Shown here one piece after another: positions 1-64,000 of a stretch of DNA of 64,000 nucleotides. Position 1 is the stretch's first letter. The number at the start of each line of letters is the position of its first letter. The stretch covers positions 8,564 through 72,563 of the forward strand of contig JBFWUF010000003.1 in the NCBI GenBank assembly GCA_050247435.1, given 5' to 3'. Under the pieces are notes generated by a model. The model was not told the origin of the DNA, did no database searches, and saw nothing but the letters and a program-made list of their open reading frames with translations. The translations under genes and the position numbers were made by a program. Source of the stretch: Blastocatellales bacterium. GTDB lineage: Bacteria; Acidobacteriota; Blastocatellia; RBC074.

Positions 1-265
1 GCGACCAGGGTGTGATCCCATCGGGCAAATAGAACAATGCGTTTTTACGTTGTGACGACGGGAGCGCTTGCCCGCGAAAGCCGACATCGCCTCCGTCAGC
101 CGGAGCGATCCCAGCCAGACATTCAAACAGCGTCGTCTTGCCCGCGCCGTTCGGGCCGATCAATCCAAGCGTTTCGCCATCGCGCACTGTGAAGCTCACG
201 TCCTGCAACACAGCGCGCTCGCCGAATTGTTTGGTGATGCCGTTGACTGTCAGCAGATTCAGCAT
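1..265 (-). CDS. ABC transporter ATP-binding protein (5' part; runs off the window start)
   Basis: Manual minus-strand translation from ATG at 265 gives [52 protein letters not shown], with Walker A GPNGAGKT. Absent from the ORF track because it is open-ended. Confidence 0.9.
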
Positions 266-326
266 GATCCGTATGTCCGGCAAGCCGGCAGCCTTTGGTA
301 TCTACACAAATCAAAGGCGCATTTTC

Positions 327-509
327 GTCCCGGAGGGGCGCTGGATATTAGCCGGTGATGAAATCACCGGAACCGCGTCGAACACCCATCCCAGCCCCGG
401 CAGGGGCGACAGACCAGTCCCGGTCCGTCGCCCCTGCCGGGGCTGGGTAGTCTTTTCAATTGCTTCCGGTGATTTCATCACCGGCTAATATCCGCTGTGC
501 CTCCGGCAC
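327..509. repeat. Nested palindromic REP/REPIN-like element
   Basis: Perfect 30-bp inverted repeat at 343-372/464-493 encloses a perfect 21-bp inverted repeat at 390-410/427-447. Each arm is itself partly palindromic. Confidence 0.85.
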
Positions 510-559
510 AAAGATTTGTAGATACCATTGACCGGCAGCTTGCCGGACAACGCGCTGAT

Positions 560-3500
560 TCAGAAGATGAACCGCGCTTGCAGTTGGAACATTCGCGGCG
601 GGTCAATGTTCGCGAACGCCGGGATCGCGTTCGTCGCCGTACCGACGCCTCCGACGAACTGGCCGAACGTGGCCGCAGGCGTCTCGGCATTGCCGTAGGT
701 CGTGACCCCGCGTCCCAGAAAATTCCCGTGATTGAAAATATTGAAGCCTTCCAGCCGGAGAAGGATGGACGCGTGTTCCGACAGCTTGATGCGATCCTCG
801 ATGAAGATCGCCACGTCGGAAGTCGGTGTGCCGCGAAACGCCGATTTGCGAATGACGCTGCCGTTGATGACTGGCCGGTCGTTGTTCGCGCCGTCGCCGT
901 TGTTGTCAACGCCAGTGGTGGAATTGAATGGGCGCGCCGACGCAAGCTGCGTCAATGTGCCCGCTGTGAAGTTCCAGGGAAATTGATAGCTGAACGTAAC
1001 GACCGCGCGATGGCGTTGATCAACCACGCTCAGCCCGCGTTCGACCTCGCCCAGCCGCGCGATGTTGCCCTCGTTCGGCCCGATGCCGTTGCCATCCGGC
1101 TCGGTCGTGTTGGTCGCCTTGGACAGCGTGTAGCTGAGCGCGGCGTATATCCGCGAATTGCCGCGATAGCTGATCTGTGTCTGCAAACCGTCGTAATCGG
1201 CGACGCCCAGGTTCATCAAGGCGTTGACTTGGCGCACGCCGCCATTGACCGGCAGGATTGGGCGAGTAGCATTCGCCGCAGCCACAGTTCTCCTCTGTCC
1301 GGGGGCCGTGCGATCAAAAGGCGATGGCGCGTTCAAATCAACCGTGCGATCAATGTCGGACAGATGCTGATGTACGTAATCGCCTCCGACAAACAATCCT
1401 CTGATCACTTCGCGCTCCGCGCCGATGGACACCACCTGGCTGCGCGGATTCACCAACTGATCGGGGTAATTCGGCAGCTTGGAAAAGTCCAGCCCGTAGC
1501 TCGCAAACTGAGATTGGTAGAAGGATCGCAATCCCGCCCTGATCCTGATGTCACGCGCGGGCAATTGCGACGGCGGCAATGTCTTCGGATCGAACGACAG
1601 CGGGAGACACGATCCGGTCAGGCAGGTCGGGAAACCGAATTGCCCTGGCGTCGCGGTGTAGGTCGTCAATCCGTCCAGCCCGTTCACCAGATAGCTGGCG
1701 ACCGCATTGGATCGGATCTGCGTGTAATACATCCCGTAGCCGCCGCGAATCGAGGTGCGCGCATCGCCCCACGGATGCCAGCCGAAGCCGGCGCGCGGCG
1801 CGAAATTCTTCGTCGCGTCGGTCAAGGTCTGCCGGTCGTAGCGCAGCCCCAGGTCAACCGTGAATTCGCGGCGCAGGTTGATGTGATCCTGCACAAAAGC
1901 GGTATAGAGCCACTGCGGCAACTCGTAGCTGCTAATACCGAAGTTGATCGGCTGCGTGTAGTTCTGCACGTCGGCCAGCGTCAATTGATCGAAAGGGGCC
2001 GTAGTCGCGTTCTTGAATGTAAATGTGCCGAGTACCGCCGTGCCCGGCTCGCTGCCCGTGCCGCCTGAAGTGTGATGGATCAGGCTGCCGCCGAAGCGAA
2101 GGTAGTGCTTGCCGATCGTCCACGACAGCGTATCGGAGAACTGCGCCTGATGACTGAAAATGTCGGAAGATCGTGACTGCCCGATATTGAACGGCACGGC
2201 GCCGCTGCGGCTGTAGGTGGTCGAAAGGGTCTTCGCTTCCCAGAGTGTGACCGGGTCGCCGTTCAGGTAGGCGAAGCGCGCCTCGTTGAGCAGATGATCG
2301 TTGATGACCGACGTATGATTGACCTGCGCTGTCCACGACCGTCGCGTGTACCTGCGCGCGACGCTTGGCGCGTTATTGCCGCCCACAGCGTCCTGCGGGT
2401 TGTCATCGTAAAACCGGTCAACGTTGAAGCGGGCCGTCAACGTCTGGCCCGGCGTGAGTTTGTGATCCAGCCGTCCGTCAAGGAGGAACTGGCGATAATG
2501 CCCCGTGTAATCGAGCCGTCCATCAGCCGGCAACAGGAAGGCCGGCAGCGAGCGTGAGAGGAAGGTTGTTCGATCCTGCCGTGTGTAGTCAGCCGTGGCG
2601 AAGAAGAAAGTCTTGTCTTTGATGAGTGGGCCGCCGATTGTGGCGGAGCCTTGCTTCAACGCATCGGGAATGTCCACCGGATTGATCGCCTTGAGTGTGG
2701 TGGGTGTGACGCAACTCGGCGTGGACTTCGGGCAGAAGCCCTTGGTCGAGAAAGTCTCCGCCTGCCAGTCGCCGGGGCGGAACATAAACAAGCCTTCGCC
2801 GTGGAAGCCGTTCGTGCCGGACTTGGTGACGATGTTGAGCGCGGGGCCGGATGTCCATCCGAACTCGGAAGAAAACGCGTTCGTGAGCACGTTGATTTCC
2901 TGGATGGCGCCGAGCGGCACGGTGGCGATAGCCGTCTGGCGGCCCCATCCCTCATCGTTGCTCGCGCCGTCGAGCGTGAAAGTGGTGGTGCGGCGCGAAC
3001 CCACGCCGGTGATGAAGTATGTCGCGTTGACAAAGAGATCGCCTGTGCCTTTTCCCTGACGGAAGGCTGAGTTCAGGAGCGGCAGGGTTGTTGACTTGCG
3101 ACCAAGAATCGGCGTCTCGTCAATGGCCGCGCTGTCGAGCCGGCGGCCAATCTGCGGATCGGCGCGCACGCCTTCGACTGTGCCGAAGATGGCGATTTCC
3201 GCATTCGTCGAACCGACGAGGAGCTTCACCCGCAAGGTTGCGGTCTCGCCCGAACGCAGCGTGATGTCCTTGAGTTCCTGGGCGCTGAATCCTTCCCTTG
3301 ACACGCTGACCGTGTAGGCGCCCGTCAGCGAGAGCGCCGGAATGGTGGCGCTGCCGTCGCTGCCCGAAACAGCCTCGCGCGCGGCGCCGGTCGCGGTGTT
3401 CACCACCGAAACTTTGGCGCCCTTCACGACGGCGCCGTTTTGATCAACCACGTCAACGATCATCGTCGCCGTGTTGGGAGACTGCGCGCGAGCGGGCGCC

Positions 3501-3562
3501 GCAAAAAAGGCAAAGAGCGCAAGCAGAAGCAGAGGCAAGCGCAAGAATTTCCTAGTTGTCAT
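560..3562 (-). CDS. TonB-dependent receptor, Oar-like (N-terminal carboxypeptidase-regulatory-like domain)
   Basis: Signal peptide, VVDQNGAVVKGAKV domain, plug motif AIQEINVLTNAFSSEFG...NIVTKSGTN, C-terminal PRMFQLQARFIF beta-signal. Confidence 0.92.
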   Translation of the reverse strand: MTTRKFLRLPLLLLALFAFFAAPARAQSPNTATMIVDVVDQNGAVVKGAKVSVVNTATGAAREAVSGSDGSATIPALSLTGAYTVSVSREGFSAQELKDITLRSGETATLRVKLLVGSTNAEIAIFGTVEGVRADPQIGRRLDSAAIDETPILGRKSTTLPLLNSAFRQGKGTGDLFVNATYFITGVGSRRTTTFTLDGASNDEGWGRQTAIATVPLGAIQEINVLTNAFSSEFGWTSGPALNIVTKSGTNGFHGEGLFMFRPGDWQAETFSTKGFCPKSTPSCVTPTTLKAINPVDIPDALKQGSATIGGPLIKDKTFFFATADYTRQDRTTFLSRSLPAFLLPADGRLDYTGHYRQFLLDGRLDHKLTPGQTLTARFNVDRFYDDNPQDAVGGNNAPSVARRYTRRSWTAQVNHTSVINDHLLNEARFAYLNGDPVTLWEAKTLSTTYSRSGAVPFNIGQSRSSDIFSHQAQFSDTLSWTIGKHYLRFGGSLIHHTSGGTGSEPGTAVLGTFTFKNATTAPFDQLTLADVQNYTQPINFGISSYELPQWLYTAFVQDHINLRREFTVDLGLRYDRQTLTDATKNFAPRAGFGWHPWGDARTSIRGGYGMYYTQIRSNAVASYLVNGLDGLTTYTATPGQFGFPTCLTGSCLPLSFDPKTLPPSQLPARDIRIRAGLRSFYQSQFASYGLDFSKLPNYPDQLVNPRSQVVSIGAEREVIRGLFVGGDYVHQHLSDIDRTVDLNAPSPFDRTAPGQRRTVAAANATRPILPVNGGVRQVNALMNLGVADYDGLQTQISYRGNSRIYAALSYTLSKATNTTEPDGNGIGPNEGNIARLGEVERGLSVVDQRHRAVVTFSYQFPWNFTAGTLTQLASARPFNSTTGVDNNGDGANNDRPVINGSVIRKSAFRGTPTSDVAIFIEDRIKLSEHASILLRLEGFNIFNHGNFLGRGVTTYGNAETPAATFGQFVGGVGTATNAIPAFANIDPPRMFQLQARFIF

Positions 3563-3894
3563 TTTAATCCCCAGTCGTTATTGAAGCGGTTCGTGCTATG
3601 GATTGGTTCCGGTGGCTCTGCAATTCCAATGGAGGCGTGATGCTAGTCCGATGATCAAACTACTACCAGTCATCGTAGTCGGTGGTGAATCAACGATCTG
3701 GAAGGCGATTGAGAACGGCCAGGACTTCAATCAGTGCGCAAACCGCTGGGAACGCACGCGAGGGCGCGTGCGTTCCCAGAGGGGCGGTTTTGCTCATCTC
3801 TCAAAGTTGTGGTAACTTCCGCCGCTACTTCAGACCAATCATCCCGACCCGACAAATGCATCATCTACTCGAACAACCTCAGGAAGGAAGAACT

Positions 3895-5091
3895 ATGTCC
3901 AAGCTTTCTATTCGTGACCTCGACTTGGCGGGGAAGAGAGTTTTCATCCGTGTTGATTTCAACGTTCCGCTAGAAAACGGCAAGGTCGCCGATGACACCC
4001 GCATCACCGCGGCGATTCCGACAATTCAATATGCGATTGATAAAGGCGCGCGTGTGATTCTGGCTTCGCACCTGGGCCGCCCCAAAGGGCAGCGCAATCC
4101 GAAGTATTCGCTCAAGCCTGTGGCCGAACATCTGTCGAAGGTGATCGGCAACCCCGTCGCCTTCGCCAATGATTGCGTCGGCGAAGAAACTGCGAAAGTC
4201 GTGGGCGCGATGAAGGATGGCGACATCGCGCTGCTCGAAAACCTGCGCTTTCATCCCGAAGAGGAAGCCAACGATCCGAAGTTCGCTGAACAACTTGCTG
4301 CGCTCTGCGACGTTTACGTCAACGACGCGTTCGGCACGGCCCATCGCGCGCACGCCTCGACTGAAGGAATCACAAAATTCGTCAAACAGTCCGCCGCTGG
4401 ATTTTTGATGGAAAAGGAGCTTCGCTACCTGATCGGAGCTTTGAGCAATCCCCGACGCCCGTTTGTTGTGATCCTCGGCGGCGCGAAAGTCAGCGACAAG
4501 ATTCAAGTCATCGAAAACCTGCTCAAATCCGCCGATGCGGTGCTGATCGGCGGCGCGATGGCTTACACGTTCCTGAAAGCTCGCGGACTCGAAACCGGCA
4601 AATCGCTGGTCGAAGTGGACAAGACCGAACTCGCCAGCCAACTCGAAGCCAAGGCCAAAGAGCGCGGCGTGAATCTGCAACTGCCAATTGATCACGTCGT
4701 GGCGGCCAATCCCGACGACGGCGCGAACGCGAAGACGGTCAGCGTCGAGGCCACGCCCGCCGACAAGATGGGATTGGATATCGGTGAAGCAACGCAGAAG
4801 AATTACGGCGACATCATCGCCTCGGCGCAAACCATCATCTGGAACGGCCCGATGGGAATGTTCGAGAAGCCGCCATTTGATCGCGGCACTCGCGCCGTCG
4901 CGCAAGCAGTCGTTGAAGCGTCCGAGAAAAACAACGCGACCTCGATCATCGGCGGCGGCGACAGCGTAGCGGCGATTCAGGAGTCGGGCCTGGCTGACAA
5001 GATCACGCACATCTCGACGGGTGGCGGAGCGACGCTTGAATTGCTGGCGGGAGACACGCTGCCTGGCGTGGCCGCGCTGAATGAAAAATAG
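3895..5091 (+). CDS. pgk: Phosphoglycerate kinase
   Basis: [41 protein letters not shown] and GGGDS motifs. ATG 3895 follows an AGGAAGGA RBS. Confidence 0.98.
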
Positions 5092-5097
5092 CTTTTA

Positions 5098-5166
5098 TCC
5101 ACGAAGGCGCACGAAGGTTCACGAAGCAGAATGTCAGCCTTCGTGTTTCTTCGTGTTCTTCGTGGA
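5098..5166. repeat. Inverted array of CACGAAG units (period 9-10)
   Basis: cacgaag x3 followed by cttcgtg x3 in the pgk-tpiA spacer. Confidence 0.8.
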
Positions 5167-5177
5167 GAGGAAAGAGA

Positions 5178-5936
5178 ATGCGAAAACCAGTAATTGCCGG
5201 AAATTGGAAAATGTATAAGTTGATCGGCGACGCGGTGGCCACTGGCTCCGCGCTCAAACCGCTGGTCGCAAACGCCAATCATTGCGAGATCGTCGTCGCG
5301 CCGCCGTTCACCGCGATCAAGGCCGTCGCCGACCGCCTGGAAGGATCGAACATCAAAGTAGCCGCGCAGGACGTTTCGACCGAGGCGAAACACGGCGCAC
5401 ACACTGGCGAAGTCTGCGGCGATATGTTGAAAGATGCTGGCGCGTCACACGTCATCATCGGCCATTCCGAGCGGCGCGCGATGTACGGTGACACCGACGA
5501 AGTGGTCAACCGCAAGATTCGTGCGGCTCTGCATTTCAATCTGACGCCGATTGTCTGCATCGGCGAGACGCTCGAAGAGCGCGACGCGGGGCGTGAAGAA
5601 GAGGTTGTGGCGTCTCAGCTTGCGCGAAGTTTGGCTGAGTTGACAGCTAATGACCTGATCCGTATTATCGCCGCTTACGAACCGGTCTGGGCGATTGGCA
5701 CTGGACGCACCGCGACGCCCGAACAGGCCCAACGAATGCATGCATTCATTCGCCAGTGGATTTCAAAACACTTCGATCAATCAACTGCCGATGGTTTGCG
5801 GATTCTTTACGGCGGAAGCGTCAAGCCGGAGAACATCTCCGATCTGATGCGCGAAGCCGACATTGACGGGGCGCTGGTAGGCGGCGCAAGTCTCGACGCC
5901 GAGAGTTTCGCGAAGATAGTCAACTACGACCGGTAA
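5178..5936 (+). CDS. tpiA: Triosephosphate isomerase
   Basis: [32 protein letters not shown] and LVGGASL motifs. Confidence 0.98.
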
Positions 5937-5970
5937 CCAAATTTCAGAATATCGGGGAAGGTAATTAACC

Positions 5971-6372
5971 TTGATAGCCATCATTTTCAAAGGTATTTTC
6001 GTTCTGGTTTGCTTGTTCCTGATCCTGGTCATCCTTTTGCAATCGGGAAAGGGAGGAGACGTGGCGGCGGCATTCGGCGGATCGGGCAGTCAGACGGCCT
6101 TCGGCCCGCGCGGCGCGCAGAAGCCGCTTGAAAAAGCGACCGTGGTCGCCGCGATGATCTTTATGTTCCTCGCGCTGCTCTTTTCGGTGCCCGGCTTCGG
6201 AACCTATTCGGTTGTCAACGAAGGCGCGGCGCCTCCTGCGCAACCTTCTCCGGCATCGAACCCGGCTGCGCTTCCTTCGCCGACTCCGGCGGCTTCGCCA
6301 AGCCCGGCTGCTGCGGCGAGTCCGGCGGCAAGTCCAAACGCGTCGCCGGCGGCGTCGCCCGCGAAGCAGTAA
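5971..6372 (+). CDS. secG: Preprotein translocase subunit SecG with Pro/Ala/Ser-rich tail
   Basis: [25 protein letters not shown] motif, two TM helices, canonical tpiA-secG-tRNA-Leu order. The TTG start is uncertain. Confidence 0.93.
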
Positions 6373-6398
6373 AGCTCTTTTTCAAGCCCAAGTTGCAG

Positions 6399-6480
6399 GC
6401 TCGGATGGCGGAACTGGTAGACGCGCACGTTTGAGGGGCGTGTGGGGCAACCCGTGCGAGTTCGATTCTCGCTCCGAGCA
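6399..6480 (+). tRNA. tRNA-Leu(GAG)
   Basis: Acceptor stem GCTCGGA/TCCGAGC, D-loop GGAACTGGTAGAC, anticodon loop TT-GAG-GG, long variable arm, GTTCGATTC T-loop. CCA is not encoded. Confidence 0.95.
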
Positions 6481-6490
6481 TCAAAACTCA

Positions 6491-6539
6491 AAAAAGGCCA
6501 CTGATGGCGAACGGGTTGTCAGTGGCCCTTTCGTTTTTT
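6491..6539 (+). terminator. Intrinsic terminator after tRNA-Leu
   Basis: GGCCACTGA...TCAGTGGCC stem followed by a T-rich tract. Confidence 0.75.
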
Positions 6540-6642
6540 GGCCGTAATTTGGCCAGCTTCGACTATTCAGTCCGTTTTGTATATCTTCTCTTCCTCCTAC
6601 AGCGTTTCTCAAATGAATGTTCAGTTTTGCCGCAGCGCGACA

Positions 6643-6722
6643 GCGTTTGGGGTGCGGCGAGTCCTCGCCGCTTAGCGTTGGAAGCAAGTCAAAGCGGTGA
6701 GGACTCGCCGCACTCCAAACGC
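6643..6722. repeat. REP-like inverted doublet
   Basis: gcgtttggggtgcggcgagtcctcgccgctt and the near-perfect inverse aagcggtgaggactcgccgcactccaaacgc. Confidence 0.8.
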
Positions 6723-6899
6723 GCCGCGCCTCTGAACACGCAACTGGAAACTGCTATAATCCTTCTCACTTCGGGCAGACTCTGGTAATGTGTGCGCGCG
6801 CCGTCGTCCCGGTGGGAAATTCATTCCTAGAATTAAACTGGAATACATATACGCAAACCACATCGCGGTTCGCCAAGGATCTGCGAGGAGGCTCAATCT

Positions 6900-8378
6900 A
6901 TGTGTAGAAAAAGTTGGCCGGTACTGGTTATCGCGGTAATCGTCTCGGCAGTGTTGATCCAAACGAGCGGATCGAGCCGCGTGAATGCGGAGACTCAACT
7001 CCCGAACATCGTCTTCATCATCGGCGAGGACCTGGGGCCGGAGTTTGGATGTTATGGCGACAAGCTGGCGCGCACGCCGAACATTGACCGGCTGGCGCGC
7101 GAAGGGGCGCGGTTCACTCGCGCGTTCACGCACGCGCCGGTTTGCGCGCCGAGCCGGTCGGGGTTGATCACCGGGCAATATCCAACGACCATCGGCACGC
7201 ACCATATGCGCTCGACGTTGCTCAAACCGCCGCCGCTCTTCACCGATTATTTGAAGAAGGCAGGGTATGTGATTGCCTGGCCGACGAAGACACCTTACGG
7301 CAAGACTGATTTCAACTTCACTCCGCCCGAAGGCTGGGCGGATGTCGTGACCGATTGGACTCGGGAGATTCCGAAGCGACCTTTCTTCGGCTATTTCAAC
7401 GTCACGACTTCGCATGAGAGCCAGGTTCGCGCCGTGCCGGAACAGCACGCGAAAAACACCGCCAGGCTGAAGCCTGAAGACCGGCAGGAACCGGCGAAGA
7501 TGGTCTTGCCGCCTTACTATCCCGACACGCCCGAAGTGCGGAACGATTTCAAACAGTATTACGAGATAGCGACGGCGGTTGATTACAAGGTCGGCGACGT
7601 GCTCGAAGCGCTGGATCGCGCGGGAGTGGCTGACAACACCATTGTGTTCTTCTTTGGCGACCACGGGCGCGGGATGCCGCGCAGCAAGCGATGGGTTTAC
7701 AACCAGGGCGTTCACGTTCCGCTGATCATCCGCTGGCCGGGCAAGATCAAACCGGATTCGGTGCGCGAAGATCTGGTCTGCTTCATGGATTTCGCGCCGA
7801 CGCTGCTCTCGATTGCCGGCGTTGAGATTCCGAAAGTGTTGCCGGGGCGCGCAATCATTGGGCCGAAGACTCAGTCTGAACCGAAATACGTCTTCGCCGC
7901 GCGCGACCGGATGGATGAGACCTTCGACCGCATTCGCGGTGTGCGCGAGCGGCGTTTTCATTACATCCGCAATTTTTATCCCGGATTGCCTTATGCGCAG
8001 GTTGTTCTGTACAACGAAGAGAATCCGATCATGCAAGCGTGGCGGCGCGCTTTCGCCCAGGGCAAATTGAACGATACGCAGCGACAGTTCTTCGCGCCTG
8101 CAAAGCCGCCCGAAGAGTTGTACGACGCCGAGGCCGATCCGCACGAGATCAACAACCTGGCCAGTTCGCCGGAGCATCGGAAGAAGTTGTTGGAGATGCG
8201 CGCGGCGCTCGACCGGTGGATGAAAGAGACTAACGACCTGGGCGCGGTTCCAGAAGCAGAGTTGGTCAAGCGCGGGTTGGTGGCCGACAGGTTGAAAGAG
8301 TACGAAGAGCGGAAGAGAAACGGGCTGTCCGACAGAGCGAGGCGTCAGCCGAACGTGAGACCACAAACTCAAAACTGA
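6900..8378 (+). CDS. Secreted formylglycine-dependent sulfatase
   Basis: Signal peptide, PNIVFIIGEDLG, CAPSR (CxPxR), FGDHG, HVPLIIRWPG, EELYD...DPHEINNLA. Confidence 0.95.
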   Translation: MCRKSWPVLVIAVIVSAVLIQTSGSSRVNAETQLPNIVFIIGEDLGPEFGCYGDKLARTPNIDRLAREGARFTRAFTHAPVCAPSRSGLITGQYPTTIGTHHMRSTLLKPPPLFTDYLKKAGYVIAWPTKTPYGKTDFNFTPPEGWADVVTDWTREIPKRPFFGYFNVTTSHESQVRAVPEQHAKNTARLKPEDRQEPAKMVLPPYYPDTPEVRNDFKQYYEIATAVDYKVGDVLEALDRAGVADNTIVFFFGDHGRGMPRSKRWVYNQGVHVPLIIRWPGKIKPDSVREDLVCFMDFAPTLLSIAGVEIPKVLPGRAIIGPKTQSEPKYVFAARDRMDETFDRIRGVRERRFHYIRNFYPGLPYAQVVLYNEENPIMQAWRRAFAQGKLNDTQRQFFAPAKPPEELYDAEADPHEINNLASSPEHRKKLLEMRAALDRWMKETNDLGAVPEAELVKRGLVADRLKEYEERKRNGLSDRARRQPNVRPQTQN

Positions 8379-8379
8379 T

Positions 8380-9465
8380 TCACCTTGCCATCAGAAGATA
8401 CCAGGCGAACAGAAACATTTGACTGAACCAGACCAGTGAAAAAACCGCCAGCCCCGACTCCGCTTTGGTTCTGCGCGTGCTGAGATAGATCATATACGCG
8501 ATCAGCGCGAGAGCGAGCAGCGCCTGGAAAGTCGCCACCCCTGACAGGTAACTCTGCCGATACAGAATTGCGCCTCCCGCCACCGCCATCAGAATGCCCG
8601 ATCGAAAGTATCTCATTACGACTCTCAGCAGTCTGTTTGACATGTCCGAAGGGTTGACCGCCAGGCTTGTTGAGCTTCGCGACAGCCACGTCACGATCAC
8701 CGCTGCCATTCCCAGCATAAGGCCTCCGCCGAGCAGGCAAAGCCCCAAAAGGTCCAGCCACGGAATCCGCTTATCGCCGAAGGCGCCCATCTTGATCGCC
8801 AGAACATTCTTGAGCAGTGAATACTTTGAAACATTGTTGAAGCTTTCCGCTGAGCCGAGGTTGAGCGAGTAGCTGCCGGTGAAATGGTTGGGTTCGTACA
8901 AGGCGATGTAATACGTTTGCCCGGCAGTCAACTGTACCTGCTGCTGGTTGCCTCGATAGAGCCTTTCGAACAATCGATTTTCGAAGAAGACGCCGCGCTC
9001 TCCCTGCGGCGGCATGATTAGTAGCGCCTGCAATCCTTGCGGCACTGTGATTGGCAGAGGCGAAGGCGGCTCTGATTGCGGCTGTGGCGCGATGTCGTGT
9101 CCGAAGATGACGACGGCGGGGCGAAAGTGTTGATTGGATTGCTGCGCCGGGACGAGCGCTTCGATAGGTATTGTTTCGCTTTTCGCCGGGACGAATGCGT
9201 ACAGGTCAACTTCGTTCGGCCATCCCAACCTGCCATAAATGGCCAGTGAAGTTTGTGTGGGATCAGTGATCATCACGGCATCCTGCGAAAATTCGGAGCA
9301 AGACGCGGCCTGCCGCGCATTTCTGAACTGATCTTCGATCACAGGCTGACGCCCAAGAACGGAGTTTGCGAGCGCGAGCAGGCAGCAAGCGCCGGCCAAT
9401 AAGCGAGTCGGCGTCCGCGCTTCTGAAACAGGACTGCTTTGCATTCCCCAATAACCAAATTTCAT
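8380..9465 (-). CDS. Hypothetical membrane protein (exported beta-sandwich-like domain plus about 4 C-terminal TM helices)
   Basis: Long ORF with an N-terminal hydrophobic segment, a soluble domain (YGRLGWPNEVDLYAF) and a hydrophobic C-terminus. Start uncertain. Confidence 0.7.
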   Translation of the reverse strand: MKFGYWGMQSSPVSEARTPTRLLAGACCLLALANSVLGRQPVIEDQFRNARQAASCSEFSQDAVMITDPTQTSLAIYGRLGWPNEVDLYAFVPAKSETIPIEALVPAQQSNQHFRPAVVIFGHDIAPQPQSEPPSPLPITVPQGLQALLIMPPQGERGVFFENRLFERLYRGNQQQVQLTAGQTYYIALYEPNHFTGSYSLNLGSAESFNNVSKYSLLKNVLAIKMGAFGDKRIPWLDLLGLCLLGGGLMLGMAAVIVTWLSRSSTSLAVNPSDMSNRLLRVVMRYFRSGILMAVAGGAILYRQSYLSGVATFQALLALALIAYMIYLSTRRTKAESGLAVFSLVWFSQMFLFAWYLLMAR

Positions 9466-9834
9466 CAGACATCACTACCAGTAGCCTGAGCCTTAATTAG
9501 ACTCGGGCTACACGCGCTCCTTCAGCGTGGAGACTCTGTAAACAACACATCCGGTGATTGAGCTTTTGCTCTTTGCAATCCATACGCCGCAGCGCGTGAG
9601 CGCCGCGCGGGGGAGCCGTTCTCTGTACATTCCTTACGGCGCCATCTTTGCGGCCCCTGCTTGAGAGCCGCGACCCCGACAATTGAATCGAATCGAATCA
9701 GGGAGACACATACAGTCGTCCGTCTTCGCCGGAACAGATGTATTTAAGAGTTACAGGAGCGGCCGCGGCGCGCCATTTTCATTATTTGTTTTTGAAAGGA
9801 GAGATGCCTGAATCAGAACTTGAACAAACGGAAA

Positions 9835-12800
9835 TCAATTGAAATCCTCCGCCAGAATCTTCTCCATCGTGGCGATCAGGAAATCAGCGTCGGTTTCGGA
9901 GAAGGGCATCGGCGGCCTGATCTTGATCACGTTGTGGAACGGGCCGTCCGTGCCCAGCAAAATCCCGTGATCACGAAACCGGTTGGAGATGAATGACGCC
10001 TCCTCGGCCGCAGGCTCCAGCGTTTCGCGGTCGCGCACGAGTTCAACGCCGAGAAAAAGCCCTGAGCCGCGCACGTCGCCGACCAGCGCGTAACGATCAA
10101 CCAGCGGGCGTAAGCCGTCGAGCAGCCGATTGCCCACGCGCAGCGCGTGCGATTGCAGGTTTTCTTCGAGCGTCACTTGCAGCGTCGCCAGCCCGATTGC
10201 GCACGACACATTGTTCCCGCCGAACGTGCTGAAAAACTCCATGCCGTTGTCGAAAGACGCGGCGATTTCAGGCGTAGTGACCACTGCGCCGATGGGATGG
10301 CCGTTGCCTATCGGTTTGCCCAGCACGACTATATCCGGCGTGACGCCCTGCGATTCAAAGGCGTAAAAATGAGTTCCGATCCGCCCATATCCCGTTTGCA
10401 CTTCGTCGGCGACGCAGACGCCTCCGGCTTCGCGCACCGCGGCGTAGACTGCCGCCAGATAGCCTTCGGGAATGAAAATCTGCCCGCCGACGCTCGGACA
10501 GGATTCGGCGATGAATCCAGCCAGGCCGGCGCCGGTTTCACGCAACCGCTCGGTGATCTCAGTCACAGACCGCGCGTATTTTTCTCCGGCCTGCGGATCA
10601 TCGCGTTTGTACACGCCACGATAAACATCGGGGATCGGAGCGGTGTGAACCCAGGCGGGCGCGCCGTTGCCGCCTGGGCCGTCGTGTTTGTACGGGCTGA
10701 TGTCAATCAACGCGCTGGTGTGGCCGTGATACGCGGCTTCGAGCACGATCATATCGCGCCGCTTCGTGTGGGCGCGGGCCAGCCGCAGCGCCAGTTCGTT
10801 CGCTTCGCTGGCCGAGTTGACGAAGAAGCAGACGTTGAGAGGATCGGGTAGCGTTGCGCGCAACCGCTCGGCGTAGCGGTTGATCAAATCGTGCAGGTAG
10901 CGCGTGTTTGTGTTGAGCACGGCCATTTGCTCCTGCCCGGCTTTCACGACGCGCGGGTGGCAATGGCCTACGTGCGGCACGTTGTTGTACGCATCCAGGT
11001 ATTTGCGGCCTTCTTCGTCAAACAGATATTGCATCCACCCGCGAGCGACTTTGACTGGCTCTCTGTACGCGACGCTCAAATTCCTTCCGATGCGAGCGCG
11101 GCGTGCGGCCAGCGTTTCTGTTTTGCGCGGAGTTCGAGGCGGAAAGCGATCATCAGGTATGCCGAGAATCAGATTCGGGTCGGGCGAAAAGCCGCGCCAG
11201 ATTTCGCGCCGGCTGGCCGGCGCCACGCCGGGGAAGTCGCAATCCTGATCGAGCAGGTCTGTGGTGATCTGAAAGTGAAGGTGTGGCGTCCAACCGCCAT
11301 TCTCGTTGGGCAAGCCTATCGTCGCGATCTTTTCGCCTTTGGCGACTGGCTTGCCGAAGATCAGACCATCGAGCGACTCGGCGCTCAGATGGCCGTAGAG
11401 CGTGTAGAACGTGTGGCCATCCGGTGTTCGATGTTTCAGGACGATCACGTGGCCGTAGTCGAGCGGCGCGGCGTTGCGGGCGAAGGCGTGAACCTCGCCT
11501 TCAATCGGCGCGTGGATCGGCGCGCCCGTTTCGGCGAAGAGGTCAATGCCCAGATGGATCGCTCGCCGCTCATCGGTCAAAGCGCCGCCTGACGCGAACA
11601 ATGGAGAAGTGTAAAGCAGGCGCGCTTCGTCATACCGTCCGATGCCGATCTTCACGCCCTCCGCGTCAATCGCTTCAAAGATGCGCCTGGTCAATTTCGG
11701 CTCCGCGTTCTCGCGCTCGTCGCCGCTGATGAGCGGGCTGCCGACGCTCAAATCCAAAACGAGGCAAGGCTCCGCGCGCGGGTCACCAAGCAGAACCGAG
11801 GCGAACGTGTGCGCGTTGGCTCGCAGCCATTCAGTCACAGGTTTTGTGTTTGGCGATGGAGCCAACCCGCAGGCGTGACGAAAGACGGCTTCGGCAAACC
11901 GAGGATGAATCCGCGCCAGCTTCGGCAGCGTGTTGCGGATCGGCTGCTGGCTGACATTCAGGTAAGCGTCATCGGGCCGTTGCCGCTGTTGATGCGCGGC
12001 GACGCAGACGCTCACAAGCATGCGCAGGCGAACCAGATCGAACAGCGCGCTCATCTCGTCTTCAGTCAGCGCGTACTCGGCATGATAGCCTCCGACGATT
12101 TCGGCGGCGGCGGCCAGCGGGTCAGGCTTATCCAGAATCGCGTAGGCAATCGCAATGGCGAGGTCGCCCACGGTGAAGCTGTAGATCATATCGCCGAAAT
12201 CAATCAGCCCGGTGACACGCTGGTTTTTCGAGTAGAGATCGTCGCCGCCCCCGACGATCACGTTGTAATCGTTCGCGTCGTTGTGAATCGCGCTCTTGCG
12301 AAGGCGCGGCAGCGCAGGCGCTACATCGCGTTCAAACTCATCGGCGAATTTGACGATCATCTCCCGCATCTCGGCGTCCGCGATCAGCGCCTGGTAGTCG
12401 CGGATCACGCTCAGGCCGCTGGCCAAATCCCAGTGAAAATCGCGGTGAATGGCTGCGTGATCGAAGCCAGCCAGCGCGCGGTCAACCTGGCCGACGCGCC
12501 GTCCCAGATCGCGCAGCAGTTCGGGCGAATGCCGCCTGACGGCGCCGAGAGGAACGCCAGACAGCCAGGTGACCATTCGCGCGAGATGTTTCAAGCCTGA
12601 CGCGGATCGAACCTCGGTAAAAAAATCGCCGGACTGAGTTGGCGTGACGCGCTGGCAAGGTGGCGCGTGTTCGGCGATCAGTTCCATCGCCTGCCGTTGC
12701 GCTTCCAGCATTGCGCGGTCTTCCAGCGCGTTCGAGATTTTGAGGACGAACTTATCGCCGGATTGATCCCGCAGCAGAAAGTTCTGATCGCGTTCGCTGG

Positions 12801-12897
12801 GCAATGGGGAGACTTGCGCGCGAACGCCGTAAATTTCCCGCGCCAGTTCAGTGGCGGCTTCGAGACTGAAACTCGGAGAGTGTTTGAGCAATGACAT
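9835..12897 (-). CDS. Fusion of APH-like phosphotransferase, M23-like domain and class III PLP aminotransferase/phospho-lyase
   Basis: IHNDANDYN and IDFGD (APH kinase); HLGIDL, YGHL and PHLHF (M23); [28 protein letters not shown] and LGKPIGNG (class III PLP enzyme). Confidence 0.9.
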
Positions 12898-13039
12898 AAA
12901 GTTGTTTTTGTCCTATTAACTGATGTTACGCAACGCTTCGCGTCTGTTTTGAATCATCCGCGCGGGTGATCTGTATGAATTTTCGACAGAGCATGTTAAC
13001 GCGCTTTGCGGCGATTCATCTATTTCGCGCTTCCGGTAA

Positions 13040-15607
13040 TTGGCGCGGCATTATGATGTGAGCTATATTGCGCCCGTGATTAACTCAACCGATCTGATTG
13101 ACATTTTATCTTCACCAACCGCCCTCATCGTGGCAATACCGGAAGGGCTGCGCTATCAAATAGAAGTTTTCCAGAGGCTCTACATCGGGTTCCCTCCGTT
13201 CCTGGCGCTCGTAATCGCGGGATCAGTTCTGCCGCTTCTGCTTTTGCTCCGGCTCCGTTACGCGCGGGCGCGGCGGCAAACTGGCCCGGATTGTGGCTCC
13301 TTCACTTCATTCGCCAAACAGACTCTGCGGAGTTGGCGTTGGGCGCTTTGCCTTTTGCTTGTGTTTGACGCGTTTCTGCTCTGCAACCACGTGCTGGCGC
13401 GGGGGATGGCCGTTGGGATGTGGGATTGCGACAGCCAGTTTATGCCTTACCAGATTCTGGTCGCCGACCATGCGCGCGCCGGAAAGCTGGTTCAATGGGA
13501 TCCGTGGACAAACGCCGGGCTTCCGCTGGCTGGCGATCCGCAGATCGGAGCCAATTCGCCGCTTAACGTGGTCGTGGGGTTCATCACCGGAGGGACAACC
13601 TGGGGTTTCAGGTTTTATTGGTTGCTGGTGTGGGGGCTGGGCGGAGTGGGAATGGCCCTGCTGGCAAGGCAGATCAAGGCTCCGCCGTGGGGCGCAGCGA
13701 TAGTCGCAATCGGTTTCAGCTTCTCCGGCATCTTCATCGGACACGCTGAGCACGTCTCCTGGCTCACGGCCTTTTCGGCCATGCCGTGGGTGATCTGGCG
13801 TATTGAAGCCGCGATCAGCTCCGGGAAATTACAACCGGCTGTCGAAGCCGGCGCGATCTGGGGATTGTCGGCTTTGGGTGGTTATCCGGGGCAGACGATG
13901 ATCACTGGCGCCTTCGCCGCGCTCTGGGCCTTGGGCCGCTGGCTTTTCCGCGAATCGCCGGAGAATTATCAGCAGCAAGGAGAGACAAATTTTTATCAAA
14001 TTAAAAGACCCACGCTGGGCAAGCTTGTCCTCACGCTCGCGCTCTTCTCCGTCATCGGGCTGATAGTTCTGGCGCCGACTTATCTCTCCTTTTTTTACGA
14101 AGGCAAAGGCGTGCACGGCAGGGTTGGGACGCTGAGCCGAGAGATGGCCGTGTTGGATGGCGCCATCGTTCCTGGCGCGCTTACCACCTTCTCAAGCCCA
14201 TACCTGCCGATGTTGAAGATGGCCTACCTGGTTGAAGGCGATCCCATCTGGCGCGGGCTGGATGTGTCAATGTGCAGTATCTACATGGGCGCGCTCATTC
14301 CGATGCTCGCTCTGCTGGCGTTGCTCGTTCGTCCGCGCGACAGGTGGCGGTGGTGGCTGCTGTTCCTGGGATTGTTCAATCTGTCCTGTGCGATCAGCGG
14401 CAAATTGCCTGTGCGGGGGTGGCTTTATGACTGGTTCTATCCGACCAGGTTCTTCCGGCATCCTTCGCTTTTCCGCGCGTATTTCATTTTGGCGATGGCG
14501 GCGCTCGCTCTCTACGCGACGCGAGACCTGGCGGAAGCTCTGGCGAAACCGGACGAGCGAATCCGAAAGAGACTTGTCGCCGCTTCCACGCTGTTCGCTT
14601 CAGCGGCGTTGCTGACTTTGCTGTGGTTCAATGGTTACCTGTCGTCTCTGCCGCAGCATAAAATCTCGGTGGTCTGGAAATCAGTGGCCGCTCTGCATGC
14701 GTTGATGGTTTGGGTTGGCGCGGCTGTTGTGGCGATCTTGTTCTGGAAATTTTCAGCCAGGGTCAGATCGTGGCGCTTTCCGGCTTTGCTGGCCGCTTTG
14801 GCCATCAGCGACGCCTTCGTGACTTGCGTGATCTCGCTCAACCTGATCGCTTTCGACGGCAACGTCGAGCGGTGGCGGCTTCTGGACAAACAGCATGTGG
14901 CGTCGCTCGATTTAACCGCAAATGGGTTGCGCAGGGACCTGGCGTCTTCATATTCGGACCCGCCCTCGCATCTGTTCAACAGCGATCAACTGATCAAGAA
15001 AATTCCCGTGCTGGCCGGCAACACCACAACGACCAACTACTGGCATAAAGTTATCTGGGGGGATGATGTTTTGCGGAGGATGGCGATTGGCTCTGAACGA
15101 ATCTGGTTTGCGCGTGAGGCCGCGCAGTCGCCGCCATCAAACGAACTCCTCTCCGCTTTCAGAAAACGGGCCAATCTGGTCAACGGCTTTCCAATAGTCG
15201 TTCATTCAAGGCAGGAAATGCTTCAGCAGGGAACGGAAGACGCTCATCAGACCTCGCGGCAGGAAGCGGCGGCGAAAATTGAAGCGGCGCCTTTGGCTGA
15301 AAACATTCCGGTGAAGCTGGAGAAATACGATCCTGATGAACTCACTTTCGAAGCGCATTGTCCCGCCGAAGGATGGCTGTTGGTGAGTGATCGCTGGGCG
15401 CGTAGCTGGCGCGTGGAGATCAACGGAAAGCCCGCGGACGTTTACGGAGGCAACTTCATCTTCCGAGCGATTCGCGTTTCGGCGGGATCGAACAGAATCA
15501 GATTCAGCTATCACCCGCTTGGACGCCCGTGGCTGATCGCCCTCAGTTGGGGCGTTCTTGCTTTGACCGCTCTGGCCTCCGCTCGTGTGAGACTACGTGA
15601 TAATTGA
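13040..15607 (+). CDS. YfhO-like polytopic membrane protein (putative GT-C glycosyltransferase)
   Basis: Many TM helices, WDPWTNAGLPLAGDPQ loop, C-terminal LLVSDRWARSWRVEING...FRAIRVSAGSNRIRFSYHP typical of YfhO. Start uncertain. Confidence 0.8.
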   Translation: MARHYDVSYIAPVINSTDLIDILSSPTALIVAIPEGLRYQIEVFQRLYIGFPPFLALVIAGSVLPLLLLLRLRYARARRQTGPDCGSFTSFAKQTLRSWRWALCLLLVFDAFLLCNHVLARGMAVGMWDCDSQFMPYQILVADHARAGKLVQWDPWTNAGLPLAGDPQIGANSPLNVVVGFITGGTTWGFRFYWLLVWGLGGVGMALLARQIKAPPWGAAIVAIGFSFSGIFIGHAEHVSWLTAFSAMPWVIWRIEAAISSGKLQPAVEAGAIWGLSALGGYPGQTMITGAFAALWALGRWLFRESPENYQQQGETNFYQIKRPTLGKLVLTLALFSVIGLIVLAPTYLSFFYEGKGVHGRVGTLSREMAVLDGAIVPGALTTFSSPYLPMLKMAYLVEGDPIWRGLDVSMCSIYMGALIPMLALLALLVRPRDRWRWWLLFLGLFNLSCAISGKLPVRGWLYDWFYPTRFFRHPSLFRAYFILAMAALALYATRDLAEALAKPDERIRKRLVAASTLFASAALLTLLWFNGYLSSLPQHKISVVWKSVAALHALMVWVGAAVVAILFWKFSARVRSWRFPALLAALAISDAFVTCVISLNLIAFDGNVERWRLLDKQHVASLDLTANGLRRDLASSYSDPPSHLFNSDQLIKKIPVLAGNTTTTNYWHKVIWGDDVLRRMAIGSERIWFAREAAQSPPSNELLSAFRKRANLVNGFPIVVHSRQEMLQQGTEDAHQTSRQEAAAKIEAAPLAENIPVKLEKYDPDELTFEAHCPAEGWLLVSDRWARSWRVEINGKPADVYGGNFIFRAIRVSAGSNRIRFSYHPLGRPWLIALSWGVLALTALASARVRLRDN

Positions 15608-15934
15608 AACGCCTTGCTGACGTGATTTGCCGTCACGCTCGGCCACATTCACGAAGCCCCGTGTTTATTGAAGTATTTGCTTCCTCGCTTATCTCTTCTC
15701 TCCTTCAAAAACAATCATATTAAAGATCACAGACAACGTTTGTCCGCGCAACGCCATGTCTAATCTTGGCGCCGCCGTTGCTGACATACCTGGCAGGGGG
15801 CAGATGCGTTTGTTAGTTGAGAGTAACAACACAAGTAACACTCGCGATGGCGCAGTTGCAAAACAGTCGGCCCGACACGTCAATGCGCCGCTGCTCCAGG
15901 TCATTGACTTGCAGATGAAACAATGGAGGAGGTT

Positions 15935-16594
15935 ATGAACAGACAAATTTTGAATGTCGTTACAACTTTGCTGATCACAGCATTTGCAGGGTTCGGGCTG
16001 ACGGCGTCCGCGCAAGACCCGTCTTGTTGTCCCCAACCAGTAGCTTGTCCGCAACAGGTAGCCTGCGTGCAGCCGGCTTGTCCGCAACAGGTAGCTTGCG
16101 TACAGCCGGTTTGCCAGCAGCAAACGGCCTGCATGGTACAGACCGTGGCTTATAGCCCCGGCCCGGACATGAAAGACCTGGTCAAGCGCATCGAGAAAGG
16201 CGCGGATCATTTCCGTAAGGATTTCAATGACTCGCTGAGCAGCGATTGTCTAAGCTGCGTCAGCTTCGATGCGGACTCCTACAAAGATCAGGTGAAGGCG
16301 TTTGAAAAGGCGACTGATCGTTTGCGGAAGGATTACGGAGACGAGTGCGACATCAGCGGACAGGTGAATGAAGTGCTCCGCCTCGCGGAATGCATCAGCG
16401 CTTACATAGACCCGTGCACCCTGTGCCCGGAGGCCGTGGCCGAGTGGAATTCGCTGCGCGCCGATCTGGATACACTGGCAAGCCTCAATTGCACAGCGGT
16501 GGCTTGGCAGCAGCCGATCAGTTTGCAGCCGCCGCAGCCTGTGTGCGTCTCGGTGCAGCCCGCCTGTCAGGTGTCCTGCCCCGTTACCCAGTAA
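15935..16594 (+). CDS. Secreted cysteine-rich protein with CPQQVACVQP repeats
   Basis: Strong GGAGGAGG RBS, signal peptide ending ASA-Q, 18 Cys, central helical domain, 33-bp tandem repeat at 16043-16108. Confidence 0.85.
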   Translation: MNRQILNVVTTLLITAFAGFGLTASAQDPSCCPQPVACPQQVACVQPACPQQVACVQPVCQQQTACMVQTVAYSPGPDMKDLVKRIEKGADHFRKDFNDSLSSDCLSCVSFDADSYKDQVKAFEKATDRLRKDYGDECDISGQVNEVLRLAECISAYIDPCTLCPEAVAEWNSLRADLDTLASLNCTAVAWQQPISLQPPQPVCVSVQPACQVSCPVTQ

Positions 16595-16731
16595 GACGAA
16601 CCTGATCTGTCACGGAAAGGTTTATCTCAAGGTTGGGAAGCTAAACCCACGCCACTGAGTTCGACCTTTTCGTGACGGAGAGGCGTTTATTGATCCGAGC
16701 ATTGACAACTAAAGGCAATCAGTAACGCCAC

Positions 16732-16821
16732 ATTCACAGCCGCAGACGCCGAGAGCGCCAGGACGGCGCGGAGAGGAAGAGAAAATATTTCAATTCCTCT
16801 CCGCGGCGTTCTGCGGTGAGT
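16732..16821. repeat. Degenerate inverted array of CGCAGAG/CGCGGAG-type units
   Basis: ttcacagccgcagacgccgagagcgcc...gcgcggagagg followed by cctctccgcggcgttctgcggtgag. Resembles 54259-54371. Confidence 0.65.
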
Positions 16822-16944
16822 AGACTTAGAGCTTATGCTGATCTCGGTGAATACGCTCCTGTCCCAGGTTTTGCCGCTTGCGAGTAAGACCGGCGGTGGA
16901 ATTCGGAATGGCGGGAATAAAAAGGCCCGAAGGAGAAGACGGCG

Positions 16945-17718
16945 ATGTTGAGAAACGCTGGCAAGCTGAAGGGATCGGTCATCACCGCCACGGATGGCGC
17001 GATTGGAGAGATTGATGATCTTTATTTCGACGATGAAGAATGGACGGCGCGGTATCTGGTGGTCAAAGCGGGCACATGGCTTTCGAGCCGCAAAGTTCTG
17101 ATTTCGCCGATTTCCATCAAGAAGGTGAACGAGCCGACCAATCAGGTTTTCGTCAATCTGACTATAGATCAGGTGAAACACAGTCCGGACATTGATACAC
17201 GGAAGCCCGTCTCGCGCCAGCATGAAACGGCGTTTATGGATTATTACGGTTACCCGTATTACTGGGGCGGCCCCTACCTGTGGGGCGATTCGGCGTTTCC
17301 CGCCACGCTGGCCATGCCGCCCGCCGTAGAGTCGCAGATGGCGGCGGCGGCGACCTCCAGGCAGCGCGAAGAGGCGAGGTCGTACGACGAGCATCTGCGG
17401 AGCGTCAACGAAGTGAGCGGCTATCACATCGAGGCCGCCGATGGCGAAATCGGCCATGTGGACGACTTCATCCTTGACGACGAGGACTGGGCCATCCGCT
17501 TCATAGTGATCAAGACCGGCGGCTGGCTTTTCGGCAGGAAGACGCTCGTTTCGCCTCAATGGATAGAAGGGATCAGTTGGAACGAGTCGAAAATGTTCGT
17601 GAACCTGACCAGAGACCAGATCGCGAACAGCCCCGAATACGACGAATCGGCGCCGATCTCGCTCGAATACGAGGAGAGTCTTCACCGGCATTATGGCAGA
17701 CCGAGGCGCGCGGGCTGA
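16945..17718 (+). CDS. Tandem PRC-barrel domain protein
   Basis: Two repeats of ATDGxIGxxDDxxxDDExWxxRYxVxKxGxWL. AGGAG RBS. Confidence 0.9.
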   Translation: MLRNAGKLKGSVITATDGAIGEIDDLYFDDEEWTARYLVVKAGTWLSSRKVLISPISIKKVNEPTNQVFVNLTIDQVKHSPDIDTRKPVSRQHETAFMDYYGYPYYWGGPYLWGDSAFPATLAMPPAVESQMAAAATSRQREEARSYDEHLRSVNEVSGYHIEAADGEIGHVDDFILDDEDWAIRFIVIKTGGWLFGRKTLVSPQWIEGISWNESKMFVNLTRDQIANSPEYDESAPISLEYEESLHRHYGRPRRAG

Positions 17719-17777
17719 GCGATGATTTCGCGCCGGGGCAAAGCCACTGGCGCGATTCTTACAGCGAAGGAGGAGCG

Positions 17778-18329
17778 ATGGCAGAAGCAAGAAGAGTAAG
17801 CGAGATAAGAACGTTGAACGTGGCAAAGGATTTCAGGGGGATGGCTTTGCTTGCGGCTGACACGGGGGAGAAACTGGGCGAGGCGCGCGATGCGGTCATT
17901 CAGCCGACTGAGGGACGAGTGATGGGTGTTGTTGCGCGTACACCTGGCGGCGACGAACTGCGGTTGAGAGTAAGTGATTTCTTCATCGGGCAGGACGCCG
18001 TTATGACTTCCAGAGAAGCTTTCGAGCATGCTGGCGACTACGCCCGCGAAATGGCTGAAGGAGTCAGGGCGGTTGACGAGATGGTCGGCGCGAATGTCGT
18101 AACTGAAGACGGGAGGGTGTTGGGGCGCATCAGCGAAGTTTACATCCGCGCCGACCAGCCGCGGATCGTTTATCGAGTCGCAGAATCCACACTGCAAAAG
18201 TTTTTCGGCAGAGGGTTCTTCCTCCCGGGCAGCGCGCCGCGATCATTTGCGCCGGATGGGGCCAGGATCATCGTGCCCGCCGACACCGAGGATCGTTTCG
18301 CCGCGTCATCGCTGGCCGAAGCGCTTTAG
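17778..18329 (+). CDS. PRC-barrel domain protein
   Basis: DTGEKLGEARD and MVGANVVTEDGRVLGRISEVY repeats. AGGAGGAG RBS before ATG 17778. Confidence 0.8.
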   Translation: MAEARRVSEIRTLNVAKDFRGMALLAADTGEKLGEARDAVIQPTEGRVMGVVARTPGGDELRLRVSDFFIGQDAVMTSREAFEHAGDYAREMAEGVRAVDEMVGANVVTEDGRVLGRISEVYIRADQPRIVYRVAESTLQKFFGRGFFLPGSAPRSFAPDGARIIVPADTEDRFAASSLAEAL

Positions 18330-18349
18330 GGGCGAATCGAAAATAGATC

Positions 18350-18431
18350 AACCACGGAGACAAGGGGGGCACGGGGAAAGACCAAATGTTGGCGGTGTTT
18401 TCTTCCCCGTGTTCTCAGTTTCCCCGTGGTT
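18350..18431. repeat. Inverted array of CACGGAG/CACGGGG-type units
   Basis: aaccacggagacaaggggggcacggggaa ... ttccccgtgttctcagtttccccgtggtt between convergent genes. Confidence 0.7.
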
Positions 18432-18478
18432 TGGCGCTTTTATTCCGTCCAATACTTAAACGCCGAACAAGTACGAGA

Positions 18479-19753
18479 TCATTTGATCGAATCGGGCATC
18501 ATCTTCATTTTTACCGCATCGGCGGGCAGCGTGTGTGACCGCTCGCTTGCCGGGTTGAACGTGACGCGGCGTTTTTGCATGTACGCCACCTTGCCCAGAT
18601 ATGAAGCCAGAGCTGAACGGTGGCCGCTGACGATGTCGGAGTTGGGCAGCGCGCGCGATTTCACGCAATCGAGGAAATTGCGGACGTGTTGTTGTTCGAG
18701 CGACTTTGTGTTCTTGCGCTCAACCGGAGGAGGCGGAGCGACTCTGCGGCCAGGAGGGGCCCCCTGATAAACGTAACCGCGACGGTCAATGTAGAGCCGG
18801 CCATTGGTTCCCATGAATTCGATGCCTTCGCCGCGCGCGCCGGGAACCAGCGTCGCCTCGAATGTTGCGATCCATTTGCTGGGATATTCGAGTTGAATGT
18901 TGATTGTGTCCGGGGCGGTGCGCCCATCGGGGTACGCGAAGACGCCGCCAGCGGCGGTCGCCACCACCGGCAAATCTTCGCCAACGAACCAATGCACGAC
19001 GTCAATCCAGTGCGTGAAAAGATCGGTGATCTGGCCGCCGCCGAAATCCAGATAGGCGCGCCAGTTGTAAAACTGCTGCGCGTCGAACTCGCGGTATTTG
19101 GCCGGGCCTAGAAACGCCTTCCAATCCAACCCCGCCGGCTTGTCCTTGAAGGGGGCTTTGCGCAGGTGATAGCTGTTGCCGTGCCACCAGGTGCGGACGA
19201 AAGTGATCTTGCCGAGTTTGCCTTTGTCCACGTACTCGCTCTTGGCCTCTTTGTAATGTTCGCCGCTGCGTTGTTGCAAGCCGACCTGCGCGACGCGGTT
19301 GTTGGCTTTGACGGCTTTGATGATGTCGTGGCCTTGTTCGTAAGTGAAAGTCAGCGGCTTTTCGACGTAGATGTCCTTGCCCGCATTGAGCGCGTCAATC
19401 GCCATCCGCGAATGCCAATGATCGGGCGTGGCGATCAACACGGCGTCAACCTCTTTCGAGTCGAGCAGCGAGCGGTATTCGGTGAAGGTCTTGGCCTTGC
19501 CCGCCGTCTTTTCGAGCGCGGCGTTGAGATTTTTATCGTAACAATCGCAGAGCGCGACGACCTCGACGTCGGATTCTTTCAGGAAAACGCTCATCACGTC
19601 GCCGCCGCGATTGCCCGTGCCGATAACACCCAGACGGGCGCGTTCATTGGCGCCCATCACTTTGTTCCAGCTTGCGGCGGTGAAAGTCAGACCAGCCGCG
19701 CCGGTTGCGGTCTGGGCAATGAATTTACGACGAGAACTGTTTGTTTCGGACAT
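18479..19753 (-). CDS. Tat-exported Gfo/Idh/MocA oxidoreductase
   Basis: SRRKFI Tat motif, GVIGTGNRG, IATPDHWH, YVEKP, GGGQITDLFTHWID. Confidence 0.93.
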   Translation of the reverse strand: MSETNSSRRKFIAQTATGAAGLTFTAASWNKVMGANERARLGVIGTGNRGGDVMSVFLKESDVEVVALCDCYDKNLNAALEKTAGKAKTFTEYRSLLDSKEVDAVLIATPDHWHSRMAIDALNAGKDIYVEKPLTFTYEQGHDIIKAVKANNRVAQVGLQQRSGEHYKEAKSEYVDKGKLGKITFVRTWWHGNSYHLRKAPFKDKPAGLDWKAFLGPAKYREFDAQQFYNWRAYLDFGGGQITDLFTHWIDVVHWFVGEDLPVVATAAGGVFAYPDGRTAPDTINIQLEYPSKWIATFEATLVPGARGEGIEFMGTNGRLYIDRRGYVYQGAPPGRRVAPPPPVERKNTKSLEQQHVRNFLDCVKSRALPNSDIVSGHRSALASYLGKVAYMQKRRVTFNPASERSHTLPADAVKMKMMPDSIK

Positions 19754-19804
19754 AAGGTTTCCTTTCTTGCCAGCAGTATCGGGTTGATTGATAAGCCTGC
19801 GGAG

Positions 19805-19840
19805 CATTGTCAATTGGATATTGTCCACTGTCTATTGTTT
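19805..19840. repeat. Heptamer tandem array (cattgtc aattgga tattgtc cactgtc tattgtt)
   Basis: 7-nt periodicity with an ATTG core. Confidence 0.75.
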
Positions 19841-19935
19841 TGCAGCGAGCCGCACGTCAAACCAACCGGCCTGAAATTATGCCAGCTATACACACAAACA
19901 ATTATCCGCGCTGCAAACGCGGCTTCAATGCAGGG

Positions 19936-19970
19936 AAATAGCCAATAATCAATAGCCAATGCCCAATGCG
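19936..19970. repeat. Heptamer tandem array, inverted orientation (aaatagc caataat caatagc caatgcc caatgcg)
   Basis: 7-nt periodicity with a CAAT core, just past the stop codon of the four-helix-bundle gene. Confidence 0.75.
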
Positions 19971-19977
19971 GAAGTCG

Positions 19978-20328
19978 TTATCTTCCTCTGGTTGTATTGA
20001 CAATCCTGCCGAGCAGTCGCCTGATCTCGGCGCATTCTTCGTAAGCCTTTTGATAATCTTCGTCATCGAGAAAGCATCCATCATGCAACACGTTCAGCCA
20101 GTATTTCGTTCGGCCTGCCTTTTGCAGCGCGATGCTCATTTCGTGCGAGAAACCCGTTCCAGTTTCGGTCTCCTGCGCCGATTCGATGTAGGCGCCGATA
20201 TTGGTTCCATCGCTGAGCAGGCTCTTGCTTAAAACATACTCGCGCCTCTCCTCGGTCAGTTTCCGGTAAAGCGCTACGATGCGCAGGGCGAACTTATAAG
20301 ACTTTTCCAGAACTATGTTTTCACTCAT
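19978..20328 (-). CDS. Four helix bundle protein (TIGR02436 / 23S rRNA IVS-protein-like)
   Basis: MSENIVLEKSYKFALRIVALY...EYVLSKSLLSDGTNIGAYIESAQ...F...MSIALQKAGRTKYWL matches the family pattern KSxxFAxxI...LSxQLLRSGTSIGAN.xEA...F.xK.xIAxKEAxET.YWL. AAGGAG RBS. Confidence 0.88.
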   Translation of the reverse strand: MSENIVLEKSYKFALRIVALYRKLTEERREYVLSKSLLSDGTNIGAYIESAQETETGTGFSHEMSIALQKAGRTKYWLNVLHDGCFLDDEDYQKAYEECAEIRRLLGRIVNTTRGR

Positions 20329-20392
20329 GGCTGTCTCCTTGCGTCAGAGTTTAGTGAATTGCCGAGGGTGTGTTGAAGAATCAGCCCTCCGC

Positions 20393-20428
20393 TATTGTAA
20401 ATTGGATATTGAACATTGGATATTGATT
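20393..20428. repeat. Heptamer tandem array (tattgta aattgga tattgaa cattgga tattgat)
   Basis: 7-nt periodicity upstream of the four-helix-bundle gene. Confidence 0.78.
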
Positions 20429-20476
20429 TGCATCGGAAGCCATCATCACAATTGCCGATGACCGCAGAACTCGGAT

Positions 20477-21937
20477 TTAAGCCAGCAGCTTTTTCACGAC
20501 AACGCCTTCAACATCCGTCAGCCGGAATTCGCGCCCCTGGAATTTGTAAGTCAGCTTCGTGTGATCAATGCCCATCAGATGCAGCGCGGTAGCGTGCAGG
20601 TCGTGGACGCTGACCGGATCAACCACCGGGTTGTAACCGATCTCGTCGGTTTCGCCTACGGTCACGCCGGGTTTGACGCCGCCGCCCGCGAGCCACATGC
20701 AAAAAGCTCGCGGATGATGATCGCGCCCCAGCAGCTTCGATCCGCCGCGCGCTTCGTTCATCGGCGTGCGTCCGAATTCGCCGCCCCAGATGACAATCGT
20801 GTCTTCCAGCAAGCCGCGCTGCTTCAGATCGTCGAGCAAAGCTCCGATTGGCCTGTCTGTCTCGCGGCAGATGCGCGGCAGCTTGCCGACGATGTCCGTG
20901 CCGACCGAGTTGCCGTGCGTGTCCCAACCCCAGTGGTAAAGCTGCACGAAGCGCACGCCGCGTTCGACCAATCGCCGGGCCAGCAGACAGTTGTTGGCGA
21001 ATGAAGTTTCGCCGGGCCGCGTACCGTACATCTCGTGAACCTTCGCAGGCTCTTTCGAAATGTCGGTTAATTCGGGCACGCTCGTTTGCATTCGATAGGC
21101 CATTTCGTAAGCCGCGATGCGAGTGTTGATCTCAGGGTCGCCGACCTCGGCCTGCCGCATCTGGTTCAAATCTTTCAGCGCGTCGAGCGTCGAACGCCGC
21201 GTCTCGGCGGTCACGCCTTCGGGATTGTTGACGAACAAAACCGGTTCGCCTTTTGAACGAAATTCGACGCCCTGATGCACGGTCGGCAAAAAACCGCTGC
21301 CCCAGCAACTCTTGCCGCCATCGGGATTGTTCTCGCCTGAAATCAGCACGACGAAGCCGGGCAGGTCTTTGTTCTCGCTGCCGAGTCCGTATTGCAACCA
21401 CGAACCCATGCTCGGACGGCCGGGAATCTGATGTCCGGTGTTCATGAAAATCTGCGCGGGCGCGTGATTGAACTGCGTCGTGTGCATCGTGCGAATGATC
21501 GCGATGTCGTCGGCGTGTTTGGCCAGGCCCGGCAATATGTCCGACATCTCGTTGCCCGATTGCCCATGCTTTTTGAACTCGAATGGTGAGCCGAGCAGCC
21601 GCGGCGTGCCTTTGATGAACGCGAACCGCTCGCCTTTTATGTATTCGTCAGGACAGGGCTGGCCGTCGTATTTCCGCAGCGCCGGTTTGTTGTCGAACAT
21701 ATCCAGCGTCGAAGGCGCGCCGGCCATAAACAGGTAGATGATGCGCTTGGCTTTCGGCGCGAAATGCTGAACGCGCTGCTGACCAGTTGCCGCGAAGATG
21801 TTTTCGTCGAGCAGTGATGAGAGCGCCAGCGCGCCAATGCCGAAGCCGGTCTGCCGGAAGAAATGACGGCGGGTGATTTCGCGGAGTTGTTCTGATTGCC
21901 TGTTCTCTGATTGCCTGTTCTCTGATTGCCTGTTCAT
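20477..21937 (-). CDS. DUF1501 family Tat-exported protein
   Basis: TRRHFF Tat motif, [50 protein letters not shown]. Confidence 0.92.
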
Positions 21938-21969
21938 GGATGCGCCTCGATTGTTGTTCATCAATTCAA

Positions 21970-24900
21970 CTATTCTTTCGTCAATGTCTCATCCAAATTC
22001 AACAAGACATTCGCCACCATCGTCCAGGCCGCAAACTCAGCCGCGCTCGTTTTGGCCGAATGATTCCTGGCGACCTTCCCGGCCTCCGCCGCGTTCGCGG
22101 CAAAGTTATTCAGTTGCTGTTGGTACAGCGCGGCGATGCGTTCGATTTCTTTCTTCTGCGGCGTTCGCGTCAGGCAGGAGCGGAAGCCATAGCTCACTCG
22201 CGCATTCACGCTGTCGCCGCCTTCTTCGATCATTCGCTTGGCTAATGCGCGCCCCGCTTCCATCGCCGCTTCGTCGTTGAGCATCGTCAAGGCTTGCAGC
22301 GGCGTGTTCGTTCTCACCCTGCGAACAGTGCAGTATTCGCGGCTCGTCGCGTCGAAGGTCATCATTGCCGGATGCGGCGACGAGCGGCGAACGAACGTGT
22401 AGAGGCTGCGGCGGTATCGGTCTTCGCCTTTGCTCACCGTCCATTTTTCGCCGCTGTAGGGCGCTTTCCAGACGCCGTCGGGTTGAAGAGGGAAGACGCT
22501 TGGCCCGCCCAGCTTGTGGCTGAGCAATCCGCTCACCGAGAGCGTCACGTCGCGGATCATCTCAGCCTCTATTCGGAATCGCGGGCCGCGCGCGAGCAGG
22601 CGATTGTACGGGTCTTTTTCGAGCAACGCCGGAGTCGCCGCCGACGATTGGCGATAGGCTGATGAAGTGACGATCAGGCGAACGAGCTTTTTCATGCTCC
22701 AGCCGGTTGATTGCGGATTGCGGATTGCGGATTGCGGATTGGTTTTGTCTTCCTGTCCCCTTGTCCTCTTGTCCCCTTGTCCCATAAATTCGGCCGCCAG
22801 CCAGTCCAGCAGTTCGGGATGCCAGGGGCGTTCGCCCTGCGCGCCGAAATCCTCGCTGGTTTCGACGATGCCGTGTCCGAAAATCTGCTCCCAGAAACGA
22901 TTGACTACAACGCGCGCGGTCAACGGATTGTTTTCGTCAACTAGCCATCGCGCCAGGCCCAGGCGATTGACCGGCGCGTTGTCGGGCAACGGCGGCAAAA
23001 CGGCGGGCGTTGCGGCGAACATCTTTTCACCTTTGTTCAAGAAGCTGCCGCGTTCCCGGAAGAATGTTGACGGGCGGTCGAACGATTGGCGCTCCTGCAT
23101 TACCAGAGCCGTCGTGATGTTCAACGCCTTCATCTCATCCCGCAATTTTTCCATCCGGTCGCGGTCGGGTTTAAGCAGTGGCGTCGTTGCGCGAAACTGC
23201 GCTGACAAATCTTCTTTTTGTTTTTGAGTGCGATCAGGCAGGAGGATCGAAAGGATCGGGCGCAGCCTCGCTGAGACGCCTACGACCAGTTTCGGCTCTT
23301 CAGCCGTCGTGACCGAAAGACGGAAACGGCCGATGCCCTGATTGAGCGAACCGCCCAGATGTTTGAGCTTAATCGTCAGGGTCGCGCCCGAATCCTGAGC
23401 GAAAGGCCTTTCGGCGGCGAAGACACCCTGGCGCGGCAGCCTGAATGTTTGATCGTTCGTCGCGTTGACGAACCATCCGGGCGGGCGGTCAGTCGCGGTG
23501 TTGCCAAGCTCTTTGCTGAAGAAAGGTTTGGTCTCAAGCCGGTAAGCCAGATCGTCCACGAAGGCGTCTTTGAATTTGACTTCATGCGGCTGCGCGTCAT
23601 CAGGCGATGCGACTTCGAGTTCGATTCCGGTGAGCAGGAAATTGCCGTAAGGATCGCGCCCCGGCCCGCCCTTCGGCAAACTCGCGTCAGGCAATGCTTC
23701 GACGCGCAGGGCAGTGATGTTCTTCAAATCGGTCTTTGTGGTGATAACGTAAACGTCTCGCTCTTGAGCCTCGCCGGTCACGAGCACGGATTTGTCATCC
23801 AATTCTTTTAGCGTCGCGCCGCCAGTTGATTCCAGCTTGATCGGATCGAGAGCCGTCCACTTGCTCTGCTCGTCCAGCAAGCCACGCTCCCACTTCGCCT
23901 GCTCGGCGTCCAATTCAGAAGTTTGCGTCTTGAGCTTCGTCTCGATCTGTTTGATCTCGCCGTCGAGCGTTTTGCGCCTCTCTTCCTGCTCCGGCGTCGG
24001 CAGGCTGATTTGCGGCTCCAGGATGTACCGCGATTCGTCCGCGCCCGGTGTCTGATAAGCCACCTGATATTCGGCGTTGTCGAAAAAGGCCATCAGCCGG
24101 TAAAAGTCTTTCTGCGAGAACGGGTCGTATTTGTGATTGTGGCACTGGGCGCAGGCGATGGTGCTGCCCAGCCAGACGGTCGCGGTAGTGCCGACGCGAT
24201 CAACCAGAGTTTCAAAACGCGTCTCTTCAGGATCAATCCCGCCTTCCTGATTGACCATCGTGTTGCGGTGAAATCCGGTGGCGATCTTCTGGTTAATCGT
24301 CGCGTTCGGCAACATATCGCCTGCAATCTGTTCAATCGTGAATTGATCAAACGGCATGTCTTTGTTGAAGGCATTGATCACCCAGTCGCGGAACTTCCAC
24401 GCCACGCGCAGGTTGTCTTTCTCGTAGCCGTTCGAATCGGCGTAGCGCGCCAGATCGAGCCAGGGGCGCGCCCACCGTTCGCCGTATTGTTGAGACGCGA
24501 GCAAACGATCAACGACTTTCTCGTAAGCGTCGGGCGAAGTGTCGGCCAGGAATTCGTCCACCTCTTTCACGCTCGGCGGCAACCCGATCACGTCCAGATA
24601 GACTCGGCGCAGCAGCGTTGCGCGATCAGCTTCCGGCGAAGGCGCCAAACCTTCTTTCTCCAACCGGGCCAGGATGAACGCGTCAATCGGATTGCGAACC
24701 CACGACTGATTTTTGACCTGCGGCAAGGATGGACGAATCGGTTTCACATAAGCCCAATGCTTCGGCGGCCCATTCCCCTTGTCTCCTTGTCCCCTTGTCT
24801 CCTTGTCTCCCGCTCCCCAACTCGCGCCCTGATTAATCCAGCGGCGGATCATCGCAATCTCTGCTGGTTTGAGCGGATCGCCGCCCATCGGCATTCGCGC

Positions 24901-25227
24901 TTCGTTGCCTTCGCCGAGAATCCGCTTCATCAACAGACTGCGCCTGCTGTCGCCGGGGATGAGCGCCGCGCCCGAAATGCCGCCTTTCATCACCGATGGC
25001 TGATTGTCGAGGCGCAGTTGCCCCATCGCTTTCTTCTCGCCGTGGCATTGATAACAACTCCGCGCGAAGATCGGCTCGATCTGGCTTTTGAAATCAATGC
25101 GCCGTTGCAGCTTCGATCGAGCGGCGACTTTGTTTTGCGCGGAGGCGTCGGGAATCAGCGAAGCCAATCCGTAAACGGCGGCTGCGAAGAAGAGAATACA
25201 GACCAGGCGTTTGGATGTTCGACACAT
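21970..25227 (-). CDS. Planctomycete-type cytochrome c / DUF1549 / DUF1553 (PSD1) protein
   Basis: CYQCH and CAQCH heme motifs, [48 protein letters not shown]. Confidence 0.92.
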
Positions 25228-25367
25228 ACTTGACCTGCCGGGATGTTGTTTGTTGTTGTTTCGATCAGCGAATCCGACCGCAAGAGTTCGTTGGTAAAAC
25301 CAACTTTCGCCGCAAAGATAGTACACGGATCAGGCTGATGCAACGGATTCAAACTGAAAGAGGAAGG

Positions 25368-26309
25368 TCAACTCAATGAAAAGAGAAGTGGCTCGTCATT
25401 GGTTTTGGGAATAGGCCCCGCTGGCTCCGGGCGCTCCAAGACCTGACCAGTAAAGCTAGGATATAACGCCGCAAGTCGCGGCACGGATTCGGTCGCCATC
25501 TCGAAGTATGCTTTATCCGACTCTATGCCGATTGCGTCATAACCAACACAATAGGCTGCCGCGATTGTTGATCCTGATCCCATGAACGGATCCACCACCA
25601 CTCCTTCACCAAGTGGCAGGAGCGCGCGAACGATGACGCGCATGAAGTGCTGCGGTTTCAGACAAGGGTGATCGGCAATCTGTTCCTCTATTTTTGGAGT
25701 CTTGCCGCTGAAGATGACTTCGGGGAATGGCTTGCTATCCGCAAGTCTGCGTAAACCGCCTGTTTTCCATTTGCGGAGATTGGCCGCAACCGTTCCCTCG
25801 CTTATCGGTTTCCTGAACAGCATCCACGGCTCATAGCCGCTCTTCGGAGTAACCGACACATTCGGGAATTCAAGCTCGGCGTTCTTTGGGCGATCACCGC
25901 CGCGAAAGCCCTGGTAAAGTCTGATCACCGCGCCACGCACTTCAAATCCGGCTTGAGACATCGCCCCCTGTACGTGGTGTTGCAGCATCGCGTGACCCGC
26001 GACGATGGCGTGGCCGCCGGGAACAATTACCCTGATGAGTTGTTCCCCCCATTCAAAAAAATACCGGGCGACAGCCTTCTGCTGCTCCGAAGTGAGTATG
26101 GTGAATCGTGGGAGTGGCGCGCGCTGACTGCCGTTTATATTTGGCGGCAGTCGCCATACTCCGCCTCGCCCCGCGCGGAGCTTTTCCAACTCACGATCAG
26201 AAAACTCGACGACACCGTAAGGAGGATCAGTGCAGACAGCGTGAATCGAGTCGGAATCCTGCTCCTTCAACCACTTAAAACAACTTTGATGGAATAGCCT
26301 GTATGTCAT
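25368..26309 (-). CDS. Orphan N4-C/N6-A DNA methyltransferase (beta-class motif order)
   Basis: TDPPY catalytic motif near the N-terminus, HPCLKP, VVDPFMGSGST SAM-binding motif near the C-terminus. Confidence 0.9.
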   Translation of the reverse strand: MTYRLFHQSCFKWLKEQDSDSIHAVCTDPPYGVVEFSDRELEKLRAGRGGVWRLPPNINGSQRAPLPRFTILTSEQQKAVARYFFEWGEQLIRVIVPGGHAIVAGHAMLQHHVQGAMSQAGFEVRGAVIRLYQGFRGGDRPKNAELEFPNVSVTPKSGYEPWMLFRKPISEGTVAANLRKWKTGGLRRLADSKPFPEVIFSGKTPKIEEQIADHPCLKPQHFMRVIVRALLPLGEGVVVDPFMGSGSTIAAAYCVGYDAIGIESDKAYFEMATESVPRLAALYPSFTGQVLERPEPAGPIPKTNDEPLLFSLS

Positions 26310-26336
26310 GAGTTCAACTATAACGGATTGGTACAC

Positions 26337-26513
26337 GCTTTTTCCTGGTCCAGCGATTTATCGCTGGAAAAAGGAGTGAACCGGTTACTCAGCCCGACTC
26401 ATCGGATTTTGCAGTCAGCTTTAGCTAAAGCTTTTTGAAAGCCCGATCAATCGGGCTGAATAGCTATTGGCAATTCGATTCCCAGCGATGAATCACGGGG
26501 CTAGGGAAAAAGC
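26337..26513. repeat. REP/REPIN-like element
   Basis: Terminal gctttttcc/ggaaaaagc, with internal palindromes ccagcgatttatcgctgg, agcccgatcaatcgggct and agctttagctaaagct. Confidence 0.75.
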
Positions 26514-26552
26514 TGCGCCAGTATTTGTTGGTCCAATTTAGATTATCCCGCA

Positions 26553-26795
26553 TCAGGTTGGCTTCGTCAGTTTGACGAAACAGTCGTGACAGACAATCGC
26601 CTCGCGCTCGCACTCCAACCCCGATCCGCCCGGATCATTGGTTCTGACGAACTTCGTGTTTCCGTCGGACAGAAGCTTGTAGCAGGCGTTTACCTTTTCA
26701 CGTTTCGGGTATCGGACGTGGCGGGATTCGATGGTAATTCGATAAGCGGGAGTTCGAGGTTGAGAGTTTTTACCGCAAATTTGGCATTTGTACAT
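26553..26795 (-). CDS. Small putative zinc-ribbon protein (CxxC...CxxC)
   Basis: MYKCQICGK...DPGGSGLE...VCHDC. GAGGAA RBS. Candidate promoter TTGACC-N17-TACTTT about 90 nt upstream. Confidence 0.75.
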   Translation of the reverse strand: MYKCQICGKNSQPRTPAYRITIESRHVRYPKREKVNACYKLLSDGNTKFVRTNDPGGSGLECEREAIVCHDCFVKLTKPT

Positions 26796-27173
26796 TTCCT
26801 CAGCTTGGACTGGCTTAGTTGCGCCGGGTTGCTGATGTCCGGCTGCGCCAGAGATAGATTCAGCCGCGCTGAATCGCGCCAAAAGTAAACGAGCCGCCAT
26901 CGCGGGTCAATCAAATTCTTGCCCTTGCGATTGACGTGGATAGCGAGGGTATCTCATTCCCCCGGCTGCCAGAGATCAAGTGGAACAGCTTCGGACGCAG
27001 CCAGGGCACGGACGACATCCGCTTGAGAGGCAGGTATTATTGCCTCTCAACTGGGCCAACTTTATACTCCACCACGTCTCGCAGTAACACGGTATAACAG
27101 CATCAATAACGTAATGAGGCTCTTGAATTAATCACGGAGGAGTGGCCGTGTCACAAAGTTAGAGGAGGGTCTT

Positions 27174-27754
27174 ATGAGTATCGAACAGTCCAATAGCGCT
27201 TCTGTCGCGCTACAAGACCAGATCGGGACGAAGGAAGCGATGCCCGCCGCCATCGCCACAGAACTGGCCGAGATGCGCAAGGAGATTGCGGAATTGCGCG
27301 AGCGGGTTCCGGAGGACAAAGCGGCTCTGGTCGTCTTCAGGGGCGATCTTGATCGAGCCATCGCCGCTTTCGTCATCGCGACGGGCGCCGCCACGTCCGG
27401 CCTTGAGACGACTATGTTCTTCACGTTATGGGGTCTGTCAGTCATCAAGAAGAAGAACGGCGAGGTGGTCTCGAAGCGGGACCTGATGCAGAAGATGTTC
27501 GCGATGATGACTCCCGGCTCTTCCGAATCGCTGGGCGTCTCGAAGATGAACTACTTTGGCGTCGGCGCCAGTATGCTCCGGGCGATGATGAAGAAGCAGG
27601 AGGTCTCGTCGCTGGAGGATTTGATGGAGCTTGCGCGCGATCTCGGCGTGCGGATGATCGGCTGCACGATGTCAATGGACGTGATGGGGTGGACAAAGAC
27701 GAGCTTTTCGACGGGATCGAGTTGGGCGGAGTCGCGGCGTTTATGGGGGAAGCG
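27174..27754 (+). pseudogene. DsrE/DsrF/DrsH-like (DsrE2) sulfur-carrier protein, frameshifted and 3'-truncated
   Basis: VVFRGDLDRA...TMFFTLWGL...IGCTMSMDVMG. The homologous continuation VDKDELFDGIELGGVAAFMGEA is in another frame after GGGG at 27686-27689, then runs into antisense PIN sequence. Confidence 0.82.
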
Positions 27755-28018
27755 TTTGCCAGGATTGACCTCAGTGACAGTCTTTGCAGTCAGAAGATAC
27801 TGCCTCAGGCTGGTGAGTTTTTGCGGCGAGGCCCCGAGCATTTCCAGAACGCCTAGATACTCGTCGAGAATCGGGCGGCTGATGATGAGTTGAAATCTTC
27901 GGCGCACGAGCCAGAGATTGAACACGCGCTGATTGATCGAGTTTTTCTTGCGCCGCAACAGGCGCGCGACGAAAAGATTTGTGTCGAAGACAACCGGAAT
28001 GCGGTTCTTTCGCGCCAC
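27749..28018 (-). pseudogene. PIN-domain (VapC-like) toxin, C-terminally truncated
   Basis: VVFDTNLFV and IISRPILDEY motifs are present. The expected RDxDD / LVTxDxDLL part is missing, and after GKRF the frame reads through antisense dsrE sequence. Confidence 0.8.
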
Positions 28019-28019
28019 T

Positions 28020-28268
28020 CTATTTTCTCCGTGAAGCGCGGTAGGCTTTCACCAGTTCAACAGCGTTGTCTTCAGTGCAGCCAGTGTGCTGCAAGTCGCG
28101 CTCTATATCCTCGAATAAAGCCGCGCCTTGTTGAGCTTCCAGAAAATCAGCAATCACGTCCGCGAGCAATTCAACCGGACGGCGACGTTTGACCCGCGCC
28201 TCTTGTTCAAACTCTCGCCACAAATCGGACTGCAATAGAGTATCCAAGGTTAAAGTTTTGCTGGGCAT
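28020..28268 (-). CDS. Putative antitoxin (RHH/CopG-like) upstream of the PIN gene
   Basis: Small ORF whose stop abuts the PIN GTG start. GAGGT RBS. Confidence 0.7.
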   Translation of the reverse strand: MPSKTLTLDTLLQSDLWREFEQEARVKRRRPVELLADVIADFLEAQQGAALFEDIERDLQHTGCTEDNAVELVKAYRASRRK

Positions 28269-28390
28269 CGCTACCTCTCTTTTCATGCCTGGAGTTTAGC
28301 ACGCTGGGAGTGTGAGCGCCACGAACCGACGCGTCGCTGATCACCGCCGATGGTGATCGGCGTTGATCTGCGACTCTTTCATTCTTGATT

Positions 28391-31387
28391 TCAGAACGTG
28401 AACTTCACGGCCAGTTGCAACTGGCGCGGATCGCCCACTCCCTGCCTGAGGAAGCCGTCGAAGTTGAACAGCCCCGGCGTGGTCAGCGGGTTGATCAGGT
28501 TTTTGTTGTTGAACGTGTTGAACATCTCAATCGTCGGGATGATCGAGACGTCTTCGGAGAAGCGGAAGACCTTCGACAGCCGCCAGTCGAACGAGAAGAA
28601 CTCGTTGTCCTTGCGAGCCGTGTTGCGGTTGTTGGCCGTGCGGGCGCCGGGCGTGATCGGCTGGGCGCTGCGGGCCTGGATGCGCGCGTTGGCCTGGAAG
28701 CCCCACGGCAGTTCGCCGTTCAAGATGAAATTGAACTTGTGGCGGATGTCGCGGTCCGCGAGCGCGTAATCGAGTTGCAGGTTGTTGATGTCGAACGCGC
28801 GGTCGGTGAACGGGTCGCGTTCGTTCGAATCGTCGTCGAGGTCTTTCGCCCAGACGTAGTTCCAATCGAACTGGAACCTGCTGCTGAACCGCTTCCTCAT
28901 TCCCACCGTGAAGCCGCGATAAAGCGATTTGCCGACAGAACTGGTTACCATCACCTCGCCAAGTTGCGGCGCGAAGAAGTTGTTGCGGTTGACGTTCAGG
29001 AACCGCGTCAGGTGAACGCCTTTCGAGTGCGTGAAGTCGAGATAGAGCGCCAGGTTGTTGACGATCTGCTGTTCGAACTGGACGTTGGTCGAATAGACGC
29101 GCGGGTTTTCATAATCGCGGCTGAAGACGCGCACGCCGCTGAAGAGCGGGAATTGACCGGGCGGAACAGGCGTCGGGCTGACGACGTTCGGCCAGACCGG
29201 GCCGGGAACGCCCGCCCCGATGATGTCGGAGTTCAGGAAGATCGTCTGCTGCTGCACGCCGTTGGTCGTGATCGAACCGACCTGCGAGAGCATGTTCTGG
29301 CGCGCGTAAAAGATGCCGTAGCTGGCGCGCAGCACCGATTTGGCGTTGCGCGCGATGTCCCACGCGAAGCCGACGCGCGGCTGCCACATCTTGAATTGAT
29401 CGGGCAGCGTGCCGTCGGACGGGAAGCGGGGATCGTTCAGGAAGCTTCCGTAAGCCGTCTGCGTAGGCGGCGTGACCGGGTCGGGGAAGAGTTGCGCTTC
29501 CCAGCGCACGCCGTAGCTGAACGTGAAGCCCGGTGTGATCTGCCATTTGTCCTGAATGAACAAAGCGTACTCTTCATTGTCAATGTTCGAAGCGCCTGCC
29601 GCATCGGTCGCCGGGCCGTTCAGCCCCGCGCCCTGCAAATAGAGCAGCAACGGCCCGCCGGTCGAGGTCGCGCCAGCCGGGCAAGCGCCGGAGGCCGCGA
29701 CGTAGCTGCCGTTCGAGCAGCCCCTGATGTTCGGCCCGAAGCCTGGGCCAAGCGATGCGGGCGAAGCGTAATGCAGGAAACCCGCGACGCTGTCGAAGAT
29801 GTAACGCCCCTGGAAGAAGCCGCGGAAGACCTGAGCGTTGTTGCTGAATGTCCCGTCGCCGCCCATCTTGACTGTGTGGTTACCGGAGACGATTGAGAAG
29901 TTGTCGCGCAACTGGAAGCGCTGGAACAGTTCGTCAACGGTCGGCCCCAGGAAGAACGGGGCGCCGAAACGGAACGTCGTGGCGAAGCCCATCGCGGTGT
30001 CGGCTGGCATGTTCGATTGAGTCGCCGAACGCGGGCGGTCTTCGCGCAGGTAGGTGGCGTGAAACTCATTGAGCATCGTCGCCGAAAACGTCGTGAAGAA
30101 GTTGACGTTGAAGGCGTGAATCTTGCCGGGGCCTTCAGTGCCGTTGGCCGAATTGCCGTAAGTCGGCACGTCGAAAGTCTCGTTCTCCTTGTTCGTGCGC
30201 AGGAAGTTGTAAGAGAAGGCTAGTTCGTTCGCCTCCGACAGCTTGAAATCGAGTTTGCCGAGGAAGGACGAAGTGTTGATCGGCTTTTTGATCGGCAGCC
30301 CTTCATCCTGCTGGCGCGTGGTCTTGAAGAAGTTGAGCAGCGCAAGCCGCTGGCAGTCGGCGCTCGAATTGATTAACGCCTCGTTGGCCTGGATCGTCGG
30401 ATTTTGAACGGAACAGGGCGCGCCGATAGCCGCGCTCAGATTGTCGCGCGTCAGGTTGCCCGTGATCTGCTCGAAGTTGGCGAAGTAGAACGCCCTGTCT
30501 TGTTTGATCGGCCCTCCGATATTGCCGCCGAACTGTTCACGGCGAAAATCCTTGAGTGGTTTGCCGTCGGACGTGTTTGAGGTCAGGGCTTCCAGGCGTT
30601 GGAAATGAAACAGGCTGCCGCTGAGTTTGTTCGTGCCCGACTTGGTGATGACGTTGATGATGCCGCCACCACTGCGCCCGAACTCCGCGCTCGCGCCCGT
30701 GGCGACGACCTGGAATTCCTTGATGGCTTCCATCGAGATGTCAATCGCCGCGCGCTGGCCGCCTGCCTGCTCGCCGAAAAATCCGTTGTTGTAATCGCCG
30801 CCGTCGAGGCTGACGTTGTTGAAGATGCCGCGCTGGCCGTTGAAGTTGATCTCGTCTCCATCAGGCCCCTGCGTGATGCTGACGCCGGGCGTGAGCGTCA
30901 ACAGGTCTTCAAACTTGCGGCCCAGCACGGGCGTGCGGCTGATTGCGACCTCGTTGATGGTCGAGCTTGACTCCGTCTTGACGGTGTCAATCGTCGGAGC
31001 GGCGGTGATCGTGATCTTCTCCTGCACGGATGAAACTTTCAGGTTCAGGTTGAGATTGATCGCCTGGCCGACGGTCAGCGTCAAATTTTCCTGCGCCAGC
31101 GTCGAGTAGCCCTGCTTGGAGACCGTCAGCGTGTAACGGCCCGAAGGCAGTTGCAGAAAGACGAACCGCCCGTCGGAATCGGTCTTCAAAGTTTTGGTTA
31201 AATTGGTGTCGGTGTTTTTGACTTCGACATCGGCTCCAGCGACGACCGCGTTGGCTTCGTCGAAGACCGTGCCCTGAATGACGCCTGTGGTGATCTGGGT
31301 TTGAGCCTGTGTCGTGGTTGGCGCTGTCAGCAACAACAGCAACGCCAGCAAGGAACAACACACGCCTAGTCCTGTGTGTTTCTTCAT
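28391..31387 (-). CDS. TonB-dependent receptor, Oar-like
   Basis: Signal peptide, GVIQGTVFD carboxypeptidase-regulatory-like domain, AIKEFQV...AEFGRSGGGIINVITKSGTN, C-terminal PRQLQLAVKFTF. AAGGAG RBS. Confidence 0.93.
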   Translation of the reverse strand: MKKHTGLGVCCSLLALLLLLTAPTTTQAQTQITTGVIQGTVFDEANAVVAGADVEVKNTDTNLTKTLKTDSDGRFVFLQLPSGRYTLTVSKQGYSTLAQENLTLTVGQAINLNLNLKVSSVQEKITITAAPTIDTVKTESSSTINEVAISRTPVLGRKFEDLLTLTPGVSITQGPDGDEINFNGQRGIFNNVSLDGGDYNNGFFGEQAGGQRAAIDISMEAIKEFQVVATGASAEFGRSGGGIINVITKSGTNKLSGSLFHFQRLEALTSNTSDGKPLKDFRREQFGGNIGGPIKQDRAFYFANFEQITGNLTRDNLSAAIGAPCSVQNPTIQANEALINSSADCQRLALLNFFKTTRQQDEGLPIKKPINTSSFLGKLDFKLSEANELAFSYNFLRTNKENETFDVPTYGNSANGTEGPGKIHAFNVNFFTTFSATMLNEFHATYLREDRPRSATQSNMPADTAMGFATTFRFGAPFFLGPTVDELFQRFQLRDNFSIVSGNHTVKMGGDGTFSNNAQVFRGFFQGRYIFDSVAGFLHYASPASLGPGFGPNIRGCSNGSYVAASGACPAGATSTGGPLLLYLQGAGLNGPATDAAGASNIDNEEYALFIQDKWQITPGFTFSYGVRWEAQLFPDPVTPPTQTAYGSFLNDPRFPSDGTLPDQFKMWQPRVGFAWDIARNAKSVLRASYGIFYARQNMLSQVGSITTNGVQQQTIFLNSDIIGAGVPGPVWPNVVSPTPVPPGQFPLFSGVRVFSRDYENPRVYSTNVQFEQQIVNNLALYLDFTHSKGVHLTRFLNVNRNNFFAPQLGEVMVTSSVGKSLYRGFTVGMRKRFSSRFQFDWNYVWAKDLDDDSNERDPFTDRAFDINNLQLDYALADRDIRHKFNFILNGELPWGFQANARIQARSAQPITPGARTANNRNTARKDNEFFSFDWRLSKVFRFSEDVSIIPTIEMFNTFNNKNLINPLTTPGLFNFDGFLRQGVGDPRQLQLAVKFTF

Positions 31388-31602
31388 TGAGCATCTCCTT
31401 GTTTCGTATGTGACTTCGGAATTTACTGAAACGGTTTTGGGCAAGCGGATTCTATTTTTGAGCGAATGAAATGAGCAAGCGAATTGGGCAGATAGGCTAT
31501 GTAAATTTTATGTTACGAGGAGACAATGATTGTCAGACCATTAAGTCGAACCGGCAGGCGCCGGCGAGTTGTTTGCGGGAAGTGAAGGGCTGGTTGTAAG
31601 TG

Positions 31603-31662
31603 GAAAGCGGAACGCCGGCGCCCATTGATCGAGATTCGGCCACGGGCGCCGGCGTTCCGCTT
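31603..31662 (-). terminator. Long GC-rich hairpin (terminator or REP-like)
   Basis: aaagcggaacgccggcgccc ... gggcgccggcgttccgcttt perfect inverted repeat downstream of the 31684-32703 gene. Confidence 0.65.
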
Positions 31663-31683
31663 TAAAAGATTATCGCCGTTTGG

Positions 31684-32703
31684 CTAATTGCCAGCCGGAC
31701 TTTTCTCTTTCTTCACGAATTTATCAGGCGACAGCTTGGGATTGATCTTGATCTTGCTGATCTCCCACTCTTCATTTGGCGTTGTGCCTTCCATCTTGGT
31801 GATGCGGTGCGGAAGGTTCAGTCCGCCGACGCTCTTGTAATCAGCAAACGCCCAGCGGTAATCAACTTCAGGAGCTTTCTCGAATCTCTCCTGAAATTCT
31901 TTCATCCGGCGCTCGCGTTCTTCGGGAGTGAGTTCCGGGCGCTGGCCTTGTTGCCTCTGCGCGCCGCCCTGCGCATTGGCTTGTCCGCCGCTCTGCGCCT
32001 GGCCTTGCGGTGTACGCTGTCTTCCTTCTCGACCCTGGCCGCCTGGGCCGCGCCGCATCATTCCTCCGAAAGACTTGGCTTTGTAACTTAGCCCGATCAA
32101 TTGATGCGACTGCTGATCGAAGTACAGCCGCACATTCAGATTGCCGGCGCCCTTGCCGTCCAGCACGTCGAGTTTGCTGCCTTCTGGGCCTGGCGCCTCG
32201 CCGATGAAAGCATATTCAATCTGAGCCGACGCGGGAGCGGTCAGAAGGAGGCCGATCATAATCTGGAATAGTTCGCGGCGCTGGTTTAGCTGCGCATACG
32301 CGGCCATCGGGTTGTTGGCTCCGCCAGGGCCGCCAGGACCGCCACCCGCGCGCATCATCATGAAGTTGCCGCCACCCATTCCGGGAATAAAATCGCGCCA
32401 GGCTTCAGCGCCACTGAAGGCTGATATGTCAGTTCCGCGCTGGCTGGTCGTGGTCTTCCTGATCTTGTCAGGCATCATTATTTCGATTTCCAGTTCACTC
32501 TCCGTCTGGAAATCTCCGAACGTCTGCCGCGACGAGCCGGAAGCGGAGAGTCCTTGCAGTTCTTTTAACTTCTTTTCGTCGCCAATGGCGGCGCGAGCCT
32601 GTTTGAGTATCTGCTCGGCTTTCGCCTTAGCGTCGGGAGCCTGGGCCAACGCCAGGGCCGGGATTGAAATAGCGGCGATTATTGCCAGAATCAGTTTACG
32701 CAT
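31684..32703 (-). CDS. Secreted hypothetical protein with Gly/Pro/Gln-rich linkers (LolA-like fold possible)
   Basis: Signal peptide MRKLILAIIAAISIPALALA, AEQILKQARAAIG, FADYKSVGGLNLPHRI...KINPKL motifs. GAGGAG RBS. Confidence 0.8.
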   Translation of the reverse strand: MRKLILAIIAAISIPALALAQAPDAKAKAEQILKQARAAIGDEKKLKELQGLSASGSSRQTFGDFQTESELEIEIMMPDKIRKTTTSQRGTDISAFSGAEAWRDFIPGMGGGNFMMMRAGGGPGGPGGANNPMAAYAQLNQRRELFQIMIGLLLTAPASAQIEYAFIGEAPGPEGSKLDVLDGKGAGNLNVRLYFDQQSHQLIGLSYKAKSFGGMMRRGPGGQGREGRQRTPQGQAQSGGQANAQGGAQRQQGQRPELTPEERERRMKEFQERFEKAPEVDYRWAFADYKSVGGLNLPHRITKMEGTTPNEEWEISKIKINPKLSPDKFVKKEKSPAGN

Positions 32704-32720
32704 TTCGATTCTCCTCAAAT

Positions 32721-32827
32721 GTGTCCGGCAATCTGCCAGCTTGCCGCGGGCTTGCGGGAAAGAGTTGATGGATTTGAGATGGGGCGTCTCACGCGGGTCA
32801 TCGGCAAACTGGCAGCTTGCCGGACAC
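32721..32827. repeat. REP-like inverted repeat
   Basis: gtgtccggcaatctgccagcttgccg / cggcaaactggcagcttgccggacac. Confidence 0.7.
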
Positions 32828-32906
32828 TGACTCTTTCTCTATGCTACAAGACTTTCTGAATGATCGGTCGGTTTCATTACTTTTGCAGTAAAGCTTAGGA
32901 TTGGTT

Positions 32907-34310
32907 ATGACGCAAGGCGAGTCACAAAATTTTGATGGGGAAGTGTCGCCGGATATTCCGGTCGAACTGCCCGTGGTTGCGATCATCGGCCGCCCGAATG
33001 TGGGCAAGTCAACTCTGTTCAATCGCCTGATCGGCGCACGGCGTTCGATAGTCGGCGACATTCCCGGAATGACGCGCGATCGCATTTACGGCGAAGCCGA
33101 GTGGCAGAACAACGCTTTTCGTGTGGTGGACACCGGCGGCATTGTCCCAGATGACGAGGCGGTCATCCCGGCCAACATTTTCAAACAGGCGCGCGCGGCG
33201 ATTGAAGAAGCGAGCCTGCTGCTGTTCGTGGTTGATGTGCGCGACGGGATTACGCCGATTGACGAAGAACTGGCGCGGAGGCTTCGGACTTTGAACAAAC
33301 CGGTCCTCATCGTCGCGAACAAGGCCGATTCCGCGCGAGTGGCTGATTTCGCCGGCGAATTTCACAGGTTCGGTTACGAAGATGTCTTTCCAGTTTCGGC
33401 TGAACACGGCGCGGGCGTTGGCGATCTGCTCGACGCGATGATGGAGCGGTTGCCAGCGGTTGAACCGGTCGAACGCAAGCAGGATGAGATCAACGTCGCG
33501 ATCATCGGTCGTCCGAACGTGGGCAAGTCATCATTGATCAACAAACTGCTCGGACAGGAGCGCGTGATCGTCTCGCCGATCCCCGGGACCACGCGCGACG
33601 CTGTTGACAGCGTCTTCGAGGCGATAACCGGAGCTGAGAGCGAGGAGGCCGCCACGGTCAAGCTTCGGCTGATTGACACTGCCGGCATCCGCCGCAAAGG
33701 CAAGACGACCGAGATGGAAGAGAAGCTATCGGTCGTGATGGCGCGCAAACACATCGAGCGCGCCGATGTCGTATTGATTCTGATTGACGCGGTCGAAGGC
33801 GTGACCGCGCTCGACGCCAACATCGCCGGTTACGCGCACGAGGCCGGGCGTTCTGTCATCATCGTCGTCAACAAGTGGGACGCGGTCGAAAAAGACACCT
33901 ACAGCGTCTATCAGTACGAAGAGAAGATTCGCGACGCGATGAAGTTCCTGGATTACGCCCCAATAGTCTTCATCTCGGCGTTGACCGGCCAGCGCGTGGT
34001 CAAGCTGCCGGAACTGATCAAGCGGGCCAATGACGCGCGAAACTTGAGAATCTCGACCTCACAGTTGAACAAGTTTTTTGAAGAACATCTGGATCAGCCG
34101 CGCGCGACAATCTCGAATCGTTACAAGCTGAAAATTTTGTATCTGACCCAGGCTGGAATACGCCCGCCGACATTCGTGGTGTTCACTTCTGGCACGAAAG
34201 CCAAGCTGCATTTTTCTTACGAGCGGTATCTGGTTAACCGGCTGCGCGAGACTTTTGACTTCTTCGCCACGCCAATCCGCATCAAGCAGCGGAGCAGAAC
34301 CAGGAAATGA
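32907..34310 (+). CDS. der: Ribosome biogenesis GTPase Der (EngA)
   Basis: Two GRPNVGKS G-domains, DTGG/DTAG, NKAD/NKWD, C-terminal KH-like domain. Confidence 0.97.
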   Translation: MTQGESQNFDGEVSPDIPVELPVVAIIGRPNVGKSTLFNRLIGARRSIVGDIPGMTRDRIYGEAEWQNNAFRVVDTGGIVPDDEAVIPANIFKQARAAIEEASLLLFVVDVRDGITPIDEELARRLRTLNKPVLIVANKADSARVADFAGEFHRFGYEDVFPVSAEHGAGVGDLLDAMMERLPAVEPVERKQDEINVAIIGRPNVGKSSLINKLLGQERVIVSPIPGTTRDAVDSVFEAITGAESEEAATVKLRLIDTAGIRRKGKTTEMEEKLSVVMARKHIERADVVLILIDAVEGVTALDANIAGYAHEAGRSVIIVVNKWDAVEKDTYSVYQYEEKIRDAMKFLDYAPIVFISALTGQRVVKLPELIKRANDARNLRISTSQLNKFFEEHLDQPRATISNRYKLKILYLTQAGIRPPTFVVFTSGTKAKLHFSYERYLVNRLRETFDFFATPIRIKQRSRTRK

Positions 34311-34364
34311 AGAGAGATTCTTCAAACCGATCAAGTAACATCGAAAGGTAATCTCAAAATCACA

Positions 34365-35513
34365 GTGCAGCGCCTGACTTTTAACATCGAATACAAGGAT
34401 TCAACTACGCAAGCGCGCGCCGGGCGGATCAAAACCGCTCACGGCGAGATCGAAACACCCGTCTTCATGCCCGTTGGCACAGCAGGCACGGTGAAGGCCA
34501 TCACGCAGGAGATGCTCGAACAACTCGACGCGCGGATCATCCTCGGAAACACCTATCACCTGTTTCTTAGGCCCGGCCACGAAACCATCTTCCAACTCGG
34601 AGGATTGCACAAATTCATCTCGTGGCCGCGCGCGATTCTGACCGACAGCGGCGGGTTTCAGGTCTTCAGCCTTGGCGATCTGCGAAAGATCAGGGAAGAG
34701 GGCGTTGAGTTCCGTTCGCATCTCGACGGATCGAAACAGTTCCTCTCGCCGGAAGTTTCAATGCAGATTCAACACGCCCTCGGTTCCGACATCGTGATGT
34801 GCTTCGACGAATGCACGCCGTTTCCGGCCACACGCGAGCAGGCTCAGGATTCGCTGGAATTAACGGCGCGATGGGCGCGCCGTTCGCGCGCGGAATTTGA
34901 CCGATTGAAGGACACATCGCTATCAACCGCCATTAATCCCGCGCTCTTTGGCATCAATCAAGGCAGCATCTATGAAGATTTGCGAAGACAGAGTCTGGAT
35001 CAGTTGGTCGAGATTGGCTTTGAAGGCTACGCAATAGGGGGCCTCAGCGTCGGAGAAGAGAAGCGGCAGATGTACGACACCACTGAGTTCATCACTCCAC
35101 AACTGCCCGCCGACAAACCACGTTATTTAATGGGAGTAGGCACGCCGGAAGATTTGATCGAATGCGTGGCGCGCGGGGTGGATATGTTCGATTGCGTGAT
35201 GCCCACGCGAAATGCGCGCAACGGCCAGGTTTTCACTTCGCGCGGGAAGATGAACATCCGAAACGCGAGGTTCGGGCGCGATGAACGCCCGCTGGACGAA
35301 GAGTGCGAATGCGCGGTCTGCCGGCGTTATACGCGCGCTTACATCAGGCATCTGTACAACTGCGGCGAGATGCTGGCTTCAACGCTCTGCTCATACCATA
35401 ACCTGGCCTTCTATCTTGACAGCATGAGGTTGATCAGGCAATCTATGGCGCTTGGCGAGTTCGCCCAATTTCGCGCATACTACCTGAGCAAGCTTCAAAG
35501 CGGTTCGGAGTAG
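34365..35513 (+). CDS. tgt: tRNA-guanine transglycosylase
   Basis: TPVFMPVGT, TDSGGFQVFSL, GGLSVGE, DMFDCVMPTRNARNG, CECAVC zinc site. Confidence 0.97.
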   Translation: MQRLTFNIEYKDSTTQARAGRIKTAHGEIETPVFMPVGTAGTVKAITQEMLEQLDARIILGNTYHLFLRPGHETIFQLGGLHKFISWPRAILTDSGGFQVFSLGDLRKIREEGVEFRSHLDGSKQFLSPEVSMQIQHALGSDIVMCFDECTPFPATREQAQDSLELTARWARRSRAEFDRLKDTSLSTAINPALFGINQGSIYEDLRRQSLDQLVEIGFEGYAIGGLSVGEEKRQMYDTTEFITPQLPADKPRYLMGVGTPEDLIECVARGVDMFDCVMPTRNARNGQVFTSRGKMNIRNARFGRDERPLDEECECAVCRRYTRAYIRHLYNCGEMLASTLCSYHNLAFYLDSMRLIRQSMALGEFAQFRAYYLSKLQSGSE

Positions 35514-35604
35514 TTAATCAGAAATAGAATAGGCTCCTCGCCGCGTCTCAAGCTGTTAGAGTTGAGACGAACAATCTTGCAAAGAAGGTAAACCTGCCCT
35601 GGTG

Positions 35605-35934
35605 ATGTCACAGCAAATCGCACTGATTCTATTTCAAGGACAAGCCAGCCCGTTCGGGATGTTGATCCCGATGGTTCTGGTCTTTGTGCTCTTCTATTTT
35701 CTGATCATCGTGCCCCAGCGCAAACGCCAGCGCGCTGTTGACGAGATGCTCAACAACCTGAAGCAGGGTGACAAGGTAGTGACCACCGGAGGGCTTTACG
35801 GAACGATCGTTAGCGTCCGTGACGATAAGCGCACAGTGCAGCTAAAGATCTCGGAAAATCCCGTCATCAGGGTTGAAGTCGCCCGCACGGCGATCTCCGG
35901 CATGCAGGACGCGCCAGCGGAAGAGAGGAAGTAG
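35605..35934 (+). CDS. yajC: Preprotein translocase subunit YajC
   Basis: FYFLIIVPQRKRQ and LKQGDKVVTTGGLYGTI. Canonical tgt-yajC-secD-secF order. Confidence 0.95.
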   Translation: MSQQIALILFQGQASPFGMLIPMVLVFVLFYFLIIVPQRKRQRAVDEMLNNLKQGDKVVTTGGLYGTIVSVRDDKRTVQLKISENPVIRVEVARTAISGMQDAPAEERK

Positions 35935-36064
35935 AAAAGAAGTAGTGAGGCAAGCGCAACCCGCATTTCTTCTCACTTCACCCATTTCCACAATCAGATT
36001 TCAGAGAGACGCCGCTTGTCGAAGCTGTTAGCCTGGCTCGATTAAAGTGGTTGTTTATAGCCTT

Positions 36065-37717
36065 ATGAGCAAAAATCTTCGTATACGCGGCATCATCATC
36101 ACGGTAGTCACTTTGCTGTGTCTGATCGTAATGTTCGGGCCATGGAATAAGCCGAAAGACTACAGCGTCAAGGCGGCCGATTTTTTCAAGCCTTCAAATC
36201 TCAAGCAGAATTTGTCGGATAACATACGACTCGGTCTGGACCTCAAAGGCGGCACGCACCTCGTACTGCAGGTGCAGGTTGACGAGGTGATCCAGAACAT
36301 CACCAATGGCAATCGCGATAAGGCCGAAGACGAACTGAAGAAGGCCGGCATTCAATTCAACGCCGTGAAGGCGCCAGCCAGCGGTCTGGTTGTTATCGAA
36401 ACTCCCGACACTTCCAAGCATAGCGAGATTCGCGAAAAGATCCTGCCGTTCTTCGGCAGTGACGCCTGGACTGTCTCGACGAGCGCCAATCCGGCTTCGG
36501 TGACCTTCAGTCTCAACAAGGCCGCCGCCGATATGTTCCGCCGCGAAGCCACCGAACAGGCCAAGATCATCATCGAGCAGCGCGTTGATCAATTCGGCGT
36601 CGCCGAACCGACGATCCAACGCTATGGCCGTGAGGAGAATCACCAGATTCTCGTGCAGATGCCGGGTGTTGATAATCCTGAGCGGGTTAAAGACCTGCTC
36701 AGAACCGACGCCCGATTGGAGATCAGAGCCGTCGCGTCGCCTGCGAATAAATACACCACCAGAGAAGAAGCGGAGGCCGCGCTGGCCGGAGCGACCGACA
36801 AGGAAGTTTTGAAGTACAACGAAAAACGCGGTGACGGAACGACGGACGAAGGTTTTTATATCGTCGAAAAAAGTCCGGTGGTCACCGGGGCTGACTTGCG
36901 CGAGGCGCGCGGCGTTCAATCCCAGACGGGGTTCGGCTACGAGGTAGCCTTCTCGCTCAAGCCTGTCGGCGCTGAAAAGTTCGGGAAATGGACGGGAGAT
37001 AACATCGGCAACTATTTGGCCGTCGTGCTTACCAACGAGATCAAGAGCGTGGCGGTTGTCAGATCGAGGATTGACGACAGCGGACGCATCGAGGGTAATT
37101 TCACTCAGCAACAAGCCGAAGACCTCGGTCTGGTGTTACGGTCAGGAGCCTTGCCCGCGAAGGTCGTTTACCTGGAAGAACGCACGGTCGGCCCTTCGCT
37201 GGGAGCCGAGTCTATCAGACAAGGGCTGATCGCATTGCTCGCGGGTGTGGTTTTCGTCGCAGGTTTCATGCTCTTCTACTACCGGCTGTCCGGTCTCAAC
37301 GCGGTGATCGCTCTCATCCTCAACCTGGTGATTTTGCTGGCCGGGCTGGCTGTCTTCAACGCCACCCTGACGTTGCCCGGGATCGCGGGTGTGATTCTCG
37401 GCATCGGTATGGCGGTGGACGCGAACGTGCTGGTCTTTGAGCGCATCCGCGACGAATTGCGCGCGGGCAGAACGGCGTACGCCTCGATGGAAGCGGGCTT
37501 CTCCAAGGCTCTGGTGACGATCATTGATACGCACGTGACGACCATAGTGTCGGCGGCGATTCTCTATCTCTTCGGCACCGGGCCGATTCGCGGCTTCGCG
37601 GTCACGCTCGTCATTGGGTTGCTGGCGAACCTCTTCACGGCCGTCTACGTTTCGCGCACCATGTTCCTCTGGGTGCTGAATCGTGGCGGTCGAAAGGCGG
37701 AGACCATAAGCGTCTAG
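36065..37717 (+). CDS. secD: Protein translocase subunit SecD
   Basis: LGLDLKGG, RVDQFGVAEP, LRSGALPA, TVGPSLG, GMAVDANVLVFERIR. Confidence 0.97.
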   Translation: MSKNLRIRGIIITVVTLLCLIVMFGPWNKPKDYSVKAADFFKPSNLKQNLSDNIRLGLDLKGGTHLVLQVQVDEVIQNITNGNRDKAEDELKKAGIQFNAVKAPASGLVVIETPDTSKHSEIREKILPFFGSDAWTVSTSANPASVTFSLNKAAADMFRREATEQAKIIIEQRVDQFGVAEPTIQRYGREENHQILVQMPGVDNPERVKDLLRTDARLEIRAVASPANKYTTREEAEAALAGATDKEVLKYNEKRGDGTTDEGFYIVEKSPVVTGADLREARGVQSQTGFGYEVAFSLKPVGAEKFGKWTGDNIGNYLAVVLTNEIKSVAVVRSRIDDSGRIEGNFTQQQAEDLGLVLRSGALPAKVVYLEERTVGPSLGAESIRQGLIALLAGVVFVAGFMLFYYRLSGLNAVIALILNLVILLAGLAVFNATLTLPGIAGVILGIGMAVDANVLVFERIRDELRAGRTAYASMEAGFSKALVTIIDTHVTTIVSAAILYLFGTGPIRGFAVTLVIGLLANLFTAVYVSRTMFLWVLNRGGRKAETISV

Positions 37718-37792
37718 GCAGGGAGATCGAAACCGAAGCGCCCGGCCTGAGCTGGAACTATTGGTATGGATCCCGGAATGTGAGATTAGGTT

Positions 37793-39289
<1,497 letters not shown>

Positions 39290-39295
39290 ACTGGT

Positions 39296-39336
39296 TTGCG
39301 ATTGTGGGACACAGCCAAATTGTCCCACGATCGCAA
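39296..39336 (+). terminator. Hairpin after secF
   Basis: ttgcgattgtgggaca...tgtcccacgatcgcaa. Confidence 0.6.
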
Positions 39337-39467
39337 TTGCAGGCTGATCCATCAGTCGTCAGAGGCAACGGTAATTTAGTTCCTTACATGCCCAGAATTG
39401 GCCTGATAAGTTGGTGATAACAGCCCGTTAAAGTGGCGACTTGGTAATACAAAAATTGCAAAACGTC

Positions 39468-39497
39468 TTGACTTGGGTATAAGCCGGATAGTAGACT
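39468..39497 (+). promoter_or_regulatory. Candidate sigma70 promoter for the tonB operon
   Basis: TTGACT-N18-TAGACT with an A-rich upstream element. Confidence 0.5.
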
Positions 39498-39924
39498 CCG
39501 CAGCGTTGCTGACCTGTCAAATAACGTTGTATTCAATATTAGGCACAAAAGAATAATAAATTTTGCGTTGAAGCTTACGCTCGTAGGGCGAGGTTCCCTG
39601 AACGAGACGTTGTTTGTTCCTGGAATAACTCCTGTTCATCTCGTCCAAAGTAAAGCTAAGTCTGTCTGAGGGTGGTGGGAGAGCGTGAAGCTCGGATTTG
39701 ACGGTTTCAAAGTAGAGGCGGTTCGCCTCAATCAAGATCATAACTCGGAATCATAAACTTTAAGCAGAGTTGTCAGCAGAGTCGTATGAAGACCCTGCGC
39801 CGTCTCTTCACACACATCGAGTAGATTCGGATCAAAAGAGTCTGCGATGGGTAGGAAGGGGTTAAGGCGGGCCTTTATTCGCTATTGATCCATCGGCGTT
39901 GAACTCAAGGGAGGGCGATAAGCC

Positions 39925-40677
39925 ATGTTCGATACCTTAGTTGAGTCGTCCAAACACGGCAAGGACAACAACAGAACGGGTATGTTCCTGTTCGTCACGG
40001 GCGCTATTTACGCCGTGGGGTTGTTGGGAATAGCAGTGGGGACGATTGTTTACATGAATCCTGGGCTTGTGGATGCTTTTGACGTTGCGGCCATGATTGC
40101 GCCGCCACCGCCACCTGCGGCGCCACCGCCGCCTGCGGCGGCAACCCCTGTCAAGGTTACCCCGGCGCCAACTACCTTTACAGCTCCTGTCAAGCCACCC
40201 GAGAAAATCCCAGATCCAACAACCATTGTATCCAGACCAGTCGTGACTGCATCAGCGGGCGTGCCCGGTGGCGTGCCCGGTGGAGTGACTGGAGGCGTAC
40301 CGGGTGGAACCTCAAGGGGCGATGATGCGCCACCGCCACCGCCACCGCCACCGCCGCCGGTTCCGACGCCCACGCCTCCGCCGCCTCCCAAGAAGATCAC
40401 CGTGTCTGGTGGTGTGTTGCAAGGATCGGCCATCAGAAGGGCTCAACCGCCTTATCCGCCAATAGCGAAAGCGGCGCGCGCCTCAGGAGCTGTGCAAGTG
40501 CAGGTCACAATCTCTGAAGAAGGCCGGGTCATTGAAGCCGCAGTCATCAGCGGTCATCCGTTGTTGCGAGACGCCGCATTGCAGGCCGCCAGGCAATGGG
40601 TGTTCAAACCCACGGAACTATCGGGCGTTCCTGTGAAGGTACAAGGCGTTCTAACCTTCAACTTCACGTTGCAATAA
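39925..40677 (+). CDS. tonB: Energy transducer TonB
   Basis: N-terminal TM helix, poly-Pro linker, GVPGG repeats, TonB C-domain (PPYPPIAKAARASGAVQVQVTI...AARQWVFKP). Confidence 0.93.
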   Translation: MFDTLVESSKHGKDNNRTGMFLFVTGAIYAVGLLGIAVGTIVYMNPGLVDAFDVAAMIAPPPPPAAPPPPAAATPVKVTPAPTTFTAPVKPPEKIPDPTTIVSRPVVTASAGVPGGVPGGVTGGVPGGTSRGDDAPPPPPPPPPPVPTPTPPPPPKKITVSGGVLQGSAIRRAQPPYPPIAKAARASGAVQVQVTISEEGRVIEAAVISGHPLLRDAALQAARQWVFKPTELSGVPVKVQGVLTFNFTLQ

Positions 40678-40885
40678 AAACGCCTGAATCCGTTCGGAAC
40701 TTATCGCCCTGTCCGGTGTCTACAGCCGGTGATGAACGCAGCCCGCTGCTTACCACTCACGGGTAGGTTTCAGCGCGGCGCCTGGAAGGTTTTCACTTTT
40801 CGTTTTTAACAGTTTGGGCTGCCTATGACTTTCTGGGTAGCCGGCAATTCAAATTCAGCAACCACTATTGGAGGGTTTCGATATC

Positions 40886-41638
<753 letters not shown>

Positions 41639-41790
41639 AAGTTTCGGATGAAGCATCCTTCCAATAGCCAATCTCGCCATCTCAAGCTTGAAGCGCATCG
41701 TAATACTTCAAGCTTGAGATAGGTGAGTTCGTTAAGAAGGACGTATTCTGATCTCGCCAAGTGTTTGGCGTATATTTGGAGGAAAAAGCC

Positions 41791-42225
41791 ATGGCTATGA
41801 GTGCCGGGGGCGGAAGTGAACTGAATTCAGAGATCAACGTTACGCCGATGGTGGACATTATGTTGGTGCTGTTGATCATCTTCATGGTTGTTACGCCTCT
41901 GCTCCAATCCGGTGTCACGGTCAACCTTCCGAAAGGGAAAAACCCAGATGAGGAAGGGGATATTACAACCGATACAGCAGTGGTTGTTTCAGTTCCGGCT
42001 GCAGGTTCTTACCACGTCGGTCGCGATCAGGTACCGAAGGACAAGTTGATTGATACGATCAAAGTCCGAATGAAGCTGCGTAAACCGGACGACCCGCAAG
42101 TGGTTTACATCAGAGGCGGGGTTGGCGTGCCTTACGGTGAGATTGTGGATGTGATCAATTTCATTCGTGAAGCTGGGTTCGACCAGATCGGACTGGTGGC
42201 AGACAAACTGAAGCCGAACGAATAA
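41791..42225 (+). CDS. exbD: ExbD/TolR family protein (copy 1)
   Basis: EINVTPMVDIMLVLLIIFMV with the conserved TM Asp. GGAGG RBS. Confidence 0.92.
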   Translation: MAMSAGGGSELNSEINVTPMVDIMLVLLIIFMVVTPLLQSGVTVNLPKGKNPDEEGDITTDTAVVVSVPAAGSYHVGRDQVPKDKLIDTIKVRMKLRKPDDPQVVYIRGGVGVPYGEIVDVINFIREAGFDQIGLVADKLKPNE

Positions 42226-42269
42226 TAGAGCCGCAGATGATAAGTTTGCTGAAAAGGAGATAGACAGAT

Positions 42270-42704
42270 ATGGCAATGGGCGGAGGCAGCAGTAAGGAAG
42301 CGGTGCCTTACATCAACATGACGCCTATGATTGATATTTTGCTTGTGCTATTGATCATCTTCATGGTCATCAGCCCGCAAAAGCCGCATCGGTTCGAAGC
42401 GAAAATTCCTGAGAAACCGCCGGAGAATATGCAGGAGCAGCCGCCGGATCCGTTGAGCCTGTTGATTACGATCCCAATGAACGGTGACGCATATAAATTG
42501 AACACCGAGGAACACAAGGGATTGAAAGCTCTGGGAGATCGTCTCCTGAAGGCGCTCGATGGGCGCCCGCAGGATCGCAAGGCGGTGTTTATCAAAGGTC
42601 CCCGAGCGCTCAACTATGGTGAAGTCGTGAAGATCATTGACGTCGTCAAGCAATCCGGGGGATCGCCGATCGGTCTTCAGATCGAAGGCCTCGACGAACG
42701 ATAA
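42270..42704 (+). CDS. exbD: ExbD/TolR family protein (copy 2)
   Basis: INMTPMIDILLVLLIIFMV. AAGGAG RBS. Confidence 0.9.
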   Translation: MAMGGGSSKEAVPYINMTPMIDILLVLLIIFMVISPQKPHRFEAKIPEKPPENMQEQPPDPLSLLITIPMNGDAYKLNTEEHKGLKALGDRLLKALDGRPQDRKAVFIKGPRALNYGEVVKIIDVVKQSGGSPIGLQIEGLDER

Positions 42705-42857
42705 TCCTTAGGAACTGATTGGCCGGGCGGATTCGCGGATTAGCGCGACTTCCGCTCCAGGCTGAGATTTTCTGGGCCGTAACGCAAAAGGACTGTGAAG
42801 TTGCGCGCCCGTCATCATAAACCACAATCTTCAACTGGGAGAGTTCCCGAAGCTGCT

Positions 42858-43736
42858 ATGAGAGTCTTCCGAAATTCCACTACCGCGCTGATGTTAGCCG
42901 TGATCGTAGCGCTGGCGATGCTGGGCTCGGGTTGCGAGTATGCCAGAAAAGTGATTGCCAAGGACAAGCTCAATCAAGGCGCAATTTATTACAACCAGGG
43001 AAATACGAAACAGGCCCAGGAATTTTTCAGGGACGCGACTGAAACCGATCCGACCAACCCGATTACTTGGCTTTATCTGGGCGCCACTCTGGTCAAGGAC
43101 TATAAAAAAGAGATAGATGAGAACAAGAAAAAGGAGATCGCCAATCAAGCTCTGGATGTTTACAAAAAAGCCCTGGAGCTTTCCGGCAACAACTGCATCT
43201 CCATAGACAACGCTCTCAGCTATATTGCGACCATTTATGACGACATGAATAACGTTGATGAATGGCGCAAGACGATGGAGGCTCGCGCCACGAACGAATG
43301 CACAAAAAAAGATGCCAAGGCCCAGTCTTACTATTCGATAGGCGTTAAATACTGGCAGTGCTCTTACGATCAAACTACTCGTTATCAGGACAAGGTCGCC
43401 GCCCTCAAAGACCCGTTCCATTACCGCAGCTTTGAAGCCAGAGCGGATTTTGCCGCTGAGGCTCTTGCTGACAAGCAGAAGGCTGAAGCATGCGTGGTCA
43501 AGGGGTTGGAAAACATCGAGAAGGCTTTGGAGATTAATCCTGAATACGTTGACGCGAAGTTTTACAAAGGCCTGCTTTATCGTGAACGTCAAAAAATGAC
43601 CAAGGAAGACGCCAAGCGCAGAGAGTTGGATCAGATAGCGGTCAAGATTGCCAAGGAGGCGACCGACTTGCAGAAAAAGATGGAAGAAGCCGCCGCTCAG
43701 CAGAAGGCGCAGGAACAGGCGGCTCCGAAAGGTTAG
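42858..43736 (+). CDS. TPR-repeat lipoprotein
   Basis: Lipobox-like LGSGC after a hydrophobic stretch, TPR helices (NQGAIYYNQG..., EKALEINPEYVDAKFYKG). Confidence 0.85.
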   Translation: MRVFRNSTTALMLAVIVALAMLGSGCEYARKVIAKDKLNQGAIYYNQGNTKQAQEFFRDATETDPTNPITWLYLGATLVKDYKKEIDENKKKEIANQALDVYKKALELSGNNCISIDNALSYIATIYDDMNNVDEWRKTMEARATNECTKKDAKAQSYYSIGVKYWQCSYDQTTRYQDKVAALKDPFHYRSFEARADFAAEALADKQKAEACVVKGLENIEKALEINPEYVDAKFYKGLLYRERQKMTKEDAKRRELDQIAVKIAKEATDLQKKMEEAAAQQKAQEQAAPKG

Positions 43737-43791
43737 TCCAGCCAGGCGATTTCGCGAAGATTCAAGTTTCAAGTCAGGACTTAAACCATTG

Positions 43792-43828
43792 CAGCCAGCG
43801 CTGGAATATGACAGCGCTGGCTGTTTTT
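43792..43828 (+). terminator. Intrinsic terminator of the tonB operon
   Basis: cagccagcgctg...cagcgctggctg followed by TTTTT. Confidence 0.8.
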
Positions 43829-43869
43829 CATGTGGGGGCCGATTTCGCGGCCAATTGACGAGTGGTTGC

Positions 43870-45105
43870 ATGAACGTATTGTTGATCGAAGACGATGCGG
43901 CTTCCGCCGAAATAATAAAAGCTTTCTTTGAAGGCGAAGAGGCATTCCAATTGGAATCCGTCGCTCACTTGAACTCCGGGCTTGATCGGCTCGCCGAAGG
44001 CGGGATTGATCTTGTCCTGCTTGATTTCAATCTGCCCGACAGCGAAGGGATCGAAACATTTCTTCGCACGCATGAGCATTCGCCGAATGTGGCGATCATT
44101 CCCCTGACAGCGGTGAGTGATGAATCCCTCGCGTTGAAAGCAATCCAGCTTGGCGCGCAGGATTATCTGTTCAAAAGTTCGATTAGCCGACAGTTGTTGA
44201 CTCGCTCAATGCGTTACGCCGTCGAACGCAAACGTGGTGAAGAAGCCCTACGACGCGCTCACAACGAGTTGGAGCAGCGGGTCAGAGAACGAACCTCAGA
44301 ACTTTCAGACGCAAACGCGGCGCTGACCGAGCAGATTGCGGAACGGCGCAAGGCTGAGGAGGAGCTTCGCAAACTGTCGCACAGGCTGGTGCAGGTTCAG
44401 GAGAACGAACGCCACAACATCGCCCGCGAATTGCACGACGAGATAGGCCAACTTCTGACGGGGTTGAAGCTTACGCTTGAAATGTCCAATCGCGAACCGG
44501 GCCGCGACTTGAGCCCCGAACAGAATGACAGGGGGAAAACAAACCAGGAGCAGACAGGTCTGGAGCGAACTGGCCCTGAGCTAACCGGCCCGGAGCGAAC
44601 CGGCCCGGAGCTGACCGGCCCGGAGCTGACCGGGAAGATAGTTAACGAATTGATGGGGCGCGTGCGTGATTTATCGCTCAATTTACGCCCGGCGATGCTT
44701 GATGATTTGGGGCTTTTGCACGCCCTGTTCTGGCACTTTGAGAGATACACGGCGCAAACGGGCATTCGTGTAATATTCAATCACACCGGCCTGGAGGCTC
44801 AGCGGTTGGAACCGGAGATAGAAACCGCAGCTTATCGCATCATACAAGAGGCGCTGACCAATGTGGCGCGTTACGCGAACGTCGGCGAAGTGAAGGTATA
44901 TGTGACGGCGGACGCGGAGAATTTGTCAGTTCAGGTGTTTGATCAGGGAAAAGGATTCTTGCCGGAAGTCGCATTGGCGTCAGGCTCTTCGAGCGGGCTG
45001 ACCGGTATGCGCGAACGCGCGCAATTACTTGGCGGGACATTGATGATAGACGCCGCGCCCGATTCCGGAGCGAAACTGACAGCTCTGTTGCCCATTGGTG
45101 AATGA
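43870..45105 (+). CDS. Cytoplasmic REC-HisKA_3-HATPase histidine kinase
   Basis: N-terminal receiver (LLIEDD, LLDFNLPD), ERHNIARELHDEIGQ H-box, QEALTNVARY, DQGKGF, GLTGMRER. Confidence 0.93.
   Translation: MNVLLIEDDAASAEIIKAFFEGEEAFQLESVAHLNSGLDRLAEGGIDLVLLDFNLPDSEGIETFLRTHEHSPNVAIIPLTAVSDESLALKAIQLGAQDYLFKSSISRQLLTRSMRYAVERKRGEEALRRAHNELEQRVRERTSELSDANAALTEQIAERRKAEEELRKLSHRLVQVQENERHNIARELHDEIGQLLTGLKLTLEMSNREPGRDLSPEQNDRGKTNQEQTGLERTGPELTGPERTGPELTGPELTGKIVNELMGRVRDLSLNLRPAMLDDLGLLHALFWHFERYTAQTGIRVIFNHTGLEAQRLEPEIETAAYRIIQEALTNVARYANVGEVKVYVTADAENLSVQVFDQGKGFLPEVALASGSSSGLTGMRERAQLLGGTLMIDAAPDSGAKLTALLPIGE
44539..44634 (+). repeat. In-frame 15-bp VNTR (TGPEL/TGPER)
   Basis: About six accggcccggagctg-like units. 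Confidence 0.85.
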
Positions 45106-45134
45106 ATGCATAATCGTAGTGGGGGCGTCAGGAA

Positions 45135-45785
45135 ATGACTGACATTCTGCTCGCGGACGATCATCACATAGTGCGGCAGGGATTGAAGGCTCTGCTTGAA
45201 AGCGAACCGCACTTCCGGCTAGTCGGTGAGGCAGGCGACGGCATCGAGGCTGTGAGGCTGGCTGAACGGTTGAGGCCTGATGTTCTGATCACCGATGTGA
45301 TGATGCCCGGATTGAGTGGGCTTGAAGTCACACGGCAGGTAACGAAAAGCGTCCCGAAGACGCGAGTCGTCATCCTTTCGATGTACGCTGACGACGCTTA
45401 TGTGTTTGAGGCGCTCAGAAACGGCGCTTCGGGTTATGTCCTGAAAGATTCTCAAGCTTCAGATCTGGTGAGAGCCGTTCGGGAGGTGGCTGCCGGTAGG
45501 CGTTATCTCAGCCCGCCGCTTTCCGAGCGATCTCTGGAAGTTTATAGGAGAAAGATGGCGTCGGCGCCTGATGACCCCTACGAACTGCTGACCACGCGCG
45601 AACGCGAAGTGTTACAGTTGGTCGCCGAGGGACGCACCAGCGCTGAAATCGCCGACCGTCTATTCATCAGCCCTCGGACCGCCGAAGGCCACCGGGGCAA
45701 CCTGATGCGGAAACTCGGCCTGCAAAATCATACCGACCTTGTCCTCTTTGCGCTGAAGAGAGGGATACTGCCGCTGGGTCAATAG
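45135..45785 (+). CDS. NarL/LuxR-family response regulator
   Basis: LADDHHIVRQG, DVMMPG, LTTREREVLQLVAEG HTH. Confidence 0.95.
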   Translation: MTDILLADDHHIVRQGLKALLESEPHFRLVGEAGDGIEAVRLAERLRPDVLITDVMMPGLSGLEVTRQVTKSVPKTRVVILSMYADDAYVFEALRNGASGYVLKDSQASDLVRAVREVAAGRRYLSPPLSERSLEVYRRKMASAPDDPYELLTTREREVLQLVAEGRTSAEIADRLFISPRTAEGHRGNLMRKLGLQNHTDLVLFALKRGILPLGQ

Positions 45786-46154
45786 TCGTTCCGCTGGCGA
45801 CAAATCACTTCTCATTCATTCCTCTGGAAAACACGTAGTTCTACGTATGGATTGAACCGGAGCGTATTGGTAGTTTATCCGCCCTGCGCCGGAGTCTGTT
45901 CGAGCCAGGCTCTCGTTTCCACAATCTGGTGGCTTTAAACAGGGCGGGACAAAAACGATTCCTGACGTTGATGTCCGGCGCTAGCAAGCTCTGTCTGTAG
46001 TGGAGATGAGGGGTTTGTCTCCATTCAACAGAGGGGCGGGGCTCATCAGTGGGGAAGAGTCCCGCTCAAATTTTTTCTGGTTCGATCTTCATGTTTATCG
46101 GCGCGGGAAATCTCCCGCGCCTTCTTTTGCAGCCAACTAAATCTTTAACTCTTC

Positions 46155-46163
46155 TGTTATACT
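46155..46163 (+). promoter_or_regulatory. Extended -10 promoter of rnpB
   Basis: TG-T-TATACT ending 12 nt before the P1 5' strand. Confidence 0.65.
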
Positions 46164-46174
46164 TTCGTGCGAAC

Positions 46175-46719
<545 letters not shown>

Positions 46720-46775
46720 AAAAAATCGCAGGGCACAAATCTATCTTCGCGCGAAAGACGGATCAAAAACTGAAA

Positions 46776-47462
46776 ATGAGCAAATACGCATTCCTGAGAA
46801 GCAACGCATCGCTGGTTATCGTCGGCTTATTGTTGGGGTTGATCGGCGGATTCAAGATCGCCAACAGCCAGTACCGCAGCCAGCAGGGCGAGGCCCTGAG
46901 ACGCGACATAGCCCAGGCCACCAGTGGAATGTCAGGTCCGCAGGGAGTTACCGGCGCAATCATCGAAAAAGCCAAAGCCAATCCGAATGACGCCGAAGCG
47001 CAATTGGAGGCAGCCATTCAGTTCATTCAGATCGAACGCCCTCAAGAGGCTCTGCCATTCCTGGAGCAAGCCAACAAAGTCAACTCGAACGATCCGCGTA
47101 TCAGCGCCGGTTTTGGAATCGCTCATTTCATGCTGGGACAATTTGATCAGGCGATAGAATCACTGAAGCGGGCGCGCGAACAGGGAGCGAATGATCTGAA
47201 CGTCACCTCGTTGCTCCTCGGTTCGTACATCCAGACCGGAAAAAATCTGGACGAAGCTGACCGGCTGCTCAAAGAGCTTGAAGGAAAGGGCATTGATCCC
47301 GCCAAACTCGCCCGGATACGAGCGGATTTGAACGCGGCGCGTTCCGGCGGAAATGGGAGCGCAAATGCAAACCCGGGCGCGGCTTCAGGATCGAAAACTA
47401 CGCTCACGCACGGACCTGAAGAGCCTCAAATCAAACCCTCCCAATCAGGAGGCAAGAATTGA
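46776..47462 (+). CDS. Membrane-anchored TPR protein
   Basis: N-terminal TM (IVGLLLGLIGGF), ANPNDAEA and TPR helices. Confidence 0.8.
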   Translation: MSKYAFLRSNASLVIVGLLLGLIGGFKIANSQYRSQQGEALRRDIAQATSGMSGPQGVTGAIIEKAKANPNDAEAQLEAAIQFIQIERPQEALPFLEQANKVNSNDPRISAGFGIAHFMLGQFDQAIESLKRAREQGANDLNVTSLLLGSYIQTGKNLDEADRLLKELEGKGIDPAKLARIRADLNAARSGGNGSANANPGAASGSKTTLTHGPEEPQIKPSQSGGKN

Positions 47463-47746
47463 CTTTGGGCATCTTCCGCTGTCTCTTCATCCTGCTCGCT
47501 TTCGCCTTCATCGTTTATGTGTTGAAGGCGATTGCCCGCTTGACCCATCACCTGCGCGGAACGATCAAAGACGTGAAGGATATCCGCGAGAAGGTTAGCG
47601 GGCGTCCCGTCGCCAGCGCGGATATGATTCGCTGCCTCAATTGCGGGGCTTTTGTTTCGTCGCGTGACGCGGTGACCATCTCCTCAAGCGCCAGATCGCG
47701 GGCCTTTTGTTCAGACGAATGCGCTCGGGCGCACATTGCCAGATAG
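47459..47746 (+). CDS. Small membrane protein with TRASH/MYM-like metal-binding motif (PP0621-like)
   Basis: N-terminal [13 protein letters not shown]...FCSDEC. Confidence 0.75.
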
Positions 47747-47928
47747 AAGTTGCGTTTTACATACTCCGGGCTATCATCCGCGCGCGGTTGCCCAAATTCA
47801 CACAAGGTTCATACAGGCGGATTCACACAAAGTTTCGGTCATTCAAGTTCTCAGCTCGTTCATTCCATCAACCACAGTCTTTCAACCAGACTGCGCGATC
47901 TTTGCGCGGCTCTTCTTCGAGGAGACGT

Positions 47929-50900
47929 ATGAAAAAAAGAAACAAGCCAATTCTGTTCGGTTCACTTTTGCTAGTTGTTCTTTCGAGTGGTTTGCTGTTG
48001 TCTCACAGCGCCGGGCGGGCGCAGACCGGCAAATCAGGAAAACAAAGATCCAACGCCTCAGCTAAAAAAACGCGCGCGGGTAAAAACGAAAAGTCGAAAA
48101 AGAGTAGTTCCACAATTGTTTCCGCAAACAAAGATTCAGAGAAAAGCCTCGCGGAGTCATTCAGATTCTGGCCGGCTCCTCCATCCGGGCCGCTGGCCCC
48201 AGGACAATTTGACATCGTTGAGAATTCTTTGGAGACCGCTCTGCCGGGCCGCAAAACCAAAAAACGATTCGATGAGCCTGACGCCGCGAACAAATACTAT
48301 TTGTTCAAACGTCTTCCCGAAGGAGAGAAGGAACTGCCGATTGAAAAGTATTTCGAGGCTCAGGAAGAGATGCGGTTGATGCCGCAATATTCGACGACGC
48401 TCGATCGGCAATGGGCCTCGGGCGCGGAGATGGCCGCCGAGCCTGATCAGCAGAAGCTGGGCGTGTGGACGCCGCTTGGGCCGGGGAACATCGGCGGGCG
48501 CACGCGCGCGATTCTGATCAACCCGCAAGACCCGAACGTGATTTATTCGGCGGGGGTCGCAGGCGGAGTTTGGAAATCAACCAACGCCGGCGCGACGTGG
48601 ACTCCAGTGTCGGATCTGATCGCCAACATCGCGGTCGTCTCTCTGGCTTTCGATCCCAAAAATTTCAACGTGATCTTCGCCGGAACCGGCGAGGGGTTTT
48701 TCAACGGCGACGCCGTGCGCGGCGCGGGCATCTTCAAATCCGCCGACGCCGGGCAGACCTGGACGCAGTTGACCGGGACAGCAGGCTCCAGCGATTTTCA
48801 TTACATCAACGATCTGGTCGTCAGTCCGAACGACAGCATGCGCATTTACGCCGCTACCCGCACGGGCGTTTTCCGCACGACCGACGGCGGCGCGACGTGG
48901 AGCCGTGCGCTGCCGGTGAGCGTCCCTGCCGGTTGCACCGATCTGGCGATTCGCACCGACAAGCAGACTGACTTCATCTTCGCCGCTTGCGGTTCGTTCG
49001 CTCAGGCGACGGTTTATCGAAACGCGGACGCCGGAGCCGCCGGCGCGTGGGATTCGGTTTTGTCCGATCAGGGGATGGGACGCACAGTGATAGAGATCGC
49101 TCCGTCGAATCAGAATGTGGTCTACGCGCTCTCGTCGGCGTTCGCAGGAACGTTCACACACGGCCTGCACGCGTTCTTCCGCTCGACTTCAAGCGGCGAT
49201 TCAGGCTCGTGGACGCCGCGCGTCCGCAACACCGATGTGACGAACGTGGTGGGCAGGGCCATCCTCTCGATACCGCCTTCCGCGCTCTCGACCGCCTGCA
49301 AATTCGGAACGACGGACAGCTTTGCCGGGCAAAGTTGGTACGACCTGACGATGGCCGTTGACCCGCTCGACGAAAACCGCGTCTGGATCGGCAGCGTTGA
49401 TTTGTTCAGAACCGACGACGGCGGCGCAACCTGGGGGTTGGGCGGCGTTGTTTACCCGCCTGCGGGCGAATGGAATATCCACCCCGACCAGCACTTCATT
49501 GTCTTCCATCCGAAATTCAACGGCGCCGACAACCAGGTGATGTACGTCGGCAACGACGGCGGAATCTATCGCACGAATAACGCGCGAGCGGCTGTCGCCG
49601 TTGGCGTCCCGGCGGTTTGCGATCCAAACGCCTCGCAGGTGCAATGGACGCCGCTCAACAGCGACTACGGCGTGACGCAGTTTTATCACGGCGCGGTCGC
49701 TCCCGACGGCAAGAGCTATTTCGGCGGCACGCAGGACAACGGAACCGTGCGAGGTGAAGACACTACTGGCGCGAACAACTGGAAGATGATTCACGGCGCC
49801 GATGGCGGATACAGCAACATTGACTTCCTCAATCCGAACATCCTGTACGCTTCGTCGCAGAATACCAACTTCTGGAAATCCACGGACAACGGCCAGTCAT
49901 TTTCTTTCGCCAGATTCGGCGTGACCGAGGCGGGGTTGTTCATCACGCCGTTGATCATTGACCCCAGCGACCCGAATCGTTTGTACACCGGCTCCAGATC
50001 AATCTTCCGCACGTCGGACGGGGCGACCACGTGGACGAACGCGACCGGCCGCTGGGTAAGCGCCGGAACGCTGAGCGCGATTGCGATTGCGCCGACCGAC
50101 GCCAACACCGGGTTCTTCGGTTATTCCGACGGAACGATTGTCAGAACCAGACGACTCCTCAACTACCCTGTCGGAACGTTGGCGGCGGCTCCGAACGAAG
50201 CTATCACGCGCCTGCGAGCCGGAGTCGTCTCGTGGGTGGCGGTTGATCCGACGAATAGAGACATAGCTTATGCGGCCTATTCGACGTTTGGCGGCGCGCA
50301 CGTTTACCGGACGATTGACGGCGGAGTGACGTGGGCGAGCATTGATGGCTCCGCTCCAATGCGGATTCCCGACATCCCGGTTCACTGCATCGCAATTGAT
50401 CCGTCGAACACCGCGCGGCTGTACGTCGGTACCGACCTCGGCGTTTTCGTTTCAACCGACGGCGGCGCGACGTGGTCTGTCGAAAACACAGGTTTCGCCA
50501 ACGTTGTGACCGAGAGCTTGAGCGTCAACGTCGCGAACGGAGTGACGACGCTCTTCGCGTTCACGCACGGGCGCGGCGCGTTCAAAGTCACCGCTAATTT
50601 GAGCGGGTGCAACTATGCGCTTTCGTCAACCGGCGGGGACTTCGCGCGCGCTGGCGGGGACGTTGTGGTGAACGTGACGACCAATCCCGGCAACGGTTGC
50701 AATTGGATTGCCCAGAGCAATGCTCCCTGGATCACTGTGGCGTCGAGCGCCGGCGGCGTCGGCAATGGCTCGGTCGCATTGAAGGTATTGGCGAACAACA
50801 GCATCGGCTCGCGCGCGGGAACGGTTCATATCGCGGGTCGCAGCTTCACCGTCATTCAGGAAGGCGCGCCCGACATTGACGCGCCATCGCTGGCGATCAC

Positions 50901-53900
50901 CAACCCGGCGACTCCGGTGATCAACACGGCCGCGGGTTCGATCAACATTTTGGGCACGGCGTCCGACAACATCCGCGTCGCCTCGGTGACGTGGTTCAGC
51001 AATCGCGGGCTTGCCGGAACCGCGACGGGCGCCGCCGCCTGGGGATTCGCATTGCCGCTGGTGACGGGGCAAAACGTCGTCACCATCAACGCGCGCGACG
51101 ACGCGGGCAACATCAGCAGCGCCGCGACGGTCACGGTCAACACAACCGCTTCGAGCGTGCTGGTCACGTCTGCCGGCACGGGCGTCACCGGCTTTAGCGG
51201 CGACGGCGGGCAATCTGTCGCGGCCACATTTTCAGGCCCGCTCAGACCCACTTTCGACAGCGCGGGCAATCTCTACATCTGCGACTTCAACAACAATCGA
51301 ATCCGCAAGATCGCGCCCAACGGCGTGATCACAACCATTGTGGGCAATGGCTCGCGTGGCTTCAGCGGCGACGGGGGCCAGGCCGTTGCCGCCCAGATCA
51401 ATCAGCCGGTTTCGATTGCGATTGATAAAGACGGCAACATCTACTTCGCTGATCGCGGCAATGAGCGCGTTCGCAAGGTGACGGTCAGCACTGGCGTCAT
51501 TACCACCGTCGCTGGCAAAGGCACGGCGGGTTTCAGCGGCGACAACGGCTCAGCCGCAGACGCTCAGTTGAGTTCTCCGAACGCGGTGGCCGTGGATGCG
51601 GCTGGCAATCTCTACATCGCCGACAGCTCCAACAACCGCATTCGCAAAGTCACGGCGAACACTCAGGTCATCACAACCATCGCCGGAACCGGAACCGCGG
51701 GATTCAGCGGCGACAACGGGGCCGCAACCTCCGCGACTCTGCGCGGCCCGTTCGACGCGAAGTTGGATAGCGCCGGAGACATTTACATCTCGGACAACGG
51801 CAACAATCGAATCCGCAAGATCACCGCCAGTTCAGGCGTGATCAACACGATTGCGGGAACCGGCTCCACGGTTTTCAACGGCGACAACATTCCCGCGACA
51901 AACGCCGCTCTGGGCAACGTCCTGGGAATGGCGCTGGATAGCGCGAAGAACATCTTTCTCTCGGACGTGACCAATTTTCGGATTCGGCGAATCGCAGCGG
52001 ACACTGGCGTCATCGCGACGATTGCCGGGGGCGGAGGCTCAGGTTTCAGCCCTGACGGCTCGGCGGCGGTTGGAGCGCGGTTGAACAATGTTCAGGGACT
52101 CGCCGTGGACCCGATGGGCGCGGTTTATTTTTCCGAGACGAATAGCGTCCGCATCCGCCGAATTGTTTCGGGCGTGGCCAACGACACGACTGCGCCGGTC
52201 GTGCAGATCACTTCGCCGGTCAGCGCGGCGGCCTACACTTCCACGAACAACCCGCTCGAACTGAAAGGCACGGCGAGCGACAACGGCGCAATCGCGGCGG
52301 TTCGTTGGAGCAATGATCGTGGCGGCTCCGGCGCGGCGCTCGGAACCAATTCATGGACGATCCCGGTGATCAGCCTGGCCAACGGCGTCAACAACATCAC
52401 GGTTACCGCCTGGGATGTCGCAGGCAATGCGAACAGCGCCGGCATCGCCGTGACTTTCAACGCTCAACAGTTGCTTGTCACCGTCGCGGGCACGGGCGTC
52501 AACGCTCAAAGCCGTGACGGCGGCCCAGGCGTCGCGGCCACGCTCTCGTTGCCGATGGGCATAGTGGCTGACAAGCAGGGTAACGTCATCTTCGCCGACT
52601 CGACCAACCGCCGCGTGCGCAAGGTTTCGCCGGCAGGCGTCATCTCGGCGTTTGCGGGCACGGGCATTCTGGGTTCGAGCGGCGACGGAGGCTCGGCAGT
52701 TGACGCCACGATGAACCTGCCTCGCGGATTGGCGATTGATTCGGCGGGGAATGTCTACATCGCCGACACCAACCTGAACAAAGTCCGCAAGGTGGGAGTG
52801 GACGGCAAGATCACGACGGTTGCCGGCAAGGGCAGCGGCTTCGGCGATTTCAGCGGCGACAACGGCCCGGCGACAAAAGCCGATCTGGCGGGGCCGGAAG
52901 GCGTCGCCGTTGATTCAGCGGGCAATATCTACATCGCCGACCGAAACAACATGCGCGTTCGCAAGGTGGCGGCTGCGACGGGAGTGATCACGACCATCGC
53001 CGGAACGGGGTTGATCGGTTTCAGCGGCGATAACGCCGCCGCAACACAAGCCGATCTGTTCGCGCCGAGCGGTGTGGCGGTTGACGCGGGCGGGAACGTC
53101 TACATCGCCGACGTGGGCAATCAGCGCATCCGCCGAATCAACGCAGCCGACGGTAAGATCACGACGATTGCCGGAACGGGAAGCGCCGGTTACAACGGCG
53201 ACGGCATTCAGGCGAAGGACGCGCAGTTGAATCTGACCACGCCCTGTCTGATCAGCCTCGATCCGGCGGGCGACCTGATTGTGCCCGACAACAACAACGG
53301 GCGTATCCGCAAAATCACGATGAGCACGGGCGTCATCTCGACGATTGCCGGAGGAGGCGTGGCTGGAGCCGGCAGCGAGGCGGTGGCGCCGGCGGGCGCG
53401 GTTTTGTCCGGGCCGACAGCGGCGTTCGTTGACGCGGCGGGCAATCTCTTCATCTCCGATACGCTCAACAACCGTGTCCGCCGCACGGTCACGGCCTCGG
53501 CGTTGCGAACCGTGGCGGCTATCTCGGCGGCGAGTTTCGCGACGCCGGGCGAACTTGCGAGCGACTCGGTCGCGGCGGCGTTCGGCGCCGATCTTGCCTC
53601 GGCGTCGCAATCGGCGAACTCCCTACCGTTGCCTTTGGCGCTTAGCGGGACGACAGTCAAAGTTCGTGACACCCTGGGCGCCGAACGTCTGGCTCAACTC
53701 TTCATGGTTGCGTCGGGCCAGATCAACTTCGCCGTTCCGAGCGGGACAGCCAGCGGACTCGCGGCCATCACCGTGACGAACGACAAAGGGGAGATCGCCA
53801 CAGGATCAGTCAGCATCGCCGCCGTCGCGCCGGGCCTCTTCGCCGCAAACGCGAATGGGCAGGGAGTCGCGGCTGCCGTCGTGTTGCGCATCAAACCCGA

Positions 53901-54231
53901 CAACACGGTGCAATACGAGCCGGTCGCGCGCTTCGATTCAGCGACCGCCAGGTTTGTCCCCGCTCCGATTGATCTGGGGCCTGAAAGCGACAAGGTCTTC
54001 CTGGTGGCTTTCGCCACGGGCGTTCGCGGACGGAGCGCGCTCGCCAACGTCCGCGCGACGGTCGGCGGCGTGAACGCGCCGGTGATTTTCGCAGGGTCGT
54101 CGCCGGGTTTCATCGGACTCGATCAAAGCAACATTCAGCTCGACCGGAGTCTGATTGGCAAAGGCGAAGTTGATTTGATTTTGACCGTGGACGGTAAGGT
54201 GGCGAATGCGGTGAAGATCAACATCAAGTGA
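47929..54231 (+). CDS. Giant secreted multidomain protein (2100 aa): BNR/Asp-box beta-propellers, BACON, Ig-like, two NHL-repeat blocks, TIGR03437-like C-terminus
   Basis: Many SxDGGxTW Asp-boxes; [19 protein letters not shown]; GFSGDNGxA...[21 protein letters not shown] NHL repeats; C-terminal ASGQINF...[13 protein letters not shown]...GLDQSN. GAGGAG RBS. Confidence 0.92.
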
Positions 54232-54258
54232 GCCATCAGGTGAGCGGGGATTGACCGA

Positions 54259-54371
54259 TTCACCGCCGCCGCAGCGGAGAACGCAGAGGAAGCGCGGAGA
54301 GCCTGCAAGTAGATGCTTTCCGCTCCTCTTTCTCTGCGAGGTCTCAGCGTTCTCTGCGGCTCTGCGGTGAA
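54259..54371. repeat. Inverted array of CGCAGAG-type units
   Basis: ttcaccgc...gcggagaacgcagaggaagcgcggaga followed by tctctgcgaggtctcagcgttctctgcggctctgcggtgaa, between convergent genes. Confidence 0.75.
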
Positions 54372-54395
54372 GAAAGCTCAATTGAAGCTTAGCTT

Positions 54396-57300
54396 TCAAT
54401 CCAGCCTCCAACCCCACAGTGTGCGATGGCGAGTGTAGATGCGCACGGAGCCATTGTGTTCGCCGGAAACCAGCCGCTTGCCATCGGGAGAAAACGCGAC
54501 GGCGTGAACAGGCGAGTCGTGAACCCCGATGCGGGTGATGAGCTTGCGCGGGCTGACATTCCAAAGAGCGATGGTCTGATCTTCGCTTGCCGAAGCCACT
54601 TCGCGTCCGTCGGGAGAGAAGGCGACCGACTTTACCCGCGATGAGTGGCGTCCGATCACGGACTTCTCTTGCAGAGAGGTGGTTTGCCATAGCCGCACCG
54701 CGCCCTGATCTTCTCCGGTCACCAGCCAATTACCGTCGGGCGAGAATCTGACGCTGACAAGATTTATGTTTGGCAGCGTATGTTCCGCGACTAGCCTCCA
54801 TTCCGCCGTGTCCCAGAGCAGCGCTTGCCCCTGCGTCGTCACGCAAACCAATCGCCGCCCGTCCGGCGAAAAATCCATGCCGTAGATTTGCAAATAGGGC
54901 TGAGCTTCTCTCTCGACAAATCTCACGATCATTTGCCGGCGCGTGAGGTCATACACGCCGAACGAAGTCGCCAGGAACCTGCCGTCAGGAGAGATCGCAA
55001 GACAATAGCTGGAACGATCCACTTTGCTGACAGGAGATGGGAAATTGAATAGTGGCCGGCGTTGCGCGAGATCCCAGACGATGACGGCGCCATCAGCGTC
55101 GCAGGAGGCTGCGGTGGCCCCATCCGGCGAGAAAGCCACCGCCGTCACGCGCCTCTCGTGTCCCGCCAGCGCCATCTCTTTGATCCCATCCGCCAGATTC
55201 CAGATAATCACCGAGCGGTCTCCGCTCGCGGAGGCCAATCGTTTACCGCCGGCGGAGAAGCTGACGGCGCGGACTGAATCGCTGTGCTCGTTGAAACTCG
55301 CCGCCAGTTCTTTTTCGGACGCGTCCCAGAGCAGGATCGCCCCGTCCGAGTGCGCCGAAACCAGCCAGCGCCCGTCTGGAGAAAACGCCAGGCTCATCAC
55401 ATTCGCCGGGCATTTCAGGCGGGCGAGCTTCGACATTTTGATCGCGTCCCAAATGATTATGTCTTCGGCCCCAGAAGCCGCCAGCTTTCCATCAGGCGAG
55501 TACGCGACTGCGCGCCCGTGATCCTGGTGCGGGCGCTGGGATGAAAGAAGGCGCGGTTGAAATGTTTTCCAGAAGCCGCTCGTATCACAGAAAGCGACTT
55601 CGCCTCCCGATCCGGCGCTGACGAAGCGTTTGGCGTCAGGCGCGAAGGCTCCCATCGCCCAGACCGGGGGCGGGTCCGGCTCCTGGAGATCTCCTGTTTC
55701 CAGATCGTAAGTAGTCCATGTGGGAGTAAGCATGAAGCGTCCGTCAGGCGAGAGCAGAAAATAACCATACTTGAAACCCTTTGTGACAACGGTGCGAACC
55801 TTCTCCCATTTCCCGACGGCCCACACGTTCTTTTCAAAGGTGTCAGTGGGCGTGACCAGGAAGCGGCCGTCGACTGAAAAAGCGATTGCTCTGACCACGC
55901 CGCGATGACTGGGCAAGACAGCGGCTTTCGTCAATCGGGCGGCATCCCAGACGATCACTGCCCCGTTGACGCCCGCCGTCGCAAACCATTTGCCGTCAGG
56001 CGAGAAGGCGAGCGCGGTGACCCAGCCGGTGTGATCCGTGAGCGTTTTCAACCGCTCGCGCCGCGCGAAATCCCAGATGATTACCTGATTGTCTTCGCCT
56101 GATGAAACCAGCAGCCGGCCGTCGGGCGAGAAGATCACGCGCCGCGCCGCCGCCGTGTGGCCGTCGCGCAGCAATTTCTCTTCCCACGTTTCATTCAACG
56201 AAGCCCAGGCGGCCATTGCCGCCGCCACAGCGGCCATCGCAATCGCCGCCGCGCTCATCTTCATCAATCTGCGGCTGGAGAGCGTTTCGATCCGCCGCTT
56301 CAACCGCTTCAACTCATCCAACATCTCACCCGCCGATGCGTACCGCTCCTCGCGGTTGGGTCGCAGCGCCTTGCGGATGATTCGCTGCAACTCTCTTGGA
56401 ACGCGGTCGAACGCTGCGCTCTTCGAAAGCGGATAGTCGCCGCTGGTCAACGCCTGTGAAGCTTCCGCGCGCGTGGGGCCGGTGAAGAGCCGCTCTCCGG
56501 TGACCATCTCGAACAACACCACGCCGAGCGAAAATATATCGGTGCGGCCGTCGAGCTGTTCGCCGCGCGCCTGCTCAGGCGACATATAACTGGCCGTGCC
56601 CATAATCGCGCCGGGAGTGGTGAGCGATGGGGAGGCGGAGGGAGTGGGAGAGGGAGAGAGAGGGGGAGGGGGAGAGAGGGGGGAATGTGAAACAATCGCT
56701 CTCCCCCTCTCCGGCTCTCCCACTCCCCCATTCTCCCGCTCTTCCCCTGTCAGCTTGGCGATGCCGAAATCGAGAACCTTCACGAGGTCGTCTTTGCGCA
56801 CCATGATGTTTTCAGGCTTGATGTCGCGGTGAATGATCCACGCGGTGTGCGCGGCCTTGATCGCGCTGGCGACCTGAATGGCGATCTCAATCGCTTTTTC
56901 GACTCCGATCTCCCGCTGCTCTTTTGTCAGAGGATCGGTCAGCATCTCGCGCAGCGTCCGGCCCTCGACGTATTCGGTGGCGATGAAGTGCGCTCCGTTG
57001 GTGTGAATGATTTCGTAAATGGTGATGATGTTTGGGTGATTGAGCGCCGACGTCGTGCGCGCCTCCTGCTCGAATCGGCGCACCCGTTCGGCGTCGGCGG
57101 TGAATTCGGTGGGGAGCATTTTCAACGCCACCGTGCGTTGAAGGATTTCGTCACGGGCCTTCCAAACTACACCCATTCCCCCCGCGCCGAGCCGCGTCTT
57201 GACCAGATAATGACTGATCCGCTCTCCTTCGAGCGGCTTTGACGGCTTGCCGCCGTCACTGACCGGAGACTCGATAAAATCTTCAGCCGCCGATTCAAGG

Positions 57301-57440
57301 TTGAACAGGGCCTCTACTTCGCGGCGCAGCGACTCATCGCCATTGCAAGCCTCTTTCAGAAAGGCCGCGCGCTCATCCGGCTTCATGTCAATAGCAGCCT
57401 GTAGGATTTCATCAATCTGTCTCTTGCGTTCTTTGTCCAT
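54396..57440 (-). CDS. Hanks-type Ser/Thr kinase with TM segment and C-terminal WD40 repeats
   Basis: LGAGGMGVV, VALK, HRDIKPEN, DFG, GTASYMSPEQ, DIFSLG; many GH...AFSPDG...WD repeats. Confidence 0.95.
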   Translation of the reverse strand: MDKERKRQIDEILQAAIDMKPDERAAFLKEACNGDESLRREVEALFNLESAAEDFIESPVSDGGKPSKPLEGERISHYLVKTRLGAGGMGVVWKARDEILQRTVALKMLPTEFTADAERVRRFEQEARTTSALNHPNIITIYEIIHTNGAHFIATEYVEGRTLREMLTDPLTKEQREIGVEKAIEIAIQVASAIKAAHTAWIIHRDIKPENIMVRKDDLVKVLDFGIAKLTGEERENGGVGEPERGRAIVSHSPLSPPPPLSPSPTPSASPSLTTPGAIMGTASYMSPEQARGEQLDGRTDIFSLGVVLFEMVTGERLFTGPTRAEASQALTSGDYPLSKSAAFDRVPRELQRIIRKALRPNREERYASAGEMLDELKRLKRRIETLSSRRLMKMSAAAIAMAAVAAAMAAWASLNETWEEKLLRDGHTAAARRVIFSPDGRLLVSSGEDNQVIIWDFARRERLKTLTDHTGWVTALAFSPDGKWFATAGVNGAVIVWDAARLTKAAVLPSHRGVVRAIAFSVDGRFLVTPTDTFEKNVWAVGKWEKVRTVVTKGFKYGYFLLSPDGRFMLTPTWTTYDLETGDLQEPDPPPVWAMGAFAPDAKRFVSAGSGGEVAFCDTSGFWKTFQPRLLSSQRPHQDHGRAVAYSPDGKLAASGAEDIIIWDAIKMSKLARLKCPANVMSLAFSPDGRWLVSAHSDGAILLWDASEKELAASFNEHSDSVRAVSFSAGGKRLASASGDRSVIIWNLADGIKEMALAGHERRVTAVAFSPDGATAASCDADGAVIVWDLAQRRPLFNFPSPVSKVDRSSYCLAISPDGRFLATSFGVYDLTRRQMIVRFVEREAQPYLQIYGMDFSPDGRRLVCVTTQGQALLWDTAEWRLVAEHTLPNINLVSVRFSPDGNWLVTGEDQGAVRLWQTTSLQEKSVIGRHSSRVKSVAFSPDGREVASASEDQTIALWNVSPRKLITRIGVHDSPVHAVAFSPDGKRLVSGEHNGSVRIYTRHRTLWGWRLD

Positions 57441-58029
57441 CGTCTGATTTCCCGGCGCCGTTCAGTTCGCTCAACAGCCACAGTTTCGCCGTGCGCCAGT
57501 CGCGTTTCACCATGTCTTCAGTGACGCCCATCGCTTCGGCTGTCTCTTCGATGGTCAGGCCGCCAAAGTAGCGCAATTCGACTACGCGGCATTTGCGCGG
57601 CGCGAATTCTTCCAGACGCTCCAACGCCTCATCGAGCGCGATCAGTTCCACGTCGCGCTGTTCGGACACAAGCAGAGCCTCGTCAAACGAGACGCGAGTG
57701 AAATCCGCGCCGCGTTTTCCATAGCCGCGCCGCCGGGCCTCTTCGACCAGCACGCGCCTCATCAGCCGCGCGGCGATACCGAAGAAATGTTTGCGGTCAC
57801 TCCATTCTATGTTGGCTGGCCGGTCGTCGCCGATCAGCCGCAGGCATGCCTCGTGCACCAGCGTTCCGGTCTGCACCGCATGGCCATCGCGTTCGCGGCG
57901 CAAACATTGCCGGGCCAACTGCTGCAGCTCGGCGTAAACCATCTGGAAGAGACGGTCGAGCGCCTGCTCGTCACCGCCGCTCCATTTCAGGAGCAGTTGC
58001 GTCACTTCGCCTGGCGATTGTGTGCTCAT
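57412..58029 (-). CDS. ECF sigma factor, TIGR02999-like (kinase-associated)
   Basis: EVTQLLLKWSGGD...LVHEA, FFGIAARLMRRVLVEEAR, VVELRYFGGLTIEETAE, RDWRTAKLWL. Overlaps the kinase start. Confidence 0.92.
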   Translation of the reverse strand: MSTQSPGEVTQLLLKWSGGDEQALDRLFQMVYAELQQLARQCLRRERDGHAVQTGTLVHEACLRLIGDDRPANIEWSDRKHFFGIAARLMRRVLVEEARRRGYGKRGADFTRVSFDEALLVSEQRDVELIALDEALERLEEFAPRKCRVVELRYFGGLTIEETAEAMGVTEDMVKRDWRTAKLWLLSELNGAGKSDDGQRTQETD

Positions 58030-58463
58030 AGGACACTTTCTCCACATGCGTTGAATTGGACTGCCGGACGCGGCCAGACGCCGGAAGCTGAAGAGAATCG
58101 GATCATGCGCCTGGGACCGAAGAAAATTTTTCACCGCCTCCGCCACATCCGCCACTTCTGGCCAAATTCGCGCATGTAATAGATATAAAGCCAATGCCAA
58201 GTGGGCCGGTGGCGGCAATGATAAATTGCCTGACTGCTGAAGAGGTCTGCAATTTATCACCCGCCATCAGCCGCTGGCAACGAAGTTTCAGCCTAAAAAC
58301 CGATGCGGAGGCGCCGAACAGCCTCTGCCTTTTATCGCTTCCTCTTTGTATTCATATGCTGCTAGGATTGGCGACAGTGATCGCAAGAAGCGGCATGATC
58401 GAGAACCTGCCGTGAATTGTGGTTCGCGGCCCGTTGAATTTCGAAACTTCGAGGTATGGCAAG

Positions 58464-59087
58464 ATGAAGAAAACGGTTCTTAAATCAACCCTGGCTTTGA
58501 TTGTATTGTTCGGCTCGGCAACGGCCGGTTACGCGCAGGCGGCCCAGGACACTCCGGAATCGGTCGCCAAAGCGTATTTCGCCGCGATGCAGGCTAGCGA
58601 TTGGGCGAAATGCGCGAGCTACATGCACTCCGACGCGCTTGCTTCGATGAAACGCACATTCGGCTCCGTCGTCAGCGCCGATAAATCGAGTGAGTCGGCC
58701 AGGATGATCTTTGGGTTGAAGAGCGGCGCTGAATACTCGCAACTCAGCGAGGCGGCGGTCTTCGAGCGGCTGATGAGCTTCATCATCGGCATCGTGCCGG
58801 ACATGAAGACTGCTCTGGCCTCTTCGACAAACTCGATCCTGGGGCGTGTGGATGAAAGTCCCGGCCTCGTCCACATCGTTTACCGCACGCGGATCAAGGT
58901 GGGGAGCGCGGAAGTGAGCGAGGTCGAGCTGATGAGTTTCAGGAAGCAGGGCGCGACATGGCGCGCTTTGCTGACTTCGGATATGGAGGAGATGTTCAAC
59001 AAGTTCGCCGAAGGAATGGCTCCCGCTTCGAAGGAGGAAGAGAAGAACGCGCCCGCAGGGGCCGGGAAATCCGATCGGAAGCCTTAG
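58464..59087 (+). CDS. Secreted hypothetical protein (NTF2-like fold possible)
   Basis: Signal peptide ending [22 protein letters not shown] start and ...KQGATWR end. Confidence 0.75.
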
Positions 59088-59124
59088 TGGAGCGAGGTTC
59101 AGCTTCCTGTTAAGATTAAAGCCT

Positions 59125-60375
59125 ATGGTAAAGACAAATACTATTAACCACTCTGTCCCACGAATTGAGTTTTTGCGGGTAAAGAATTACCGCGCGTTGC
59201 GAGATTTGGAATTGAAAGACCTGAAGCCATTGACGGTCTTTCTGGGACCAAATGGAAGTGGTAAATCAACCCTCTTTGATGTTTTTGCGTTTCTGTCAGA
59301 GTGTTTCTCGGTGGGGCTTCGCAAGGCGTGGGACAGGCGAGGGCGATTCAAAGAATTAAGGACGCGCGGGGCAGAAGGCCCAATCCTGATTGAGTTGAAA
59401 TATCGTGAAAGGCCTGAGGCCCCAATAATCACATATCATTTAGCAATTGATGAGAATAACAAAGGCCCATTTGTAGCCGAAGAATGGTTACAGTGGAGGC
59501 GACAGGGCAGACATGGCTTGCCGTTCAAGTTTCTGAACTTTCATGAGGGCCGAGGACAAGTCATCTCTGGAGAGCTACCAGATGAACATGATGAACGTAT
59601 TGATGAGCAGCTTGATTCGCCTGAAGTGCTTGCCGTCAACACGCTCGGCCAATTTGCCAAGCACCCACGCGCAAGCGCATTACGTCGCTTCATCACTGGT
59701 TGGTATCTTTCCTATCTGACAGCGGACAGCGCGCGGGGCGTGCCTGAGGCCGGCCCACAGGAACGTTTGTCCGCGACTGGTGATAATCTGCCGAATGTCA
59801 TCCAGTACCTAAAGGAGCAGCATCCGGAGCGCCTTGCCGAAATCCTTAAGATTCTGTCCCAGCGCGTGCCGCAATTGGAAAAAGTGGACGCCAGTCTGAT
59901 GCCTGATGGCCGGTTGCTTCTGCAAATCAAGGATGCTCCGTTTACCGAGCCGATACTTGCCAAGTTTGCTTCTGATGGAACACTCAAGATGTTGTCCTAT
60001 CTGGCAGTGTTGCATGATCCTGATCCGCCACAATTGATAGGCATTGAGGAACCAGAGAATCATTTACACCCTCGTCTCTTACCGGAACTCGTTGAAGAAT
60101 GCCGCAATGTCTCAAGCCGCACTCAGTTAATGGTCACAACCCACTCTCCATTTTTCGTCAGTGGATTGAGACAGGATGAACTCTGGGTCCTTTACCGCGA
60201 CGGCAGCGGGTTCACTCAAGCCAGGCGCGCCTCGGATATGAAAGGTATTAACGAGATGATGGAAGCTGGAGGAAAACTTGGTCAACTCTGGATGGAAGGC
60301 TTTTTTGAAGTCGGTGATCCTTTGAAAAACGCTGGCGGGCCTCAGTTCAATGGCGCGGCAAGCCGTAAGGCGTGA
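59125..60375 (+). CDS. AAA_21/COG4637-type ABC ATPase (no TM domain)
   Basis: RVKNYRAL, Walker [10 protein letters not shown], signature ASDGT, Walker [14 protein letters not shown]-loop VTTHSP. Confidence 0.92.
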
Positions 60376-60390
60376 GGAGGGTGATCAGGC

Positions 60391-61011
60391 ATGCACCTTG
60401 AAATCATGGTTGAAGAACCATCGGCTGAAGCTGCTCTCGAAAACCTCTTGCCTAAAATGTTGGCATCAGACATCACATTCAAACTCCACAACTTTCAATC
60501 AAAGCTCACTTTGCTAGCGGAACTTCCCAAACGCATGAAAGGGTATAGGCCATGGCTGCCGGCCGATTGGCGTATTGTAGTTTTGATAGATGAAGATCGT
60601 CAGGATTGCGAAGAATTGAAAGGCTCGCTTGAACGTGCGGCCACCGATGTCGGGTTCGCAACAAAAAGCACAGCGACCCACCCAAAAGGCTTTCAGGTGT
60701 TGAACAGAATTGTGATTGAAGAACTTGAAGCCTGGTTCTTCGGCGATGCCGAAGCCATTGTCGCTGCTTATCCGCGAGTTCCACCGACTCTGGGCAAGAA
60801 AGAAAAGTATCGTGATCCTGATGCGATCAAGGGAGGAACCTGGGAAGCGCTGGAAAGGGTTTTGCAGCAATACGGCTATTACTCAGCAGGGCTTCCAAAA
60901 ATCGAAGTGGCGAGGACGATATCCCAGCATATGATGCCGGAGCGAAATTGTTCGAAGAGCTTCAATGTTTTCAGAAGCGGGCTTGAGGCGCTGATCGAAA
61001 GCTTAATCTGA
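60391..61011 (+). CDS. DUF4276-like (TOPRIM-like) protein
   Basis: MHLEIMVEEPS, VVLIDED, EELEAWFFGD, N.S.SF C-terminal pattern. GAGGAGG RBS, 15 nt after the ATPase stop. Confidence 0.85.
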   Translation: MHLEIMVEEPSAEAALENLLPKMLASDITFKLHNFQSKLTLLAELPKRMKGYRPWLPADWRIVVLIDEDRQDCEELKGSLERAATDVGFATKSTATHPKGFQVLNRIVIEELEAWFFGDAEAIVAAYPRVPPTLGKKEKYRDPDAIKGGTWEALERVLQQYGYYSAGLPKIEVARTISQHMMPERNCSKSFNVFRSGLEALIESLI

Positions 61012-61029
61012 ACTGCAAAATGACTGGTA

Positions 61030-62856
61030 ATGTCTGATCATCACGAAGAAGAACAACTCGGTAAACTTTACGACGCCCGCGCCGCGCGGCGATTGATTCG
61101 TTACCTCGCGCCTTACAAACGGCTGGTGGTCGTCGCGCTGGTTTTGACCGTCGGGCTTAACCTCGTGCGCCAAGTCGGGCCGCTGTTGACCAAATGGGTG
61201 ATTGACGATTACGTCAAGCCTGCGTCGGAAGGCGCGATGAGCTTCGACAGGGCGTTTCAGGGAATAACGATACTCAGCGTCGTTTACATCCTGTCGCTCG
61301 TGATCACGCTCGGCATCGGATATTTTCAGGATGTGCTGCTCAACACCATCGGGCAGCGGGTGATGTATGACCTGCGGGAGCAGATCTTCGCCAAGCTGCA
61401 AACCATCGAGGTCGCGTTTTATGACTCGAACCCCGTTGGGCGTTTGATCACCAGGTTGACCACCGACGTTGACGCGCTGAACGAACTGTTCACGTCGGGG
61501 ATGGTTGAAGTGCTCGGCGATGTCGTGCTGATCGCGGGCGCGCTGGGAATGATGTTCTATTTCGACTGGCGGCTCGCGCTAGTGTCGTTGATGGTCGTGC
61601 CGCTGCTGATCGCGGCCACCGCCTGGTTTCGCAGGGGCGCGCGCGAAGGCTTTCGCCAGGTTCGGACGAAGATCGCGCGGTTGAACGCCTTCACGCAGGA
61701 ACACATTTCGGGCGCTCAAACCGTTCAGTTGTTCAACCGCGAAGAGAAGGCTCTCACGGCATTTTCCGACATCAACGCGGCGCACCTGAAGGCCAACATT
61801 GACACGATCTTTTATTACGCAGTCTTCTATCCACTGGTCAACCTGATCTCGGCCATCGGCATCGCGGCGATTGTCTGGTACGGCGGAGGACAAGTTGTTC
61901 AGAACGCCATCACCATCGGCACGCTCGTGGCTTTTCTGCAATACACCCAGCGGTTGTGGCAGCCGATTCAGGACATCAGCGACAAATATAACGTCTTCCA
62001 GGCGGCGGTCGTCGCCAGCGAACGCATCTTCAGACTGCTCGATTCAGAGGACAAGGTCACTTCGCCTGAACACCCCCGGTTGCCTGTGACAGGCGCGCGC
62101 GCCGTTGGCCGGATGGAGTTCCGCAACGTCTGGTTCGCGTATAAAGACGAAGACTGGGTGTTGAAAGACGTCTCGTTCACCGTTGAGCCGGGCGAATCGG
62201 TGGCGTTTGTCGGCGCGACCGGGTCAGGCAAAACGACGATCACGAATCTGCTGATGAGGTTTTACGACATTCAGCGTGGCGAGATTCTGCTCGACGGCGT
62301 TGATATTCGTGAGTGGGATTTGCGCAAGCTGCGCGAGAACTTCGCGGTTGTCTTGCAGGATGTCTTTCTGTTTTCCGGTGACATCGCCGGAAACATCCGG
62401 CTCGGCAATGAGTCAATTGACGAGCCTCGCGTCGAGTGGGCGGCGCGCGAAGTTCGCGCGGCCAATTTCATCGAAAAGCTGCCGGATCGTTACGCGGCGA
62501 AAGTGTGGGAGCGCGGCGCCGGTTTTTCCGTGGGACAAAAACAACTGATCTCCTTCGCGCGCGCGCTGGCTTTCGATCCGCGAATATTGATCCTCGACGA
62601 AGCCACTTCGAGCATAGACACCGAGACAGAGCAATTGATTCAGCAGGCCATCGAGCGGTTGATGGCCGGCCGCACGTCGCTGATCATCGCGCATCGCCTC
62701 TCGACGATTCAGCGGGTCAACAAGATCATCGTGCTGCACAAGGGCGAGATTCGTGAAATGGGCAGCCATCAGGAACTGCTCGCCCATCGCGGGGTATACT
62801 TTAAGCTCTATCAACTGCAATACAAAGAACAGGCCCTGATCGCCGCGAGTGATTAA
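61030..62856 (+). CDS. ABC exporter, fused permease/ATPase (MsbA/MdlB-like)
   Basis: 6-TM domain, [33 protein letters not shown]. Confidence 0.95.
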
Positions 62857-63140
62857 TGAGACGGAAAAAAGATGCGGGCAACCGATCAATCGCGACCTCA
62901 TTCTAACGGCTCCGCACGCGGTTTTGGCGTCTGTTGCGTTGTTTAATCGCTGTTGATCACTTGAAAAATTTCGGTTTGACCAATCAAATTCGCTCGTGTA
63001 TATTGCCGTTCGCGTTTGACGCCACAGCGTGATTTTCCTCACGCGTCTTTACAAATACCGGAAGCGATCCTCCGCGCCATCAAATTGGCATACCCCCAAT
63101 TCTGGCTAGCCTCGAACCTTCCGGCTCCGCGTCGCGACAT

Positions 63141-63217
<77 letters not shown>

Positions 63218-63430
63218 TTACTCAACTGAGTCATCTGTTTGCTTAAGAGTTATTCGCCCGACAGAGGCTCTCCCACTGATGACAACTCACACATATCTAC
63301 ACACAACCTGGATTGATTGTCGAAGTTCGTTACAGTGGCTGGCTACAGGTTCGTAGCATCGAAGTGGTACGTCCAGTCCTGGTATCAATCATGTGTTGCC
63401 CCCCGAAAACTGAAAAGGAGTTGTTAACCT

Positions 63431-64000
63431 ATGTCTGTCATGAGGGGCTTGTTCCTCCGACATTTACTTACTGTGTTACCCATAAAAACATTTCGCTCTA
63501 GAACAACCACACTTCTTCTCGTTCTTGCCTGCATCCTCGGCGTCACTGCGGTCTCGACGGATTTGATCCTGTCAGGGTTAGCCGCGCGCCGTTCGCGGGC
63601 TGAAAAGAGAACCAACACAATCCCGACTTCAATCCCGAAACTGCCGCCGATGACCTCGCGCGGCCCTCTTGCGTCATCGAACGCCTGCGCGGTTCCATTC
63701 GCTCCCTTTCAGGGATGCACGGTGAACTGCACGGCAAACGTTCCCGCAAATGGACAAAGCGGAGCCGCGGTTTCGTTCTCGGCGACCGCGAACGCGTCAG
63801 GGTGTTCGTCGCAACCGACCTATGCCTGGAATTTCGGTGACGGCTCGCAATCATCCCAACAAAATCCGAGCCACACTTACAGTACCGCGGGGACGTACAC
63901 CTGGACGCTGACTACCTCGGTCAGCAGCGGTTCGCAAACGATTGACACAATCGCGGGCGGTTTGGGCGAAGGCAACCCGGTGTCGCAGGCGCCGTTCGGA
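63431..64000 (+). CDS. Secreted PKD-domain protein (5' part; runs off the window end)
   Basis: Manual translation: AAAGGAG RBS, ATG 63431, hydrophobic LLLVLACILGV, then PTYAWNFGDGSQSSQQNPSHTYSTAGTYTWTLT (PKD signature) and IDTIAGG. Frame open to 64000. Confidence 0.85.
   Translation, partial: MSVMRGLFLRHLLTVLPIKTFRSRTTTLLLVLACILGVTAVSTDLILSGLAARRSRAEKRTNTIPTSIPKLPPMTSRGPLASSNACAVPFAPFQGCTVNCTANVPANGQSGAAVSFSATANASGCSSQPTYAWNFGDGSQSSQQNPSHTYSTAGTYTWTLTTSVSSGSQTIDTIAGGLGEGNPVSQAPFG

Follow-up and report, generated by a model that had tools for sequence, protein, structure and literature searches.

A small gene located between two host genes of the window (the whole stretch of 64,000 nucleotides analyzed here) and the tandem 7-nt arrays around it constitute one copy of a widespread, self-contained cassette, composed of a gene of the PF05635/TIGR02436 family, which encodes a four-helix-bundle protein, and lineage-specific heptamer arrays. 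Among the heptamer-armed cassettes of this kind, the window copy is somewhat atypical. On balance, we favor the explanation that the cassette is a dispensable element that spares its host and that its arrays are likely sites of its own pentameric protein; a hairpin resembling that of the intervening sequences (IVSs) of rRNA is possible. PF05635 is a large family, first found in rRNA IVSs, with solved structures, and tandem heptamers and the ORFs of IVSs have both long been unexplained. If the gene and the repeat form one module, these three loose ends become a single question: the binding of a pentamer to its own heptamer.

The gene and its arrays at the operon junction

The 116-aa ORF on the minus strand (19978–20328) matched PF05635 with 62.2 bits (cut-off, 33.8; residues 3–107 on profile positions 2–105) and TIGR02436 with 59.3 bits (cut-off, 24), both matches being full length and above the curated cut-offs. 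These matches and phmmer, which aligned residues 1–115 with the PDB chain 2rld_A (E = 1.6e-23), place it in the 2RLD-like subfamily. By sequence, the solved relatives of the protein are the PDB entries 2RLD and 2GSC, each deposited with five chains. The AGGAG at 20335–20339 (minus strand), found by eye 6–7 nt 5′ of the ATG, is a putative Shine-Dalgarno-like sequence. The upstream host gene is a DUF1501 gene (20477–21964, minus strand; 540.9 bits), whose true start is probably downstream of 21964. The downstream host gene (18479–19753, minus strand; read from the ATG at 19753) encodes a Gfo/Idh/MocA oxidoreductase with a twin-arginine-like N-terminus. Thus, the placement by the earlier note of a TIGR02436-like gene between co-oriented DUF1501 and Gfo/Idh/MocA genes was confirmed by the profile matches and by the location of all three genes on the minus strand. 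The cassette occupies the interval from the stop codon of the upstream host gene to the start of the downstream one and leaves both genes undamaged.

Three arrays with a 7-nt period accompany the gene, and their orientations are given here for the minus strand. The 5′ arm, A1 (20393–20428), consists of five CAATnnn heptamers and lies 65 nt upstream of the ATG. The 3′ arm, A2 (19936–19970), starts 8 nt after the stop codon and consists of five (C/T)ATTGnn heptamers, the inverse of A1. The distal arm, A3 (19805–19840), is composed of CAAT-type heptamers that repeat A1 almost directly and run inverse to A2, and it lies about 50 nt before the Gfo start. The sequence ATTGT(A/C)AATTGGATATTG is common to A1 and A3, with 17 of 18 positions identical. 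The coordinates, the orientations and the shared outer repeat, all of which had been described before, were reproduced by direct reading. A regular expression requiring at least three ATTGNNN or CAATNNN units also recovered all three arrays, with no match in 1.5 Mb of shuffled genome, and TRF (score ≥ 30) reported two of the three (19937–19960 and 20393–20426, both with period 7). The spacer of about 95 nt between A2 and A3 (19841–19935, minus strand) is kept in two related genomes (G002 and G009) when the loci are compared, and the array best conserved among these two and the window's genome (G000) is A3. This spacer contains a GC stem that resembles a terminator (19922→19906) and two hexamers that resemble a sigma-70 pair (19928→19901), both being consensus matches only; the consensus search gave two promoter-like sites against 0.9 expected.

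The arrays can pair with each other. The predicted energy of the A1:A2 duplex is −37.5 kcal/mol, as compared with −13.6 ± 2.9 for 300 shuffles, and that of the A2:A3 duplex is −27.2 kcal/mol, as compared with −16.7 ± 3.8 for shuffles. A2 can therefore pair with either A1 or A3, and the partners may switch. The earlier note had proposed that the ORF is looped out by its upstream and downstream arrays. This proposal stands in part: in the minimum free energy (MFE) fold of the 671-nt transcript, A1 is indeed paired with A2 and the ORF is enclosed, but the fold as a whole is unremarkable (z = −1.64), and, as described below, 13 of the 30 loci in the window's subfamily lack the 5′ arm. An Rfam search of 19000–23000 at E ≤ 1 gave no family match.

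History of the cassette at the junction

The cassette is intact at the DUF1501/Gfo junction in G000, G002 and G009; G009 is an unpublished genome, on which this count of three and the loci L017, L033, L125 and L150 of the survey partly rest. In G007 and G004, the DUF1501 and Gfo genes are adjacent, with neither the gene nor the arrays between them, and in G001 and G005, deletion remnants of the DUF1501 gene and the four-helix-bundle gene are found. A tree built from the Gfo orthologues places the empty genomes within the range of filled and decayed ones, with G007 as the sister of G005 at an SH-aLRT support of 99. The simplest history is that the cassette was ancestral at this junction and was later lost or eroded. 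Since relatives have lost or eroded it, the cassette is dispensable, and the gene and the arrays go together. A comparison with relatives for an empty site had been suggested in the earlier note, and such sites exist (G007 and G004), lacking the gene and the arrays alike. Vertical conservation of the gene without arrays, which the same note had set against its own proposal, was not what we found: the gene did descend vertically, but its arrays came with it and some relatives lost it.

Arrays in the genome and their association with PF05635 genes

The window's genome (8.8 Mb in 156 contigs; 97% complete) contains 530 period-7 arrays with three or more copies, or 830 arrays when period 8 is included. 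They represent 119 canonical units, and 7 is by far the commonest period (480) among the arrays with at least 3.5 copies. These 7-nt units occur at many, mostly intergenic, loci and thus have the character of dispersed tandem-heptanucleotide (STRR-like) repeats. Most arrays take part in a short-loop hairpin, i.e., an array, a loop of 2–90 nt and the inverse array, of which 180 were found. Each unit family has a fixed order of arms, with the G-rich one leading in 162 of the 180 hairpins and following in 13. In the most frequent unit family (31 hairpins), the loops (6–80 nt) have no visible common sequence by eye, without alignment. A MITE or REP-like repeat was rejected on the same inspection by eye, as the hairpin loops have no common internal sequence.

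In this genome, five genes exceed the PF05635 cut-off, and one further match is weak. Four of the five are flanked on both sides by arrays within 150 nt, each locus having its own unit, and the fifth has a hairpin 3′ of its stop codon. Among 6184 proxy genes (longest-ORF calls), only 42 have arrays on both flanks (Fisher p = 1.3e-8), so that the genome-wide enrichment of arrays near genes of this family, a check proposed in advance, is clear. The earlier note had further suggested that this module seeded the other arrays of the window. This idea failed, because the units there are different ones (GATTGCG, 8-mers and a 15-mer). Only 13 more arrays of the ATTG/CAAT type occur elsewhere in the genome, and the four ORF-less hairpins of this type are all arranged as ATTG-arm, loop and CAAT-arm, like A2–A3. 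Several abundant heptamer units have no resident cognate PF05635 gene in the genome, and in another genome, G010, a heptamer hairpin is present and a PF05635 match is absent.

Survey of related loci

For the survey, a search for related loci was seeded with an alignment of 10 sequences. With one genome per species, at least 600 stretches matched the pattern, and 588 of those listed were confirmed as relatives. The set examined comprises 140 loci: 30 main-type loci (20 relatives), 30 loci of the window's subfamily (60 relatives) and 80 loci from one-genome-per-species contigs, among the matches listed. According to the record title or the NCBI rank, they span at least eight named phyla, namely, Acidobacteriota, Chloroflexota, Bacillota, Planctomycetota, Pseudomonadota, Thermodesulfobacteriota, Bacteroidota and Cyanobacteriota; further loci are in metagenome-assembled genomes labelled Gemmatimonadaceae, Akkermansia, Kiritimatiellaeota and SAR324. 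The family is also carried by Bacteroides thetaiotaomicron, which served as a control.

Three features are common in this set. One is the period: the best-scoring period was 7 in 103 of the 5′ flanks and 111 of the 3′ flanks, and 8 in nine and eight, respectively, and 94 of the 140 loci have a 7- or 8-nt array on both flanks. Another is the complementarity of the flanks: at 102 loci, it surpassed all 20 shuffles with a margin of 2, and at the 98 loci whose arm score was at least 14, the arms (median, 32 nt) are 89.4% complementary over 3490 positions. The last is the position of the 3′ array, which starts at a median of 14 nt past the stop codon. The number of units per array has a median of 4.4 (interquartile range, 3.4–5.8) and spans 3 to more than 20, with no fixed value of five. 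At 10 of the 140 loci, a host ORF runs straight through the cassette. By a crude longest-ORF call, the neighbors are co-oriented with the gene upstream at 102 of 136 loci and downstream at 89 of 131, a count that is uninformative, since we judge such a share to be near the usual level.

The mismatches within the arms were also classified. G·U-type mismatches (126) and A·C-type mismatches (100) do not differ clearly (p = 0.096), and transversions account for 145; per locus, G·U exceeds A·C in 35 and falls behind in 25, with 38 ties, which is not significant (p = 0.25). The mismatch types therefore lend no support to selection for RNA pairing in the sense transcript.

The window's subfamily and the main type have different layouts. 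Among the main-type loci, 83 of 110 are brackets (an arm, the ORF and the inverse arm) and seven have a downstream hairpin, whereas in the window's subfamily, the bracket occurs at 15 of 30 loci and a hairpin immediately 3′ of the stop codon at 16; in 13 of these 16 loci, the 5′ arm is absent. A period-7 array of the CATT type is found within 260 nt past the stop codon at 29 of the 30 loci. The window, G002 and G009 have both features, with bracket and 3′-hairpin scores of 14.0 and 10.5, 16 and 15.5, and 13 and 15.5, respectively, and G002 carries an additional full hairpin upstream of the ORF. Since 13 of the 30 subfamily loci have the 3′ hairpin only, enclosure of the ORF is not a conserved feature: looping-out is possible at the window locus, but it is not conserved.

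Relationship between the repeat unit and the protein

When placed in a common register, the 5′-arm unit of the main type reads C-A-G-T-G-G-T, with A in 75, G in 72, T in 60 and G in 66 of 88 cases at the core positions, and the 3′ arm is the complement of this CAGTGGT arm. The conservation of the core exceeds that in all 200 letter-shuffled controls. In the window's subfamily, the core is AATG/CATT (A, T and T in 24, 20 and 22 of 29 3′ arrays), which the window's own arrays match.

The similarity of the units follows that of the proteins. Units no more than one base apart were found in 86% of the pairs with a protein identity of 80% or higher, 40% of those at 65–80%, 9.5% of those at 55–65% and 0.5% of those below 30%. 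The Mantel correlation between unit and protein similarity (r = −0.31) was reached in none of 300 permutations, and the trend persists between different phyla. Individual junctions illustrate this relationship. At the response regulator/oxidoreductase junction, two genera carry cassettes whose proteins are 40–42% identical and whose units differ, and the flanking host peptides are, by eye, far more alike than the cassette proteins. At the guaB/guaA junction, diverged proteins likewise go with different units. Such co-divergence is, however, equally expected from simple co-inheritance. In the raw mutual information, which is inseparable from shared ancestry, base 4 of the unit is associated with alignment columns 57, 46, 83 and 53, and base 5 with column 58; for base 4 and the columns beside the S-I-P-x-N-I-A-E-G motif, z reaches 8.5, again as a raw value inseparable from shared ancestry. 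Only three independent pairs lie on supported branches of a tree built without the motif-adjacent columns, too few for significance. No single alignment column follows the choice of G or A at base 3 of the unit across the two subfamilies.

Possible mechanism and alternative explanations

A bare stem needs no fixed period, no fixed core and no co-divergence, and we therefore infer that a sequence-specific factor reads the arrays. The four-helix-bundle protein is the candidate reader because it is the sole conserved gene of the cassette. The arrays are probably, with a chance that we put at about even, binding sites of the encoded protein. At the core of the mechanism, to which we would give roughly equal weight for and against, the protein would bind the arrays in competition or cooperation with hairpin formation. 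The five-chain protein might take one heptamer per subunit, for which the median of 4.4 units per array would be of the appropriate size. The model of a ring with one repeat per subunit is drawn by analogy from TRAP, the trp attenuation protein of B. subtilis, a homo-oligomeric ring that binds one short RNA repeat per subunit; the folds are unrelated, and TRAP recognizes triplets rather than heptamers. A long hairpin would arise from the inverse arrays, whether in the transcript or in single-stranded DNA. In the window's subfamily, the inverse partner of the CATT-type array is located downstream (the 3′ hairpin), upstream (the bracket around the ORF) or on both sides, the window being a case of both. 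Processing of the operon transcript by RNase III might follow from such folding, a natural consequence in which we nevertheless place rather limited confidence. Efficient cutting would destroy the host mRNA at those loci whose host ORF continues through the cassette.

A broader conjecture, which we offer only tentatively, is that PF05635/TIGR02436 proteins in general form rings that bind tandem heptamers, with a specificity that changes from one protein lineage to another. The cassettes would then form an undescribed class of selfish element that does no harm, settling between genes or inside them with the host frame kept open. Their decay or spread would account for the gene-less heptamer hairpins and arrays, a puzzle for annotators since the STRRs of cyanobacteria, and the rRNA IVS would be a special case. 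If so, a ring protein that reads lineage-specific repeats would be a candidate for a programmable binder of nucleic acids. Annotators can take the arrays as the borders of cassettes, and the arrays also account for odd in-frame repeat insertions and nested genes.

The alternatives differ in what they make of the arrays. If the element acted purely as RNA, the arrays would only form a stem that RNase III cuts, freeing or uncoupling the ORF, and the protein would never touch them. The pairing of A1 with A2 around the ORF in the MFE fold, with a duplex energy far below that of the shuffles, and the 89.4% complementarity of the arms in 98 loci are what such an element should show, and in the Coxiella IVS, as far as described in PMC4990558, RNase III cuts at the first 5′ heptamer. 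Nevertheless, a stem alone leaves the 7-nt period and the AGT-G core shared across phyla unexplained, G·U mismatches are not in excess over A·C ones, the ORF is not enclosed in 13 of the 30 subfamily loci, and a host ORF reads through the cassette in 10 of the 140 loci; we consider this explanation improbable. Of equal probability is a mobile DNA element that would be excised and inserted, perhaps by way of a circle, with the inverse arrays serving as terminal repeats or as a folded site like attC, so that the layout with the ORF plus a 3′ hairpin and the bracket would be circular permutations of each other. The two layouts do permute identical parts, and this reading would also accommodate the presence, absence and decay of the cassette at one junction, the occupation of one junction by different lineages, the related cassettes in different phyla, the fixed arm polarity of the 180 short-loop hairpins (G-rich arm first in 162 and second in 13) and the symmetry of the mismatch types. 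Against it, the cassette contains no recombinase, transposase or reverse transcriptase, the genome has no RVT_1 match, no target-site duplication was seen, the hairpin loops differ from one another, unlike the copies of a single element, and the history of the locus is one of vertical descent and loss with no recent gain. An integron gene cassette, a promoterless small ORF with an attC imperfect inverted repeat that is inserted along the direction of transcription, resembles the present cassette in layout only; this is an analogy and not membership, for the arms here are tandem heptamers and not attC core sites.

Two further explanations have much lower probability. The association could be incidental, the arrays being a generic intergenic repeat and the gene merely placed where arrays are common. 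Indeed, 530 period-7 arrays stand against five or six genes, and many ordinary genes are flanked by arrays. This is very improbable in view of the enrichment (p = 1.3e-8), the two arms of a locus being matched inverse copies, the link between gene and arrays in genomes of many phyla and the empty site that lacks arrays. Least probable of all is an accessory of a retroelement like the diversity-generating retroelements (DGRs), i.e., an Avd-like protein acting with a reverse transcriptase that synthesizes the repeats. Avd, the DGR accessory protein, is a pentameric four-helix bundle whose fold is related to that of PF05635, and arms with the G-rich array first would fit a telomerase-like addition at both 3′ ends of a break. 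However, a search for RVT_1 at E ≤ 0.001 gave no match in the 97%-complete genome, while 3 of 14 control genomes gave matches, and no pair of template and variable repeats lies nearby; moreover, the solved relatives by sequence are 2RLD and 2GSC and not Avd. The analogy with Avd and DGRs drawn in the earlier note is thus not borne out by the genome. The explanation that we prefer on balance therefore remains that of a host-sparing cassette whose arrays are likely sites of its own protein.

Relation to known systems

Dispersed heptanucleotide repeats are known from cyanobacteria as STRRs. Comparable repeats have been described as TAACTGA repeats in Beggiatoaceae, cyanobacteria and Bacteroidetes, where they are direct repeats near start codons and not inverse pairs (PMC4679880), and as the heptanucleotide elements of Geobacter (PMC2700814). 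As far as these two papers describe them, they are like the arrays of the window's genome in being tandem 7-nt repeats, mostly intergenic, of few copies, at many loci and in several unit families. The main texts of both papers contain no occurrence of "S23", "intervening sequence" or "four helix". In the literature searched, we found no account of this class of cassette, and the Coxiella IVS was the only case in which heptamer arrays next to a gene of the PF05635/TIGR02436 family had been described.

This IVS, located in the 23S rRNA of Coxiella burnetii, carries an S23p ORF and a terminal stem of 28 bp (PMC4990558); ORF-bearing IVSs of 23S rRNA are also present in Leptospira and others, as cited there. 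Its 5′ end has three tandem heptamers, a number that differs from strain to strain, and RNase III cuts at the first of these repeats (PMC4990558). The window element differs in that it lies between the protein genes of an operon and not inside an rRNA, has three arrays and belongs to a subfamily that often has the 3′ hairpin only. The likeness extends, at most, to a stem that can fold around an S23p-type ORF or next to it. Within this limit, the earlier note's comparison holds good in that the gene and its arrays form a unit like that of an ORF-bearing rRNA IVS. The Coxiella case, as far as PMC4990558 describes it, is a real precedent for processing, though one applied here by analogy. As described there, the IVS has a member of this protein family in its loop, complementary termini and tandem heptamers; the cassette has the family, the heptamers and arms that can pair. 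The Coxiella unit given there, GACAGAT/GACAGAA, is also nearly identical to the AGAAGAC unit of another cassette in the window's genome (C73).

Cassettes nested in long host reading frames

The four-helix-bundle (PF05635) gene and its flanking heptamer arrays, together referred to as the cassette, were examined in a sample of 140 related loci for stop codons in the −1 frame, counted from that of the four-helix-bundle ORF. At least five such stops are present across the cassette in 104 of the loci, and none is present in 10 (L022, L044, L047, L053, L054, L060, L077, L093, L115 and L121). Among these 10 stop-free loci, the open frame extends over 414–1104 codons in nine and reaches at least one end of the retrieved DNA in eight. 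Therefore, at these loci the cassette is nested within a long host ORF. Seven of the hosts are restriction-modification methylases of the type IIG, MmeI or Eco57I type. The insert is placed between the YYTP motif and motif I (DPACGSG) in L022 and L053, and DPACGSG is found downstream of the insert in L054. When translated in the host frame, the nested inserts are rich in G, S, R and D.

In-frame repeats were also found in coding genes of the window. Heptamer and octamer arrays at 22709–22783 and 24774–24810 lie in frame within the ORF 21970..25326 (−), which encodes a PSCyt1/PSCyt2/PSD1 protein of 1118 aa. There they specify short G/D/K/T/R/Q-rich stretches (aa 848–873 and 173–185, respectively) that fall between or within the Pfam domains. 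Another example is a perfect 15-nt unit, present in three copies at 21891–21935, in the putative N-terminus of the DUF1501 ORF, for which the start codon is tentative. The three copies specify the same five residues in succession, immediately ahead of a twin-arginine-like signal.

Order and polarity of the arms

Throughout G000 (the genome that contains the window), the short-loop heptamer hairpins, each consisting of an array, a loop and the inverse array, have a constant arm order in every family of repeat units (34:0, 14:0, 13:0 and 10:0, for example). Of the 180 hairpins, 162 have the G-rich arm in first position and 13 have it in second. The 5′ arm is likewise G-rich in 81 of the 98 bracket-type cassettes, in which the two inverse arms enclose the ORF. 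The cassette of the window is an exception to this trend.

Different cassettes at one junction

At the response regulator/oxidoreductase and guaB/guaA junctions, the cassettes differ between genera in both lineage and repeat unit (G000:C73/L025 versus L001; L052 versus L073). Such differences at the same host junction suggest replacement, repeated insertion at one gap, or rapid joint divergence.

Sequence features between arrays two and three

In the window, the spacer that separates arrays two and three carries a sigma-70-like hexamer pair on the (−) strand at 19901–19928 (TTGAAG, 16 nt, GATAAT), which overlaps a terminator-like GC stem; both are predicted from consensus matches only. This stretch is conserved in the relative G009, and the GC stem is only partly retained in G002. 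The stretch may be a promoter for the Gfo/Idh/MocA gene or a terminator for the cassette.

Arrays apart from the gene family, and other repeats

A hairpin of heptamer arrays of the AAAGTTT type occurs upstream of the Gfo/Idh/MocA orthologue in G010 (locus L039), and this genome (92% complete, with 16 kb excluded) gave no PF05635 match at E ≤ 1e-5. Therefore, the arrays can occur without a resident gene of this family. In G000, a longer PF05635-like ORF (G000:C45:10159-10374) shows a weak match of 29.5 bits, below the cut-off, and the array downstream of it has a 9-nt period, not a heptamer one.

Tandem Repeats Finder (TRF) also detected two inverse array pairs in the window, one at 56613–56742 (GA-rich units followed by CT-rich ones, each about 8 nt long) and one at 5100–5164 (units of 9–10 nt), as well as 2.2 copies of a 33-nt repeat at 16043–16113.
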